A DNA stretch of 55,594 nt from an uncultured Methanosarcinales archaeon. GTDB taxonomy: Archaea; Nanobdellota; Nanobdellia; Woesearchaeales; GW2011-AR9. Position numbers and translations under genes: made by a program. The stretch is from positions 1 to 55,594 of the forward strand of contig CAYIEF010000004.1 of assembly GCA_964362365.1 (NCBI GenBank), written 5' to 3'. Shown here piece by piece: positions 1-55,594 of the stretch. Under the pieces are notes generated by a model. The model had not been told where the DNA came from. It made no database searches and worked only from the letters and a program-made list of their open reading frames with translations. Numbering within the stretch: the stretch's first letter is position 1; each line of letters begins with the position of its first letter.

Positions 1-2
1 GG

Positions 3-158
3 AAAATTTATAGTGATTACAGGAAAGGAAAGCTTTTGAGCGGGGAATTGAAGCAGATAACTATCGAAAAGATCACTGTTTTTTTGAAAGAGCATCAGCA
101 AAAAAGAAAAGAAGCAGAAAAAGTGGTGCAGAAGTTTATACAAGCGCAGGGCATTTGA
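3..158 (+). CDS. trpS: C-terminal fragment of archaeal/eukaryotic-type tryptophanyl-tRNA synthetase (runs off window start)
   Basis: Manual translation KIYSDYRKGKLLSGELKQITIEKITVFLKEHQQKRKEAEK...* matches the Y..G.LL.GELK...I..L..HQ C-terminal helix of archaeal TrpRS; not in ORF track. Confidence 0.8.
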   Translation, partial: KIYSDYRKGKLLSGELKQITIEKITVFLKEHQQKRKEAEKVVQKFIQAQGI

Positions 159-226
159 GAGGGAATAGTCTTCCCAAAAATTTAAATACCACAAAATATT
201 CTGTCTAAAAAAGAGGTTGAAGAAAC

Positions 227-442
227 ATGGCTAAGAAGAAAGTACGCCGTTCTAAGAAAGCTCCGCCAAAATGGCATGCTGTTCCTTTGAAAGGAAGTTT
301 CATGGTTCTATCGATAATTGGTTTTTTGATCACCTGGAAGCTTATCCATGATACAAATTATAGATTCGCCTTCATGCTCGTTTTTATTGCCATGTTTATC
401 GCTTCCCTGATCAGCATGACTAAAGCTCCCACAAGTGAATAA
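227..442 (+). CDS. small two-TM membrane protein, basic N-terminus
   Basis: 71-aa ORF, GAGG SD-like upstream, two hydrophobic helices. Confidence 0.7.
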   Translation: MAKKKVRRSKKAPPKWHAVPLKGSFMVLSIIGFLITWKLIHDTNYRFAFMLVFIAMFIASLISMTKAPTSE

Positions 443-540
443 AATGAAAATCCTAAAAATTGATTTGATACGGATTTTCAATTATTCCTCGCTGATTGCT
501 ACTAAACAGCGAGGCATCATAACCTCTGGCTCGGAATAAA

Positions 541-987
541 ATGAAGTCAACTACGCTCTCCTGGAAATTTCCTCAGAAAGAATTTTTAGTGATGCGGGTG
601 GAGATAGTATTGATAGCTTTCTTGGCTTTAGTGGTGTATCTATTTGCCTATTTGCAATCGAATGGCTCTTCATGGCTGGGAACCTTATTTGTAGTCTTAT
701 TCTTAGCGCTTTACTTTCTTACTTCGTACGGTATCCAGCGCTGGCGGCAAGTAGAAGAGCATTACAAGCTGACCAAGAAACATCTGGAAGTGGTGCGGAA
801 GAAACGGGGGAGCATGAAGAAAGAGAAAGCCCCTTTGAAAGAGGTTGCCCATCATAAGCTGGATAAAACATTCTTAGGCGGATATTTATTGACCAGAAAA
901 GGAAAGAAGCATTTATTGTTCTTTAATTCCAAAGAAGAAGTAGAGAAGTTCGAAAGTTTCTTGAAGAAGCATTTGAAGAAGAAATGA
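541..987 (+). CDS. two-TM membrane protein with basic C-terminal (bPH-like) domain; true start may be 589/592
   Basis: ORF track; two TM helices followed by beta-rich Lys-rich domain. Confidence 0.6.
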   Translation: MKSTTLSWKFPQKEFLVMRVEIVLIAFLALVVYLFAYLQSNGSSWLGTLFVVLFLALYFLTSYGIQRWRQVEEHYKLTKKHLEVVRKKRGSMKKEKAPLKEVAHHKLDKTFLGGYLLTRKGKKHLLFFNSKEEVEKFESFLKKHLKKK

Positions 988-1035
988 TTGAGTTTGATCA
1001 TTTATTCTACATAGGAAGAGCTTTCTCAAGATGTT

Positions 1036-1560
1036 TCATATTCTGTCAATGATAAAATTCACCCTTTCAGTAATTGGCATTAAAGGAACAACAATTACAT
1101 CATAATCAAGATCCCGATACGCTTCTTCATGCAAAACTCGTAATCGTTGCACCATTTCTAATGGTTCTCTGCGAATTTTATCTTGTTTATAGCCGGGGAT
1201 GGGATCAAACACAAATACTTTATCATACCTGTGCTCTTGGAAAGCCCTTTCATACATCGGCGTAGGTTTTATTTCCATATACCTAAAATAAGCCAACTCA
1301 TCCGGTATTCCCCGATCAATAAAAGCAATTTCGCTATCAAGATGGACTTTAGATTCTAATTCCAATTGCTTTTCAATAAGAACTTCTAAAAAATCATCTA
1401 ATCTAGTCCAAGGGAACAAATCTCCTCCAGAATTCAGCTGTTCTGAAATAATCAACGTTGCTGCTTCCTGTACGGTTGGAAATCCGTACTTGACCAATTC
1501 TTTTAAGGTTTCAGTCTTACTAGAGTAAGCTGATCCAGTGAGAACATATTTTTTGGTCAT
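1036..1560 (-). CDS. AAA_28 / NadR-kinase-like P-loop protein with degenerate Walker A
   Basis: KYVLTGSAYSSKT, VQEAA, FIDRGIPD, YDKVFVFD motifs; start moved to MTKKY (1560) to avoid overlap with upstream gene. Confidence 0.75.
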   Translation of the reverse strand: MTKKYVLTGSAYSSKTETLKELVKYGFPTVQEAATLIISEQLNSGGDLFPWTRLDDFLEVLIEKQLELESKVHLDSEIAFIDRGIPDELAYFRYMEIKPTPMYERAFQEHRYDKVFVFDPIPGYKQDKIRREPLEMVQRLRVLHEEAYRDLDYDVIVVPLMPITERVNFIIDRI

Positions 1561-1582
1561 GATAAAAATTTGATACAAAAGA

Positions 1583-2122
1583 TCAATACCCCAACTCAAC
1601 CACATCGCCTTCTTGAGGGATATAATTTCCAAAAGCCGTCGAAGTTGCCCCATTCACGGTCATCAGCAAATCGCTGCTGCAATACTGCTTTTTATCAAAA
1701 GTAAGACATTGAGTATCTAAAATAATATCGGCTTTTTCTAAAATGTAATACAAGGGCAGCTTAGAACTAAAAGATTTTACTTGGTTTCCTTTAAATGTTA
1801 CAAATATATCCTTTTCATCACTCCGTTCTTCTAAAGTTACATTTTTGATATTTATCATAAATGAAACCGGATCTTGGCTGTATTCATAATAACTTTTTTC
1901 CTCACAAGAATTTGTCAAGCATAAATTTTGCAGGCATAACACATTTAAGGGTTTATCTTCACAAAACAAATAACAATCAGCATCAGTAGTACACATTCTC
2001 GGCTCTGCTCCAGGATCTGGAGAAGAATTATTGAGAACAGCAGGTACAACGAAGCCTAATACTAACATTACTAAAAAGATAATTATTATTATCTTACTAA
2101 ACAACTTCTCAGTTTTCGCCAT
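1583..2122 (-). CDS. membrane-anchored exported protein with Cys-rich segment
   Basis: N-terminal TM, CxxDxDC...C...C motif, C-terminal VNG...NY..EGD.V.L.Y segment. Confidence 0.65.
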   Translation of the reverse strand: MAKTEKLFSKIIIIIFLVMLVLGFVVPAVLNNSSPDPGAEPRMCTTDADCYLFCEDKPLNVLCLQNLCLTNSCEEKSYYEYSQDPVSFMINIKNVTLEERSDEKDIFVTFKGNQVKSFSSKLPLYYILEKADIILDTQCLTFDKKQYCSSDLLMTVNGATSTAFGNYIPQEGDVVELGY

Positions 2123-2176
2123 GACTACCTCATAAAAAGATAAAAGGAATAAAAAAGAAGAAATAGTTAAACATTT

Positions 2177-3376
2177 CTATTTTTGGGATTCAACTACTAA
2201 ATTTCCCCTCATGCCTCGCCAGTCTTCACAGCTGCCGCAAGTGTAGTCAAATGTTCCTGCTTTGTCAGCTACGAATTCTACTTCAGTCGTTCCGGAAACC
2301 TTCTTCTCTACGCCTAAAGAGGGAACTGCGAAGGTGAAATCTAATCCAGTGGGGACAACAGTTAATACAACTGTGCTTCCTTTCTTAACTCTAAGCACAT
2401 TCGGCTGGAAGACCCACTTCTTCGCGTTGAGGGTTAGCTTAACTGTTTCCCCTGCCGCTTCCATTGCCTCGGGTACTTTATTTGCTTCTTCTGGCTCTTC
2501 AGGAGTTTCTGGAGCAAGCTCAGGTTCGGTTGTTGTCTTTACTGGTTCTTCCTCAACCTTAGACGTCGAATCTGTTTCCTTTAATCCAGCTTCTCCTAAA
2601 AGGTTTTTATCCAAGCTTAACCCCTGCGGGAAAAACAACTTCCCGTCCTTGGTCACATAAGAATCAACAACTTGTCCGGCCACTCCCAAAGTTACCTTAT
2701 ATAATGTATCTAATTCTTCAGAAGATTGAACTTCTGCCTGAAAAGGTGGTTGAAGTAATTGAGTATTTACAAACTTCAAGACTTTTTGTTCTGCTTCCGG
2801 TAAAGTCATAGTAGCTGCAGCTGCTCCGGTAAGCGCATTCTTTTCAGAAAAATTAAAACCCTGCGTAAACAAGGATAAGACTAACAAGACCAGCGCGACT
2901 CCTGTCAATGCTTTCCATGTTGATGCTTCCTTAAATAACCCTGATTCTTTATTATCCTCTTCCCAAGGATTAACGGGGGAAGAAGTTTCTACTGCTGGTT
3001 TCGTTTCTTTTACACTTTCTTTTGCCGGTTTAATGTTCACCGTTATGGTTTCTTTCTTAGGCGCTTCAGAAACTTTTTTCTCCTTCTGCTCTTTTACCTC
3101 GGTCTTTTCAGTTGAGGAAGGTTTTTCTTTCTCTAGCGCAGTTTCTTTAGGTTTAACCGTAGCGTTTTTTTCACTCTTCTTAACTGCGCTCTTCTTAAAT
3201 GCCGTGGAACTTGTTTTTTTTGAAGGCTTGTGCAGCCGTAATGCTGTTGGCTGTTCTCGAAACTCAATTTTAATCTCCTGACTTTTAGGAGCGACTGGAG
3301 GAAGGTCCTCTAAATCTTCGATAAATTCCTCTCCAAAAAAAGAATCTTCCACTTCATCTAACTGTTTTTGTTCCAT
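2177..3376 (-). CDS. membrane protein: low-complexity N-terminus, TM, DsbC-N-like domain, C-terminal cupredoxin domain
   Basis: YVTKDGKLFF (DsbC dimerisation-like); KWVFQPNVLRVKKGSTVVL...F.ADKAGTFDYTCGSC...GMRG.LVV (cupredoxin). Confidence 0.65.
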   Translation of the reverse strand: MEQKQLDEVEDSFFGEEFIEDLEDLPPVAPKSQEIKIEFREQPTALRLHKPSKKTSSTAFKKSAVKKSEKNATVKPKETALEKEKPSSTEKTEVKEQKEKKVSEAPKKETITVNIKPAKESVKETKPAVETSSPVNPWEEDNKESGLFKEASTWKALTGVALVLLVLSLFTQGFNFSEKNALTGAAAATMTLPEAEQKVLKFVNTQLLQPPFQAEVQSSEELDTLYKVTLGVAGQVVDSYVTKDGKLFFPQGLSLDKNLLGEAGLKETDSTSKVEEEPVKTTTEPELAPETPEEPEEANKVPEAMEAAGETVKLTLNAKKWVFQPNVLRVKKGSTVVLTVVPTGLDFTFAVPSLGVEKKVSGTTEVEFVADKAGTFDYTCGSCEDWRGMRGNLVVESQK

Positions 3377-3599
3377 AACTTACATCACCCTATTATCTAA
3401 GATCCCTTGAAACGGGGATAAAAAGTTTATAAAGATTTATATGGTTGAAGAAATAGGTTAAGAAGGATATCGTTAAGAAAAACTATTTCTGTCGCACACC
3501 ACTTTGGTGCGTAAATAGAAAAAATATTCTCTTTATTAATTTTTATAACCGGAACTTCTACAAAATCTTAATAAAGCCAAACTATTTAATAGGTTAGAG

Positions 3600-4409
3600 A
3601 TGGAGTTTAAGATCTATAAAAAAGAGAATGAGAACATCCACCGCTATCCCAGCGATGACGTGAAGATAGCGCACAAATTTGCCCAAGAGTTAAAGAATGA
3701 ATTAGGCGATTTTCTCCTCACAGCAGTGGTTTTTGGCAGTTCTGCCCGAAAACAAACCACTCCAGAAAGTGATATCGATGTATTAGTCATTACCGATGAT
3801 ACTCGTTTTCAGCTTAGTGAAGCATTGATAGAAGGATACCGGCTTATCGTAGAAAAGCTGGTTATTCGCACTTCTCCTAAGCTGCACATCACTTCCATGA
3901 CTTTTACCTCCTTTTGGGAATATACAAAAGCAGGAGATCCGGTAGTGGTCAATATCTTGCGGGATGGAGTCGCGCTTATTGATACAGGGTTCTTTGAGCC
4001 ACTGCAGATCCTTCTTAAGAACGGCAGGATCAGGCCGACTGAAGAGAGCATCTGGCGCTACTTCGGTCGTGCTCCGCAAACCTTGTTAAATTCCAAATGG
4101 CATGTCCTGCAAGCTACTCTTGATTTATATTGGGCAGTCATCGATGCGGCGCATGCAGCGTTGATGCGGGCAAAGGAAGTTCCCCCTACTCCTGAACATG
4201 TCGCTGACATGCTGGATAAAGTGTTTGTGAAACAGGGCATGCTGGAAAAAAAGCATGTGGAAACCATGCGCAAATTCTACCATCTCAGCAAGCTGATCGT
4301 GCACCGTGAAATTAAAGAAGTCAAAGGTTCTGCCTACGACCAATATTACAAGGACGCAGATGAATTCATCAAGCGCATGAAACGGCTTATTGAACGGGGA
4401 AAGATGTAA
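3600..4409 (+). CDS. nucleotidyltransferase (MNT)-HEPN fusion protein
   Basis: VVFGSSAR...SDIDVLVI MNT motif; C-terminal helical HEPN-like region ending KLIVH...YKDADEFIKRM. Confidence 0.8.
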   Translation: MEFKIYKKENENIHRYPSDDVKIAHKFAQELKNELGDFLLTAVVFGSSARKQTTPESDIDVLVITDDTRFQLSEALIEGYRLIVEKLVIRTSPKLHITSMTFTSFWEYTKAGDPVVVNILRDGVALIDTGFFEPLQILLKNGRIRPTEESIWRYFGRAPQTLLNSKWHVLQATLDLYWAVIDAAHAALMRAKEVPPTPEHVADMLDKVFVKQGMLEKKHVETMRKFYHLSKLIVHREIKEVKGSAYDQYYKDADEFIKRMKRLIERGKM

Positions 4410-4999
4410 TGAGGAAAAGTGATCGCATTCCTGCTGTTCTACTTGTTATATTCGCAATTTTTTGGTTGATTATTGCTATTAATCCTTACGATAGATGGGT
4501 CTGGCTGGCTGAAAACGCCTTAACAGTCCTGCTGATTGCTTTCTTGGTTTTAACCTATAAGAAATTTCGCTTTTCTAACCACAGTTATGTTTTATTATTT
4601 TCTTATTTAGTGTTCCACACCATTGGAAGCTATTATACTTATACTAATATGCCCTTATTTAACTGGTTAAAAGACATTTTTGACTTAAGCAGGAATCATT
4701 ACGATCGATTGGTGCATTTTTTCTTCGGGCTGGCATTCTATTTCCCGGTGTACGAATTTGCTACCAAGAAACTAAAATTAAGGGGGTGGGAAAGCTTTCT
4801 TCTTCCTTTTTTAGTAATTATATCTTTCAAAGCGATTTACGAAATCATTGAGTATTTAGCGGTAATAGTTACCCGCAGTTCAGTTCTTGGAACCAGTTTC
4901 TTAGGCATGCAGGGCGATTACTGGGATGCTCAGAAAGATATCATGTTTGGGATAACTGGAGCGGCTATTAGTATGATTGTGTGTAGGTTGAGGAAGTAA
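4409..4999 (+). CDS. DUF2238/YjdF-like membrane protein
   Basis: WLAEN, HTIGSYYTY, RNHYDRLVHF, YEIIEY, GMQGDYWDAQKD motifs. Confidence 0.85.
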   Translation: MRKSDRIPAVLLVIFAIFWLIIAINPYDRWVWLAENALTVLLIAFLVLTYKKFRFSNHSYVLLFSYLVFHTIGSYYTYTNMPLFNWLKDIFDLSRNHYDRLVHFFFGLAFYFPVYEFATKKLKLRGWESFLLPFLVIISFKAIYEIIEYLAVIVTRSSVLGTSFLGMQGDYWDAQKDIMFGITGAAISMIVCRLRK

Positions 5000-5005
5000 T
5001 TCATT

Positions 5006-5104
5006 TCTTTCCTGGGTCTGATACCCCGCTGCTCGCAGCGACATCGAATTGTAAACCGATGACCAGGAAAGATTAAAAATACCCCGCAGCTTGCTGCGGT
5101 TGGG
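5006..5104. repeat. palindromic intergenic element resembling IS200/IS605 end hairpins (PATE/MITE-like)
   Basis: ATACCCCGC twice (5021, 5079), each followed by GCWGC-N2-GCWGC hairpin; outer inverted repeat TCTTTCCTGG..GTC / GACCAGGAAAGA. Confidence 0.5.
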
Positions 5105-5166
5105 ATTTTTATTTACTTTTTTCTCAATCAAAACATTTAATAATCTCTCTTCATCTCTAAGCACTG

Positions 5167-6867
5167 ATGAAAGACATTATTCTCAAATATGCGTTAAAGA
5201 ACGCCTTAGACTTTAATGGCAAGGCCAATAAGAATGTCGTTTTAGGTTCAGTTCTCAAAGACAATCCTGCCTTAAAGAAAGATGTCCCGAAAGTCCTCAA
5301 AGAAATTGAAAGAGTTATCTCTGAAGTAGAAATGCTGCCTCTGCCAAAGATAAAGCAACAACTCCAAAAGCTGGCGCCAGAACTTCTCAAAGAAAAAAAA
5401 GAAGAAGCGGAAGAAGGACCGTTAAAAGCACTTCCAAATGCTCAGAAAGGAAAGGTCGTGGTAAGAATCGCTCCTTCCCCATCCGGGCCATTGCACATCG
5501 GGCATGCTTACGGAGCCTCATTAAACTATGAGTATGCAAAAATGTATGACGGGAAATTCCTGCTCAGAATCGAAGACACCAATCCGGAAAATATCTATGC
5601 GCCGGCCTATGATCTTATCCCTCAGGATACCCAATGGCTGTCCGACCACCATGTTGCACAAACAGTAGTCCAATCTTCCCGCTTGGGCAGGTATTACGAT
5701 TACGCTGAGCAATTAGTGCAGAAAGGGAAAGCCTATGTCTGCAAATGCAATCCAGATGAATGGCGGGAAAAAAAGAATCAGGGAATTGCCTGTCCTTGCA
5801 GGAATCTGTCTATCAAAGAAAATCAATTACGCTACGCTAAAATGTTTTCTGAATACGCGGAAGGAGAAGCAGTACTACGATTAAAAACAGACATCAAACA
5901 CAAAAATCCAGCTATGCGGGATTTCCCAATAATGCGTATCAATGAACACCTCCATCCTAAAACTGGCAAAGAACAGAAAGTCTGGCCACTCATGGTCTTT
6001 GCAGTTGCTGTAGACGATCATGAATTAGGTGTTACTCACGTCTTGAATGGAAAAGATCATGCTGACAATGCTGTCAAAGAAGCGATGATCATGGATTATT
6101 TAGGCTGGAAGCCGCCGATGTATAAACATTGGGGCAAGATTAATTTTGAAGGATTCACTCTCAGTACGACCCAGACCAGGCATGCCATAGAACAAAAACA
6201 GTACACTGGCTGGGATGATCTGCGTCTGCCGTTTCTTCCTGCTCTGAGAAGGCGTGGTTATCAACCGCAAGCCTTCCGCAAATTTGCCATGGAGATCGGT
6301 TTAAGTTTAGCTGACAAAACCGTGAGCCAGGAAGAATTCTGGAAGATGATCAATGCGTTTAACCGCGAAGTGGTCGAACCTAACGCCAATAGATATTTTT
6401 TTGTCTCCAATCCAGTCGAGATAACCATCAAAGGCGCTCCTAAGAAAGAAGCTAGATTAGACTTGCATCCTGACTATCCTAAACGAGGGAAAAGAACTCT
6501 TCTAGCCGAAGGCAAGGTTTTCATCTCCCAGCAAGATTTGAAAAAATTAGGTAAAGGAAAAGTCCACCGCCTGATGGATTACTGTAATTTTACTCTAGAA
6601 GGGAAAGGATGGAAATTTGTGTCCGAAGATTATGAAGAGTACAAAAATAATCCTAATAAAGGATTTATCATCCATTGGCTGCCGGTTTCCAAAGATTTGC
6701 CAAAAGTTGAAGTCATGCTTGACACCGGAGAGAAAGCCCTTGGTGTAGGTGAGAAAGGATTAGGACAGTTGAAAGAGGGCGAAATAATACAGTTGGAACG
6801 GATGTACTTTGCCAAACTGGACAGAAAGGAAAACGGTAAGTTGGTATTTTGTTACCTTCATCCCTAA
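5167..6867 (+). CDS. gltX: glutamate--tRNA ligase, archaeal type
   Basis: RIAPSPSGPLHIGH, LRIEDTNP, CxC...CxCR Zn site, MRDFPIMRI, RRRGYQPQA. Confidence 0.97.
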   Translation: MKDIILKYALKNALDFNGKANKNVVLGSVLKDNPALKKDVPKVLKEIERVISEVEMLPLPKIKQQLQKLAPELLKEKKEEAEEGPLKALPNAQKGKVVVRIAPSPSGPLHIGHAYGASLNYEYAKMYDGKFLLRIEDTNPENIYAPAYDLIPQDTQWLSDHHVAQTVVQSSRLGRYYDYAEQLVQKGKAYVCKCNPDEWREKKNQGIACPCRNLSIKENQLRYAKMFSEYAEGEAVLRLKTDIKHKNPAMRDFPIMRINEHLHPKTGKEQKVWPLMVFAVAVDDHELGVTHVLNGKDHADNAVKEAMIMDYLGWKPPMYKHWGKINFEGFTLSTTQTRHAIEQKQYTGWDDLRLPFLPALRRRGYQPQAFRKFAMEIGLSLADKTVSQEEFWKMINAFNREVVEPNANRYFFVSNPVEITIKGAPKKEARLDLHPDYPKRGKRTLLAEGKVFISQQDLKKLGKGKVHRLMDYCNFTLEGKGWKFVSEDYEEYKNNPNKGFIIHWLPVSKDLPKVEVMLDTGEKALGVGEKGLGQLKEGEIIQLERMYFAKLDRKENGKLVFCYLHP

Positions 6868-6917
6868 GGATTATTATTATTCAAAAAATAAAAAAAAAGA
6901 AAAGAGGAATAAAGAAA

Positions 6918-6968
6918 ATGGCAAGAATAAGTCGAGATACACCATTAGCAGAGATTACCTTAAGAAGA
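6918..6968 (+). repeat. synonymously diverged duplicate of the first 17 codons of the gene at 7028
   Basis: Both encode MARISRDTPLAEITLRR; 10 of 17 codons differ, all synonymously. Confidence 0.9.
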
Positions 6969-7027
6969 CAACGAAAATTTCTAATGAAATTTTCGAGCCT
7001 TCTTAACGTGATGGGGGGGGCAATAAA

Positions 7028-7516
7028 ATGGCGCGCATAAGCAGAGATACTCCTTTAGCCGAAATCACGTTAAGAAGATATGAAAAACCAACCGTAAGCG
7101 ATCGTGAATTAGTCAGAAAATTCTGTCTTTCAGTAGGGTTGCTCCAACCAGGAGATTCGAGAGACGTTATAGTAGACGTCTTTCATGTTTTGCTGAAAGC
7201 GAGACAAAATCGCGAAGAACTTCATTCCGAAGAAATAAAAAATAACGTCATGGTTTTGCGCAAAAGTGCAGGGTTGCCTATGTTAGGCATCGCTTCTTCC
7301 AACATCAGAAGACAATTGAAGCGATTGAAAGATCTTCATTTAATTGAAACCAATGCCAATTTGTATAGAATTACCGAATTTAATCATCTGTCTGAGATTT
7401 TTGAAGAGAAAGTAGAGAATTTCATCCTTACTTCCGTGGTAAGCAGGGTGAAAGATTACCTGCAGAAGATCGATGAAGAGTTCAAGCCAGGGGTTAAGGA
7501 ACAGAGGAAAGAGTAA
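7028..7516 (+). CDS. conserved hypothetical winged-helix-like protein
   Basis: DTPLAEITLRRYEKP...SVGLLQPGDSRD; SSNIRRQLKRLKDLHLIE...YRI wHTH pattern. Confidence 0.7.
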   Translation: MARISRDTPLAEITLRRYEKPTVSDRELVRKFCLSVGLLQPGDSRDVIVDVFHVLLKARQNREELHSEEIKNNVMVLRKSAGLPMLGIASSNIRRQLKRLKDLHLIETNANLYRITEFNHLSEIFEEKVENFILTSVVSRVKDYLQKIDEEFKPGVKEQRKE

Positions 7517-7699
7517 AAAAGTCGCCGCCCTGGCCAAGAACTAGAAAATTATTTTTCGAAAATAATTTTGCGCCAATGGTGGTGTGCAGTAAAGAAATAG
7601 TAACAATTTATTAAGAGCGGCCAAGGCGATTTATAACTGATCCAGTATCTAAATTACAAGCACTAAAATATTAAAAAGCATTCGTTCTATTTTTAGTCC

Positions 7700-9103
7700 A
7701 TGGTTGGAAAAGTCACTGCAGTAGTAGGAGCGCAATGGGGAGATGAGGGAAAAGGCGCAATCATCGCCAAACTTGCTCAAGATTCTGATATCTGTGTTCG
7801 CGCTCAAGGTGGCAATAATGCCGGCCATACTTTGTATGATTCTGAAGGTAAAAAAGTGGTAGTTAATATTACTCCTAGCGGAATAATTTATTCTCATGTA
7901 ACCAATATTATCGCTAATGGATGCGTGGTTGACTTAGAAGTTCTTGATAGAAATATGCAGGGAGCAAAAGGAAAGCTCCTCATCTCCGATGCCGCTCATC
8001 TGATTTTTGATTATCATAAGTTTTTAGACGGCGCCCAGGAAGAATCTAAAGGAACTAAGAAAGTAGGGACCACTAAGAAAGGAGTAGGCCCGGGATATGC
8101 CGATAAAGTCAATCGCATAGGTATACGCGCTGGATTGCTGCAGCATCCAGAGCGGCTGGAAGAGCTGCTTCGTAAAAATATTTTTGAGAAGAATATGGAA
8201 CTACTTTTCTATAAGAGTAAAGTACCTGATCTGGAGATACCAATTATTGATGCAGATAAACTTCTAGCAAAAATGAAGCCTCTATTTGAAAAATATGCGC
8301 CATTAGTGACCGATACTCGATTATTTCTTCGGCAAGCTTTCTACAACGGAAAAAAGATAATTTTAGAAGGTGCGCAAGGAGCAATGTTAGATCTTGATCA
8401 TGGAACATATCCTTTTGTCACTTCTTCCAACACTAACGTCACCGGCCTTCTGGCCGGCAGCGGATTGCCGCCAAAGATGTTAGGCACTGTTTTCGGTATT
8501 GTCAAAGCTTACACCAGCCGAGTAGGTGAGGGGCCATTTCCTACAGAAGGAGAACCAGCTGAGAACATCAACAGATTCGAAAATAAAGAAGATTATATGC
8601 GTGCTCATGCTCTTACTGATGATGAAAAAAACGTAGTCCTAGCTGGGAATGTAGATAATCCAAGATATGATAGTGTAACTTCACGTTATTTGCGAGAAAC
8701 TGCCGATGAATTTGGTTCCACCACCGGAAGACCACGTCGTGTTGGCTGGTTAGATGCGGTTGCACTTAGAAAAGCAGCAGAGCTAAATGGGTTTGACTCT
8801 CTTATTCTGACCAGATTAGATAACCTTGATGGTATTGGAAAATTAAAGATCTGCAATGGATATAAAAACCCAACCACTGGTGAGACACTTTATGATTTTC
8901 CTAATGATCCTGAAGCATTAAATGGATTTGAACCTCAATATGAAGTTTTGCCTGGCTGGAAAAACACTAAAGGCATCCGCACTTTCCAAGAATTGCCTCA
9001 GCCAGCTAAAGATTATATTGCTACCTTAGAGGGATTTGTGCACGGAATTAAAGTCTCCGAAATCAAGAACGGATGCAAGCAGGAAGATTATATCCGAAGA
9101 TAA
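7700..9103 (+). CDS. purA: adenylosuccinate synthetase
   Basis: GAQWGDEGKG, QGGNNAGHT, EGAQGAMLDLDHGTYPFVTSS, TTGRPRRVGWLD. Confidence 0.97.
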   Translation: MVGKVTAVVGAQWGDEGKGAIIAKLAQDSDICVRAQGGNNAGHTLYDSEGKKVVVNITPSGIIYSHVTNIIANGCVVDLEVLDRNMQGAKGKLLISDAAHLIFDYHKFLDGAQEESKGTKKVGTTKKGVGPGYADKVNRIGIRAGLLQHPERLEELLRKNIFEKNMELLFYKSKVPDLEIPIIDADKLLAKMKPLFEKYAPLVTDTRLFLRQAFYNGKKIILEGAQGAMLDLDHGTYPFVTSSNTNVTGLLAGSGLPPKMLGTVFGIVKAYTSRVGEGPFPTEGEPAENINRFENKEDYMRAHALTDDEKNVVLAGNVDNPRYDSVTSRYLRETADEFGSTTGRPRRVGWLDAVALRKAAELNGFDSLILTRLDNLDGIGKLKICNGYKNPTTGETLYDFPNDPEALNGFEPQYEVLPGWKNTKGIRTFQELPQPAKDYIATLEGFVHGIKVSEIKNGCKQEDYIRR

Positions 9104-9176
9104 CTGAAGATAATCTAGTTCTTCCCTCAAACAATAAAAATTACAATAAGAAATTAATGAAAAAATGATTAAAATT

Positions 9177-9440
9177 CTAAATAATATCTTCTTCAGCCAC
9201 TACGATGTAATCGCCGCTGGCAATAACCGCTGAGAATGGAATAAGGATGTTTCCTTCTCTTGTCTTTTCTAATTCCATCTTGTCAGTATAGGATGTAGGA
9301 TTTTTCAGTAACAAGTGAATAAGTTCGCCGGAACCAACTTCAAAGATCAAGTCGCCTACCTCTCCGAACTTTTTACCTGACTTGGAAACGATAGTTTTGC
9401 CTAGCAATTCCTTAGAGTAATTCTTCCCTTTTTCTTCCAT
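9177..9440 (-). CDS. PRC-barrel domain protein
   Basis: LLGKTIVSKSGKKFGEVGDLIFE...ILIPFSAVIASGDYIVV; GAGGGTGA SD supports start 9440. Confidence 0.9.
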   Translation of the reverse strand: MEEKGKNYSKELLGKTIVSKSGKKFGEVGDLIFEVGSGELIHLLLKNPTSYTDKMELEKTREGNILIPFSAVIASGDYIVVAEEDII

Positions 9441-9609
9441 GACCATTCACCCTCATTTAATAGATTATTATGGATTTTACGCGCTTTGTGGACTTTAAAT
9501 GCCACCTATATATATAAAGTTTACGGTGGTTGATTATGTCTATTTGGTGTAACTAAATTAAGCTAAAAATAAAACAATATTTATAACTTTAACTCTATTG
9601 TCAAAAGAA

Positions 9610-10386
9610 ATGTGGACACATAACCTCAACCCCATACTCTTCCAGCTTGGCCCTTTAGAAATCCGCTGGTACGGCTTAGTGTACATCCTAGGTTTTTTCT
9701 TAGCCATCTGGTGGCTCAAACACCTGCAAAGAAAAGGCTTTATTTCCTTGTCAAAGGATGAAATTTGGGACTTTGTGTTTTACTTAATGCTAGGAGTTTT
9801 AGTAGGATCAAGATTATTCATGATCTTCTGGAATCCAGAGATATATCTTTACCATCCCCTCAATTTACTGAAAATCTGGGAAGGAGGCATGAGTTTTCAT
9901 GGCGGCTTTGTAGGAATTGTCACTGCCGCTTGGTTGTATTGCAAGAAGAAGAAGCTGCCTTTTTGGAAGATGGCTGATGTTATGAGTGTACTTACTATTC
10001 TTGCCCTGGCTTTAGGCAGGCTTGCTAATTTTGTCAACGGGGAATTAGTAGGAAGAGTCTGGAATGGCCAATGGTGTGTGATCTTTCCTGATTACGGCTC
10101 AGAATGCCGGCACCCCAACATGATCTACTCATTTTTCCAGCGTATGGTTGTTTTTGGTTGGTTGTTTTTCCTTACCTTTTGGAAAGAATTTAAGCCCGGT
10201 TTTATCTTCTGGAACTTCGTCTTCTGGGAAGGACTAGGAAGGATTATTGTTGATTTTTACCGAGAAGACATTTTGTATTTAGGCTTTAGTTTAGGGCAAT
10301 GGTTCAGCGCAGTGATGGTTATTGTGGCTTTAGTTGCTTTCATGAAATATTATAAAGAAGATTGGAAGAAAATATTGAAAAAATGA
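9610..10386 (+). CDS. lgt: prolipoprotein diacylglyceryl transferase
   Basis: IRWYGL, IWEGGMSFHGG, LGRLANFVNGELVGR, HP, GRIIVDFYRE motifs. Confidence 0.92.
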   Translation: MWTHNLNPILFQLGPLEIRWYGLVYILGFFLAIWWLKHLQRKGFISLSKDEIWDFVFYLMLGVLVGSRLFMIFWNPEIYLYHPLNLLKIWEGGMSFHGGFVGIVTAAWLYCKKKKLPFWKMADVMSVLTILALALGRLANFVNGELVGRVWNGQWCVIFPDYGSECRHPNMIYSFFQRMVVFGWLFFLTFWKEFKPGFIFWNFVFWEGLGRIIVDFYREDILYLGFSLGQWFSAVMVIVALVAFMKYYKEDWKKILKK

Positions 10387-10766
10387 AAATCACTATTGTT
10401 AATGGAGTAATAGTCAAAGATAATAAACTTCTTCTGTTAAAGAAATTTTCAAAGGATTATTACGAAACACCAGGAGGCAAAACAGAGGAAGGGGAGAGCG
10501 TAGAGGATTGTCTGGTCAGAGAACTTCAAGAAGAAGTAGGAATAAAAGCGGTTTCTTTTACGAAATTTCTTGAAACAGACAAATTTAACTTCGAAAATAA
10601 AGAGATTACAAACTACTCATTTTTAATAAAGAAATTTGAAGGAAGCCCAAGATTAGTTGAAGAGGATGTATTTGAAAAATTAGTTTGGGTAGGAATTAAA
10701 GACGCCAAGAAACTGCCTTTAGCACCAAATGTTAAGAAGATTGTCAAAAAATTAGAAAAGAGCTAA
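10383..10766 (+). CDS. NUDIX hydrolase
   Basis: PGGKTEEGESVEDCLVRELQEEVG Nudix box. Confidence 0.93.
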   Translation: MKITIVNGVIVKDNKLLLLKKFSKDYYETPGGKTEEGESVEDCLVRELQEEVGIKAVSFTKFLETDKFNFENKEITNYSFLIKKFEGSPRLVEEDVFEKLVWVGIKDAKKLPLAPNVKKIVKKLEKS

Positions 10767-10773
10767 TGAAAGT

Positions 10774-12543
10774 CTAACTATAATACAAATTTCCTTCAGC
10801 CTTCTGCTCTCTGTCTTTCACAGAATCTAGCTTATTGATTCTTGGCCTATGTGAAGTAATATCCCTGCGCATAGTAATTCCCAAGCTCTTCAGAAATAAG
10901 TTCATCCCTTCTTCCATGGAAAGAGGCCCTTCCAAATGTCCTTCTCTTGCCGGTATACCGGAGAACACAATTAACCTATTGGAAATATAATCAAGGAACA
11001 TCAAATCGTGGTCCACCACTAAGATGGTTACATCCCTTTCCCAAGCGACGTTTTTGATGATTTTTGAAATCAATAACCGCTGTTCTATATCCAAGTAGGC
11101 TGAAGGCTCGTCCAGTAAAAACAAATTTGCATCTTGGGACAAGCAATGAGCAATGGCTACTCGCTGCAGCTGTCCTCCGGAAAGTTCCGATAATTTCTGG
11201 GTAAATAATTTTTCTACATCTAAAGGCCTAATCAATTGATGCTGGTATTTAGCTACTGCTTCATGCAACAATTCTCCAACCGTAATTTCTGAATCCGTTT
11301 CTAAATATTGCGGCTTGTATGATACTTTTACGTTTGTTCCAAGTTCTCCGGAGTCTGGCTTGACCAATCCTGCCAATATTTTGATGAAGGAAGTTTTTCC
11401 AATTCCATTTTCGCCTAGTATTCCTATGATCTCGCCTTTGTAGAGCGTTCCTTCTTTTGCAGTAAGGATAAAGTTACCTTGCTTTTTGCTAAGTTTACTC
11501 CAAGAAGTTAAAGAGATTTGAGAACCACTCTTAACGTCTTGTGCTTTTTCATATTTTATAGCATGATCACGGAAACGCACGTTCTCTTCTTTTAGATAAC
11601 CGTCTAGAAAGGCGTTTACTCCTTCACGTGCATTTTTCACTCCTGAAACAACCCCGAATGCTCCCTCATTTCCGTACATGATATTTACTAAGTCAGCCAT
11701 ATAATCAAAAATGATCAAATCGTGCTCAATGACCATGATGGCAGTTTCAGGTGCAGCTAAAGCTTCAATAAATTTGGATACTTTGATTCTTTGTTTGATA
11801 TCCAAATATGATGTTGGCTCATCAAAGAGGTATAAATTTGCCTTCTTCAATACTGCTGCAGCGATTGCTACTCTTTGCAGCTCTCCTCCAGAAATAGTTC
11901 CTATCTCGTTGTCAAGAACCTTGACGATATCCAGCTCCAGCGCCACTTTACTGAGCATGGAATTTGTATCAATTTTAGAAAGCAATTGCCGCACTGTTCC
12001 GGAAAATTGTTTTGGAATTAAATCAACTTGCTGAGGTTTGTATGACAGTGAAATTTCTCCTTTTCCTAATTTTTCTAAGAATTTCTGGGTTTCTGAACCT
12101 TTGAAATAACTAACAACCTGTTTGAAATCAGGAACCTTGGTCCAATCTCCTAAATTAGGTTTTATCATCCCTGACATAATCTTTAATGCCGTGGATTTAC
12201 CAATGCCATTTTTCCCTAAAATTCCAGTAACTTTCCCAAACATCGGTGAAGGCAATGAGTACAATTCAAACAGATTTTCACCATAGCGATGGAGTGGAGA
12301 TTTGTCTAAAGTAGTCGGCAGATTGATGATCTCGATCGCTCCAAAGGGGCATCGATTAGGACATATCCCGCATCCGGTGCAGAGCATCTCATCGATGCGT
12401 GCTTTCTTGTCCGGTTCGCCTGGATAGATGCAGTCCGCACCTGCACGATTGACAGGGCACAATTTAGCGCAAAGGTAGTTGCCGCACTCATTAGGATGGC
12501 ATTTGTCCCGGTGTATGATTGCTATACGTTTTCTGGTGCTCAT
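10774..12543 (-). CDS. rli: ribosome recycling/biogenesis factor ABCE1 (RLI)
   Basis: N-terminal 4Fe-4S Cys cluster, two ABC domains ([16 protein letters not shown]; [16 protein letters not shown]), RPRINKLDS. Confidence 0.97.
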
Positions 12544-12590
12544 GGTATTCTCTTTCTAAGCTTATTTTATATTCTTTGCGGTATAGAATT

Positions 12591-12959
12591 TTACTTCACA
12601 AACATTACATTTTGCAGATCTTTAAACTGCAAATCACCTGTTAGAAACAGAATTTTGCGTTCTTTCGCTGTTTGGTATCCAACACAATCGGCATATGATA
12701 ATTTTCTTTTCTTATGCTGCAGCCGAAAAATCATAGCTTCCTTAATAGTTTCTTTGCTTGGATCAACCATTAGGGGAAAGAGCGCATCCATGACTGCATC
12801 AGCTTTTTCCTTAGTGCTTTCGCTTAATACGGAGTAATAAATCTCCACTAGGTTGAACATGGTAAGAACGCCGGTATGGTCTTCAAAATACGAAACAAAA
12901 TGATGATTGTTTTTGATATATTCAATGATAGCATAACTATCATAAAAGAAAACAGTCAT
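12591..12959 (-). CDS. vapC: VapC PIN-domain toxin
   Basis: FFYDSYAIIE...LSYADCVGY...LFLTGDLQF. Confidence 0.9.
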   Translation of the reverse strand: MTVFFYDSYAIIEYIKNNHHFVSYFEDHTGVLTMFNLVEIYYSVLSESTKEKADAVMDALFPLMVDPSKETIKEAMIFRLQHKKRKLSYADCVGYQTAKERKILFLTGDLQFKDLQNVMFVK

Positions 12960-13168
12960 TCCCAGCCGGACCTCATTTCATCTTTAATTTCTTGCGCAGA
13001 TTTCTTGAATGAAACAAGACCCCTTAATTTTTTGAGATCAACAACTCTTTTAATTTCTATAATCACTTTTTGATTTTCATGCAAAAATTCTTCTTTGATA
13101 AGTTTTTTTGGAATAGCTATACCTAAAGAATTCCCCCATTTCCTAGTTTGGACTTCTATTTCAGTCAT
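12956..13168 (-). CDS. vapB: AbrB/MazE-type antitoxin
   Basis: TRKWGNSLGIAIPK; 4-bp overlap with vapC; start moved to MTEIE. Confidence 0.9.
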   Translation of the reverse strand: MTEIEVQTRKWGNSLGIAIPKKLIKEEFLHENQKVIIEIKRVVDLKKLRGLVSFKKSAQEIKDEMRSGWE

Positions 13169-13241
13169 TTGTTTAATTATAGTATAATTATATATAAACA
13201 TTTCGCAATAATTTTATAAAAAGCGACAATTCCGCATAACC

Positions 13242-13403
13242 ATGGCTAAATGCAGCATTTGCGGAAACAATATAGCGGAGTTGTTTTTAGAGAAGCTGAA
13301 GGGAACAGTAGTGCGAAAACCTGGCTCCAGCAAACAATATCCGGTTTGTTTCGAATGCCAGAAGAAGTTTCCAAGTAAAGAAGAATTACTGAAAAAGCTA
13401 TAA
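13242..13403 (+). CDS. small Zn-finger protein (53 aa)
   Basis: Manual translation MAKCSICGNNIAELFLEKLKGTVVRKPGSSKQYPVCFECQKKFPSKEELLKKL*; CxxC...CxxC. Confidence 0.75.
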   Translation: MAKCSICGNNIAELFLEKLKGTVVRKPGSSKQYPVCFECQKKFPSKEELLKKL

Positions 13404-13496
13404 ACTTCGCTCATGCCCTTATGGCTAAACGGCAAGTGTCACGCCACTTGAGAGGCGGGGCGACATGCGCTTCGCTAGTCACCTTAACGATACCAC

Positions 13497-13614
13497 GCCC
13501 TTATGGCTCAACGGTAGAGCGACTGCTTCGTATATCGCAACTAGCGTTGCGGAACTTTCGACGCTAGTGCGTCAAAAGAGCAGTAGGTTGAGGGTTCAAA
13601 TCCCTCTAAGGGCT
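13497..13614 (+). tRNA. tRNA-Thr(CGU) with 46-nt intron at 37/38 (13533-13578)
   Basis: GCCCTTA/TAAGGGC acceptor, GCTC/GAGC D stem, ACTGC/GCAGT anticodon stem, GAGGG-TTCAAAT-CCCTC T arm, U73; relaxed BHB (one mismatch in central helix). Confidence 0.9.
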
Positions 13615-13637
13615 TTATAATCATTGGAGGACAGAAA

Positions 13638-14408
13638 ATGGATGAACACAATAAGTGGAATATGAAGAAGTATTTAGAAGAGAGAACTAGATCCAAGCTA
13701 GAGCAAAAGATGCACGCCCTTTTACAAACATTTTCTGATGGAAAAATAACTGTTGAAGAGATGCAGCTTTTTTTCGACCAAACAACAAGACCACTAGATT
13801 TTATACGGCGATATGAAGACAAATTGAATTTTTCCAGTGATAAGGAAACAAAAGATTTTTTTGATTCGCTCATGGTGTTATGGAACCAGACGCCCAGAAC
13901 GGAACTGCATGGAAAAAGTCCTTCCCAGACGTATGAACATGAAGAAAAACGTTGCAAGCTTTGCGAAGTAAAACCAGCTTGTCCACATTGTGGAGAAAGA
14001 CTTACAGAAAGAGGATTATATGCCCATACAACATACGGCCAGGAAGGAGAAATGAAGGAGCTTTTTTGCGAAAAATGCAAAAAGAATTTTCATGATTTTT
14101 CAATGGATCTGTCTCCGAAAATAGATGAAGAAACGCATTCTCGGGTTGAAGAGCTGGCTACAACTATCACAGACAATTGCTTTAATGGAGTTTGGAAGAA
14201 CTTTAAAAAAGAGGTGAGTGATCTTTCCAAAAAAGAATTGGCTGAAGAAATGTTTTTTGCAGGAGTTGTCAATTCCTTGATATCTTTTTATGCTTTTGGC
14301 GTGCCAAAAGAAATGCTTAAAGTATGGGCTAAAATGTTTGGCGGCGAGGAAGAGGAAATGGAACAGGCGATGAAAGAGTTAGAAGAAAAAATGAAGGTGA
14401 AAAAATGA
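13638..14408 (+). CDS. hypothetical protein with Zn-ribbon
   Basis: CKLC...CPHCG...CEKC; lies directly after the tRNA. Confidence 0.7.
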   Translation: MDEHNKWNMKKYLEERTRSKLEQKMHALLQTFSDGKITVEEMQLFFDQTTRPLDFIRRYEDKLNFSSDKETKDFFDSLMVLWNQTPRTELHGKSPSQTYEHEEKRCKLCEVKPACPHCGERLTERGLYAHTTYGQEGEMKELFCEKCKKNFHDFSMDLSPKIDEETHSRVEELATTITDNCFNGVWKNFKKEVSDLSKKELAEEMFFAGVVNSLISFYAFGVPKEMLKVWAKMFGGEEEEMEQAMKELEEKMKVKK

Positions 14409-15289
14409 CCTTGTTTAGAGAAAAATGGTTAGCAGCAGTTGAAAAAAATAATTCTGTTTTGTGTGCTGGCTTAGATCCGGCAGAATTCAATATGGGAAGA
14501 GGTGAAGAAGGGCTTTTTGAAGATGATACCCAGCTAACATTTGGAATACGTTTTTTGCAAGCAGTTGCTCCCTACTGTGCTGCGGTTAAAACCAATGTTC
14601 AGTATTGGAAGAATGAAGGTGGTATGGAAGCATTAGCACTTCTTTTAGAATATGCTCAAAAACATCTTGGTTTAGTAACTATTGACGATTCTAAATTAGC
14701 TGACATTGGTTCAACTAATGATGCCGGCTTATATCATGCTAAACAAAAAGGATTTGATGCAGTTACTCTAGCTCCCTTTGCTGGAAACATGCAAGAAGCG
14801 GCTGAACAGGCTAAGAAGCGAGATATCGGCTTGATTTCCATGTGCTTGATGAGCAATCCTGAATATGAAATGATAAAGAATCAATGGGTGCGTGTAGAAA
14901 ATATAAATAATTTTCCTAACTCCTATGATATAGTTGAAATCCAAGGTGTTCCTCATGTTAGAAAATATATCCAACTAGCTCACGATGCAGCCAAATATGG
15001 TGTTGAAGGGATTGTTGTCGGTGCGCCAAGTAAAAAGAACCATATTACTGAAGATGAACTTAAAAAAGTTCAGGACTACTCTAGAGCCGATACTTTGGTC
15101 CTTCTTCCCGGCGTCGGAGCGCAAGGCGGAGAAGCTAATGTAATTTGGAAATATTTTGATAAAAACAATGTTATTGTCAACGTCGGCAGAGCCTTGATGT
15201 TTCCAAATGGGAGTAATTCTACGCCGGTAGAACAAGCTGAAGCTGCGAAAAATTATCAGAAGATGCTGGATCAGCTGCGTAGTAAATAA
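14405..15289 (+). CDS. pyrF: orotidine-5'-phosphate decarboxylase
   Basis: LCAGLDP, KTN, DDSKLADIGSTN, LLPGVGAQGG, VNVGRAL. Confidence 0.92.
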   Translation: MTLFREKWLAAVEKNNSVLCAGLDPAEFNMGRGEEGLFEDDTQLTFGIRFLQAVAPYCAAVKTNVQYWKNEGGMEALALLLEYAQKHLGLVTIDDSKLADIGSTNDAGLYHAKQKGFDAVTLAPFAGNMQEAAEQAKKRDIGLISMCLMSNPEYEMIKNQWVRVENINNFPNSYDIVEIQGVPHVRKYIQLAHDAAKYGVEGIVVGAPSKKNHITEDELKKVQDYSRADTLVLLPGVGAQGGEANVIWKYFDKNNVIVNVGRALMFPNGSNSTPVEQAEAAKNYQKMLDQLRSK

Positions 15290-16348
15290 TTATTTTCTTT
15301 TTTCTAATTTTCTGAAATACTGCTTCGATTTTATCAATATTTTCTCTTTCAAATTTTCATTGAGCTGTAATCCCCCAACTAATTTATCTAAATCAATTTC
15401 AGAAAGTTCCGTAAATTTCCCCTCTAACTTCCTGCCTGCTCTTTTGCATCCTTCTTCCAATTCCCGTGCATAAATGGAATTAAAATCCAAGAAAACTTTG
15501 AATCTGCTGAATCCATTTGCTCCAGCACGCAGATATAATTCCACGTCTTGTGTTCGTTCCTGCACTAACGCAACTTTAATCTGCACTTCTGGGCAAGCGA
15601 TCCTGATCTTAGCGATCCACCAAGCCATGTAATCTGGATTAGGCGGTGGCACTTTGTTAAACACCGTATTTTCCTGCGGCTTGAGGAAGCATAACTGCAC
15701 TTTCTCGATGTTGTATTGTTTTATTTTTTCAATCACCATTTCTACGTCATCTTTTCGTTCTCCAATTCCCAGAATGATGGTGATGAGCTTCTGCAATCTT
15801 TCTTCTTGCAAGTTCCCCAAAAATTTCATCAAGGATTTAAGCGGTTTGGAAGGACAGATGAAATTATGCAGCTCTTCATCGAACGATTCGATGGCTGATC
15901 CCATCCCCAAAACATACGGCTTGAGTTTTACAATTTCGCTTTTTGGATAAGGCCCGAAGTTCATCATGATCTTTTCCCCAGTGATAGTATTTATTTTGCT
16001 GATCAAATCTATCAAATACTGAGTTGACTCAACTCGCAATCCTCCGGTGATATATCCCACTTTCCAACCCATCGCTTTACAGACCAACACTTCTGCTAGA
16101 ATTGACGCAGGGCTGCGTATTGCGGTTGGTTTTTCTTTTGGATCATGTCTTGGTTTGGTAGACAAAAAACAGTATTTGCAATCAGCAATGCTGCAAGTCC
16201 AATTGATGAAGATAGAACGTTCGAAATACGCAGTGTTTGGGAAATTTTTTTGGTAGATTTTTTCCGCTTCTGGCAGCAAAGCTTCTAACTCTTCTGTGTT
16301 TACCACATGAGTGCGATTATTCTCTTTGATTTGGGCTATGAAATCCAT
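15290..16348 (-). CDS. radical SAM protein, biotin-synthase-like
   Basis: CSIADCKYC (CxxxCxxC), ITGG, PQENT...PPP...IAKIRIACP. Confidence 0.85.
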   Translation of the reverse strand: MDFIAQIKENNRTHVVNTEELEALLPEAEKIYQKNFPNTAYFERSIFINWTCSIADCKYCFLSTKPRHDPKEKPTAIRSPASILAEVLVCKAMGWKVGYITGGLRVESTQYLIDLISKINTITGEKIMMNFGPYPKSEIVKLKPYVLGMGSAIESFDEELHNFICPSKPLKSLMKFLGNLQEERLQKLITIILGIGERKDDVEMVIEKIKQYNIEKVQLCFLKPQENTVFNKVPPPNPDYMAWWIAKIRIACPEVQIKVALVQERTQDVELYLRAGANGFSRFKVFLDFNSIYARELEEGCKRAGRKLEGKFTELSEIDLDKLVGGLQLNENLKEKILIKSKQYFRKLEKRK

Positions 16349-16436
16349 AGATTTTGATTTTCAGGTTCTTTTAAAAAAGTATCTTAAAAAAATAAAAACC
16401 ACCACTTAGATATTAAGCCTTTACCTTTAGCATGTC

Positions 16437-16462
16437 GTGGGGTCTCTGAAAGAGTACCCCAC
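16437..16462. repeat. intergenic GAA-loop hairpin
   Basis: GTGGGGT-CTCT-GAA-AGAG-T-ACCCCAC. Confidence 0.5.
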
Positions 16463-16544
16463 TTGAGTACGACTCGCCTAGTGTAGCTGGCTTGTGGAAC
16501 AAGAATCAGAAAGATTATTAAATACCATTTCCAGAAATGGAAAA

Positions 16545-17294
16545 ATGGTGGTTAAAGCAGGAAAAGCTGTGCAAAAGGAGCTGGAGCACCAGCAAGAGCA
16601 GGAAATCTCTTTGCTAGCAGAAAATGATCTTCAAGCCTCAGCTCAACAGAATGATGGGAGAAGTGTTCTGATCTTGATCGGAGTTTTGATAGCCGTATTT
16701 GTGGTTGCCATAGCTGGTTTTAAAACCTACAATAATTTTACTACTGCTGGAGTAGTGCTTATCGATGATCTTCACCAGCAGAACTTAGATGGGAAGCTGG
16801 ACAGCGATGAAGGTTATGTATACAATGGATACAGCTTTGTCAAAGCAGATGGCCTATGGTGGACTGGAGTTGAGGTAAAGAACAGGATCATTAAAATCCC
16901 TCTTCATTATGGCCCTCGAGATGTCGAGACGATACCGGTGACTGGAAAGTTGGCTCCAGAATTCAATCAAGGGGAAAAAATATATGTGGCTATCGATCCA
17001 ACAGTAAACTATGATAAGTATTATACTTTGGGCTTGATGGAATTGAATAATAATATTCTTCAGGGAATTAATAGGAATATAGAAGCAGCGTGCAGTGCTG
17101 AAAATCAAGTCTGCGAAAATAGAACTGTTATCAATTGTGAAAACACCAATGGACAGCCTGTAGTCCAGTTATCGGTTGATGAAAAACCAAGTGTTACTCT
17201 CAAGGGAACTTGCATCGATATTCGAGGAAGCGGCGAAGAATTAGTAAAGTCCGTTGATTTAGCATTATATGTGTGGTATAAAGTATTTGGTTAG
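16545..17294 (+). CDS. membrane-anchored exported hypothetical protein
   Basis: Single TM then soluble domain with Cys; ATG 16545 preferred over the ORF-track start. Confidence 0.65.
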   Translation: MVVKAGKAVQKELEHQQEQEISLLAENDLQASAQQNDGRSVLILIGVLIAVFVVAIAGFKTYNNFTTAGVVLIDDLHQQNLDGKLDSDEGYVYNGYSFVKADGLWWTGVEVKNRIIKIPLHYGPRDVETIPVTGKLAPEFNQGEKIYVAIDPTVNYDKYYTLGLMELNNNILQGINRNIEAACSAENQVCENRTVINCENTNGQPVVQLSVDEKPSVTLKGTCIDIRGSGEELVKSVDLALYVWYKVFG

Positions 17295-17300
17295 GTTATA

Positions 17301-17675
17301 TCACACTTTCAATCCTAGAACTTCTACGTTATTTCTGTTGACTGCTATAAGCCGGAAATTTAATCCCATCTGTAATACTGCTTCTAATACGGCCATGTGT
17401 TCTTTTCCAGAACCGGAAGCAAGATTCAATGCTACTTCAAAATCGGTGATTTTGTCTTTCAGTTGCTTTTTGATCTGATCGGTGATGATGGTAGTCGGAG
17501 TGTCTGGAAAACTATCCACTAGCACCAGTTCCATGTTCTTTCCCGGGGCGTAGTTATCTTTCCCGAATTGGTTGGTAATAAGAAATACCTTGTTCCACTC
17601 CTGGCTTTGTGCGATCTTGCTGACTTCTGCCCAGGTTCCTTTTCCAGTAGATAAGCAAGCGATTAAGGTTGGCAT
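17301..17675 (-). CDS. small Rossmann-like hypothetical protein (possible stand-alone CARF-like domain)
   Basis: MPTLIACLSTGKGTW...KVFLITN...VALNLASGSGKEHMA. Confidence 0.55.
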   Translation of the reverse strand: MPTLIACLSTGKGTWAEVSKIAQSQEWNKVFLITNQFGKDNYAPGKNMELVLVDSFPDTPTTIITDQIKKQLKDKITDFEVALNLASGSGKEHMAVLEAVLQMGLNFRLIAVNRNNVEVLGLKV

Positions 17676-17727
17676 ATTAAAAATTGGCACGACAACTATT
17701 TAAATTAATTTATATTGCTGAGTATAG

Positions 17728-18465
17728 ATGTTAATAAGCTTTTTCGAAGAGTTTCCCACAGAAGATACCTTGGCCAAATTGAAACTAGTCTCCTGGCCGA
17801 CCAAACTGTATGTAGCTGCCCATACTCTTCAGCAGTTCAGAGCAGTCACTTCGGTAGTACGGCACAACAATAATCTTCTGGAAGCGGTCTATTGGCCTAT
17901 CCTCAAAAAGAAGCAAGGATACTGGATTTCCCCTTTCTCCAAGCAAAGTGCATTGCAACATTTGTTTGATGAATTAGAACATAAGAATGTCCCAGTCATG
18001 CTTGATTTAGAACTGCCTACTACCCAAAATCCTTTTCTTTATTTGTCTCAATTTCTTAATTTCAAAAAAGACAAGAAACTAATTCATTCCTTTATCTGCA
18101 ATCATCCAGGGGAAACTTATCTGTGTGAATATTCTGCTCATGAGAAAAACTTGAAACGTCTTGGTCTGCATTATTCTAACAAAAAGAGCAAAGTGATGAA
18201 GATGCTCTACCATTCCGTGCATTATTACAGCGATGAGAAACTGAGATTAGAGATGCAGCAAGGCTTAGAAGAATTTGGCGAGAGGTATATTGTTGGTTTT
18301 GGCACGATTGCTGCCGGCGTGAACGGTAATGAGCCTTTACTTTCTGCTGAACAGTTAGAGAAAGATCTGCGCATTGCGCAGGAAGTTGGGGTAAAGGAAG
18401 TGGTGCTGTTTAGATTAGGCGGATTGAATAAGAAGTATGTGAAAGTGCTGGAGAAGTATGCGTGA
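17728..18465 (+). CDS. hypothetical protein, possible TIM-barrel
   Basis: 245-aa ORF; VMLDLELP, VGFGTIAAG, EVVLFRLGG. Confidence 0.55.
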   Translation: MLISFFEEFPTEDTLAKLKLVSWPTKLYVAAHTLQQFRAVTSVVRHNNNLLEAVYWPILKKKQGYWISPFSKQSALQHLFDELEHKNVPVMLDLELPTTQNPFLYLSQFLNFKKDKKLIHSFICNHPGETYLCEYSAHEKNLKRLGLHYSNKKSKVMKMLYHSVHYYSDEKLRLEMQQGLEEFGERYIVGFGTIAAGVNGNEPLLSAEQLEKDLRIAQEVGVKEVVLFRLGGLNKKYVKVLEKYA

Positions 18466-18939
18466 TTACTTTTTTAAATTCCACCATCTTTCTTTAAGAA
18501 ATTCTCCTAAAGTTGTTTGACTGCCAACTAATTTAGTTGAATCTGCGGGATATTCCAGACCTTCCCATCGGTCAGGGATCTTATCATAGGTAAATCCTGC
18601 TTCTGGTAATGTAGGGTCAGATTCGTGAACTAAATAAAGGCCTGCAAACTTTCCGCGTTCTATTTCCTGCCTCTTACTTGAAAATTCTTCGACAAAATCA
18701 GCAGAAAAATCGTTCAGACTTTCTTCTAGAGATTTTTTATTTTTTCTTCTTTTGAATTTTCTAAGTTCCTTCTCCAAGACAGCCGAATATTTTCTTGCAA
18801 GGGCTTGGTATTCTCTTTGCGCGATTCTTACAGGTTGAACATCTGCCGGAGAAACTTCTCTCATATATACAACTGTATGTTCACTACCTTGTTCAAAAAC
18901 GGCATTCATATCACTAACGATATACGTCTTGTTGGCCAT
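18466..18939 (-). CDS. hypothetical protein
   Basis: 157-aa ORF abutting neighbour. Confidence 0.55.
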   Translation of the reverse strand: MANKTYIVSDMNAVFEQGSEHTVVYMREVSPADVQPVRIAQREYQALARKYSAVLEKELRKFKRRKNKKSLEESLNDFSADFVEEFSSKRQEIERGKFAGLYLVHESDPTLPEAGFTYDKIPDRWEGLEYPADSTKLVGSQTTLGEFLKERWWNLKK

Positions 18940-19009
18940 ATTTTTATTTTTCTTCCTAGCTTTATATATTTTTTGTTGTTAAATTCCTAAACCAAATACT
19001 TCAAAAAAC

Positions 19010-19735
19010 TCACCTTAGCAAAATCTTTTTTATCTGTTTATTCAATCTTCCATTTAGGGGTATCCTTGTTGGAAACCAAAGCCTAAGTGCGCTCAAATCA
19101 AGATTAACTGTATTTTGATTGAATTCATAATGATTGCGAGCAATCTCGGCAGCTCGAAGAGTAATTTTTTCATCTCTCGTTTCTGAATATGTTGAATAAA
19201 TAAATTTCAGGACATCAATAGCTTTCAAAGTAGTAGCGGGTTTTTCTTGGTCATAGAAATACCCCTCAAAATCCATCCAGTATGCATCATAACCGCTTAA
19301 CAAAATATTTTTAACATGAGCATCTCCAATAATTACGTCTTTATAATGTATCCTCCGAAGAGAGCGAAATCCTTCCTGTAATGCTCTTTCTCTTTTCAGG
19401 TCAGAAAGATTACTGAATGGGGTTCCCTCAATAAATTCTCGGATAATTGTATCCTCGTTATGTGCAAATACGCTAGGGGCGCCGCATCCGGCTAGTTTTT
19501 CTAAACAAGCTGCCTCTCTTTGAAGACGTTCAAAAGATGTTCCTACTCCTCTGGTTTGGTAAAAAAGTCCATCTTGGAGTGCATAGTAAAAATTAGCAAG
19601 AGATGATAAATGTCCTGCTTTCTTAATTACATACTTTTTACTTTCAAATTCTACCGGAAAAACAATATTTGTGGCCCTATAATTTTCTCCGCACCTGAAC
19701 TTTTCAGGATTTTCTAATAGTCTTTCAAAGGCCAT
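19010..19735 (-). CDS. protein-kinase-like (Bud32/RIO/Kdo-like) protein
   Basis: YVIKK, IIREFIEG, IIGDAHVKNILL, WMDFE. Confidence 0.75.
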   Translation of the reverse strand: MAFERLLENPEKFRCGENYRATNIVFPVEFESKKYVIKKAGHLSSLANFYYALQDGLFYQTRGVGTSFERLQREAACLEKLAGCGAPSVFAHNEDTIIREFIEGTPFSNLSDLKRERALQEGFRSLRRIHYKDVIIGDAHVKNILLSGYDAYWMDFEGYFYDQEKPATTLKAIDVLKFIYSTYSETRDEKITLRAAEIARNHYEFNQNTVNLDLSALRLWFPTRIPLNGRLNKQIKKILLR

Positions 19736-19736
19736 T

Positions 19737-20822
19737 TTAAATCAAATATTTAAGGAAGTATAAAAATCTTGGTTCCTTCAACACCGCCATACTTACCAAA
19801 GGAACAGGATTATCTCGAGTATATTTCTCAAATACTTTCTGCACCTTGGGCTGGTTGATGTACGACACTAACTTGTCCCAGTCTTCGTCAGAGAATTTGT
19901 CTAAGATACGCCGCACCATTAAATGTAACTTCAACTTCTTAGCTATCGGTTTCACTTCCTTCTCATAATTCTTGTTGTTGTTAATACAATCAGCTAGGAT
20001 TTCTGCCTGCTTCAAACCTGGAACCAAACCTCCTAGCGTGGTTGCCTTCACAAACCCAGCTGCATCTCCCAGCAGATAGCAATTCTCCTTCTGCAGCTTC
20101 TGAGCAGGATGATATACTGGAATGGTGCCAGCCTGCATTTCTTTGACCGTAAAGCCTTGTTCTTTCATGAACTTATCAAAGTATGCTCTTGAATTCTTAC
20201 GCATCCCTAAGCCAACTCTGGCTAGATTTTCAGACTCCGGTACTACCCAAGCAAATAATTCCGGGCAAACAGAAACGCCGAAATAAGTCTTAAAAGCATT
20301 GGGATCAAACGTTCCTTCCACCAATGCCTGCACGCCGAAATAATTCTGTCGCTCTGGATGATATAAATCATACGCTTTGGCGGTAGGTGATAATGGGCCG
20401 TCTGCAGCAATAACTATATCTGGTTTAATCCGTTTTTCTTTATTGGTTACAGAATCCTTTATAATCAGGTTTTTTCCTTCCCTACGCTGAAAAGAATGGT
20501 TAAGGAATATCTTTGCTCCTTTCTTCTTGGCCAAATTTCCGAAGAAGTTATCAAACTTATTTCTGCAGACTAAATATTCCTTTTGCTTGACTTCTAATTT
20601 GTGCTTAGGCGAATAGACTTCCACTTTATTGAAGGTATTGACCAGAAACGAATCCAGGGGCAGGTTAAATTGGTCAAAGTCGGAAGTTAGCAATCCAGTG
20701 CATTGGATGGGCAGCCCTATCTGAGCATGGTTCTCGTAAATAGACACTTTATGTCCGTTTTTAGCCAGTAGATAGCCGGCATAACAACCGATAGGGCCTG
20801 CGCCGATGATGGTGATGTTCAT
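19737..20822 (-). CDS. geranylgeranyl reductase family FAD oxidoreductase
   Basis: IIGAGPIG, QCTG, IAADG, FAWVVP, LLGDAAGFVKATTLGGL. Confidence 0.88.
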   Translation of the reverse strand: MNITIIGAGPIGCYAGYLLAKNGHKVSIYENHAQIGLPIQCTGLLTSDFDQFNLPLDSFLVNTFNKVEVYSPKHKLEVKQKEYLVCRNKFDNFFGNLAKKKGAKIFLNHSFQRREGKNLIIKDSVTNKEKRIKPDIVIAADGPLSPTAKAYDLYHPERQNYFGVQALVEGTFDPNAFKTYFGVSVCPELFAWVVPESENLARVGLGMRKNSRAYFDKFMKEQGFTVKEMQAGTIPVYHPAQKLQKENCYLLGDAAGFVKATTLGGLVPGLKQAEILADCINNNKNYEKEVKPIAKKLKLHLMVRRILDKFSDEDWDKLVSYINQPKVQKVFEKYTRDNPVPLVSMAVLKEPRFLYFLKYLI

Positions 20823-20917
20823 AGAGAATTTGACAAAATTATGACTATAAAAAGATTATCAAACAAGAATTAAAAGTTAAGAAAAAAAGAAAAAAGATTT
20901 GGAGGAGAGGTACTACC

Positions 20918-22192
20918 TTAGTAGTACTTTTCTTCTCCGTCGTCGTCTTTGCGTAATCTGCTGAAACCGATTACCAAGCCCAATAGTACCAGTAATACAA
21001 CCAATACTACTAAAGCAATTTCTAATCCGTTTCGTAAGCTGGTTTCACTGTCAGCCTTAGCTGGAGCAGTAACAGCAGCTTTCAAGATTTCTACAGCCAA
21101 GACATCACTGCCTGATTTAACTGTTAGGGAAGCTAGATGCTCTCCTGCAGTTGCATCGTCAGCAGCAGTCAGGTCAACATAGACAACTGCGCTCTTGCCA
21201 GGTTCAAGCACAACTAGCTTTTCACTGACGGAAGCGGTTGCCCAGTCTCCGGTTGCTGCTTCAACAGCATATGCTTTGGAAGCACTGCCGTCGTTGGTCA
21301 AAGCCACAGCATAAGTTGCGGTTTTGCCGGCTGCAACGGTCTGCATTTCTGGACCAGCTGCTAAGACAGTCTTACCTGATTTTTGTGGTAAGTCTTTAAG
21401 TATCAAGTCATTTTCCACAACTTTCAAGGTGTATGTCTCAGTGACGGATTCTTCTAAATCGTCATATTGTACAGTTACTTTAACTTCATACTCTCCTGCT
21501 TTGGTGTCGTAAGGAATATTGAGGAACATTTCGTCCACGTCTTCCTTATCATCAGCTGCTACTTCATCAAGGTATTCTGATGCGCTTAATCCTAGTGCAG
21601 GAACAGCTACGGTAACTTTTACGTCTTCTTCAGGGTTGTCACCAACGTTTTCAACTAGCACAGTAGTAAGCAAGGTTTGATGTCCTGCTTTAACGGTCAA
21701 GCCAGGTGAAAAGGACACATCAGCGATTTTAACTGAGTGAGTTTGTGACTCAACGTATAGAGCGTAGTCAACAGTAAGGTCAGCTTCGTTAGCTCCGCCG
21801 GAAACTCTTACTCGTAGAGTAGCATTTCCATACGCGAAGTCGTTAGGAACAGTCAATTTCAAGGTCACATCAGTGCCCTGTGTTCCATGTGTAACTTTCT
21901 TAACTACTGCTGAATCTTCAACATCTTCTTCATCGTAGCCCAAGAGCTGAGCTTCAACTTCGATGTTTTTAGCATCGACCATTCCTTGATGGTCGAAGGT
22001 AACTTCCACTTCTAATTCTTCCCCTCTTTCAACGGTAAGGGGACTTCCGCCATTTTCTTCATCATTAACTTCTACTTCAACGTATCCTGCAGTTAGGTCT
22101 CCTAGAGTACTTGGCTCAGAAGCAGCACTAACCATAGAAACAGTCAGCAAGCTAATGACAAACAATGCCATTAAACTTAGTAATTTTTTCAT
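20918..22192 (-). CDS. secreted surface protein with Ig-like/CARDB domains and C-terminal TM anchor
   Basis: Signal peptide, beta-rich repeats (VENVGDNPEEDVKVTV), C-terminal TM followed by RLRKDDDGEEKYY. Confidence 0.8.
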   Translation of the reverse strand: MKKLLSLMALFVISLLTVSMVSAASEPSTLGDLTAGYVEVEVNDEENGGSPLTVERGEELEVEVTFDHQGMVDAKNIEVEAQLLGYDEEDVEDSAVVKKVTHGTQGTDVTLKLTVPNDFAYGNATLRVRVSGGANEADLTVDYALYVESQTHSVKIADVSFSPGLTVKAGHQTLLTTVLVENVGDNPEEDVKVTVAVPALGLSASEYLDEVAADDKEDVDEMFLNIPYDTKAGEYEVKVTVQYDDLEESVTETYTLKVVENDLILKDLPQKSGKTVLAAGPEMQTVAAGKTATYAVALTNDGSASKAYAVEAATGDWATASVSEKLVVLEPGKSAVVYVDLTAADDATAGEHLASLTVKSGSDVLAVEILKAAVTAPAKADSETSLRNGLEIALVVLVVLLVLLGLVIGFSRLRKDDDGEEKYY

Positions 22193-22355
22193 TTTTTTTC
22201 TCCTCCAAATCCTTTTTCAAGGTTTGAGCGTTATTTTTGTTATGAAGCACTCATAGGTTACTTTTGAGAGTACTTTGAGGCTTTTACCACTTCAAAATGG
22301 GGGTGTTATTTAAATCTTTCGTATTTTAGTATCATATAGTAGGAACACATAGGGA

Positions 22356-24410
22356 CTACTGGGAAGTGTTGCTATCTATATAAGCCAGCCTATAGGTTGA
22401 AGTATGATAATTAGAGTTCTTGGCAGTGATTTTGACCAGATACCAGCCTGGCTGGGCTTCTTCAGGAATCGGCACATATACAGTCTTGCTAACTCCTTTC
22501 CCTTTCGATAAGTTAAAATCGCTGGTGCTGCCGAAGGCTCCTATATCATATATGGTGGCTTGGATTTCCACATCTTCAAGGTTGGTTTTGCCGTTGTTGA
22601 AAATATGTACGTGAATGGGCATCAATTCTCCGGTATGAACAAGCATATTTCCTACATGAGCTGCCTTAAACTTGATATTGGTAAACAGTGATGGTTCAGG
22701 CGTTTCCTGCGGCGGTTGGGTGTCAGTTTCATTGTTATCCTGTTCGTTTGAGCATCCCAGATCATTTGGGTAATCGATATGGGTATCAAGATCATTATCT
22801 GCTCCATCATTGCATTGCGGCTCATCTACAGGAAGCTCATTACTTTCATCATTGTCATCTGGATTGTAAGGTTCAGCAGGATCGTTGTCGGTATGGCATC
22901 CTGGATCATTTTCGTCAACCAGCGTATCTCCGTCGTTATCTTGCCTATCGCCGCATTGCGGTAGTTCAACTGGCTTATCAGTTTCATTATCATCATCTTC
23001 ACTGGTACAGCCAGGATCATTTGGATAATCAGTATAGGTATCAAGATCATTATCTATTCCATCGTTACACCGGGGTTCATCTGCAGGGTCATCTGCTTCA
23101 TTATCATCGTCTTTGTTTGAGCACCCAGGATCGTTAGGGAAATCGGTTTTTCCGTCTCCATCGTTATCTTTACCGTCTTTACATTCAGGCAGATCTACTG
23201 GATCAGTTTCATCATTGTCGGTAGGATCGTACGAACCTGAATTATTTGGATCTCCATCAGCATGGCATCCTGGATCATTTTCGTCTTTCTTTCCGTCACC
23301 ATCGTTATCAAGATTATCATCACATTGGGGCTTGACCACATTAGTGATCGTGATCAGCACATTCTCCAGATCTTTCCCGCCGAAATTGTCCACTACTTTG
23401 AAGGTAACAGAGTATAAGCCTGCTTGTGCATCGGTGGGAATCCATTTGAATAATCCGCTATCTTTGTCTAAAGATGCTCCTTGCAAAGGCGGCGAAGCAG
23501 TAAGGATGCTATATTCTAGTTTATCATTATCTGCATCAGTTGCACTTACGGTGAATTGTAACAACTGTTCTTCTTGTACAACTTTGTTAGGGATATTATC
23601 AAATACGGGATTTCTGTTGACATCCTTAACTGTAATAGTAGCTAATTCCCATGCTGATTTTTCATCTCCATCATCTGCTCTGAATCTGAAGTCGATATTT
23701 TTTGAAAGGCTAGGGTGTTTTACGAAATCATAACTAGGAGTCCAGGAAAATTGTCCGGTATTCTCATTAAATGTAGCTCCTACAAAACTAGGGTTAAACC
23801 ATAAGCAAGTGCTTCCTAATTTAAAACAAACCTTTGCTTCATAGGTAAGATCATCGCCATTAACATCAGTTGCAGAGACCTTGAATTGCAAATTCTGGTT
23901 TTCAAAGACTTCTTTGTCAGGAACAGCGTTCATGTCCGGAGCAGTGTTGATAAATACAGGTATTGCTGGAACTTCTAAAATCAAATTGGGATTTACTTTC
24001 AGATATAAGCTGGCATCAACTACTTCGTTATTTGCATCTTTTAATTTTATAACAATAATATATTCTCCTACTTTGTTTTTGTAATGTTCTGGAAGAACAG
24101 TAATCACTTGATATCCTAGGCTGTTCCCTACGTTAACATTTTTTGAAACAAGAGTGCTGACTATCTTGCCATCAGCTTTGCTGTTGATAGTAGCAGTTAC
24201 ATGTACAATCTGTCCTGCGGTAGATCCAAAGTAACCAGTAGTAAAGGTTGCAGAACCGCCATTATATATAGTCTTGCTATTAGTCCCATTATCCCAAGCA
24301 AGATACTTTGTGCTTCCATCCTGCTTCAACCAATTGATCTGGGCAGTTGCGCTTACAGTGAGAAGCAGAGTCATTAATAGTACAGTTAGTAACTTAAATC
24401 CTTGTTTCAT
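22356..24410 (-). CDS. secreted surface protein: cadherin/Ig-like repeats, five Ca-binding Cys-Asp repeats, C-terminal CARDB-like domain
   Basis: Signal peptide; NTAP..., NRNP..F, ATD.D.D.L.Y, F.WTP; C.D..DND.D...D..D(P/L)GC x5. Confidence 0.85.
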   Translation of the reverse strand: MKQGFKLLTVLLMTLLLTVSATAQINWLKQDGSTKYLAWDNGTNSKTIYNGGSATFTTGYFGSTAGQIVHVTATINSKADGKIVSTLVSKNVNVGNSLGYQVITVLPEHYKNKVGEYIIVIKLKDANNEVVDASLYLKVNPNLILEVPAIPVFINTAPDMNAVPDKEVFENQNLQFKVSATDVNGDDLTYEAKVCFKLGSTCLWFNPSFVGATFNENTGQFSWTPSYDFVKHPSLSKNIDFRFRADDGDEKSAWELATITVKDVNRNPVFDNIPNKVVQEEQLLQFTVSATDADNDKLEYSILTASPPLQGASLDKDSGLFKWIPTDAQAGLYSVTFKVVDNFGGKDLENVLITITNVVKPQCDDNLDNDGDGKKDENDPGCHADGDPNNSGSYDPTDNDETDPVDLPECKDGKDNDGDGKTDFPNDPGCSNKDDDNEADDPADEPRCNDGIDNDLDTYTDYPNDPGCTSEDDDNETDKPVELPQCGDRQDNDGDTLVDENDPGCHTDNDPAEPYNPDDNDESNELPVDEPQCNDGADNDLDTHIDYPNDLGCSNEQDNNETDTQPPQETPEPSLFTNIKFKAAHVGNMLVHTGELMPIHVHIFNNGKTNLEDVEIQATIYDIGAFGSTSDFNLSKGKGVSKTVYVPIPEEAQPGWYLVKITAKNSNYHTSTYRLAYIDSNTSQ
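22720..23330 (-). repeat. five tandem Asp-rich C.D..DND.D...D.GC modules (TSP3-like Ca-binding)
   Basis: PQCDDNLDND, PECKDGKDND, PRCNDGIDND, PQCGDRQDND, PQCNDGADND. Confidence 0.85.
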
Positions 24411-24412
24411 GT

Positions 24413-25483
24413 TTACTCCTTGTTAGGGCAGTAGGCAGCACCTGCGCTGAACATACCATCAACATTACTGAAATCAGTTCTGAATCCGCCGGCTGGGATA
24501 AGACAGACCGGTCCTAACTTCAAGCGTAGGCCAAATGTTGCATACCCAGAAAAGGCAGTATCGGTATCATCTGAGTTATTGGAAATATTAGTTCCTTCTA
24601 CGAGATTACCATTGATGTACTGTGCAGAACTTTCCCCGAATTTGCGAGTGGTCAAGTCACGCATGATTCCATGTTCTAATTCTAAGCCGATTCCCCATGG
24701 TTCTTTTTTGTCAAAAGGAATCATGTATCCGGCCATTGACCCAAGTCCAATTCCAAACTGTTCTAGGGAATAGTCATTTTTACCACGCATCACTAATTGT
24801 CCTGCTAAAGGGCCTTCTGTTGCAGGAGCATTTAAGTCTACAGAGTTAGAGCCAGAACCATAATATCCTAAAATTCGTCCGCCCCAGTACCAGTTAGTGA
24901 AATTAGGCTGTACAGTTAAAGACAAACTTCCGCCTTGCAGGTTTCCGCCAAATCCATAGGTCTCATCTTCAGCAGTGAAGATCTGTAGATAACTTGCTCC
25001 TGGGCTGAACAGTAAGAAAGGTAATTTCTCTTCTGTGGTTGGTTCAGGTGTAATCGGCGTTGGAGTAGTTGGTTTTGGTGCTTCTGCTTTCCGATCGCAA
25101 GGGAAATAGAATGTGTTGGCTGGGTTTGTTTCAGATAAATTAACGATCCATTCAGCTTTCTCTAACTTTCCATCCAGAGTTCTCTTGTCAGCAGGCAGAT
25201 TATACTTTTGTGGAAATCCATCCAGCCCAATGTTACAGTAACTAGGTTTACCCAGAACAAGCTCAATGAGAACTTTAGTTTGATTAGTATTGATTAGTTT
25301 TTTTTGTTGATACCAATCTTCTTGGTCTTTTTTACTTACATTAGTTGCGTTATCATTACGTCCGGTTACACTTGCAATCTCTTTTGGAGTAGCAATTTTA
25401 GCTTCATTTGCAGATGCAATATTTGATGCAGCAAAAATCGCAGCACCTAACATAATACTTCTTAACTTGTTTTCGATGGTCAT
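24413..25483 (-). CDS. secreted protein with Pro/Thr linker and C-terminal beta-barrel-like domain
   Basis: Signal peptide; KPTTPTPITPEPTT linker; Gly/aromatic-rich alternating strands to terminal FSAGAAYC. Confidence 0.65.
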   Translation of the reverse strand: MTIENKLRSIMLGAAIFAASNIASANEAKIATPKEIASVTGRNDNATNVSKKDQEDWYQQKKLINTNQTKVLIELVLGKPSYCNIGLDGFPQKYNLPADKRTLDGKLEKAEWIVNLSETNPANTFYFPCDRKAEAPKPTTPTPITPEPTTEEKLPFLLFSPGASYLQIFTAEDETYGFGGNLQGGSLSLTVQPNFTNWYWGGRILGYYGSGSNSVDLNAPATEGPLAGQLVMRGKNDYSLEQFGIGLGSMAGYMIPFDKKEPWGIGLELEHGIMRDLTTRKFGESSAQYINGNLVEGTNISNNSDDTDTAFSGYATFGLRLKLGPVCLIPAGGFRTDFSNVDGMFSAGAAYCPNKE

Positions 25484-25496
25484 TTTTTTAATCTCC

Positions 25497-26012
25497 TTAT
25501 CTTCCTTGTCTAAAGTAATCAGATGTTGATTTAGGGCATTCCTTTACCGGCGGACATGCTCTTGGTGTATAAGTTGGACAGCTCTTGGGCCGCTTTCGTA
25601 ATTCATCTCTTTCCGCAATACATTGATTTTTTTCTTCAAGGCACGCTTCTAACAAGCCTTCGTTTCTTCCTTTATCTCGGTTACATAGGTCTAATTTGTT
25701 TTGTAAAGAGTTAAGATGTTCGTTGTAACATGGATCTTTATCTTTAGGAGCGCCAGCATCGCCTACATAAGTTGCGCCGCCTGCGCCAGTTTGAGAAACG
25801 GGATTATAATCCCCATTACAATCATCACATTCTTTCAAAAGCAAAAATCCTGCAGTAAGTGCTACGCCCGCAAGGCCGCCTATAACATATCCTTTTTTAC
25901 GTTCATTTGTTTTAAGGCTAACTTCTTTAGCAGTATGACTATATTGATAATCTTCTGTTTCTTCCCTTTTTTCTTTTTCTGGCATGATAACCTCCTTAAG
26001 TGCTTTTGTCAC
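25497..26012 (-). CDS. single-TM protein with coiled coil and Cys/Pro-rich tail
   Basis: TM GYVIGGLAGVALTAGFLLL; LNSLQNKLDLC...; CP.Y.PRACPPVKECP. Confidence 0.6.
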   Translation of the reverse strand: MTKALKEVIMPEKEKREETEDYQYSHTAKEVSLKTNERKKGYVIGGLAGVALTAGFLLLKECDDCNGDYNPVSQTGAGGATYVGDAGAPKDKDPCYNEHLNSLQNKLDLCNRDKGRNEGLLEACLEEKNQCIAERDELRKRPKSCPTYTPRACPPVKECPKSTSDYFRQGR

Positions 26013-26121
26013 AAAGAAGTAGTGTATTTTATAAATGTTTCTACCTGTTGGTTATAACAAGGAGTGAATTACAAGTAATATCAACAGTAGAAATACTGTC
26101 AATTTAGTAGTTATTCTTTTC

Positions 26122-27306
26122 TTACAATACATTAAATAATTCTAGAACAACCCCTGCTCCAAATAATAAAATCAACAAAGAACCAAGAAACTTATGCGTC
26201 TTTAAAGAGTATTCTGGTGACCTATCACCATGTAATTTTGCTTTCCAATACGAAAAGATGATCAAGATTGCCTGTATGCCGCCGGCAATTGCTCCAGTAA
26301 TAGCGATGATAGGAATAAATGTTGCGAGGGAAAAAATGGTAATAAGGAGCGGAACGGAAAAAGTAAGCAATAACGCAGCAGATTGCGGGAAAATGTAATC
26401 ATATTCATACATTTCTATGAGGGCAATGCTGAGAGTTAAGAAAGAAGTGAACATTGACAAAACAGCAATAACATTAGCAAGCACCCCCAATGTTGGGAAA
26501 GAATAAATGCTCAAGGCTACGGTAGCTATCTTCTGATTTGGCGCAAGTAATTCAAAATTATCCAAACCGATTAAGCCGACGACGATAAATGCAAAAAGGA
26601 TGTACAATATAATTGGAATTATCGAGCCAATAATGATGGCTTTCTTCATCTTCTGTTTCTCTTGCTCCAATACTTCCTGCATTTCTGGGACGGAAGGCAT
26701 TCCCATCAAGGCAAATAAAATCACTCCATACGGCGCAAAGAACTTCGCCCAGTTTAAGGAAGCGAGGTTACTCAGATGTATATTTTGATACGAAAAGATT
26801 CCAATGAGAACTACTATTAATAGCAATACGCCTATAAGGATCAGCTCTGCTTTGCCAGCTGCTTTAATCCCTTTGTAAATAATAAGGAATGCGATGACGA
26901 AAAAAAGTATACTGTACCATAATGGATTGCCCCAGCGGAAAATTGCTCTGAGACTTTCTCCTTCGCCAATCAGGTATGCCGTCAACGCTCCATATGTCCC
27001 AAAGACCATCGAAAACATCATTAACCGTTTTCCCCAAGGACCAAGATATTTTTCAGCGTAACCTGTCAGCTGATGCTGTTGTTTCGTTCTGAGTACAATT
27101 TCTCCGGTCATTAAATTGAGAAGCAAAAATGAAAGTCCTAAAACAACAATAATGATGAATCCGAAGAGAAAACCGCTTTGGGCAACCACATAGGGGATTG
27201 CCAAAATTCCAGCGCCCACAATAGTTCCTACTAACGTAGATGTTGCTAGCAGTATTTTATGTCTTGATAAGAAACCTCTTTCAGGCGAACCTCTTTTTTT
27301 AAACAT
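26122..27306 (-). CDS. aromatic/hydroxy amino acid permease (Trp/Tyr permease family)
   Basis: LVGTIVGAGILAIPY, about 11 TMs, MFTSFL. Confidence 0.88.
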   Translation of the reverse strand: MFKKRGSPERGFLSRHKILLATSTLVGTIVGAGILAIPYVVAQSGFLFGFIIIVVLGLSFLLLNLMTGEIVLRTKQQHQLTGYAEKYLGPWGKRLMMFSMVFGTYGALTAYLIGEGESLRAIFRWGNPLWYSILFFVIAFLIIYKGIKAAGKAELILIGVLLLIVVLIGIFSYQNIHLSNLASLNWAKFFAPYGVILFALMGMPSVPEMQEVLEQEKQKMKKAIIIGSIIPIILYILFAFIVVGLIGLDNFELLAPNQKIATVALSIYSFPTLGVLANVIAVLSMFTSFLTLSIALIEMYEYDYIFPQSAALLLTFSVPLLITIFSLATFIPIIAITGAIAGGIQAILIIFSYWKAKLHGDRSPEYSLKTHKFLGSLLILLFGAGVVLELFNVL

Positions 27307-27360
27307 CGATTTAGATTATATTATGTACATTTATATATTTTATGAGAAGAAAAAAATTAA

Positions 27361-28290
27361 CTACCTGTTTTTCAAATAATCGTTAAGATGTTTTTCTAGT
27401 TCTTTAGGAGTTTGCTTGCTGCCAGACGCTCTGGGAGAGCCTATGATCGTATTTCCCCCGCCCCATTGGTCTTTCGCATCTGCGCTTATTCCCTCGATTT
27501 TATTAAAAAAATCTGGGAGTTGATCAACGGGAAGAGGGATGTAGGGAGACATTCTGCCAATAGAATAAGTGTAGGTTCCATCGCCATTTTCTCGCACCGC
27601 GACGAAAGCTTTGATTCCATCTGCAAATAGTTTTGTTCTTGCTTGAGCTCCAATTTCTCGGACCATAGCCCAATTGGTTCCGCCGCCAATTCTTTCATAG
27701 CGTAAGTCGGGGGCAACTTCTCCTCCTTGCCCAAGGACGTGTTTAGAAATTCTCTCGTAAACAGCTTCCATAACATTTCTCATTTCATGCTCGTCCATTT
27801 TTTGGATTCGGCCAGTTACTCTTGCATTAGTGTAAGGTTCATATACCCAAGCTAGTTCACGCATTAATTTTGAAAGTGGATCAAATGGATACGCTCCCGC
27901 AGTACAATCTTGTAAATCTTCAGCGTATACTAATCTGTTAATGAGTGGTTCACTTTTTTGTCCTTCTATCCTTTCATGATTTTTCAATAGCCAATAGGCT
28001 GTACTTGTGTCCTGATCAGGATCGTTAACGTAAACATGTCCTTCAACTTTTCCTTCAGGTCTAAAACTATCTATCAGTCCCTGCTTTAAAGCCAAGAATA
28101 CTTGACCGCTGGTGCTTCTGGTTGCTAATCTGTCAACTTCTTCGTGATGGTTGAAGTTTACATGCGGCCCCTTTGGATCAAAATGTGTAGCGCCATACAC
28201 AAAACCATCTAAAGCTATAGAATATGCTGGCTTTGTTTTTATAAATTCGTCCCAGGTCATTACCTTCCGAGGCTCAATGTGGAGTTGCAT
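27361..28290 (-). CDS. DHH-like phosphoesterase-related hypothetical protein
   Basis: IALDG, FNHHE, VNDPDQD, C-terminal WGGGNTIIGSPR. Confidence 0.55.
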   Translation of the reverse strand: MQLHIEPRKVMTWDEFIKTKPAYSIALDGFVYGATHFDPKGPHVNFNHHEEVDRLATRSTSGQVFLALKQGLIDSFRPEGKVEGHVYVNDPDQDTSTAYWLLKNHERIEGQKSEPLINRLVYAEDLQDCTAGAYPFDPLSKLMRELAWVYEPYTNARVTGRIQKMDEHEMRNVMEAVYERISKHVLGQGGEVAPDLRYERIGGGTNWAMVREIGAQARTKLFADGIKAFVAVRENGDGTYTYSIGRMSPYIPLPVDQLPDFFNKIEGISADAKDQWGGGNTIIGSPRASGSKQTPKELEKHLNDYLKNR

Positions 28291-28340
28291 AAGTTTATTC
28301 AGGTAATATCCTACTTATAAAATTTTCCACTAAAAATGAG

Positions 28341-29159
28341 TTACCCAATAAAATAGAAATTTTTGTTATAATTCAAGGCTAGATAAATAGTCACAGCAAT
28401 GAAATCTGCTGCCAGTCCAACTCCAATTCCTTGATTTTCTTTTTTCCGAAGTACTGCATTATAAGCAGCAACCAGGCGCTGAGAAAATTTCCCTTTAGAT
28501 TGTAAAAAGGTATTGTAGGAAATCTTGATGTCCGGAAAATTCTTTAAAAACTGTTTGTTGTGAATGACTCCGGTTGGATGACCGCCGTTACTCTCCCGCT
28601 CAAATTCCTGTTTATAAAAGTCGAAAACTGAATCAACGTCATGTCTTTGTACTTCATACTGTTTACCTCTATGGCTGAAGGAAATATCTCTTGCAGCTTC
28701 CTTCCCTTCTAAAAACGATACCACATCTTCTTGGTCGGTTTCTTTTATGACTTTGCCTGCGGCCGTAAGCAATTTATCTACACTGTCTTTAGAAGATGGA
28801 TCGTACAGAATATGCGCGGCGACGATAGGAAAGGAGAATTCTAATATCCCTAAATTTATTTGTCCTCCCTCTCGGTTAGCCTTACTAAGAATAACTGCTT
28901 CTTTAAAGAATTTATATATGCCGGATGGATTCCCATTTCTCTGAAGATGCTCGGCTAGATGATAATATGCAGGATAAACGTTTACACCTCCAGCGATAAA
29001 CATCTCTAAGGTATTTTTAGGAGTGTCTTCATGTCTGGTAACACAGCCAGGTTTATCTGAAAGGGGCTCTAAAGCACAAGCCATAGCTATGTTTCTTGCT
29101 TCTTTTTCTGGAAGTGAAAGCGCGTTATACGCTGCTTCAACTTGTTGTAGAATATCCAT
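28341..29159 (-). CDS. CitG/MdcB-like triphosphoribosyl-dephospho-CoA synthase homolog
   Basis: ALEPLSDKPGCVTR, INLGILEFSFP, C-terminal GLAADFIAV; start moved to MDILQ because the ORF-track 5' extension overlaps tRNA-Trp. Confidence 0.65.
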   Translation of the reverse strand: MDILQQVEAAYNALSLPEKEARNIAMACALEPLSDKPGCVTRHEDTPKNTLEMFIAGGVNVYPAYYHLAEHLQRNGNPSGIYKFFKEAVILSKANREGGQINLGILEFSFPIVAAHILYDPSSKDSVDKLLTAAGKVIKETDQEDVVSFLEGKEAARDISFSHRGKQYEVQRHDVDSVFDFYKQEFERESNGGHPTGVIHNKQFLKNFPDIKISYNTFLQSKGKFSQRLVAAYNAVLRKKENQGIGVGLAADFIAVTIYLALNYNKNFYFIG

Positions 29160-29205
29160 TTTTATGAAAGTAAGTCTATTCTTTAAAAATTTTTTCTGAA
29201 AAGAG

Positions 29206-29376
29206 TGGGGCTGCTGGGATTTGAATTCCTGAGCAACAAACATCAGCTTGTCACTTCCCAGATCCGAAGCTGGCTCCAAGGAAAGTTTTGTCACTGCCTA
29301 TTGGCTCAACCCTCCATGCTGGAGGCTCCTATTTTTGGCGGTAGTTTATACCTCTGCCAGGTTATACTACAGCCCC
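29206..29376 (-). tRNA. tRNA-Trp(CCA) with three introns (about 22/23: 29353-29334; 37/38: 29318-29272; 53/54: 29256-29226)
   Basis: Removing 20+47+31 nt gives 73-nt GGGGCTG TA GTAT AACCTGGCA GAAT A GGAGC CTCCAGA GCTTC GGAT CTGGG TTCAAAT CCCAG CAGCCCC A; each intron has a 4-bp central helix and 3-nt bulges. Confidence 0.88.
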
Positions 29377-29424
29377 GCCAAATCCATAAAATGACGTTCT
29401 TTTATTAAGATTTTCGTTTTGGAA

Positions 29425-37465: not shown

Positions 37466-38512
37466 ATGGAAAAATATATACTTACGGGCGGACCAGGGGT
37501 TGGGAAGACGACTATTCTCAATGAGTTAGAAAAAAATGGTGAAATTACTCTTTCTGAAGTGGCTAGAGAAATTATTGCTGAGGAACAAAAGAAGGAAAAT
37601 GGAATTTTACCTTGGAATAATTTAGCTCAGTTCCAGGATTTAGTGATTGAAAGACAGTTGCGGCGAGAAAATGTATATGAAGAAAACTGTAAAAGAATAT
37701 TTCTTGATCGCGGCTTGCCAGATTGTCTCGCTTTTACTGAGGTAGGAAATGTTGCCATTCGTAAAGATATTTATGATTTAATTGAAGAGGCAGATTACCA
37801 GAGAGTATTCTTTCTTGAACAACTTCCTTGCTACAAACAAGATGAAGAACGTAAAGAAGATCCAGAATTGGCTCTACGAATCCATCAAAGATTGTACGAA
37901 GTCTACGATCGGTTAGGTTTCGACATAGTTACTGTTCCGATATTCAAGACTATCGAAGAACGAGTACAATTGGTTCTGAAAGAAGCACAGTATGCAAAGA
38001 ATCGTGAGATTGAACGAAAATACAAGGTTGGACATAATGCAGTAAAAGAGCAGTTAGAGAGATATGCAGTAAGATACATAGGTACTGATAATGAAGAAAA
38101 TACCTCCTACGATATTGGAGAGGTATTGAAAAACCTCGATTGTACTTTCAGGATACGCCAGACTGGTGGAGAACATATCCTCACCGTAAAAGGACCCAGT
38201 AATAATCCAGATTTTACCAACAAGCCAGAATACAATTTCTCCATCCCCAAACCAGTTTCAAGAGCATTAAATGCGATTCTGCCGGAATCGGTTTCCTATT
38301 CTAAGCGGCGGGAGAATTATCGCCCTCTCGGTGATGCCAAATGCACTATCAGTCTTGATTATCTTTTCGGATTAGGTGAATTTGTAGAGATAGAAGCAAC
38401 TAGTGAGAACCAGGTCTTGTTATGGGAAAAAAGATTGGGGATCAGCGAGTATGCGATCAATACATCGTATCCTGCTTTAGTGAAAGAACATGAAAACGCA
38501 GATTCTCGTTGA
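37466..38512 (+). CDS. AAA_28/NadR-like P-loop kinase fused to CYTH domain
   Basis: LTGGPGVGKTT, FLDRGLPD; EIERKY, RIRQ, LTVKG, KRRENY, GEFVEIE. Confidence 0.88.
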   Translation: MEKYILTGGPGVGKTTILNELEKNGEITLSEVAREIIAEEQKKENGILPWNNLAQFQDLVIERQLRRENVYEENCKRIFLDRGLPDCLAFTEVGNVAIRKDIYDLIEEADYQRVFFLEQLPCYKQDEERKEDPELALRIHQRLYEVYDRLGFDIVTVPIFKTIEERVQLVLKEAQYAKNREIERKYKVGHNAVKEQLERYAVRYIGTDNEENTSYDIGEVLKNLDCTFRIRQTGGEHILTVKGPSNNPDFTNKPEYNFSIPKPVSRALNAILPESVSYSKRRENYRPLGDAKCTISLDYLFGLGEFVEIEATSENQVLLWEKRLGISEYAINTSYPALVKEHENADSR

Positions 38513-38975
38513 AGGGCCCGATTGCTCAGGCAAAACAACTTTAGTTGAAAGGCTAAAGAATGAATTACGTTGGGATGCCAAAGCGCTTCATCATCTAAAC
38601 GGAAATCAATTCAATAGGTATCTGAAAGAATATGCTCTCCAAGAAAAAATTATCTTCAACCGCGGACATTATTCTGAAATTGCTTATGGAAAATTATGGA
38701 GAGCCGGTAATCCTTTCTCAGCAGAAGAACAACAAATTCTGGATAAAATTTGTCAGCAAAATATGGTTATCATCTTTGCCTGTCCGCCGCTTGAAGTATT
38801 ACAGCACAGATATCGAAAAAGAAATTTCCAGCAACAAATTAAATACGAAGAATTAGAATTAGTGAGAAATAATTTCTGTGAATTTATGGAAAGCGTTCCT
38901 CATCTTTTATACCAATCGGCGTCTTATGATGAATTACAATCTCTTGTCACAAATGTCGCCGGCAAAATAAAATGA
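38490..38975 (+). CDS. nucleoside monophosphate kinase-like protein (dTMP/dNMP kinase family)
   Basis: ILVEGPDCSGKTT, IFNRGHYSEIAYG. Confidence 0.75.
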   Translation: MKTQILVEGPDCSGKTTLVERLKNELRWDAKALHHLNGNQFNRYLKEYALQEKIIFNRGHYSEIAYGKLWRAGNPFSAEEQQILDKICQQNMVIIFACPPLEVLQHRYRKRNFQQQIKYEELELVRNNFCEFMESVPHLLYQSASYDELQSLVTNVAGKIK

Positions 38976-39493
38976 TCTTGACTGGTTCCGAAATAAAAAA
39001 AGAAGTGCTAGATCGAAGAATTCACATTTTACCTTTCGATGAAAAAAATATCAACCCTAATAGTTATAATTTTAGATTAGGAAAGGTTTTGAAGATATAT
39101 CGAGAGAAAATTCTTGATGCAGCTGCGCCTATGGATTTTGAAGAGATAATTATTCCTGAAGAAGGTTACATCCTTCAACAAAATCAACTTTATTTGGGAC
39201 ATACTATAGAAGAGATGGGCTCTGATTTTTTTGTTCCTATCATGCAGGCGCGCAGTTCCATCGGCAGATTAGGATTGTACATTTATCTCAACTCTGGCTT
39301 AGGTGATTTAGGCTTCAAAAAACAATGGACTTTAGAACTGCATGCTATTCATCCCTTGAAAGTTTATCCCGGGATGAAAATTGGACAGATGCTCTTCTGG
39401 AAACCACTAGGAGAAATAAAACTCTATCAAGGGAAATATAAAGATTCTCAAGGTCCAGAAGTCAGCCAGATTTGGAAAGATTTTGAACAGTAG
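38972..39493 (+). CDS. dcd: dCTP deaminase
   Basis: MILTGSEI, NPNSYNFRLG, ARSSIGRLGL, GDLGFKKQWTLE, IGQMLF, YQGKY. Confidence 0.92.
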   Translation: MILTGSEIKKEVLDRRIHILPFDEKNINPNSYNFRLGKVLKIYREKILDAAAPMDFEEIIIPEEGYILQQNQLYLGHTIEEMGSDFFVPIMQARSSIGRLGLYIYLNSGLGDLGFKKQWTLELHAIHPLKVYPGMKIGQMLFWKPLGEIKLYQGKYKDSQGPEVSQIWKDFEQ

Positions 39494-39539
39494 TATTTTA
39501 CTACACAATCTATTTATACTTGGCCGTCAGTTTTCATCC

Positions 39540-40091
39540 ATGTTTAGAAAAATAGGTGTTGTAATCTTAACTATTTTTTTAATTGGTTGTACTGTAGCTC
39601 AACAACCAACCACGGAGGTATTCGAAATGAAACTAACCAGTTCTGCATTTACGGAAGGAGCAAAAATCCCGTCCAAATATACCTGTGACGGCCAAAATGT
39701 CAATCCACCATTAACGATTTCTGATGTCCCTGCAAAGGCAAAATCATTAGTCTTAATTATGGATGATCCAGATATTCCCGATTTTGTCAAACAGAAATTT
39801 GGAATTCAAGTATGGGATCATTGGATAGTGTTTAATGTTCCACCGGAAACCAGAGAAATTCCAGAAGGAAAAAATCCTCCAGGAGTAGTCGGTAGAAACA
39901 CCGGCGGCAATAATAGTTATGGCGGCCCATGTCCTCCTGATCGTGAACACCGCTATTTCTTCAAACTGTATGCTTTAAATACAGAATTAGATCTTCCCGA
40001 AGGAGCAACTAAGGCAGAAGTAGAGAAAGCGATGAAGAATCATATTCTTGCTGAAGCGAAATTGATGGGAAGGTATGAAAGGGTGAAGTGA
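39540..40091 (+). CDS. YbhB/YbcL (PEBP) family protein with lipobox
   Basis: LIGC lipobox; LTSSAF, YTCDG, MDDPD, WDHW, YGGPCPP..HRYFF.LYAL. Confidence 0.92.
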   Translation: MFRKIGVVILTIFLIGCTVAQQPTTEVFEMKLTSSAFTEGAKIPSKYTCDGQNVNPPLTISDVPAKAKSLVLIMDDPDIPDFVKQKFGIQVWDHWIVFNVPPETREIPEGKNPPGVVGRNTGGNNSYGGPCPPDREHRYFFKLYALNTELDLPEGATKAEVEKAMKNHILAEAKLMGRYERVK

Positions 40092-40454
40092 TTAATTCTT
40101 TTTCTCCAGCTCTTGTAATCTTTTTGCCTCTTCTTCTTTGCCAATGAATCGTAGAATTGGTTCAGGAATGTAACGACAGGTCTGCCGGAAGAAGCTCTGG
40201 TAAGCAGTTTCTACTTCTTCTCTGCTCCAGCCTAGCTTACCAGCAACATCTCCTCTAAAATCATAAAAATTATTTTCAAAAACAGAGACAATCTCGTAGT
40301 GGAGTTCTAATCTATATTCCCCGCCGCCTGTAAGTGCCTCGTACACTTCTGTCGGCAGCAATAATTTTCCTTTTTCAATTTTTGCTCCAAAATCTCCAGG
40401 AGAATAATTTAATTCTGCAGAACTTTCTATTTGTAATAAATCATCGATGGTCAT
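40092..40454 (-). CDS. hypothetical protein
   Basis: 120-aa ORF overlapping the msrB stop. Confidence 0.55.
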
Positions 40455-40843
40455 TTCTTCACTCCCTTCTTTCCATCCTTCTTCTCAAAATCTAATGACA
40501 CAGAATTAATGCAATACCTTTTCCCTGTCGGTTTAGGTCCGTCGTCAAATAAATGCCCTAAATGCCCGCCGCAGTTTTTGCACACCACTTCTTTCCTATG
40601 CATCCCAAAGTTATAATCATCTTTCAACTCAATATTTTTCTTATTTGCATCAGCGAAACTCGGCCATCCTGAGCCGGAATCAAATTTAGTATCTGAAGAA
40701 AATAATTCTGCTCCACAGGAAGCGCACATGTAATTGCCTTTTTCTTTGTTGTACAGCCATTTGCCGGTGAAAGGAGCTTCCGTTCCTTTCTCTAGGAGAA
40801 CATGCTGTTGTTCAGGAGTTAATTTCTTTGATTCTTTTTTCAT
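40451..40843 (-). CDS. msrB: peptide-methionine (R)-S-oxide reductase
   Basis: [38 protein letters not shown]...RYCINS. Confidence 0.97.
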
Positions 40844-41106
40844 TATGAATACACTCCGTGTTCGATGCGGCTCAGTATTTTTTCGACTTCTTGAGAATTT
40901 CCTTCTTTACAAACATCGTAAGGTCTTTTTCCTCCCAGCGCCCCAATATTAGAAAAATACCAATCACGCACTTCTTCTTCCCTTGCCTCAAAAACATCCT
41001 TCATGCGGGAAACTAAATCCTCTCCGGCGGTTCTGTTCATCTCACTGGTAAGGTATTCATCTAAAACTTGAAATTGTTTCCGTTTCAAGAAATCATCAAT
41101 ATTCAT
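40843..41106 (-). CDS. Xre/MbcA/ParS-type antitoxin C-terminal domain (DUF2384-like)
   Basis: [19 protein letters not shown]...[14 protein letters not shown]. Confidence 0.75.
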
Positions 41107-41146
41107 GTAATTATAACAGAGATTTAACTATAAAAATGTATCTGCC

Positions 41147-42259
41147 TTATTTTTGCTTCATCACCCTAACAATCTCTTTAATCCCTGCTTTGGTCTTGAT
41201 TCCTGTCGGCGAAAACTGTGTCCGTACACCTTTTACTTTCTTCAAAACCGGTTCCAGTTTGGTTGTTTCTAATTCATATTTCTTGGCAATAACATGTAAA
41301 TCATAAAATCCAACTCTATCATCCTTTGATTCCTGATGCAGCAAATCCAGAAATTTCTGCTCTTCTGGAAAATGGTTTTCTTTTTTCATCCTGGCAAGCA
41401 ATTTTTTGTCAAATAATTTTCCTGTCCACAATGGGCCGAAATAGTCAAAACCTTTCTCGGCATTACATTCGCTACTCTTGAATTCCAAGGTCTTCGGGTT
41501 AAATAATAAGTACTTATGTTCTTTTAACACTTCATCACATTTTTCCTTGCTCTTCAACGACTTGAAATATATTTTAAAGTAATGGTCTTTATGATGGGCA
41601 AGTATGGGAATCAACGCTTTATCGAACTGCACGCCCTGCAGCTGCACTTTCCTGATTAATATTCGCAATCCAATCTCATGCATCATGTAATTGCGTACTG
41701 CCCTGGCCCAATATTTTCTCTTGGTAACCTTGGGATATGTTCCAGTCAATGCCGCCGTGTCTGTCGCCGTAACGGCAATAATCCCATTCCGCGTAATTCT
41801 AGCTACTGCAGAAGCCAAAAACGGATTAGGGCTGCCAAACGGATCGATCTCGATGTAATCAAAATAGCCGCAAAATTCTCCTTTGATACAGCGCTTGACC
41901 TGATTCAGCAAGAAAAGATTAGCATCTTCATTGCCGATGGTTATTTTTTGTTTGGCGAGTTTATTTAATTTCAGATTATCTGCGAATACTTTAGGAAAAT
42001 TTTCCTTAATATCATTTACAAAAATGTGCTTTATCTTTCCCGGTTTTAGTTCTTTCAAAAATCGCAACTCTCTAATCCCCGAACCTGCCAAGGGAGAAGC
42101 GATGTTCATATTCTCATTCTCAACAGAATTCAGCAGCAGAATGGCAATATTTCGGTTGGATTTCATTATTGGATTGTAGAATACTTCCATCTGGGCATGC
42201 ACATCTTTAGGCGGAAGTTCTAGCTTTATTTTGCAGGAATGTTCTGTTACGATTGACAT
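41147..42259 (-). CDS. trm1: tRNA (guanine-26-N2)-dimethyltransferase
   Basis: VFYNPIMKSNR, GSGIR, DYIEIDPFGSP, VTATDTA, GPLWTG. Confidence 0.93.
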   Translation of the reverse strand: MSIVTEHSCKIKLELPPKDVHAQMEVFYNPIMKSNRNIAILLLNSVENENMNIASPLAGSGIRELRFLKELKPGKIKHIFVNDIKENFPKVFADNLKLNKLAKQKITIGNEDANLFLLNQVKRCIKGEFCGYFDYIEIDPFGSPNPFLASAVARITRNGIIAVTATDTAALTGTYPKVTKRKYWARAVRNYMMHEIGLRILIRKVQLQGVQFDKALIPILAHHKDHYFKIYFKSLKSKEKCDEVLKEHKYLLFNPKTLEFKSSECNAEKGFDYFGPLWTGKLFDKKLLARMKKENHFPEEQKFLDLLHQESKDDRVGFYDLHVIAKKYELETTKLEPVLKKVKGVRTQFSPTGIKTKAGIKEIVRVMKQK

Positions 42260-42304
42260 ACGTTAAGAAAAAGGAAGAAATAACTTAAATGTTTTGAAAA
42301 AATT

Positions 42305-43228
42305 TTATTCATCAATTAATAAGCTGCATCTGCGGGCTGCATAATCGCCCGGTTTTCTTCCATTTACCAGCCGAGGATTGATGTGTTCATTAATGACCCA
42401 GGGAATATCTTTAATGCCATCTACTATAAAATCTGGGTTTTCTTGGGCCATAGAATCATATGCTGTCAGTAATTTCCTGATAAATTCATCTGGATTCTTT
42501 TTATAAATCTGCTTTTCCGTAAAACCTTCATGTTCCTCTGTCAGGTACATTTCATTTCCCGTCCCAGCTAAACCAATCGTCCACATGCCTGCTCGTTTCC
42601 CTTCTCTGATATCGTCTAACGTATCTCCTACCTTTACTACCGCAGCATTGTCTGAAACATTTAACAAATATGCATTAAGATTGCACATGGCTGGTTTTGG
42701 GCGGGAAATAGTATCTCCAAAGCCAAGTAATGGCCCTTGCAGCTTTCCACTTTTAATCACATAATGCCCAGTTGCGCAGACAGAAACATCAGGAACATAT
42801 CCCCTCTCAGCCGCCTCATTCAGGAGCAAGTCCATCATTTCTCCGGTGTAACCAGTGGTAGAACCAATCTTTAATCCTATCTTTCTACATTCTTCTACTG
42901 CTTCTACGGTTCCGTTAATCAAATCAGCATACTTTACTAAATATGGCAATTGCGCCGCTTGGAAGACATCAAACATTTTTTCTACATCTTCCTGAGCAGG
43001 CATGCGTTTATGGACGGCAAACCAGCGTTTTTCCACTTCTGGATCTTTTGCAATTTCTCCTATATGCACTTTCTTATGCTTGCCCATGGGCTTGCGCGCT
43101 TCCAGCATGGAAATGGGAGCGTCCATATCTGCGAATACTTTTTGGAATACCACTGCTGGAGCATAGCATCCGTAATCCATAGTTGTGCCTGCCCAATCGA
43201 GAATAACCGCTTCTAATTTTTGTACCAT
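42305..43228 (-). CDS. phnX: phosphonoacetaldehyde hydrolase (phosphonatase, HAD)
   Basis: ILDWAGTTMDYGCYAP, ARKPMGKHK..H (Schiff-base Lys), STTGY, RPKP, VKVGDT..DIREG. Confidence 0.9.
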   Translation of the reverse strand: MVQKLEAVILDWAGTTMDYGCYAPAVVFQKVFADMDAPISMLEARKPMGKHKKVHIGEIAKDPEVEKRWFAVHKRMPAQEDVEKMFDVFQAAQLPYLVKYADLINGTVEAVEECRKIGLKIGSTTGYTGEMMDLLLNEAAERGYVPDVSVCATGHYVIKSGKLQGPLLGFGDTISRPKPAMCNLNAYLLNVSDNAAVVKVGDTLDDIREGKRAGMWTIGLAGTGNEMYLTEEHEGFTEKQIYKKNPDEFIRKLLTAYDSMAQENPDFIVDGIKDIPWVINEHINPRLVNGRKPGDYAARRCSLLIDE

Positions 43229-43290
43229 GTTTTTGCCCCCGCATAATTTCATACCATAGCCAAATCCACTTCTATATAAATATTATGAGC

Positions 43291-43593
43291 TTAAGGAAAA
43301 GGAATCTCCTGATGCGAATCTTTTCTTTCTCCTTTTTCGTAGATGAGATGGATTCCGTCCATAAGAATTTGATGGCCTTTAAACTGCTCCCGTACTTTTG
43401 TATTGCCTTCAAAATGAGAAAGGTATTCCCCGATCTCCAGCTCATCGTTAAAGCTAGGATCACTCACATGCACCTTCACAGAAATAGAGCTTGCCGTTGT
43501 TCGAATCTCGGTATGAAGCCTACCTACGAAATTGTCCTGTAAATACTCCGCAAAATTCTTTGTGAATACTGGGAGGTAATAGCTATCAGTCAT
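43291..43593 (-). CDS. hypothetical protein
   Basis: MTDSYY... 100 aa. Confidence 0.5.
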   Translation of the reverse strand: MTDSYYLPVFTKNFAEYLQDNFVGRLHTEIRTTASSISVKVHVSDPSFNDELEIGEYLSHFEGNTKVREQFKGHQILMDGIHLIYEKGERKDSHQEIPFP

Positions 43594-43603
43594 TATAAAG
43601 AGT

Positions 43604-43900
43604 TCAATACGTCTTGAAATATTGATACAATGTTTGTCCAACAGCATGTCCCAGAGCAAATGCTCCTCCTGAGTTTATCGCGTACATGGTTGTTTTTCCA
43701 ACTATAAATTTATCCACCAAGCCCCATACCAAACCGGGTATGGCCGCGTCCATAGCAGTATTGACTAACGTCCCATCACTATCTACTGGTATTAATGCAT
43801 CTAAACCAGCACCGACCACTGCTCCTAAAGTAAATGTAGTAACAGTCTGACCTAAAGTAAGGCCCCCTGTATTTTTTTCAATATTTTGTTCTTCTGACAT
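43604..43900 (-). CDS. small glycine-zipper-like membrane protein
   Basis: GGAG SD before MSEEQ; LGAVVGAGL, GGAFALG. Confidence 0.55.
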   Translation of the reverse strand: MSEEQNIEKNTGGLTLGQTVTTFTLGAVVGAGLDALIPVDSDGTLVNTAMDAAIPGLVWGLVDKFIVGKTTMYAINSGGAFALGHAVGQTLYQYFKTY

Positions 43901-43997
43901 AGTATTTCCTCCCCCCTTAACTGAACCACCGTCATCCATTTATAAAATCTATGTATCAGGAGAGTAAATTTAAAAAGAATCGCCATAGCTAGAGATC

Positions 43998-45785
43998 ATG
44001 GCAACCAGACGGCCCATCGTTACTGTACTCGGTCATGTAGACCACGGAAAATCCAGCATTCTGGATAAAATTAGAGGTACTGCTGTAGTCGCCAGGGAAG
44101 CGGGAGGAATTACTCAAGCCATCGGCTGCAGCATTGTTCCCATAAAAACCATTCAAACTATCTGCGGCCCACTATTGAATGCCATCAAATCAGGGCTCAC
44201 TATTCCTGGCCTCTTATTCATAGATTCACCTGGACATGCTGCTTTCACCTCCTTGAGAAAACGCGGAGGCTCTTTAGCTGATATCGCCATCTTAGTTGTC
44301 GATATCAATGAGGGATTTAAGCCGCAAACTGTGGAATCAATCGAAATATTGAAAACAAATAAAGTTCCCTTCATCATTGCTGCCAATAAAATTGATCTAA
44401 TTTCAGGATGGAAATATGACTCTAAGAAATTTCTGCTCGATAATATCAATGCCTTAGACTACAAAATACAGGGCGATTTTGAGAAAAAAATGTACGAAAT
44501 AGTTGCCCAAGTGGTTGAACATGGCTTGCAGGCAGAACGTTTTGATCGAGTCAGCGATTTCACCAAGCAGATCGCTATAGTTCCCGTCTCAGCATTCACT
44601 GGCCAAGGAATTCCTGAACTGTTGATGGTCCTTACCGGATTAGCGCAGAAATATTTGGAAAAAAAACTCGAAGCAGAAGAAAAAGGATACTGTGAGGGAA
44701 CCATCCTTGAGGTCAAAGAAGAAAAAGGATTAGGCATGACTATCGACTGCATCATCTACAACGGAAAATTACGCGTGAATGATACTTTGATCATCGGAAA
44801 TTTGGAACAGCCTATTGTTACAAAAATCCGCGCTCTCTTAGAGCCGGCAGAATTAGCAGAGATGCGCGAGAAGAAAAGTAAATTCAAGAACGTCAAGGAA
44901 GTGATTGCTGCAACTGGAGTTAAAATTTCCGCTCCTGGATTAGAAACAGCTATCGCGGGCATGCCTTTGCGCAGCTCTTCAGGAAAAGCAGATGAAGTCG
45001 AACGCCTAAAACAGGAAGTGCAGCAGCAGGTCGGTGAGGTACTTTCCTTCACTGAGCAAGAACATGGGGTGATGATCAAAGCCGATACTATCGGCGGCTT
45101 GGAAGCCCTGCGCCATTTGCTTGAAGAGAAAAGTATCCCTATCGCTTCCGCTTCGTTAGGAGATATCAGCAAGAAAGATCTTTCTAAATTAGAGACGCTC
45201 AAAGAAAAAGACGAATTTACTGGTGTATTATTAGGATTCAATGTCAAAATTGCTCCGGAGATAATTGAACTTGCCAAAGTAAAAGGATTGACTCTTATTC
45301 TCAACGAAGTAATTTACAAAACTATTGAAGATTACGAAAAATATGTCAACAACCTCAAGAAAGAAATTGAGAAGCGCGAGTTAGCAAATTTAGTCCGCCC
45401 CTGCAAATTTTTAGTCATGAAAGGATATGTCTTTCGGCAGAGCAATCCGGCTATTGTCGGTGTAGATATAGAAGTAGGCAGAATCAGGGCCGGAGATCCG
45501 GTCATGAATGCAGAAGGCAAGCGCCTTTCTACCGTCAAAAGTTTGGGAGAAGCGCAGGAAGCAGTTACTGTTGCCGAACAAGGAAAACAATTGGCTATGG
45601 CTATGGATGGTGTTACCGTTGGCAGACAAGTGAAAGAAGGGGATTATTTGTATACAGACATCCCTGAAGAACATTTCAAGAAATTAAAAGAATTGAAGAA
45701 ACATTTGTCGAAACGAGAGTTGGAAGTGCTGAAAGAGATCGCTGACATTAAACGGAAAGAAAATCCAGTGTGGGGAGTTGGTTAG
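43998..45785 (+). CDS. infB: translation initiation factor aIF5B (IF-2)
   Basis: VLGHVDHGKSS, EAGGITQAIG, DSPGH, NKID, PAIVGV. Confidence 0.98.
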   Translation: MATRRPIVTVLGHVDHGKSSILDKIRGTAVVAREAGGITQAIGCSIVPIKTIQTICGPLLNAIKSGLTIPGLLFIDSPGHAAFTSLRKRGGSLADIAILVVDINEGFKPQTVESIEILKTNKVPFIIAANKIDLISGWKYDSKKFLLDNINALDYKIQGDFEKKMYEIVAQVVEHGLQAERFDRVSDFTKQIAIVPVSAFTGQGIPELLMVLTGLAQKYLEKKLEAEEKGYCEGTILEVKEEKGLGMTIDCIIYNGKLRVNDTLIIGNLEQPIVTKIRALLEPAELAEMREKKSKFKNVKEVIAATGVKISAPGLETAIAGMPLRSSSGKADEVERLKQEVQQQVGEVLSFTEQEHGVMIKADTIGGLEALRHLLEEKSIPIASASLGDISKKDLSKLETLKEKDEFTGVLLGFNVKIAPEIIELAKVKGLTLILNEVIYKTIEDYEKYVNNLKKEIEKRELANLVRPCKFLVMKGYVFRQSNPAIVGVDIEVGRIRAGDPVMNAEGKRLSTVKSLGEAQEAVTVAEQGKQLAMAMDGVTVGRQVKEGDYLYTDIPEEHFKKLKELKKHLSKRELEVLKEIADIKRKENPVWGVG

Positions 45786-46993
45786 ATAAAAAAAGAATCC
45801 AAGCTTATGTCAAGTCCGTCACGAATGCCAGTTTTAACATGTTTTTTCCTGATTAATCTTGGACGCGGAATTTTGCCGAAATTTATCAGTTTTTTTAGCT
45901 CATCTATTCTGCCCGCTTCAATCGTATGTTTTACGAATTTCTTTGCTTCGTAACCTGCCATAAAACCTGACCCAAATTCAAATCTCATAAAGGAAAATTT
46001 TAGTTTTGGATAATAAAATAATCCGATAGCTCTTGCACTAGCTACTTTTTCTAAGGCGCTAAATAACAAGCTATGATATTCTTTATCATGCTGCTGGCGC
46101 AAAGCTCGTTTTGATTTATCACGACAATCACAAGAAGCATCAAAATCAACCAAGCCAATTCCTACTTTATCTTCGTCTACAGGATAAAGTACTACGTTAC
46201 CTATGTGGGCATTTGTACGTTCAGGATCATCGCTCCACGTCTGCTTGCTTTTATCCATTAATCTTTTGAGCTGCCCGACGATATAACCTACATCCTGATA
46301 AAAATTGCTTAATTGTAGAATGAATTGTACTTTCTGCCCTTTTGTATACGTGGTCTGAAAATATGCTTCGCTTTCTAAAGCGTACATCAATTCATCAAGC
46401 CTCGTATCACCTTTGACGCGGATGACGCTGGTAGCGATTTTTCTTCTTCCGATCTTGAAAGGAGACTTGTAAAAACCGACATATTCCATGGTCGGCTCGA
46501 TCCCGTTATCGGCTAATACTCTGTTAAACCTATCAGAAAAGATTCTTTCATTATGAGCGTTGCGTAAAAATTGTCCGCCTTCGAGGTAAGGGGTTCCAGG
46601 ATAATCATCAATTTTAAGCGGAATTTCTGCCACTGCTGCTCCTTTAAGTTTGTATAAATTTCCCGTCTGCTGATCGAAAGTAAGACCGGAACGATAGCCG
46701 CTCCAAACTCCGGGAATAGTTCCAGGCGGGCATTCTAAGGTAACGGTATCGTCTTCTGTTTTTAACAGATCATCCCGGCTTGAGCGTATATTTAACAATT
46801 CAGGTGAAATAGTAAGCGGGCCTTGAGAAAGAAAAGAAGGCATAGCTCTAATACATTCTACTGTTCTATCAAGACACTCGGTTAAATATAATGGATCTCT
46901 TCGCACCAATAATCTGGAATTTATATCTAAGAAAACTTTAGTCTGAGGATTGGCAGTTTCATTGCTCTCTAGTTTATATTGTATTGTTTCCAT
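45782..46993 (-). CDS. hypothetical protein with protein-kinase-like motifs
   Basis: LYKLKG, NAHIGNVVL, IGLVDFD. Confidence 0.55.
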   Translation of the reverse strand: METIQYKLESNETANPQTKVFLDINSRLLVRRDPLYLTECLDRTVECIRAMPSFLSQGPLTISPELLNIRSSRDDLLKTEDDTVTLECPPGTIPGVWSGYRSGLTFDQQTGNLYKLKGAAVAEIPLKIDDYPGTPYLEGGQFLRNAHNERIFSDRFNRVLADNGIEPTMEYVGFYKSPFKIGRRKIATSVIRVKGDTRLDELMYALESEAYFQTTYTKGQKVQFILQLSNFYQDVGYIVGQLKRLMDKSKQTWSDDPERTNAHIGNVVLYPVDEDKVGIGLVDFDASCDCRDKSKRALRQQHDKEYHSLLFSALEKVASARAIGLFYYPKLKFSFMRFEFGSGFMAGYEAKKFVKHTIEAGRIDELKKLINFGKIPRPRLIRKKHVKTGIRDGLDISLDSFFI

Positions 46994-47117
46994 TGCAATA
47001 ACATCTAGAACCCGTCTCTTTATTCCAGAACGGTATCTTTTTAAAAATCTTTGTAAATTCTCTTTTGCCTACCAAATTACCAAAAAGCTTTTATAGAAGT
47101 ATACTAAAAGTATACTT

Positions 47118-47333
47118 ATGGAAGCGACAACTATTAAAGTGTATTCAAAGACAAAACATGCCTTAGATGATGTTAGGCAAGAGCAAGAAACTTATGATCA
47201 GGTTATTTCTAGGCTAGTCGCTCAAACTAAGAAAAAAAACCTCGTGAAGGAGCTAATAGAAGCATATAAATCTAAAGCAGAAGAAGATATAAAGACTGCT
47301 CAGGAATGGGATGCGGTATCGGACGTGGAATGA
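47118..47333 (+). CDS. RHH-like antitoxin
   Basis: MEATTIKVYSKTK...ETYDQVISRL; AGTATACT-N3-AGTATACT palindrome upstream; overlaps toxin start. Confidence 0.85.
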   Translation: MEATTIKVYSKTKHALDDVRQEQETYDQVISRLVAQTKKKNLVKELIEAYKSKAEEDIKTAQEWDAVSDVE

Positions 47334-47680
47334 TGCCAGAGGTTAGGCGAGGAGAAATCTGGCTAGTCAATTTTGATCCTACTATAGGGCATGAAATACA
47401 AAAACAAAGACCTGCAATAATAGTTCAAAATGATCTCGGAAACAAATATAGTCCAATTACTATAGTAGCTCCAATCACTTCTCAGGGAACTGATAAAATT
47501 TACCCTATAGAAATTTTGCTTACAGACGAAAATTCTGGATTAATAAAAAAATCTAAAGCTCTTTTTAATCAAATACGGGCAGTTGATAAGAGAAGATTAA
47601 TTAAGAAAATCGGAAAAATTACTGAAGAAACCACCGATAATATGAATGAAGCCATAAAAATAAGTTTAGGGTTATGGTGA
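47330..47680 (+). CDS. mazF: MazF/PemK toxin
   Basis: RRGEIWLVNFDPTIGHEIQKQRPAIIVQND...IVAPITS...QIRAVDKRRL. Confidence 0.95.
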   Translation: MMPEVRRGEIWLVNFDPTIGHEIQKQRPAIIVQNDLGNKYSPITIVAPITSQGTDKIYPIEILLTDENSGLIKKSKALFNQIRAVDKRRLIKKIGKITEETTDNMNEAIKISLGLW

Positions 47681-47681
47681 G

Positions 47682-48152
47682 ATAATTCAAACCTTAACCA
47701 TCCTCAACACCCGGGACATTAAGAAAATCCGCCAGCTCTTCGAAGAAACCTATGGCGCGTTCTTCACCGGCGATTATGCCTACTTACAGAGCAAAGACGG
47801 CAGGCTATCCCTCATCAACAAAGATGTTGGTAAAATAGATCTGCAGAAACTGCGGGTGGATAAATTTGGGTTGTATGTTGCGGAAATCAAAGGCAATTCT
47901 GTGCGTTTGAGCAAGGAAGGTGCGCAGTTATTGGCAAAAGAGGCAAGAGACAAATTGAAAAATATTGTAGAATTAGACAGCAGGGAAATCAAAGCGTATT
48001 TTCACGGAGTAGATTTGAGGAAAGATTTAGGTTCAGAAGCAAAATTCGTCTTAATAGAATATCAAGGGGATATTGTCGGCTGCTCCAAATATAAAGATGG
48101 GGCTATTCTGAATTACTTGCCTAAGATACACAGGGGAGAAGTTATTGTTTAA
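47682..48152 (+). CDS. NIP7/PUA-like ribosome-biogenesis or RNA-modification accessory protein; no in-frame ATG in the N-terminal part
   Basis: Frame is open from 47670 (IIQTLTILNTRDIKKIR...) through RVDKFGLY...RLSKEGAQL...NYLPK; ORF track starts only at GTG 47856. Confidence 0.6.
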   Translation: MIQTLTILNTRDIKKIRQLFEETYGAFFTGDYAYLQSKDGRLSLINKDVGKIDLQKLRVDKFGLYVAEIKGNSVRLSKEGAQLLAKEARDKLKNIVELDSREIKAYFHGVDLRKDLGSEAKFVLIEYQGDIVGCSKYKDGAILNYLPKIHRGEVIV

Positions 48153-48221
48153 CCAAAATACATAAATTTTATAAAATCTCTTTGAAAACTAACGTAGACG
48201 TAGAATTTGGAGGTTAAAAAA

Positions 48222-48512
48222 ATGAAACGAACAACTATGGCATTTCTCGGCTTAACTACATTATTAAGTGGTTGCGATGAAAATAAAGAGATGAATCTTG
48301 GAGGGTGCGATGTAGGAGGGCTCCAAGTTCAGGCAACATATCACCAAACACAAGGTATTGACCGCATTAGTTTAGAAATTTACAAAGACGGCAAAATTGT
48401 TGGTTCTATAAATCATGTTTATTATGGAGACTGGGTTCAATGCGATGATAACAAGAGGTTAAATGTGAAGAGCGATGTAATGTACTTTACTCCGAATCCA
48501 GAAAAGAAATAG
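48222..48512 (+). CDS. small putative lipoprotein
   Basis: GGAGG SD; MKRTTMAFLGLTTLLSGC lipobox. Confidence 0.7.
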   Translation: MKRTTMAFLGLTTLLSGCDENKEMNLGGCDVGGLQVQATYHQTQGIDRISLEIYKDGKIVGSINHVYYGDWVQCDDNKRLNVKSDVMYFTPNPEKK

Positions 48513-48526
48513 AACGTTTTTTTATT

Positions 48527-48630
48527 CTAATTTTCTATGTATCGCTTGAAAAAATTTTCAACCTTAATACTTTTTTGTTTCGCGATTTCATGCATTTTTC
48601 TTACAAATTCAGGCTTAAGTTTTCTTTCAC
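48527..48630 (-). pseudogene. startless fragment resembling a DUF2683-like antitoxin C-terminus
   Basis: ERKLKPEFVRKMHEIAKQKSIKVENFFKRY*; no upstream start in frame. Confidence 0.35.
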
Positions 48631-48641
48631 AACAAAAATCT

Positions 48642-48872
48642 TTACCCAAGAACATCTTCAATCGCTTTCTTGCCTTTCAGCTTCTTGGGCTCGTCTTTAG
48701 CCTGCGCCGCTAAATCCACGCCTAAATCCTTCAATTCCTTGATGTGCATCTGCATCAATTGCTCTACTATCTGTAAAATTCTCATCAATTCTTCCCGTTC
48801 CTTGCTTAAAGTAGCTAAGGAACCCTTGTGGAAGCCAATTTTTTCATCTTTGGACATGTCAGTGGTTGCCAT
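48642..48872 (-). CDS. small conserved helical hypothetical protein
   Basis: MSKDEKIGFHKGSLATLSKEREEL; ORF-track extension overlaps pfkB and is rejected. Confidence 0.65.
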   Translation of the reverse strand: MATTDMSKDEKIGFHKGSLATLSKEREELMRILQIVEQLMQMHIKELKDLGVDLAAQAKDEPKKLKGKKAIEDVLG

Positions 48873-48957
48873 GGAACAAAAATTTGCAGTTTTCTTTATA
48901 AATTTTACGAGAAGAATGTTTTTAAAGAGCGAAATATTCCCATTTCCAGGTGAATAG

Positions 48958-49923
48958 ATGTCAAAATACGATGTTCTCTGTGTCGGTTCAGCAACGGTAG
49001 ATACCTTTCTCACTATTGAGCAGCCATTTTCTTCCATCAACATTGGCGATAAGGTGCTTGCTACCCGCATCGAAAAGCATTCCGGCGGAGGAGCAACAAA
49101 TTCTGTAGCGGCTTTGTCAAAATTAGGATTTACTGTAAAAATGCTCACCAAATTAGGGAATGATCACGATGCTGGGTTCATTCTGCAGGATTTAAGAAGA
49201 TATCATGTCGATAACCTCTGTCATAGCCGAAGCGCAAAAAAAACTGATTCAGCTACCATTATCTCTTCAAAGAAAGAACATGACCGGGTCATTTTTGTCT
49301 ATAAGGGCGCGTCCATGGATTTAATGTTATCCGACCTGAAAGAATCACAGGTTACAGCAAAATGGATGTATCTTGCTTCTTTGACTGGAAAATCCTTCCA
49401 AGCAGCTTTACATCTGGCAAAAATTGCCCGGAAAAAAAACATTAATCTGCTGTTCAATCCATCACTGTATCTGGCTAAAAAGGGAAAAAAAATCCTTGCG
49501 CCAATTTTAGAAAACGCTGCCATTTTAGTTCTCAACCTTGAAGAAGCGCAAGCTTTAGCCAGAACTTCATCTAAAAATATTCCTTTCCTGCTTCAATCAT
49601 TGCAAAAATTAGGTCCAAAAGTTGTGGTCATTACCTACGGAAAGAAAGGACTTTCTGCGCTGCATAAGAATACAATGTACGTCTTGCCAAAAACTCCTTC
49701 GGTTACCATTGCTGACACGACGGGAGCTGGAGATGCTTTTACGTCAGGATTCCTTGCCGGGGTCATGAAAAGATATACTTTTGAAGATGCCCTGCGACTG
49801 GGGCAAGCAAACGCTACCTCTGTTATTCAATACATTGGAGCAAAGGATAAGCTGCTTACAGAAAAAGAAGCAAAGCTGCTGATGAAAAAATATAAAATTC
49901 CGATAACTGCAAAAAGGGTGTAA
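48958..49923 (+). CDS. PfkB-family carbohydrate kinase
   Basis: GSATVD, GGGATN, LGND, FNP, DTTGAGDAFTSGF. Confidence 0.92.
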   Translation: MSKYDVLCVGSATVDTFLTIEQPFSSINIGDKVLATRIEKHSGGGATNSVAALSKLGFTVKMLTKLGNDHDAGFILQDLRRYHVDNLCHSRSAKKTDSATIISSKKEHDRVIFVYKGASMDLMLSDLKESQVTAKWMYLASLTGKSFQAALHLAKIARKKNINLLFNPSLYLAKKGKKILAPILENAAILVLNLEEAQALARTSSKNIPFLLQSLQKLGPKVVVITYGKKGLSALHKNTMYVLPKTPSVTIADTTGAGDAFTSGFLAGVMKRYTFEDALRLGQANATSVIQYIGAKDKLLTEKEAKLLMKKYKIPITAKRV

Positions 49924-49925
49924 CC

Positions 49926-50840
49926 ATGTTTGCTGATACGAAGAAATTATTGATGAAAGCGCAAAAAGGAAAGTACGCGGTTGCTCATTTTAATATTAAT
50001 AATATGGAGATAGTACAAGGCGTAGTAGCTGCAGCGAATAAACTCAAAGCACCTATCATTCTCGCCACTTCCGAGGGAGCGTTGAAGTATGCCGGTATGG
50101 ATTACTTGTATGCAATTGCCAAAACTGCCGCAGGAAAATCCAATGTTCCAATTGCTTTGCATCTTGATCACGGAAAAGATATGGACGTAATCAAACAAGC
50201 CATCCAAAAAGGATATTCTTCAGTTATGATTGATGCTTCCCATGAAGATTTTGAAAAGAATATTCGACTGACCAAGCAAGTAGTAGCCCTTGCCAATAAA
50301 AAAGGAATTGCCGTAGAAGCGGAGCTAGGCACGATTGGTGGCGCGGAAGACTTGGTATCTTCCAGAAATATCATTTATACCGATCCAGCTAAAGCGAAAG
50401 AATTTGTGGAACGCACTGGCTGCGATATTCTTGCAGTTGCTATCGGCACATCTCATGGTGCTTACAAGTTTAATGGAAAAGCATCGTTGCGGCAGGACAT
50501 ACTCCAAAAGCTCCGACAACAGGTAAAGGTACCTTTGGTATTGCATGGCGCTTCCGGGGTTCCTCTTTCACTAGTAAAAATGGCGGAAAAGTATGGCGCT
50601 GATTTGTCTGGTGTAAAAGGAGTGCCGGATGCACAGATCAAGGCTGCGATCAAGAATGGAATTACTAAAATCAATACTGACACAGACATTCGCATTGCCT
50701 TTGATGCAGCCGTTAGAAAAGCTCTTCATGCCCAGCCGAAAGATTTTGACCCAAGGCATATTTTGGCGCCGGCAAGGGATTTAATCCAAGAGGTAGCAGA
50801 ACAGAGGATAAAATCATTCGGTTCTGCGGGAAAATGGTAG
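49926..50840 (+). CDS. fba: class II fructose-1,6-bisphosphate aldolase
   Basis: HFNINN, ALHLDHG, SVMIDAS, VEAELG, AIGTSHG, LVLHGASG, KINTDT. Confidence 0.96.
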   Translation: MFADTKKLLMKAQKGKYAVAHFNINNMEIVQGVVAAANKLKAPIILATSEGALKYAGMDYLYAIAKTAAGKSNVPIALHLDHGKDMDVIKQAIQKGYSSVMIDASHEDFEKNIRLTKQVVALANKKGIAVEAELGTIGGAEDLVSSRNIIYTDPAKAKEFVERTGCDILAVAIGTSHGAYKFNGKASLRQDILQKLRQQVKVPLVLHGASGVPLSLVKMAEKYGADLSGVKGVPDAQIKAAIKNGITKINTDTDIRIAFDAAVRKALHAQPKDFDPRHILAPARDLIQEVAEQRIKSFGSAGKW

Positions 50841-51373
50841 ACGCAGTCCCTACGCCGGAATATGGAGACAAAGAATACAAAAATAGTTTTGGAAAACATC
50901 TTAAGCAGCTCGAAGATGAGGCCAGAAGATATCATTACCAAAGCCATGGCTTGATGATCTGGAATATCAGCGGATATGGCGCAGCAAGTTATCCTTCGTG
51001 TTCTTTATGGGATAAAATATGGGGATTAAATAAAGAATTTAAAGGTAATAATGAAAATGCAATGCATTATTTAACCAGGATTAGCAAGAGCGGCCTGCCC
51101 AGCCGGGAAGAAGACCATTTGTATGTATCCTATAAAAAAATTGGTTTGGATTTTAAAATAGTCGACATGGTTACAGAAACGGCAGAAAGAGAAAAAGACT
51201 TCCAATTCACTATCCTTTCTTTAGCCTGTATTGGTTGGCAGGAAGCATCTTCAGTTCCTGAAGGACAAATCTATTCCCGCCCCGACATCCTCCACTTTCC
51301 TGAGAGCTTAATTAGGTGGGAAGATATACTCAAAGAGAGTTATCAAAAAAAAGGTCAAAGAAAAAAGAGGTAA
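50834..51373 (+). CDS. hypothetical protein within the sugar-phosphate cluster
   Basis: 179-aa ORF overlapping the fba stop. Confidence 0.55.
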   Translation: MVDAVPTPEYGDKEYKNSFGKHLKQLEDEARRYHYQSHGLMIWNISGYGAASYPSCSLWDKIWGLNKEFKGNNENAMHYLTRISKSGLPSREEDHLYVSYKKIGLDFKIVDMVTETAEREKDFQFTILSLACIGWQEASSVPEGQIYSRPDILHFPESLIRWEDILKESYQKKGQRKKR

Positions 51374-51434
51374 AGAAGGACTTGTCCTTCTAACCTTTTT
51401 TTAAATGTAAAAACGTTAAAAAAGAGGTAGAAAC

Positions 51435-51878
51435 ATGAAACCGATCTATATCGGCGCGGATCATGCCGGTTTTCATTTGAAAGAAAAAATCAAGAAGTGG
51501 TTAGAACATAAACATGTTTCTTATGTAGACATAGGGAACAAGAAGCTCGACCCTAAAGATGATTATACTGATTTTGCTGCTGCCTTGGCAAGAAAGGTTG
51601 TTGCCGATAAGAGTTTAGGCATCCTGGTCTGCGGCTCTGCGCAAGGAATGTGCATCGCTGCCAACAAAATCAAGGGCGCAAGAGCAGTTATTCCTTATTC
51701 CTTACGGGAGGCGCGATTATCAAAGGAACATAATAATGCTAATATCCTCTGCTTGTCTGGGTGGTTTACTCATCTGCATAAAGCTAAGAGAATGATCGAG
51801 GTTTTCTTGACTACTCCTTTTTCTCAAGAATATAGACATATCCGGCGTCTAGGAAAAATCAAGAGATTAGAACGATAA
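51435..51878 (+). CDS. rpiB: ribose-5-phosphate isomerase B
   Basis: GADHAGF, DDY, GILVCGSAQGMCIAANK, EHNNANILCL. Confidence 0.95.
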   Translation: MKPIYIGADHAGFHLKEKIKKWLEHKHVSYVDIGNKKLDPKDDYTDFAAALARKVVADKSLGILVCGSAQGMCIAANKIKGARAVIPYSLREARLSKEHNNANILCLSGWFTHLHKAKRMIEVFLTTPFSQEYRHIRRLGKIKRLER

Positions 51879-51897
51879 GAATGAATAAACAAGGACA

Positions 51898-52524
51898 ATG
51901 AGACAGAATGTCTTTCCTTCCATCATGGCTAAAAGCCAGCGGGAATTAGATGATATGCTGAAGAATCTTGTTGGAGTTGCCAAATACTTACACCTAGATG
52001 TCGCCGATGGAAAATTTGTTCCCAATACTTCGTTATGGTTTCCGTTTCGGTTAAATTCTAAATTTAAGTATGTTGCGCATTTAATGGTGAAAGAGCCGGA
52101 AAAGTGGATTACAAAGTATGGAAAGAGAATGGAATTTTGCATTGTGCAGGCAGAAACTGTTGATATTTTAAATTACATTACCAAAACAAAACAACAAAAA
52201 AAGAAAGTTGCTTTTGCCTTGAATCCGGAAACCAAGGTTTCTTCTTTAAAGAAATATTTAAAAGATATTGATTATGTTTTGATTTTAACTGTTCATCCAG
52301 GTTTTTATGGCGGAAAATATTTGAAATATCCGTTAAAGAAAATAAAAGAAATTAAGAACATAAATCCGAAAGTGAAAGTGATTGTTGACGGCGGGATGAA
52401 TCCTACCACGGTCAAAGACGCAGTTAGGGCTGGGGCAGATTATATTGTGGTTGGCTCGTATTTGGCGAAAGCTGATGATGTTAAGAAAAGGATGAAGGTG
52501 TTAGAGAAAAAGTTTGGGAAGTAA
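51898..52524 (+). CDS. rpe: ribulose-phosphate 3-epimerase
   Basis: PSIM, HLDVADGKFVPN, HLMV, LTVHPGFYG, VDGG, IVVGS. Confidence 0.95.
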   Translation: MRQNVFPSIMAKSQRELDDMLKNLVGVAKYLHLDVADGKFVPNTSLWFPFRLNSKFKYVAHLMVKEPEKWITKYGKRMEFCIVQAETVDILNYITKTKQQKKKVAFALNPETKVSSLKKYLKDIDYVLILTVHPGFYGGKYLKYPLKKIKEIKNINPKVKVIVDGGMNPTTVKDAVRAGADYIVVGSYLAKADDVKKRMKVLEKKFGK

Positions 52525-52703
52525 ATTGAATATAATAAATGTTATGTCCCCCCAGACTTTACGTCTGGGTGCGAACGTAGTGAGCAAGTTCGGTGTAGGG
52601 CACGTCCATAGTTTTACCTGATCAATTTAGGGCAAAAACACTTTTAGTTTTACAGTTAGTTAAAGGCTCTCTCTTTTTAGTTAAAGAAGAGAGGGGCAAT
52701 CTC
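52525..52703. repeat. site A of a cassette-boundary repeat family
   Basis: ATTGAATATAA-TAAATG-TTATGTCCCCC followed by a block shared with 53923-54108. Confidence 0.85.
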
Positions 52704-52717
52704 AAAAAGAAAAAGAA

Positions 52718-53056
52718 TTATGCTGGTATTTCTATCTTCTTGGTAAGAGAATGTTTTTTCAATTCCTCAATTATCAGCACGTCATATATTTCAATGAGTT
52801 TTTTTATTTTAGCGTTCTCTATGTTTAATTTGAAAAGTTTTGCTTTTCCCACGTCTCTCGTGTGAAGTATAATCTCGTTTTTGATTAAGTCGTCCCATAA
52901 TCTGTAAAGGGTTGCTCTACCAATTCCGGCATTTTCTGCCATGTCTGTTATGGAAAAATCTAGCTCTCGCTCTGTGATTAAATAGTCCATGACTTTCATC
53001 ATAGGAGAGTCCCCCATGAATTCCACAAATAATGATTTTTCTGCCATTACAATCAT
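52718..53056 (-). CDS. winged-HTH protein
   Basis: DSPMMKVMDYLI...FSITDMAENAGIGRATLY...KLFKLN. Confidence 0.8.
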   Translation of the reverse strand: MIVMAEKSLFVEFMGDSPMMKVMDYLITERELDFSITDMAENAGIGRATLYRLWDDLIKNEIILHTRDVGKAKLFKLNIENAKIKKLIEIYDVLIIEELKKHSLTKKIEIPA

Positions 53057-53161
53057 CTATTGGCTAGATATACTAACTACTATTTAAATATTCTTATTTT
53101 GAGACAACATTGTATCTTTGTTGAAAGGAACATTTATATTACTTTGGAAATTTGTTTTAGT

Positions 53162-53431
53162 ATGGGGCATTCAGTATTAGAGATAAAAGCGAGAATTATC
53201 AGAAAATTGGTGCAATGGAGAAAATGGGGTGGTTCTCATACAGAAAAGATTTTGGGTGGAATTCCAGGACACCTCCGAGGAGCCAAGATCACGAAGCAAG
53301 CATTAAAGGAATTAGTACAAGACGAGTGGTTACTTCCAGCGATCAAAACTGGAGAAACTCATTATTCACTTAATCCAAAAAAGACGGATGAAATTTTGCA
53401 GTTTTATGAGAAGTATTGTAAGAGGGATTAA
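53162..53431 (+). CDS. small basic hypothetical protein (wHTH-like), divergent partner
   Basis: KWGGSHT...KELV...L...KTGETHYSLNP. Confidence 0.65.
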   Translation: MGHSVLEIKARIIRKLVQWRKWGGSHTEKILGGIPGHLRGAKITKQALKELVQDEWLLPAIKTGETHYSLNPKKTDEILQFYEKYCKRD

Positions 53432-53501
53432 TTAAAAGTTACAATAAATTACTTTTCAGGAGTGAGAAAACTTTATATAGGAAAATTAACCTACTTATGA
53501 C

Positions 53502-53789
53502 ATGGATTGGAAAGAAATACTAAGGATATCTGCTGTAAGCGGATTAGTTTCATTTCTTCTCTGGGTATTATTAGGTATGTTTAATATGGTCGGAACTGGA
53601 GGAGACAACTTGTTTTTACCATTTCTATTTGCATTTGTAGCAGCGGGACTGGCATTAAATAGAAAATTAAAGAATGAATACTGGAAATTTCTTTTAGGAA
53701 TGTCCCTAGCTTCAGTGGTAGTATTGGTTTTATTGCTTGTCTTTTTTGGGTTGTATTTAGATTTCCTGTTTGAGCTTTTACCATTCTAA
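53502..53789 (+). CDS. small three-TM membrane protein
   Basis: 95-aa hydrophobic ORF. Confidence 0.6.
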   Translation: MDWKEILRISAVSGLVSFLLWVLLGMFNMVGTGGDNLFLPFLFAFVAAGLALNRKLKNEYWKFLLGMSLASVVVLVLLLVFFGLYLDFLFELLPF

Positions 53790-53807
53790 TTAAAGAAGAG
53801 AGTTGAT

Positions 53808-54108
53808 AGATTGCTCCTATTAGATTTTAGTTTTTCATTAAAGAGAGAGCCTACATTTAGTTTTACATAATTAGTTTTTGCCCTACATAAATTATTAGCA
53901 TCTTTAAAGTGCCAGAAACAGAATTGAATATAACACCGTTATGTCCCCCGGACTTTACGTCTGGGTGCGAACGTAGTGAGCAAGTTCGGTGTAGGGCACG
54001 TTCATAGTTTTACCATGTTCAGTTAAGGGCAAAAACACTTCTCAGTTTACGTTTTCGTTGGGGGGCTCTCTTGTTCTTTTGGTTTAAGAAGTAGTCGGGG
54101 GCAATCTC
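53808..54108. repeat. site B: about 300-bp imperfect palindrome centred on an arm-spacer-arm core
   Basis: ATTGAATATAA-CACCG-TTATGTCCCCC at 53923-53949; left flank matches 55408-55536, right flank matches 52541-52703. Confidence 0.85.
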
Positions 54109-54442
54109 AGTACTTAAATCGTTTTTCATACTCTTTATGATCAAACCATTCGAGGATAATATTCGCTATTCTCACTTCATCGCTTTCTATGATGTAAATT
54201 AATCTCCAGGCATTTGGAAGGTCATATTTCCAGAGGTTGGTTATGCCGTATTTCTGAACATATTCTTTTGGCCAAAGATTTTTTGGAATTTTGATTCCGC
54301 AGGTTGGATTTGCTTTGAGGTCGTCAATAGCCCTGTCAATAAATTTGTAGAGTTGTTTATCTTCAAATTTACCTTCTTTAAGGGCTTCCCACTCTTGTTT
54401 GAGTTTTGGCGTAATGAAAGCTACGTTGATTTGTTTGTTCAT
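54107..54442 (-). CDS. RelE/ParE-superfamily-like toxin
   Basis: IDRAIDDLKANPTCG...LWKYDLPNAWRLIY...ILEWFDHKEYEKRFKY. Confidence 0.7.
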   Translation of the reverse strand: MNKQINVAFITPKLKQEWEALKEGKFEDKQLYKFIDRAIDDLKANPTCGIKIPKNLWPKEYVQKYGITNLWKYDLPNAWRLIYIIESDEVRIANIILEWFDHKEYEKRFKY

Positions 54443-54705
54443 CGTACAATTAAGTCCTCTTTGATAAGTCTTTTTATTCTTTCCAGGTTAAAAGTCCAAA
54501 TAACGCATCCCTCTTGGTCTATAATTATTTTCCCGGATTGTTCAAGATAATCTAAAATAACTTGGAAAGTTTGGTACATCATCTTTTTCGGAAGTTTTTT
54601 CCATAATTGGTATTTGCCACATTCTTGGCTATGTTTTTGGATAGTTTCCTCTACCATAAAGACAGATTCTAATGTTGGGCTGTGTAAGACGGTTGCTTCT
54701 TGCAT
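54439..54705 (-). CDS. wHTH antitoxin-like protein
   Basis: HSPTLESVFMVEETI...QLWKKLPKKMMYQTFQVILDYL; 4-bp overlap with toxin. Confidence 0.65.
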   Translation of the reverse strand: MQEATVLHSPTLESVFMVEETIQKHSQECGKYQLWKKLPKKMMYQTFQVILDYLEQSGKIIIDQEGCVIWTFNLERIKRLIKEDLIVR

Positions 54706-54815
54706 ATTATATAAATATATATAAGAAGTTTATTTAAAGCTTTCGGCGATTTTTGAAAAATTTTTGGCAAATGTTTTTATATCGGTTTATGCTTTTGAAT
54801 AAAATGGTGAATAAA

Positions 54816-55388
54816 ATGGTAGAGGTATTAGTATATAAAACTGCTGAAGAAGCAAAGCAGGAATTAAAAAAACATGGTGAATATAATATTAAACGGAATG
54901 AAGAATTTAACGATGAATGGCATAAACATGACCGGAAAATTATTAGTGTGGCTAAACTAAATGAATTGGATGAAATAAAAAAACAAAGAAATCAGAAACG
55001 GTATTTTGTCGCAGAATTAACAGCTTTCCCTGATGAATATCTCTTTAATGCCTCATCCTTTCCTTTTGTGGGAGAAAATGGCTTCCACAAAGACATCTCT
55101 TCCTTGGTTCAAGGAGTAAAAGATACAATAAAAGGAAGAAATAATAATTATCCCAACATAGAGGTAATATTATACACTGTTCAAAACCATAAGGAAAATA
55201 ATCAAAAAAATAAAGAGGAAAGAGAAGCAATGGAAAAAATCTGTGTTAAACCAGAAGATATGACTGAGGATGTATTTAGTCGAATGAGAAAAGAATTATT
55301 TTTAGGGTATGGGTTAATGCACGGTGAAGCAAGATGCCTGAACCAACAGGAAAGAGAAGAATTTGTTAGATTATATCAGGAAAAATAG
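54816..55388 (+). CDS. hypothetical cargo protein
   Basis: MVEVLVYK...; GGTGA SD within a 12-bp tandem duplication upstream. Confidence 0.6.
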   Translation: MVEVLVYKTAEEAKQELKKHGEYNIKRNEEFNDEWHKHDRKIISVAKLNELDEIKKQRNQKRYFVAELTAFPDEYLFNASSFPFVGENGFHKDISSLVQGVKDTIKGRNNNYPNIEVILYTVQNHKENNQKNKEEREAMEKICVKPEDMTEDVFSRMRKELFLGYGLMHGEARCLNQQEREEFVRLYQEK

Positions 55389-55407
55389 TCTGTTCTGTGT
55401 TTCTGTA

Positions 55408-55552
55408 GAGATTGCCACCATTAAGTTTTATTTTTACATTAACGAGAGAGCCTACATTTAGTTTTACATAATTAGTTTTTGCCCTACATAAATTATCGTT
55501 AGTGATTCAGAGTGCCCGGAACCGAATTGGACATAACGATGTTAAGCTTGTT
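55408..55552. repeat. site C of the cassette-boundary repeat family
   Basis: ATTGGACATAA-CGATG-TTAAGCTTG; 53 bp identical to 53843-53895 at 55444-55496. Confidence 0.85.
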
Positions 55553-55594
55553 TTTGTGGATTTATGTCGAAGACAATAAAGGGAACAAAAACCG

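Follow-up and report, generated by a model that had tools for sequence, protein, structure and literature searches.

A tRNA-Trp(CCA) gene apparently interrupted by three BHB introns in a Woesearchaeal genome, with a conserved K-turn and guide-like element in its anticodon-loop intron

Introduction

From which gene does a Woesearchaeal (DPANN) archaeon read its UGG codons when standard scanners report no tRNA-Trp in its genome, and if that gene is broken up by several introns, some at unusual sites, what removes them? The question is raised by a locus in a 55,594-nucleotide stretch of DNA (the window, meaning the whole stretch that was analyzed), in which an initial annotation proposed a hidden tRNA-Trp with BHB introns in the D arm, the anticodon loop, and the T arm. 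The window belongs to a groundwater MAG of 1.26 Mb (39% G+C, 101 contigs, 95% complete).

Multiple-intron tRNA genes of Thermoproteales were reportedly described by Sugahara et al. in 2008, and both such genes and DPANN alpha4 EndAs that occur with disrupted tRNA genes are already in the literature. In the Thermoproteales, multiple-intron tRNA genes contain up to three BHB introns (PMC4033280). Kaneta et al. 2018 examined DPANN alpha4-type EndAs with disrupted tRNA genes, one Woesearchaeota genome being already in their sample (PMC5829648), and an epsilon2 EndA is known from ARMAN-2 (PMC3239211, PMC3488258). The alpha4 and alpha'2 forms of EndA cut only strict BHB motifs, and broad specificity goes with the loops L1-L3. 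The same literature already ties DPANN alpha4 EndA to a higher number of disrupted tRNA genes and records that standard prediction recovers DPANN tRNA sets only in part (PMC5829648, PMC3488258). It is against this background that the structure, the distribution, and the likely processing of the locus have to be judged.

Results

The gene occupies 171 nt of the minus strand (29206-29376), from G1 (29376) to the discriminator A73 (29206); read from 29376 to 29206, it starts with GGGGCUG and ends with CAGCCCCA, and a CCA tail is not encoded at its end. Introns were parsed by the rule that a 4-bp helix lies between two 3-nt bulges and that the cut falls after the second bulge base (arrows below). 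A manual parse and an independent script gave identical introns, and the lengths, helices, and bulges originally described were all reproduced on the minus strand. Exon 1 (29354-29376; 23 nt, tRNA positions 1-22) contributes the 5' strands of the acceptor and D stems, the D loop, and G22. Intron 1 (29334-29353; 20 nt) follows at 22/23, with the central helix UGGC/GCCA and the bulges AG↓A and AA↓A. Exon 2 (29319-29333; positions 23-37) supplies the 3' strand of the D stem, the 5' strand of the anticodon stem, and the loop sequence CUCCAG with the anticodon CCA (29322-29320). Intron 2 (29272-29318; 47 nt) occupies the canonical 37/38 site and has the central helix CUCC/GGAG and the bulges AG↓C and CC↓A. 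Exon 3 (29257-29271; positions 38-53) runs from A38 through the 3' strand of the anticodon stem and a 4-nt variable region to the 5' strand of the T stem, where intron 3 (29226-29256; 31 nt) interrupts it from exon 4 at 53/54, with UCUG/CAGG as central helix and GG↓A and AA↓U as bulges. Exon 4 (29206-29225; positions 54-73) holds the T loop UUCAAAU, the 3' strands of the T and acceptor stems, and A73.

Joined together, the four exons make a 73-nt product that ARAGORN recognizes as tRNA-Trp(cca), the cloverleaf that the annotation had predicted. When introns 1 and 3 alone are removed, the same program detects a tRNA-Trp with a 47-nt canonical intron. The identity features of tRNA-Trp are present: a 7-nt loop, CUCCAGA, with U33 and a purine at 37, and the A73 discriminator. 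The D stem of the spliced tRNA is weak (G.U, U-A, A.A, U.G). In the RNAfold structure of the precursor, the acceptor stem is formed, as are the helices of intron 1 and of intron 3 (z = -2.95). A TATA-like element, TTAATAAAAG (29399-29408, minus strand), lies 23-32 nt upstream of G1 as a putative promoter, and the motif stands at the same distance upstream of the tRNA-Trp gene in the relatives compared. Just past A73, a run of four T in CUCUUUUC (29200-29203, minus strand) is a likely archaeal terminator. An identical sequence, its three introns included, is also found among the contigs of another, second metagenome study; these and other metagenome contigs contain the locus and intron-less variants from relatives, and none shows exon joints in the strain itself. 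A search for the locus in RNA runs found none that contains it.

Two ORFs overlap the locus, as had been noticed before. The 317-aa frame at 28341-29294 (minus strand) is over-extended, and its real start is probably an ATG near 29162 (MDILQQ...); the other lies at 29205-29408 on the plus strand. A PspC-domain gene (29425-29628, minus strand) lies just upstream of the tRNA gene, and PspC-like coding sequence also adjoins the gene in several relatives.

The three BHB motifs are of unequal quality. Counted as central, inner, and outer pairs, they score 4/4/0 for intron 1, 4/3/4 for intron 2, and 4/4/2 for intron 3, so that all three have the full set of four central pairs between 3-nt bulges. 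By the strict hBHBh' criterion, intron 2 has 4/4 pairs in h and 3/4 in h', and intron 3 has 2 bp in h and 8 bp in h'; both motifs appear close to strict. Intron 1, with 0/4 pairs in h, takes the relaxed HBh' form: its inner hairpin is GGUA-UAAAC-UACC, the outer helix is absent, and the 3' site falls within a 6x3 internal loop.

The helices were also compared among genomes. In an alignment of nine genomes, 98.4% of the cells in the helices of intron 3 are paired and five pairs have changed on both sides, and in a control in which the partners were slid by 1-3 columns pairing falls to 30-50%. The central helix of this intron has switched from U-A to A-U in G039, in step with the T stem sequence. 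For intron 1, a U-A pair of the central helix in the genome itself corresponds to C-G in its genus relatives, a compensatory change. The BHB model of intron 2 is 86.6% paired across 13 orthologues from the family; the minimum-energy fold of this intron is a 6-bp helix and not the 4-bp BHB, the BHB-competent fold being less stable by ~7 kcal/mol.

The relatives also provide natural intron-less alleles. BLAST with the gene found orthologues in 20 of 40 relatives, and spliced alignments show all three introns in G015, G014, and G008, absence of intron 3 in G013, and the 37/38 intron only, with introns 1 and 3 missing, in G010, G007, G016, and G022. Exons 1 and 2 are contiguous in the last four and in G019. 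The intron-less alleles read GGYAG↓AAUNGG and CUGGG↓UUCAAAU, which are exactly the predicted junctions. ARAGORN identifies the one-intron orthologues of G010, G007, and G016 as tRNA-Trp and misfolds that of G022 as tRNA-Val(gac). In G024, a reading of the sequence places at 22/23 an intron with a different inner hairpin.

Over a wider range, 301 genomes of the order were searched with a covariance model that combines the anticodon arm with intron 2, and the tRNA-Trp gene was found in 43, including most genomes of the family. All genes recovered have the 37/38 intron. Extra introns occur in the order at about 15/16, 22/23, 24/25, 53/54, 56/57, and 59/60, and three-intron tRNA-Trp genes are found in several genera. 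One orthologue (G110; locus L115, contig C61, about 39095-39161 plus flanks) spans 208 nt and has four introns, at 24/25, 37/38, 53/54, and 59/60; a BHB can be drawn at each, and ARAGORN accepts the spliced product as tRNA-Trp. The archaeal maximum in the reviews that we found is three introns per tRNA (PMC4033280). Judged from these distributions, introns 1 and 3 are freely gained and lost within the family, and intron 2 is universal in the order.

The expectation that standard scanners would miss such a gene proved correct. The locus escaped ARAGORN without and with its intron mode and Rfam both at the gathering score and at E<=10; at the latter threshold, the only match around it is to an lncRNA and was rejected as spurious. 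Genome-wide, the 19 tRNAs reported by ARAGORN in intron mode and the 14 Rfam matches above the cut-off plus 7 weaker ones include no other Trp/CCA tRNA. We also made a census of our own, an acceptor-anchored search in which the D, anticodon, and T units may each contain one intron that passes a BHB check. It returned 28 loci genome-wide; ARAGORN accepted the spliced products of 25 and rejected those of the other three, which all have very long introns and are for this reason probably false. The sole CCA candidate was the locus at 29376-29206, with the same three introns. Thus, no intron-free tRNA-Trp was found elsewhere in this 95%-complete assembly by ARAGORN, Rfam, or the census.

According to the same census, two or three introns interrupt many of the genome's other tRNA genes, non-canonical sites included. 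Hidden genes with two or three introns were found for Pro(GGG), Pro(UGG), Thr(UGU), Glu(UUC), Arg(CCU), Ser(GCU), and Leu(GAG), and a CAU tRNA on contig C41 has three introns of ~20 nt. The tRNA set of the genome is still incomplete after the census. Within the window, the sole Rfam tRNA match is a tRNA-Thr(CGU) at 13497-13614 (plus strand), which ARAGORN misses by default; its canonical intron is 46 nt long and contains no K-turn.

Intron-less alleles in relatives, covariation, and the genome census therefore support the reading of the locus as a real tRNA-Trp gene with BHB introns at 22/23, 37/38, and 53/54, and they agree with the hand parse. Relying on sequence comparison throughout, we assign a probability of about 0.9 to the statement that this is a functional, and apparently the only, tRNA-Trp(CCA) gene of this archaeon and that its three BHB introns are spliced out.

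It was also suggested originally that introns 2 and 3 share sequence and might reflect intron transposition. The shared sequence, AGTGACAA, is indeed in both, and 1.7% of shuffles do as well. Among 10 genomes compared, two have a shared 8-mer that reaches nominal significance, that of G017 being a different one (2.2%), and the eight others show nothing. Within intron 3, the shared segment AGUGACAA is part of the covarying inner helix. A K-turn considered for intron 3 was rejected, since the segment is base-paired there and UGA is not conserved. A common origin of introns 2 and 3 is thus unproven, and the evidence for transposition between them is weak. Elsewhere in the genome, homologous introns do occur in different tRNA genes. 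One family comprises introns in genes for Leu, Arg, Val, and Ser tRNAs (C10 13321-13511, C13 22947-23170, C27 12240-12396, and C46 4868-5092), and a second joins a tRNA-Ile and an Arg tRNA gene (C5 33023-33184 and C68 1807-1969). The introns of both families are GC-rich, structured, and 84-88 nt long, and they occupy the same T-loop site (after GTTCRAA) in six different tRNA genes. This looks like transposition between tRNA genes, and a pattern of this kind is what marks the intron transposition reported from Thermoproteales (PMC4033280).

As regards the splicing machinery, the genome encodes RtcB and an EndA of 204 aa with the N-terminal and catalytic EndA domains (PF01974, PF02778). An assembly break divides the EndA gene between the start of C101 and the end of C86; the two contig ends share ~55 nt, which permits an in-frame join. 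Among solved structures, the best match to the protein is the M. jannaschii homotetramer 1a79 (E 2e-35). From query residue 56 onward, the alignment runs without a gap through the C-terminal catalytic domain and its catalytic loop, and the two gaps that do occur, of a single residue each, are both in the N-terminal domain. Compared with N. equitans NEQ205, the protein has no counterpart of the 6-residue NEQ-specific loop next to the catalytic His. The length of the catalytic loop is invariant in 70 Woesearchaeal homologues (YDRG[VI]KPGEDHA[KR]W), and the EndA has no CSL (L1), ASL (L2), or NEQ-type (L3) loop. Neither Pfam models nor a family HMM (E<0.1) find a second EndA subunit gene in the genome, so that in place of the two subunit genes or three-unit fusion that are the hallmark of broad specificity there is one alpha-type gene. 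From this single gene we infer a quaternary form that is presumably alpha4.

The annotation had foreseen a relaxed EndA, and this expectation is borne out in part. Some relaxed activity is required at the 3' site of intron 1, since that site has no outer helix. The enzyme itself is alpha4-like in sequence, and no known sequence feature of EndA accounts for the activity that intron 1 would need. It is a matter of speculation whether the Lys-rich N-terminal tail of ~30 aa, which is common to the relatives, is a candidate.

Intron 2 contains two further elements. A C'/D'-like K-turn, UUGA-GCC-AAUA-GGC-AGU-GA-CAA, can be drawn at 29288-29309 (minus strand). Its non-bulged strand consists of NNGA and the C-stem, and its bulged strand of the C-stem, a 3-nt bulge, and GA, which is the internal C'/D' arrangement. 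Of 40 Woesearchaeales tRNA-Trp introns, 36 fit the consensus NUGA-hairpin-RRUGA-NN. The C-stem is 100% paired, and the pair next to the sheared G.A, formed by the first D' base and the sixth C' base, covaries as A-U (12), U-A (10), and C-G (5). We consider it likely that the K-turn is a real, selected L7Ae site. Upstream of it, at 29312-29316 (minus strand), is UGGAG, the perfect complement of anticodon-loop positions 32-36, which stands 2 nt 5' of the D'-like box. Paired in this way, C34 would face the fifth nucleotide before D', in keeping with the N+5 rule of box C/D guides. The 36 sequences that could be parsed, from the 40 introns examined, have UGGAG (31) or UGGAA (5), in every case with the 2-nt spacing. 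RNAalifold of four three-intron genes predicts the CUCCA/UGGAG hairpin instead of the BHB, and by single-sequence energies the two folds lie <=2 kcal/mol apart.

A related module is present in tRNA-Leu(CAA). In the genome itself, this gene (C24 6822-6982, plus strand) has two anticodon-arm introns, at 31/32 and 37/38, and the latter contains a guide-NN-AUGA-hairpin-GAUGA module as in tRNA-Trp. ARAGORN miscalls the gene as Leu(gag). In three relatives (L179-L181), the tRNA-Leu(CAA) intron reads UUGAG-NN-AUGA, a perfect complement of the CUCAA loop. With UUGAG in tRNA-Leu(CAA) and UGGAG in tRNA-Trp, the element therefore follows the anticodon.

A full box C/D guide was not found in intron 2: there is no RUGAUGA near the 5' splice site, and a terminal box C/box D K-turn was tried and rejected because no GA dinucleotide lies there in register.

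Discussion

The locus appears to supply the tRNA-Trp that was missing from this genome. In the order of events that we propose, the gene would be transcribed from its own TATA-like promoter into a precursor of ~171 nt. EndA would cleave the three BHB motifs, in the D arm (22/23), the anticodon loop (37/38), and at the border of T stem and loop (53/54). RtcB would then ligate the four exons into the 73-nt cloverleaf, and CCA would be added later.

Two other readings of the locus have to be set against this one. In principle, it could be a decaying tRNA-Trp pseudogene, the working Trp tRNA being encoded in the unassembled 5% of the genome. An assembly in 101 contigs leaves room for such a gene, and the weak D stem, with the A12-A23 mismatch to which the annotation had drawn attention, could be taken as a mark of decay. 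The mismatch is real, but it also occurs in the uninterrupted D arms (GUAU...GAAU) of G007, G016, G019, and G022, including orthologues that ARAGORN accepts, and is therefore a trait of the lineage and not a sign of decay; the genus relatives have U12-A23 at this position. Moreover, a pseudogene would hardly be expected to show compensatory changes in its intron helices, to lie beside the same PspC gene with a promoter-like motif kept in genus relatives, or to be the one such tRNA-Trp gene, as the model search found it to be, in each relative genome. We regard decay as very improbable. Still less probable, in our judgment, is that the gene is genuine but that the insert in its D arm is cut at other junctions or is retained. 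The script did give a second census solution for this insert, an 18-nt intron with a 75-nt product and a BHB score of 3/3/3, and a run of A at the 3' junction leaves the cut site ambiguous by sequence alone. However, orthologues that have no insert read GGCAGAAUAGG or GGUAGAAUGGG, as the 20-nt solution predicts, and this solution has a perfect 4-bp central helix and a perfect 4-bp inner helix, whereas the 75-nt product has no D loop with G18-G19. A functional gene with introns of 20, 47, and 31 nt is thus the reading on which the rest of this discussion is based.

The role of intron 2 beyond splicing is less clear. The box C/D guide in the pre-tRNA-Trp intron of Euryarchaeota was reportedly described by Clouet d'Orval in 2001 and Singh in 2004, and its D' guide is presumably the one assigned to C34. 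The euryarchaeal intron has a median length of 65 nt, and within it lies a box C/D RNA that directs the formation of Cm34 and Um39 (PMC4090602); on this precedent, intron 2 can be read as a shortened relative in which only a C'/D' K-turn and the C34 element were kept. The likenesses are the same tRNA, the same intron site, a K-turn, an anticodon-loop complement that places C34, and a guide fold that competes with the BHB fold. The differences are a length of 47 nt, shorter as the annotation had pointed out, a single internal K-turn, no box C that we could find, no guide for position 39 (which is G39 here), and loss of the D-like box in the genome itself. A pattern search for euryarchaeal tRNA-Trp introns returned only chance matches in bacterial or coding DNA. 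As a tentative proposal, intron 2 may be a minimal guide without box C, built on one K-turn, that methylates C34, the same module being re-tuned in tRNA-Leu(CAA). The anticodon-loop CUCCA of the precursor would pair first with UGGAG of intron 2, L7Ae, Nop5, and fibrillarin would then 2'-O-methylate C34, and the RNA would afterwards refold into the BHB for splicing.

It is also quite conceivable that the K-turn has nothing to do with methylation and is either an L7Ae-bound aid to BHB folding or a functionless remnant from a time when the intron was a box C/D guide. Besides the missing box C, the copy in the genome itself has UUGG in place of a D box, its GGAG making a perfect BHB. The duplex with the anticodon loop would be only 5-6 bp, and the spacer from C' to the D-like box is 8-10 nt instead of 12. 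In G004, G006, and G039 the K-turn has been lost and the gene retained, and a pattern search of the genome found no canonical C/D sRNA. The 41-nt intron of a tRNA-Cys(GCA) gene (C68 4594-4707, plus strand) has a K-turn-like hairpin, AUGA-GC...GC-GAUGA, whose upstream element is not complementary to the anticodon loop. Against a role unrelated to methylation stand the 2-nt spacing, which places C34 at N+5 and is constant across 36 of the 40 introns, and the change from UGGAG to UUGAG that matches the anticodon loop of tRNA-Leu(CAA). In addition, 12 of 13 sequences have GAAG as the 3' central strand of the BHB, so that most relatives keep a strand that creates a CUGA box despite a C34.A mismatch in the BHB helix. 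Fibrillarin and Nop5, as well as L7Ae-family proteins, are encoded in the genome. We hold C34 guiding to be a possible, somewhat doubtful function of the module, and we regard the selected L7Ae site itself as considerably firmer.

In several respects the gene is like those of the Thermoproteales: up to three BHB introns per gene, non-canonical sites in the D arm and T arm, gain and loss of introns between close relatives, and invisibility to standard scanners. It differs in its host, which belongs to the Woesearchaeales of the DPANN and not to the Crenarchaeota, and in the splicing enzyme, a single alpha-type EndA here versus an (alpha-beta)2 enzyme with a Crenarchaea-specific loop. With the DPANN archaea of Kaneta et al. 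and with ARMAN-2, this organism shares a small genome, many non-canonical or multiple introns, and a tRNA set that is incomplete under standard prediction. Kaneta et al. link the trend to the L3 (NEQ-type) loop; in contrast, our EndA and its 70 Woesearchaeal homologues have no 6-residue NEQ insert, and their catalytic loop matches that of M. jannaschii EndA in length. Two points may go beyond what is known. One is that the intron repertoire apparently does not fit an alpha4-type EndA that lacks the loops; the other is the module of K-turn and guide-like element that is conserved in intron 2.

In general, the locus and the census show that standard counts of tRNA genes fall far short in Woesearchaeales MAGs; here, only 14 pass the Rfam cut-off. 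The open question of EndA specificity is sharpened, in that non-canonical and partly relaxed BHB introns occur beside a single alpha4-like enzyme without the three published loops. Moreover, one orthologous gene with one to four introns offers a clean natural series of presence and absence in which to study intron gain and loss. The module of intron 2 is a simple, testable system for cis-acting methylation with one K-turn. If the proposed function were true, the module would be for DPANN what the guide in the tRNA-Trp intron is for Euryarchaeota, and it would form a half-mer box C/D RNP that occurs in nature. The lineage that uses this half-mer guide would also be one in which the only EndA, of alpha4 type, cuts relaxed BHB motifs without a known specificity loop.

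Follow-up and report, generated by a model that had tools for sequence, protein, structure and literature searches.

The window, a term used here for the whole 55,594-nt stretch of DNA from a groundwater DPANN archaeon that was analysed, probably ends in the recombinase-distal part of a chromosomal cassette array, belonging to a kind that is common among Woese-, Pace- and Nanoarchaeota and moved by a XerA-type recombinase. The array has the appearance of an archaeal equivalent, so far undescribed, of the bacterial integron, because those of relatives end next to an ordinary Xer-type recombinase gene. A preliminary description of the region had proposed an integron-like or Xer-driven platform that does not match canonical attC. 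Dif-like cores, cassette turnover and the XerA-type genes beside the arrays of relatives bear out this general proposal, but neither the placement of the crossover at the apex of a palindrome nor the argument drawn from the spacers is upheld. Members of the DPANN have very small genomes and a host-dependent way of life, and little is understood of how accessory genes are acquired and exchanged amongst them. If the above reading is true, a widespread Xer-driven cassette platform would be a main route of gene flow in DPANN, and would explain assembly breaks beside their xer genes.

Organisation of the array and its junction sites

Two cassettes, of 1.4 and 1.6 kb, are delimited by three cores in the same direction (52525, 53923 and 55526). 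These are the only matches to a degenerate core pattern in the window, all on the + strand and with none expected from shuffled sequence, confirming the three directly oriented arm–spacer–arm cores first reported. Equally accurate was the placement of the array start directly after rpe, as the TAA stop codon occupies 52522–52524 and the array follows one base later. The boundary and the sites are as follows.

51898–52524, + strand: rpe (ribulose-phosphate 3-epimerase; Pfam PF00834, E 3e-36), the conserved chromosomal left boundary
52525–52549, + strand: site A (pattern match), with chromosomal left arm ATTGAATATAA, spacer TAAATG, and right arm TTATGTCC opening cassette 1
53923–53946, + strand: site B (pattern match), with arm ATTGAATATAA closing cassette 1, spacer CACCG, and arm TTATGTCC opening cassette 2
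55526–55549, + strand: site C (pattern match), with arm ATTGGACATAA, spacer CGATG, and arm TTAAGCTTG opening cassette 3

Core geometry is 11-6 at site A and 11-5 at sites B and C, with right-arm symmetry confined to 8 nt. The left arm (ATTGGACATAA or ATTGAATATAA) is identical to the XerA dif arm of Pyrococcus abyssi, ATTGGATATAA, at 10 of 11 bases, and the cores qualify as Xer/dif sites of the archaeal XerA type, the hallmarks of which are two 11-nt inverted arms around a 6-nt spacer and similarity to known dif. Judged by their sequence, they are dif-like sites of the archaeal kind.

The spacers of sites A–C all differ, as had been observed, but this does not hold as a rule. A survey of 83 junctions from many genomes gave CGATG as the spacer, with ≥90 % agreement per position; its loci were gathered using patterns that themselves contain CGATG and TTTAY. 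As CGATG is the norm, spacer diversity is an oddity of the window's array, and the homology-independent exchange previously deduced from it cannot be inferred from the spacers. Nor does the array end at site C: contig L015, from another assembly of the same sample, carries at least four more junctions past the window end, with further sites D, E and F. The right arm of cassette 1 pairs imperfectly (6/11) and the spacers at sites A and B are atypical, which together suggests decay at the distal end. On a role of the sites in chromosome dimer resolution, GC skew across the window was uninformative.

Cassette structure and cargo

The components of the cassettes are listed below.

52536–53933, + strand: cassette 1 (1398 nt), comprising spacer, left end, three genes and right end
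52542–52704, + strand: left end of cassette 1, starting with the 8-nt arm
52551–52569: hairpin 1 of this left end, CCCAGAC-TTTAC-GTCTGGG
52572–52576 with 52588–52592: hairpin 2 of this left end, CGAAC with GTTCG
52598–52603: GGGCAC block of this left end
About 52628–52639: AGGGCAAAAAC block of this left end
52664–52673: AGGCTCTCTC block of this left end
52694–52704: GGGGCAATCTC block of this left end
52718–53056, − strand: gene for a 112-aa protein with a weak helix-turn-helix (HTH_Tnp_1_2, HTH_7 and others, all below cut-off)
53099–53431, + strand: gene for a 110-aa protein (89 aa if ATG 53162 is used), without family match
53502–53789, + strand: gene for a hydrophobic 95-aa protein, without family match
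53808–53933, + strand: right end of cassette 1, with AGATTGC, GAGAGAGCCT, GTTTTTGCCCTA and GTGCC, then arm ATTGAATATAA
53934–55536, + strand: cassette 2 (1603 nt), comprising spacer, left end, toxin–antitoxin (TA) pair, gene for a 190-aa protein and right end
53939–54110, + strand: left end of cassette 2, of the same family as that of cassette 1 (88 % identity over 90 nt), with a G-T pair in the hairpin
54107–54442, − strand: gene for a 111-aa ParE/YoeB-like toxin (Pfam ParE_toxin 23.0 bits, at the cut-off; YoeB_toxin 22.2 bits)
54439–54705, − strand: gene for a putative 88-aa antitoxin, overlapping the toxin start by 4 nt
54816–55388, + strand: gene for a 190-aa protein, without family match
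55409–55536, + strand: right end of cassette 2, sharing 91 % identity with the cassette 1 right end, with terminal arm ATTGGACATAA
55537–55594, + strand: first 58 nt of cassette 3, a gene-less 176-nt cassette (contig L015), up to the window end

Past the window, contig L015 continues with a second tandem copy of the 176-nt cassette, a 516-nt cassette with a gene for a 106-aa protein, and another cassette. The cargo is typical of gene cassettes, as the preliminary description held, consisting of a weak helix-turn-helix protein, small proteins without a family, and a ParE/YoeB-like toxin whose gene is overlapped by that of its upstream partner.

Pairing between the ends of a cassette

Alignment of the two left ends with the two reverse-complemented right ends of cassettes 1 and 2 reveals the common blocks GTTATGT, CAAkTTCGG, GGGCAC, AGGGCAAAAAC, GGCTCTCTC and GGCAATCTC, spaced ~30–34 nt centre to centre. 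A 37-nt extra insert specific to the left ends holds the CCCAGAC-TTTAC-GTCTGGG hairpin, which matches its first description in that the A>G change in the copy at site B preserves pairing as G-T. Across families, all seven pairs of the left-end hairpin covary, with 88 % of cells paired, a result reached by none of 500 shuffles. Each cassette family possesses its own end words, amounting to more than 15 end variants. The possibility that the blocks are common sites for an accessory protein was rejected, as the words found at these positions differ in other families.

Covariation links both ends of a given cassette. Amongst 62 cassettes, arm positions 4–8 show a complementarity of 0.77–0.92 to the other end of their own cassette, compared with 0.35–0.62 to the arm over the junction and 0.36–0.87 for random pairs; further inverted repeats between a cassette's own ends lie above the 95th percentile of mismatched partners in 53 of the 62. 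The inverted accessory blocks noted earlier are real in arrangement (GTTTTTGCCCTA occurs four times, inverted as noted, where 0.43 are expected), but they pair the left end of a cassette with its own right end, and do not pair across a junction. Site B has a palindromic look because two cassettes of the same family adjoin there. With the covarying partners being the ends of one cassette, the crossover is placed at the foot of the paired region and the cargo in the 'loop', as in attC, and the apex position originally put forward is not retained.

With regard to folding, the right-end blocks of cassette 1 pair with its left-end blocks in a single-strand fold of the whole cassette, and the 176-nt gene-less unit yields a single-stranded DNA fold closed by its own arms (z −3.6). 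Local folding was seen only for gene-less cassettes. Pairing of ends 1–4 kb apart in single-stranded DNA is kinetically hard. The covariation of cassette ends and of the left-end hairpin makes it probable that recognition of the substrate depends, in part at least, on folded DNA; the end covariation could stem instead from templated correction of a quasi-palindrome in circular or tandem forms.

Distribution and turnover of cassettes

The same design is present in dozens of contigs of Woese-, Pace- and Nanoarchaeota, including arrays of 5–9 cores (L091, L132, L145 and L019), and array length extends to more than 13 kb. A 27–31-nt piece of the cassette 1 left end is identical in 11 other contigs, and the same left and right ends delimit elements of 1.6–2.7 kb in other MAGs and metagenome contigs. 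Cassette 1 has a copy in a different context in L009 (91 % amino-acid identity), and the TA pair of cassette 2 recurs, again in differing contexts, in L010 (90–93 % identical) and L019 (79–92 %). Homologues of this toxin are found in many cassettes, accompanied by the putative antitoxin in L001, L002, L004, L006, L010, L013 and L019.

Comparison of cassette order with relatives, suggested earlier as a check, demonstrates turnover. Contig L083 shares the pfkB-fba-rpiB-rpe synteny, with 78–85 % amino-acid identity in these four proteins, and the identical arm ATTGAATATAA directly follows its rpe stop codon, but its first cassette is hicAB in place of cassette 1. A lone cassette of the same design is also located elsewhere in the window.

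35743–36455, + strand: lone 713-nt cassette with arm pair TTAGTTTC / GAAACTAA and right end ATTGAAACTAA, lying within a relE/parE-family toxin gene

Rejoining the split gene restores an 84-aa protein with an end-to-end ParE_toxin match (30.5 bits). The insertion is clean, with a breakpoint ambiguity of only 2 nt, at the left-arm end. Cassettes thus turn over at conserved sites, and breakpoints fall at the arm/spacer border, two having been mapped to that of the left arm. Logan contigs showed neither excision joints nor circles.

Recombinase genes beside related arrays

No recombinase gene was found in the 55.6-kb window by tblastn, using an approximate XerD query, or by a motif regex, in agreement with the preliminary description. 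In relatives, arrays are linked to XerA-type genes. All four recombinase matches in loci fetched by pattern are located 1–2 kb past the last core, on the same strand. The array-linked recombinases of relatives are 278–301 aa in length and have as best matches the XerA structures 5hxy and 4a8e and the NCBIfam XerA model NF040815. Those of L090, L072 and L049 score 205–236 bits with NF040815 (cut-off 220), and 187–217 bits, in two stretches and below the cut-off of 265, with the integron-integrase model TIGR02249; the IntI-specific additional domain around patch III was not found in these three.

Approached from the recombinase side, an ATTn5TAA-Yn5-WTAH site is located 146–434 nt upstream, on the same strand, at 24 of 40 DPANN xer loci, against 2/40, 0/40 and 0/39 in controls. 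Under a strict definition, 19 cores were counted on the + strand upstream of xer and none on the −, and, by the core definitions used, cores are present at only about one-third of DPANN xer loci having a long upstream flank. Some layouts deviate, amongst them that of L168, its cores being downstream and on the other strand. The terminal site adjoining xer is 11-6-11. In four Hainich H51 assemblies, representing a single aquifer population, one identical Xer protein is accompanied by three different left contexts, which part exactly at arm|CTCATT. By extension, the array of the present genome presumably also ends at a xerA gene, the product of which would be the catalyst of cassette exchange.

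Proposed mechanism

A unit starts with a 5–6-nt spacer, an 8-nt arm of the form TTAWGnnn and a 40–50-nt insert with one or two hairpins, continues with cassette-specific inverted-repeat words and then cargo of 0–3 genes on either strand with their own promoters, and ends with the inverse counterparts of these words, followed by the 11-nt arm ATTnnnCWTAA. As neighbouring cassettes abut, each junction takes the form arm(11)-spacer(5/6)-arm(8), with the geometry of an archaeal dif site and nearly its sequence. A XerA-type tyrosine recombinase from the other end of the array, encoded behind a fixed dif-like site, would cut and exchange strands at the left arm/spacer border, such that cassettes would leave as circles and enter preferentially at the recombinase-proximal site. 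A single strand is the presumed substrate, in which pairing of the cassette ends would restore double-stranded Xer half-sites, in the manner of an attC opened up by its cargo. A bolder and rather tentative possibility is that DPANN archaea possess a third, independently built gene-capture machine, in addition to integrons and Xer-exploiting phages, with the ordinary chromosome-resolution recombinase XerA doubling as integrase and the site being, in place of a sequence, a fold of the cassette ends that stack into dif-like half-sites in single-stranded DNA.

An origin from Xer-like recombinases is commonly assumed for the integrases of integrons. A plain XerA acting with dif-like cores and structure-defined cassettes would be either a living intermediate or a convergent solution, a question that is testable in vitro; were the folded-site reading for XerA true, it would reveal a way for integron-type structure-specific recombination to arise directly from Xer/dif.

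Comparison with known systems and alternative explanations

The alternative that survives best, albeit an unlikely one, is that the cassettes are selfish elements using the housekeeping XerA and the chromosomal dif, piled up in tandem without any dedicated platform. It takes as its model CTX, RS1 and TLC at Vibrio dif1; recombinase and chemistry would be the same as in the preferred explanation, with the evolutionary reading alone differing. Such IMEX (integrative mobile elements exploiting Xer) include CTX-phi, TLC-phi and VGJ-phi at Vibrio dif1 and the gonococcal genetic island. Like the cassettes, they lack a recombinase, are arranged in tandem at a dif-type site and have hybrid junctions whose spacer comes from the element, as would fit exchange of one strand where arm and spacer meet; CTX, moreover, works as a folded single strand. 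Hybrid sites and arm/spacer breakpoints are present here, the cores are dif-like with an 11-6-11 terminal site by xer, the recombinase scores as XerA and not IntI, and promoters as well as addiction modules (TA pairs) belong to the cassettes themselves. A dif directly beside its own xer gene also has precedent in XerS/difSL and XerH/difH. IMEX are, however, phages, plasmids and islands, each of which encodes its own replication or transfer and has one attP, whilst the units here are gene cassettes of 0.18–4.6 kb, many per array, with a common covarying end scaffold. No replication or transfer genes are found in them, some are devoid of genes altogether, and a selfish origin sits poorly with elaborate covarying end structures common to unrelated cargos and with arrays exceeding 13 kb.

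Two further Xer-based systems bear comparison. In the modules known as pdif, the flanking sites are inverted relative to each other (XerC/D and D/C), whereas the cores of the window, like those of related arrays, are all direct, inverted flanks not being found; nor is a clasp or hairpin scaffold known from pdif modules. Those on Acinetobacter plasmids and chromosomes (PMC12907356) nonetheless resemble the cassettes as small recombinase-less gene modules between Xer-type 11-6-11 sites, carrying accessory genes that include TA pairs. Single-recombinase systems comprise XerS/difSL and XerH/difH (reviewed in PMC5357621) and archaeal XerA/dif, for which the P. abyssi dif used experimentally is ATTGGATATAA-TCGGCC-TTATATCTAAA, XerA is active in vitro without FtsK, and the dif of Thermococcales is flanked by inverted repeats (PMC2958812). 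The arms described here are close in sequence to P. abyssi dif, and the dif-like site 150–430 nt upstream of the recombinase gene at the 24 DPANN loci mirrors the single-recombinase arrangement. The sites of those systems are, in contrast, single and serve chromosome dimer resolution, and cassette arrays are not described there.

It is very improbable that dedicated site-specific recombination is absent, with the repeats serving a structural or regulatory purpose between genes (as terminators or insulators) and homologous recombination between them shuffling the genes of a variable island. Their position downstream of outward-facing genes, conserved 90-nt ends that could support homologous exchange, and the failure to find excision joints in Logan contigs would all fit, but the relE insertion lacks flanking homology, cassettes of different families are joined precisely at a 5–6-nt spacer, the arm/spacer border is where the breakpoints beside xer are located, and the linkage of arrays to XerA-type genes has a fixed polarity.

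Likeness to integrons is extensive. Both systems form one-way arrays of promiscuous cassettes with tyrosine-recombinase sites as joints, in which pairing (seen as covariation) defines sites more than sequence does, crossover takes place at the base of the paired element, the spacer moves with the downstream cassette (like the integron TTRRRY), and TA cassettes are common; in relatives, the conserved site upstream of xer, with its three alternative left contexts in one population, may be an analogue of attI, the fixed primary site beside the integrase gene at which cassettes are inserted and variability is greatest. A canonical integron fragment (CALIN) with unusual attC sites, its IntI being encoded elsewhere in the genome, is nevertheless scarcely credible. 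Archaeal integrons and CALINs, mostly the latter, are known from MAGs, including those of Nanoarchaeota, with TA cassettes common amongst them (Ghaly et al. 2022; PMC9668308), and the array-linked recombinases do also match TIGR02249. These matches, though, are below cut-off and split in two, reflecting the missing IntI-specific insert which Ghaly et al. required, and the relatives' recombinase is of XerA type. Cassette 3′ ends have no local attC hairpin (~55–140 nt, R″-L″-loop-L′-R′, with crossover in GTTRRRY); instead, the arms are adjacent in a dif-like 11-5/6-8 core, and the inverted partners are the cassette ends, placing cargo inside the hairpin where integron cargo lies beside it. Rather than being promoterless, co-oriented and expressed from Pc, cassettes 1 and 2 hold divergent genes with internal intergenic regions, genes with their own promoters occur on both strands, and the recombinase gene is downstream of and co-directional with the array, not divergent. 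Such arrays would escape IntegronFinder-type criteria (IntI domain, attC model) during annotation.

Least credible of all are non-autonomous MITE-like transposons with long terminal inverted repeats, served by a DDE or other transposase elsewhere: the ends of every segment are inverted, a gene is interrupted by one copy, and one L006 cassette contains an IS5-type transposase gene, but no linked transposase was found, the target-site duplications of an ordinary MITE, named in the preliminary description as evidence that would overturn it, are absent from sites A, B and C and from the relE insertion, more than 15 end words would demand equally many transposases, the units abut head-to-tail in one direction via an asymmetric conserved spacer, and the chromosomal arm ATTGAATATAA is conserved in the relative L083.

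A probable integron-like cassette array behind rpe

The window probably shows the old, distal end of a XerA-linked, integron-like cassette array, for which we infer both the catalyst and the form of the DNA substrate. The stretch 51800-55594 contains three cores of arm-spacer-arm form, in which an 11-nt left arm closes the upstream cassette (or the chromosome, at site A) and an 8-nt right arm opens the downstream one.

Features of the array inside the window
51898-52524: rpe (Pfam PF00834, E 3e-36); the first core starts one base past its stop codon
52525: site A, ATTGAATATAA-TAAATG-TTATGTCC
52536-53933: cassette 1, encoding a weak-HTH protein (minus strand) and two small proteins (plus strand)
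53923: site B, ATTGAATATAA-CACCG-TTATGTCC
53934-55536: cassette 2, encoding on the minus strand a ParE/YoeB-like toxin and an 88-aa partner whose gene overlaps that of the toxin, and on the plus strand a 190-aa protein
55526: site C, ATTGGACATAA-CGATG-TTAAGCTTG

A degenerate core pattern matches only A, B and C within 55.6 kb, with 0 matches expected from shuffles. The two cassettes are 88 % identical over 90 nt at their left ends and 91 % over 88 nt at their right ends. Words common to the left ends and the reverse-complemented right ends are GTTATGT, CAAkTTCGG, GGGCAC, AGGGCAAAAAC, GGCTCTCTC and GGCAATCTC, with linkers that differ, and the left ends also harbour a 37-nt insert, in which the hairpin CCCAGAC-TTTAY-GTCTGGG is accompanied by another small one. 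The three directly oriented cores, inverted blocks and cassette cargo reported in a preliminary description are thus confirmed by the pattern search against shuffles, the end alignments and the gene calls. An Rfam search (E ≤ 10) returned chance matches only, and GC skew across the window tracks gene orientation, marking no terminus.

Several groundwater assemblies from Hainich H51 have contigs that encode the toxin protein of cassette 2, and most of these contigs end exactly at the window end. The contig L015 extends the array 1134 nt past this point; its reverse complement contains a gene-less 176-nt cassette (TTAAGCTTG...ATTAAGCTTAA) twice in tandem, 0-350 nt past the window end, as well as a 516-nt cassette carrying a 106-aa gene and the start of one more cassette. 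The assembly break at the window end is attributable to the tandem duplication of the 176-nt unit. A Logan contig from run X5 displays a third junction of this unit, ATTAAGCTTAA-CGATG-TTAAGCTTG, the junction expected either of a circularised first copy or of a tandem with another spacer.

Further cores on L015
Site D: ATTAAGCTTAA-TCGCTG-TTAAGCTTG
Site E: ATTAAGCTTAA-TTCCTG-TTAAGTGAGG
Site F: ATTTCACTTAA-CGATG-TTATGTTTC, then a hairpin

The two ends of a cassette are mutually inverse

For 62 non-redundant cassettes, the 5′ arm was set against three kinds of partner: the 3′ arm of the same cassette, the facing arm at the same junction, and random arms.

Complementarity at the variable arm positions 4, 5, 6, 7 and 8
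Own other end: 0.89, 0.92, 0.90, 0.77, 0.84
Same junction: 0.50, 0.62, 0.62, 0.35, 0.41
Random pairs: 0.50, 0.87, 0.60, 0.40, 0.36

These cassettes display more than 15 arm words, including GTCC, GCTT, GTGA, GTTG, GTGG and GCCT. Position 9 is never paired, and the left-end insert begins there. Beyond the arm, inverted repeats between the ends of one cassette exceed the 95th percentile of mismatched partners in 53/62 cases, and are typically perfect 13-16-mers, each unique to its cassette. The left-end hairpin shows covariation at 7/7 pairs with 88 % of cells paired, a level reached by 0/500 shuffles. Taken together, own-end complementarity, own-end repeats and hairpin covariation establish as a general rule that both ends of one cassette are mutually inverse, and the blocks in the window are therefore the family-specific version of this rule.

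The preliminary interpretation stands in kind, as an integron-like cassette array, and fails in some of its anatomy. The blocks are rejected as shared accessory protein-binding sites, given that their words are family-specific and pair the ends of their own cassette. The resemblance of junction B to a 300-nt palindrome stems solely from cassettes 1 and 2 being members of one family; no such palindrome is present at junction C, and the junction palindrome is rejected as a functional unit. Relative to a single cassette, the crossover sits at the base of the paired element, which matches attC, except that here the cargo is inside; a canonical attC is rejected, as the inverted partners flank the cargo at opposite cassette ends. 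Folded as single-stranded DNA, the 176-nt cassette that lacks a gene gives a multi-branch structure, which its arm pair closes (z ~-3.6 on either strand), and in a fold of the whole of cassette 1, for which there is no shuffle control at that length, left-end blocks pair with right-end blocks.

dif-like cores and their spread among DPANN archaea

The dif site used experimentally for Pyrococcus abyssi XerA is ATTGGATATAA-TCGGCC-TTATATCTAAA (PMC2958812), from whose arm the left arms of the window differ at 1/11 positions. The cores are laid out as 11-6 in site A but as 11-5 in B and C, with left/right arm symmetry spanning 8 nt only. By sequence, the cores are archaeal dif-like.

Four MAGs (Pacearchaeota, Nanoarchaeota, Nanoarchaeia and one labelled Methanosarcinales) contain an exact copy of a 31-mer from the left-end insert, and seven metagenome contigs an exact copy of a 27-mer from it; a search of a viral contig database for the left-end module found no copy. 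At the loci with either word, the same left and right ends enclose elements of 1.6-2.7 kb. Adjoining junctions there carry other left-end types of the same layout (core, fixed distance, 7-bp hairpin, loop TTTAY), among which the stem sequence is type-specific and the TTTAY loop is kept. The large neighbouring ORFs within the first loci encode AsnC/TrmB regulators, TruD, a helicase and an IS5 transposase, with no integrases. A looser pattern retrieves many further DPANN arrays of at most nine cores each in uniform direction, and one 13-kb contig consists of cassettes throughout, over the part read.

The spacers of 83 distinct junctions conform to CGATG at ≥90 % per position; the pattern used to retrieve these loci itself contains CGATG, although the majority of cores in the retrieved arrays did not serve as bait. 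The varied spacers of the window are therefore unusual, and the earlier remark that spacers all differ describes a peculiarity of this array.

Evidence of movement

In the relative L083, the products of pfkB, fba, rpiB and rpe are 78-85 % identical in amino-acid sequence to those of the window. The rpe stop of L083 is followed directly by an identical arm, ATTGAATATAA, and then by CGATG and a different cassette, which encodes a HicA/HicB-like pair (assigned by eye). Genes of cassette 1 have 91 % identical copies in L009, behind other genes, while L010 and L019 contain the toxin-antitoxin pair of cassette 2 at 90-93 % and 79-92 %, respectively, in other contexts.

A 713-nt cassette of the same end design at 35743-36455 (arm pair TTAGTTTC and GAAACTAA, right end ATTGAAACTAA) splits a relE/parE toxin gene into two parts, which rejoin in frame to 84 aa with an end-to-end ParE_toxin match (30.5 bits). 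Its right breakpoint is fixed to within 2 nt, at the left-arm end; its left junction has 8 additional bases (CGTATGCG) ahead of a CGCTG spacer. These bases resemble the ATATGCG half of relatives' xer-proximal sites. Target duplications occur at no junction or insertion examined, and a MITE or transposon is rejected on that ground among others.

The rpe-proximal cassettes are identical in all assemblies compared. Logan contigs of four Hainich runs hold no cassette-skipping joints, which is not evidence of absence since such contigs drop rare variants; the same contigs show repeat-inflated depth and alternative left contexts.

A XerA-type recombinase beside such arrays in relatives

Neither a motif regular expression nor tblastn found a tyrosine recombinase in the window, a weak negative as it rests on that expression and on an E. 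coli XerD query; the expression likewise found none in the early loci. Pattern-fetched loci gave four XerD matches, 4/4 on the same strand and 1-2 kb past the last core. The array-linked recombinases of relatives comprise Phage_integrase and SAM_4 domains, and their closest structures are XerA of Thermoplasma acidophilum (5hxy, 3e-37) and P. abyssi (4a8e, 1e-36), ahead of IntI4. Their bit scores are 205-236 for the NCBIfam XerA model (cut-off 220) and 187-217 for the integron-integrase model (cut-off 265), the latter in two stretches, indicating that the IntI insert is missing.

A reciprocal search with these proteins yielded 80 loci, among them about 20 from DPANN whose contig stops <1.5 kb upstream of xer. 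Where at least 400 nt are available upstream, 24/40 DPANN loci carry ATTn5TAA-Yn5-WTAH on the same strand, 146-434 nt upstream of xer (controls: 2/40, 0/40 and 0/39). The right half of this xer-proximal site is often ATATGCGA, and its left arm is as variable as cassette right ends. Upstream of xer, strict cores occur 19 times on its own strand vs 0 on the opposite; a relaxed motif gives 27 vs 10 upstream, and 8 and 10 downstream. Layout varies among loci: in L168 (11642-13457) five cores lie on the opposite strand downstream of xer, and the array converges on the xer 3′ end.

Four Hainich H51 assemblies (L222-L225) share a Xer protein of one sequence and display three left contexts of the xer-proximal site, ...ATTGAATTTAA/CTCATT, ...ATTGAAACTAA/CTCATT and ...GACGTGCTATA/CTCATT, which diverge exactly at the arm/spacer border (slash). 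No overlap was found between these contigs and the array of the window. A variable xer side against a constant rpe side would be the polarity that insertion at a recombinase-proximal primary site predicts. The same contigs contain a tRNA-like sequence (…GGGTTCAAATCCCGTCGTGGGCG) ~100 nt upstream of xer and a second core-like site, ATGCTCATAA-CTCTGAA-TTATGAAC, ~60 nt past the first; the xer-proximal region may comprise two sites around a hairpin, as in the loci L049 and L090.

Proposed mechanism and standing among known systems

A XerA-type enzyme would swap strands at the left-arm/spacer border of the dif-like cores, so that each cassette would own the spacer on its 5′ side. Cassettes would exit as circles, with predicted junctions ATTGAATATAA/TAAATGTTATGTCC for cassette 1 and ATTGGACATAA/CACCGTTATGTCC for cassette 2, and would enter mainly at the site beside xer. 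Covariation of the cassette ends and of the hairpin argues for selection on base pairing. On the simplest reading, the substrate would be a folded single strand in which the paired ends of each cassette provide duplex half-sites, and adjacent stems, with the 5-6-nt spacer linking them, would imitate a dif core whose centre is unpaired, comparable to folded attC or CTX attP. Folding over kilobases is a difficulty for this reading, and the covariation could instead stem from correction of the quasi-palindromes against a template while the cassettes are circular or in tandem.

The system resembles integrons in its way of working, but departs from them in defining features: the IntI domain, judged on the recombinases of relatives, attC, and cassettes that are co-oriented and promoterless. 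The canonical archaeal integrons of Ghaly et al. 2022 (PMC9668308) were identified by methods that demand an attC model and an IntI domain, and they were all that a search of full-text literature, with most subscription journals outside its scope, found in place of a description of Xer/dif-type cassette arrays. IMEX share the site type, hybrid junctions and lack of an own recombinase, whereas the units here are cassettes with a common scaffold; pdif modules differ in site orientation.

Cargo and decay in related arrays

Regulators of ~325 aa (double-wHTH, AsnC-type) and ~250 aa (TrmB-type) are recurrent cassette cargo (loci L012/L019, L002 and L010). At L007 (6597-9509; equal to L003 and L008) a family-1 left end precedes a gene of >970 aa with a P-loop helicase-type GPPGTGKS motif, and cassette length can thus reach several kb; the right end was not found within that locus. 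An IS5-type transposase gene (DUF772 and DDE_Tnp_1) lies within a cassette of L006 (5977-6900), beside a toxin-antitoxin pair, and insertion sequences can evidently invade cassettes. Finally, L088 (flipped, 3050-3576), in the same MAG as the rpe-syntenic contig L083, is a decayed platform, with a truncated xer pseudogene of which the C-terminal 88 codons are left, directly past a KilA-N-like gene fragment.
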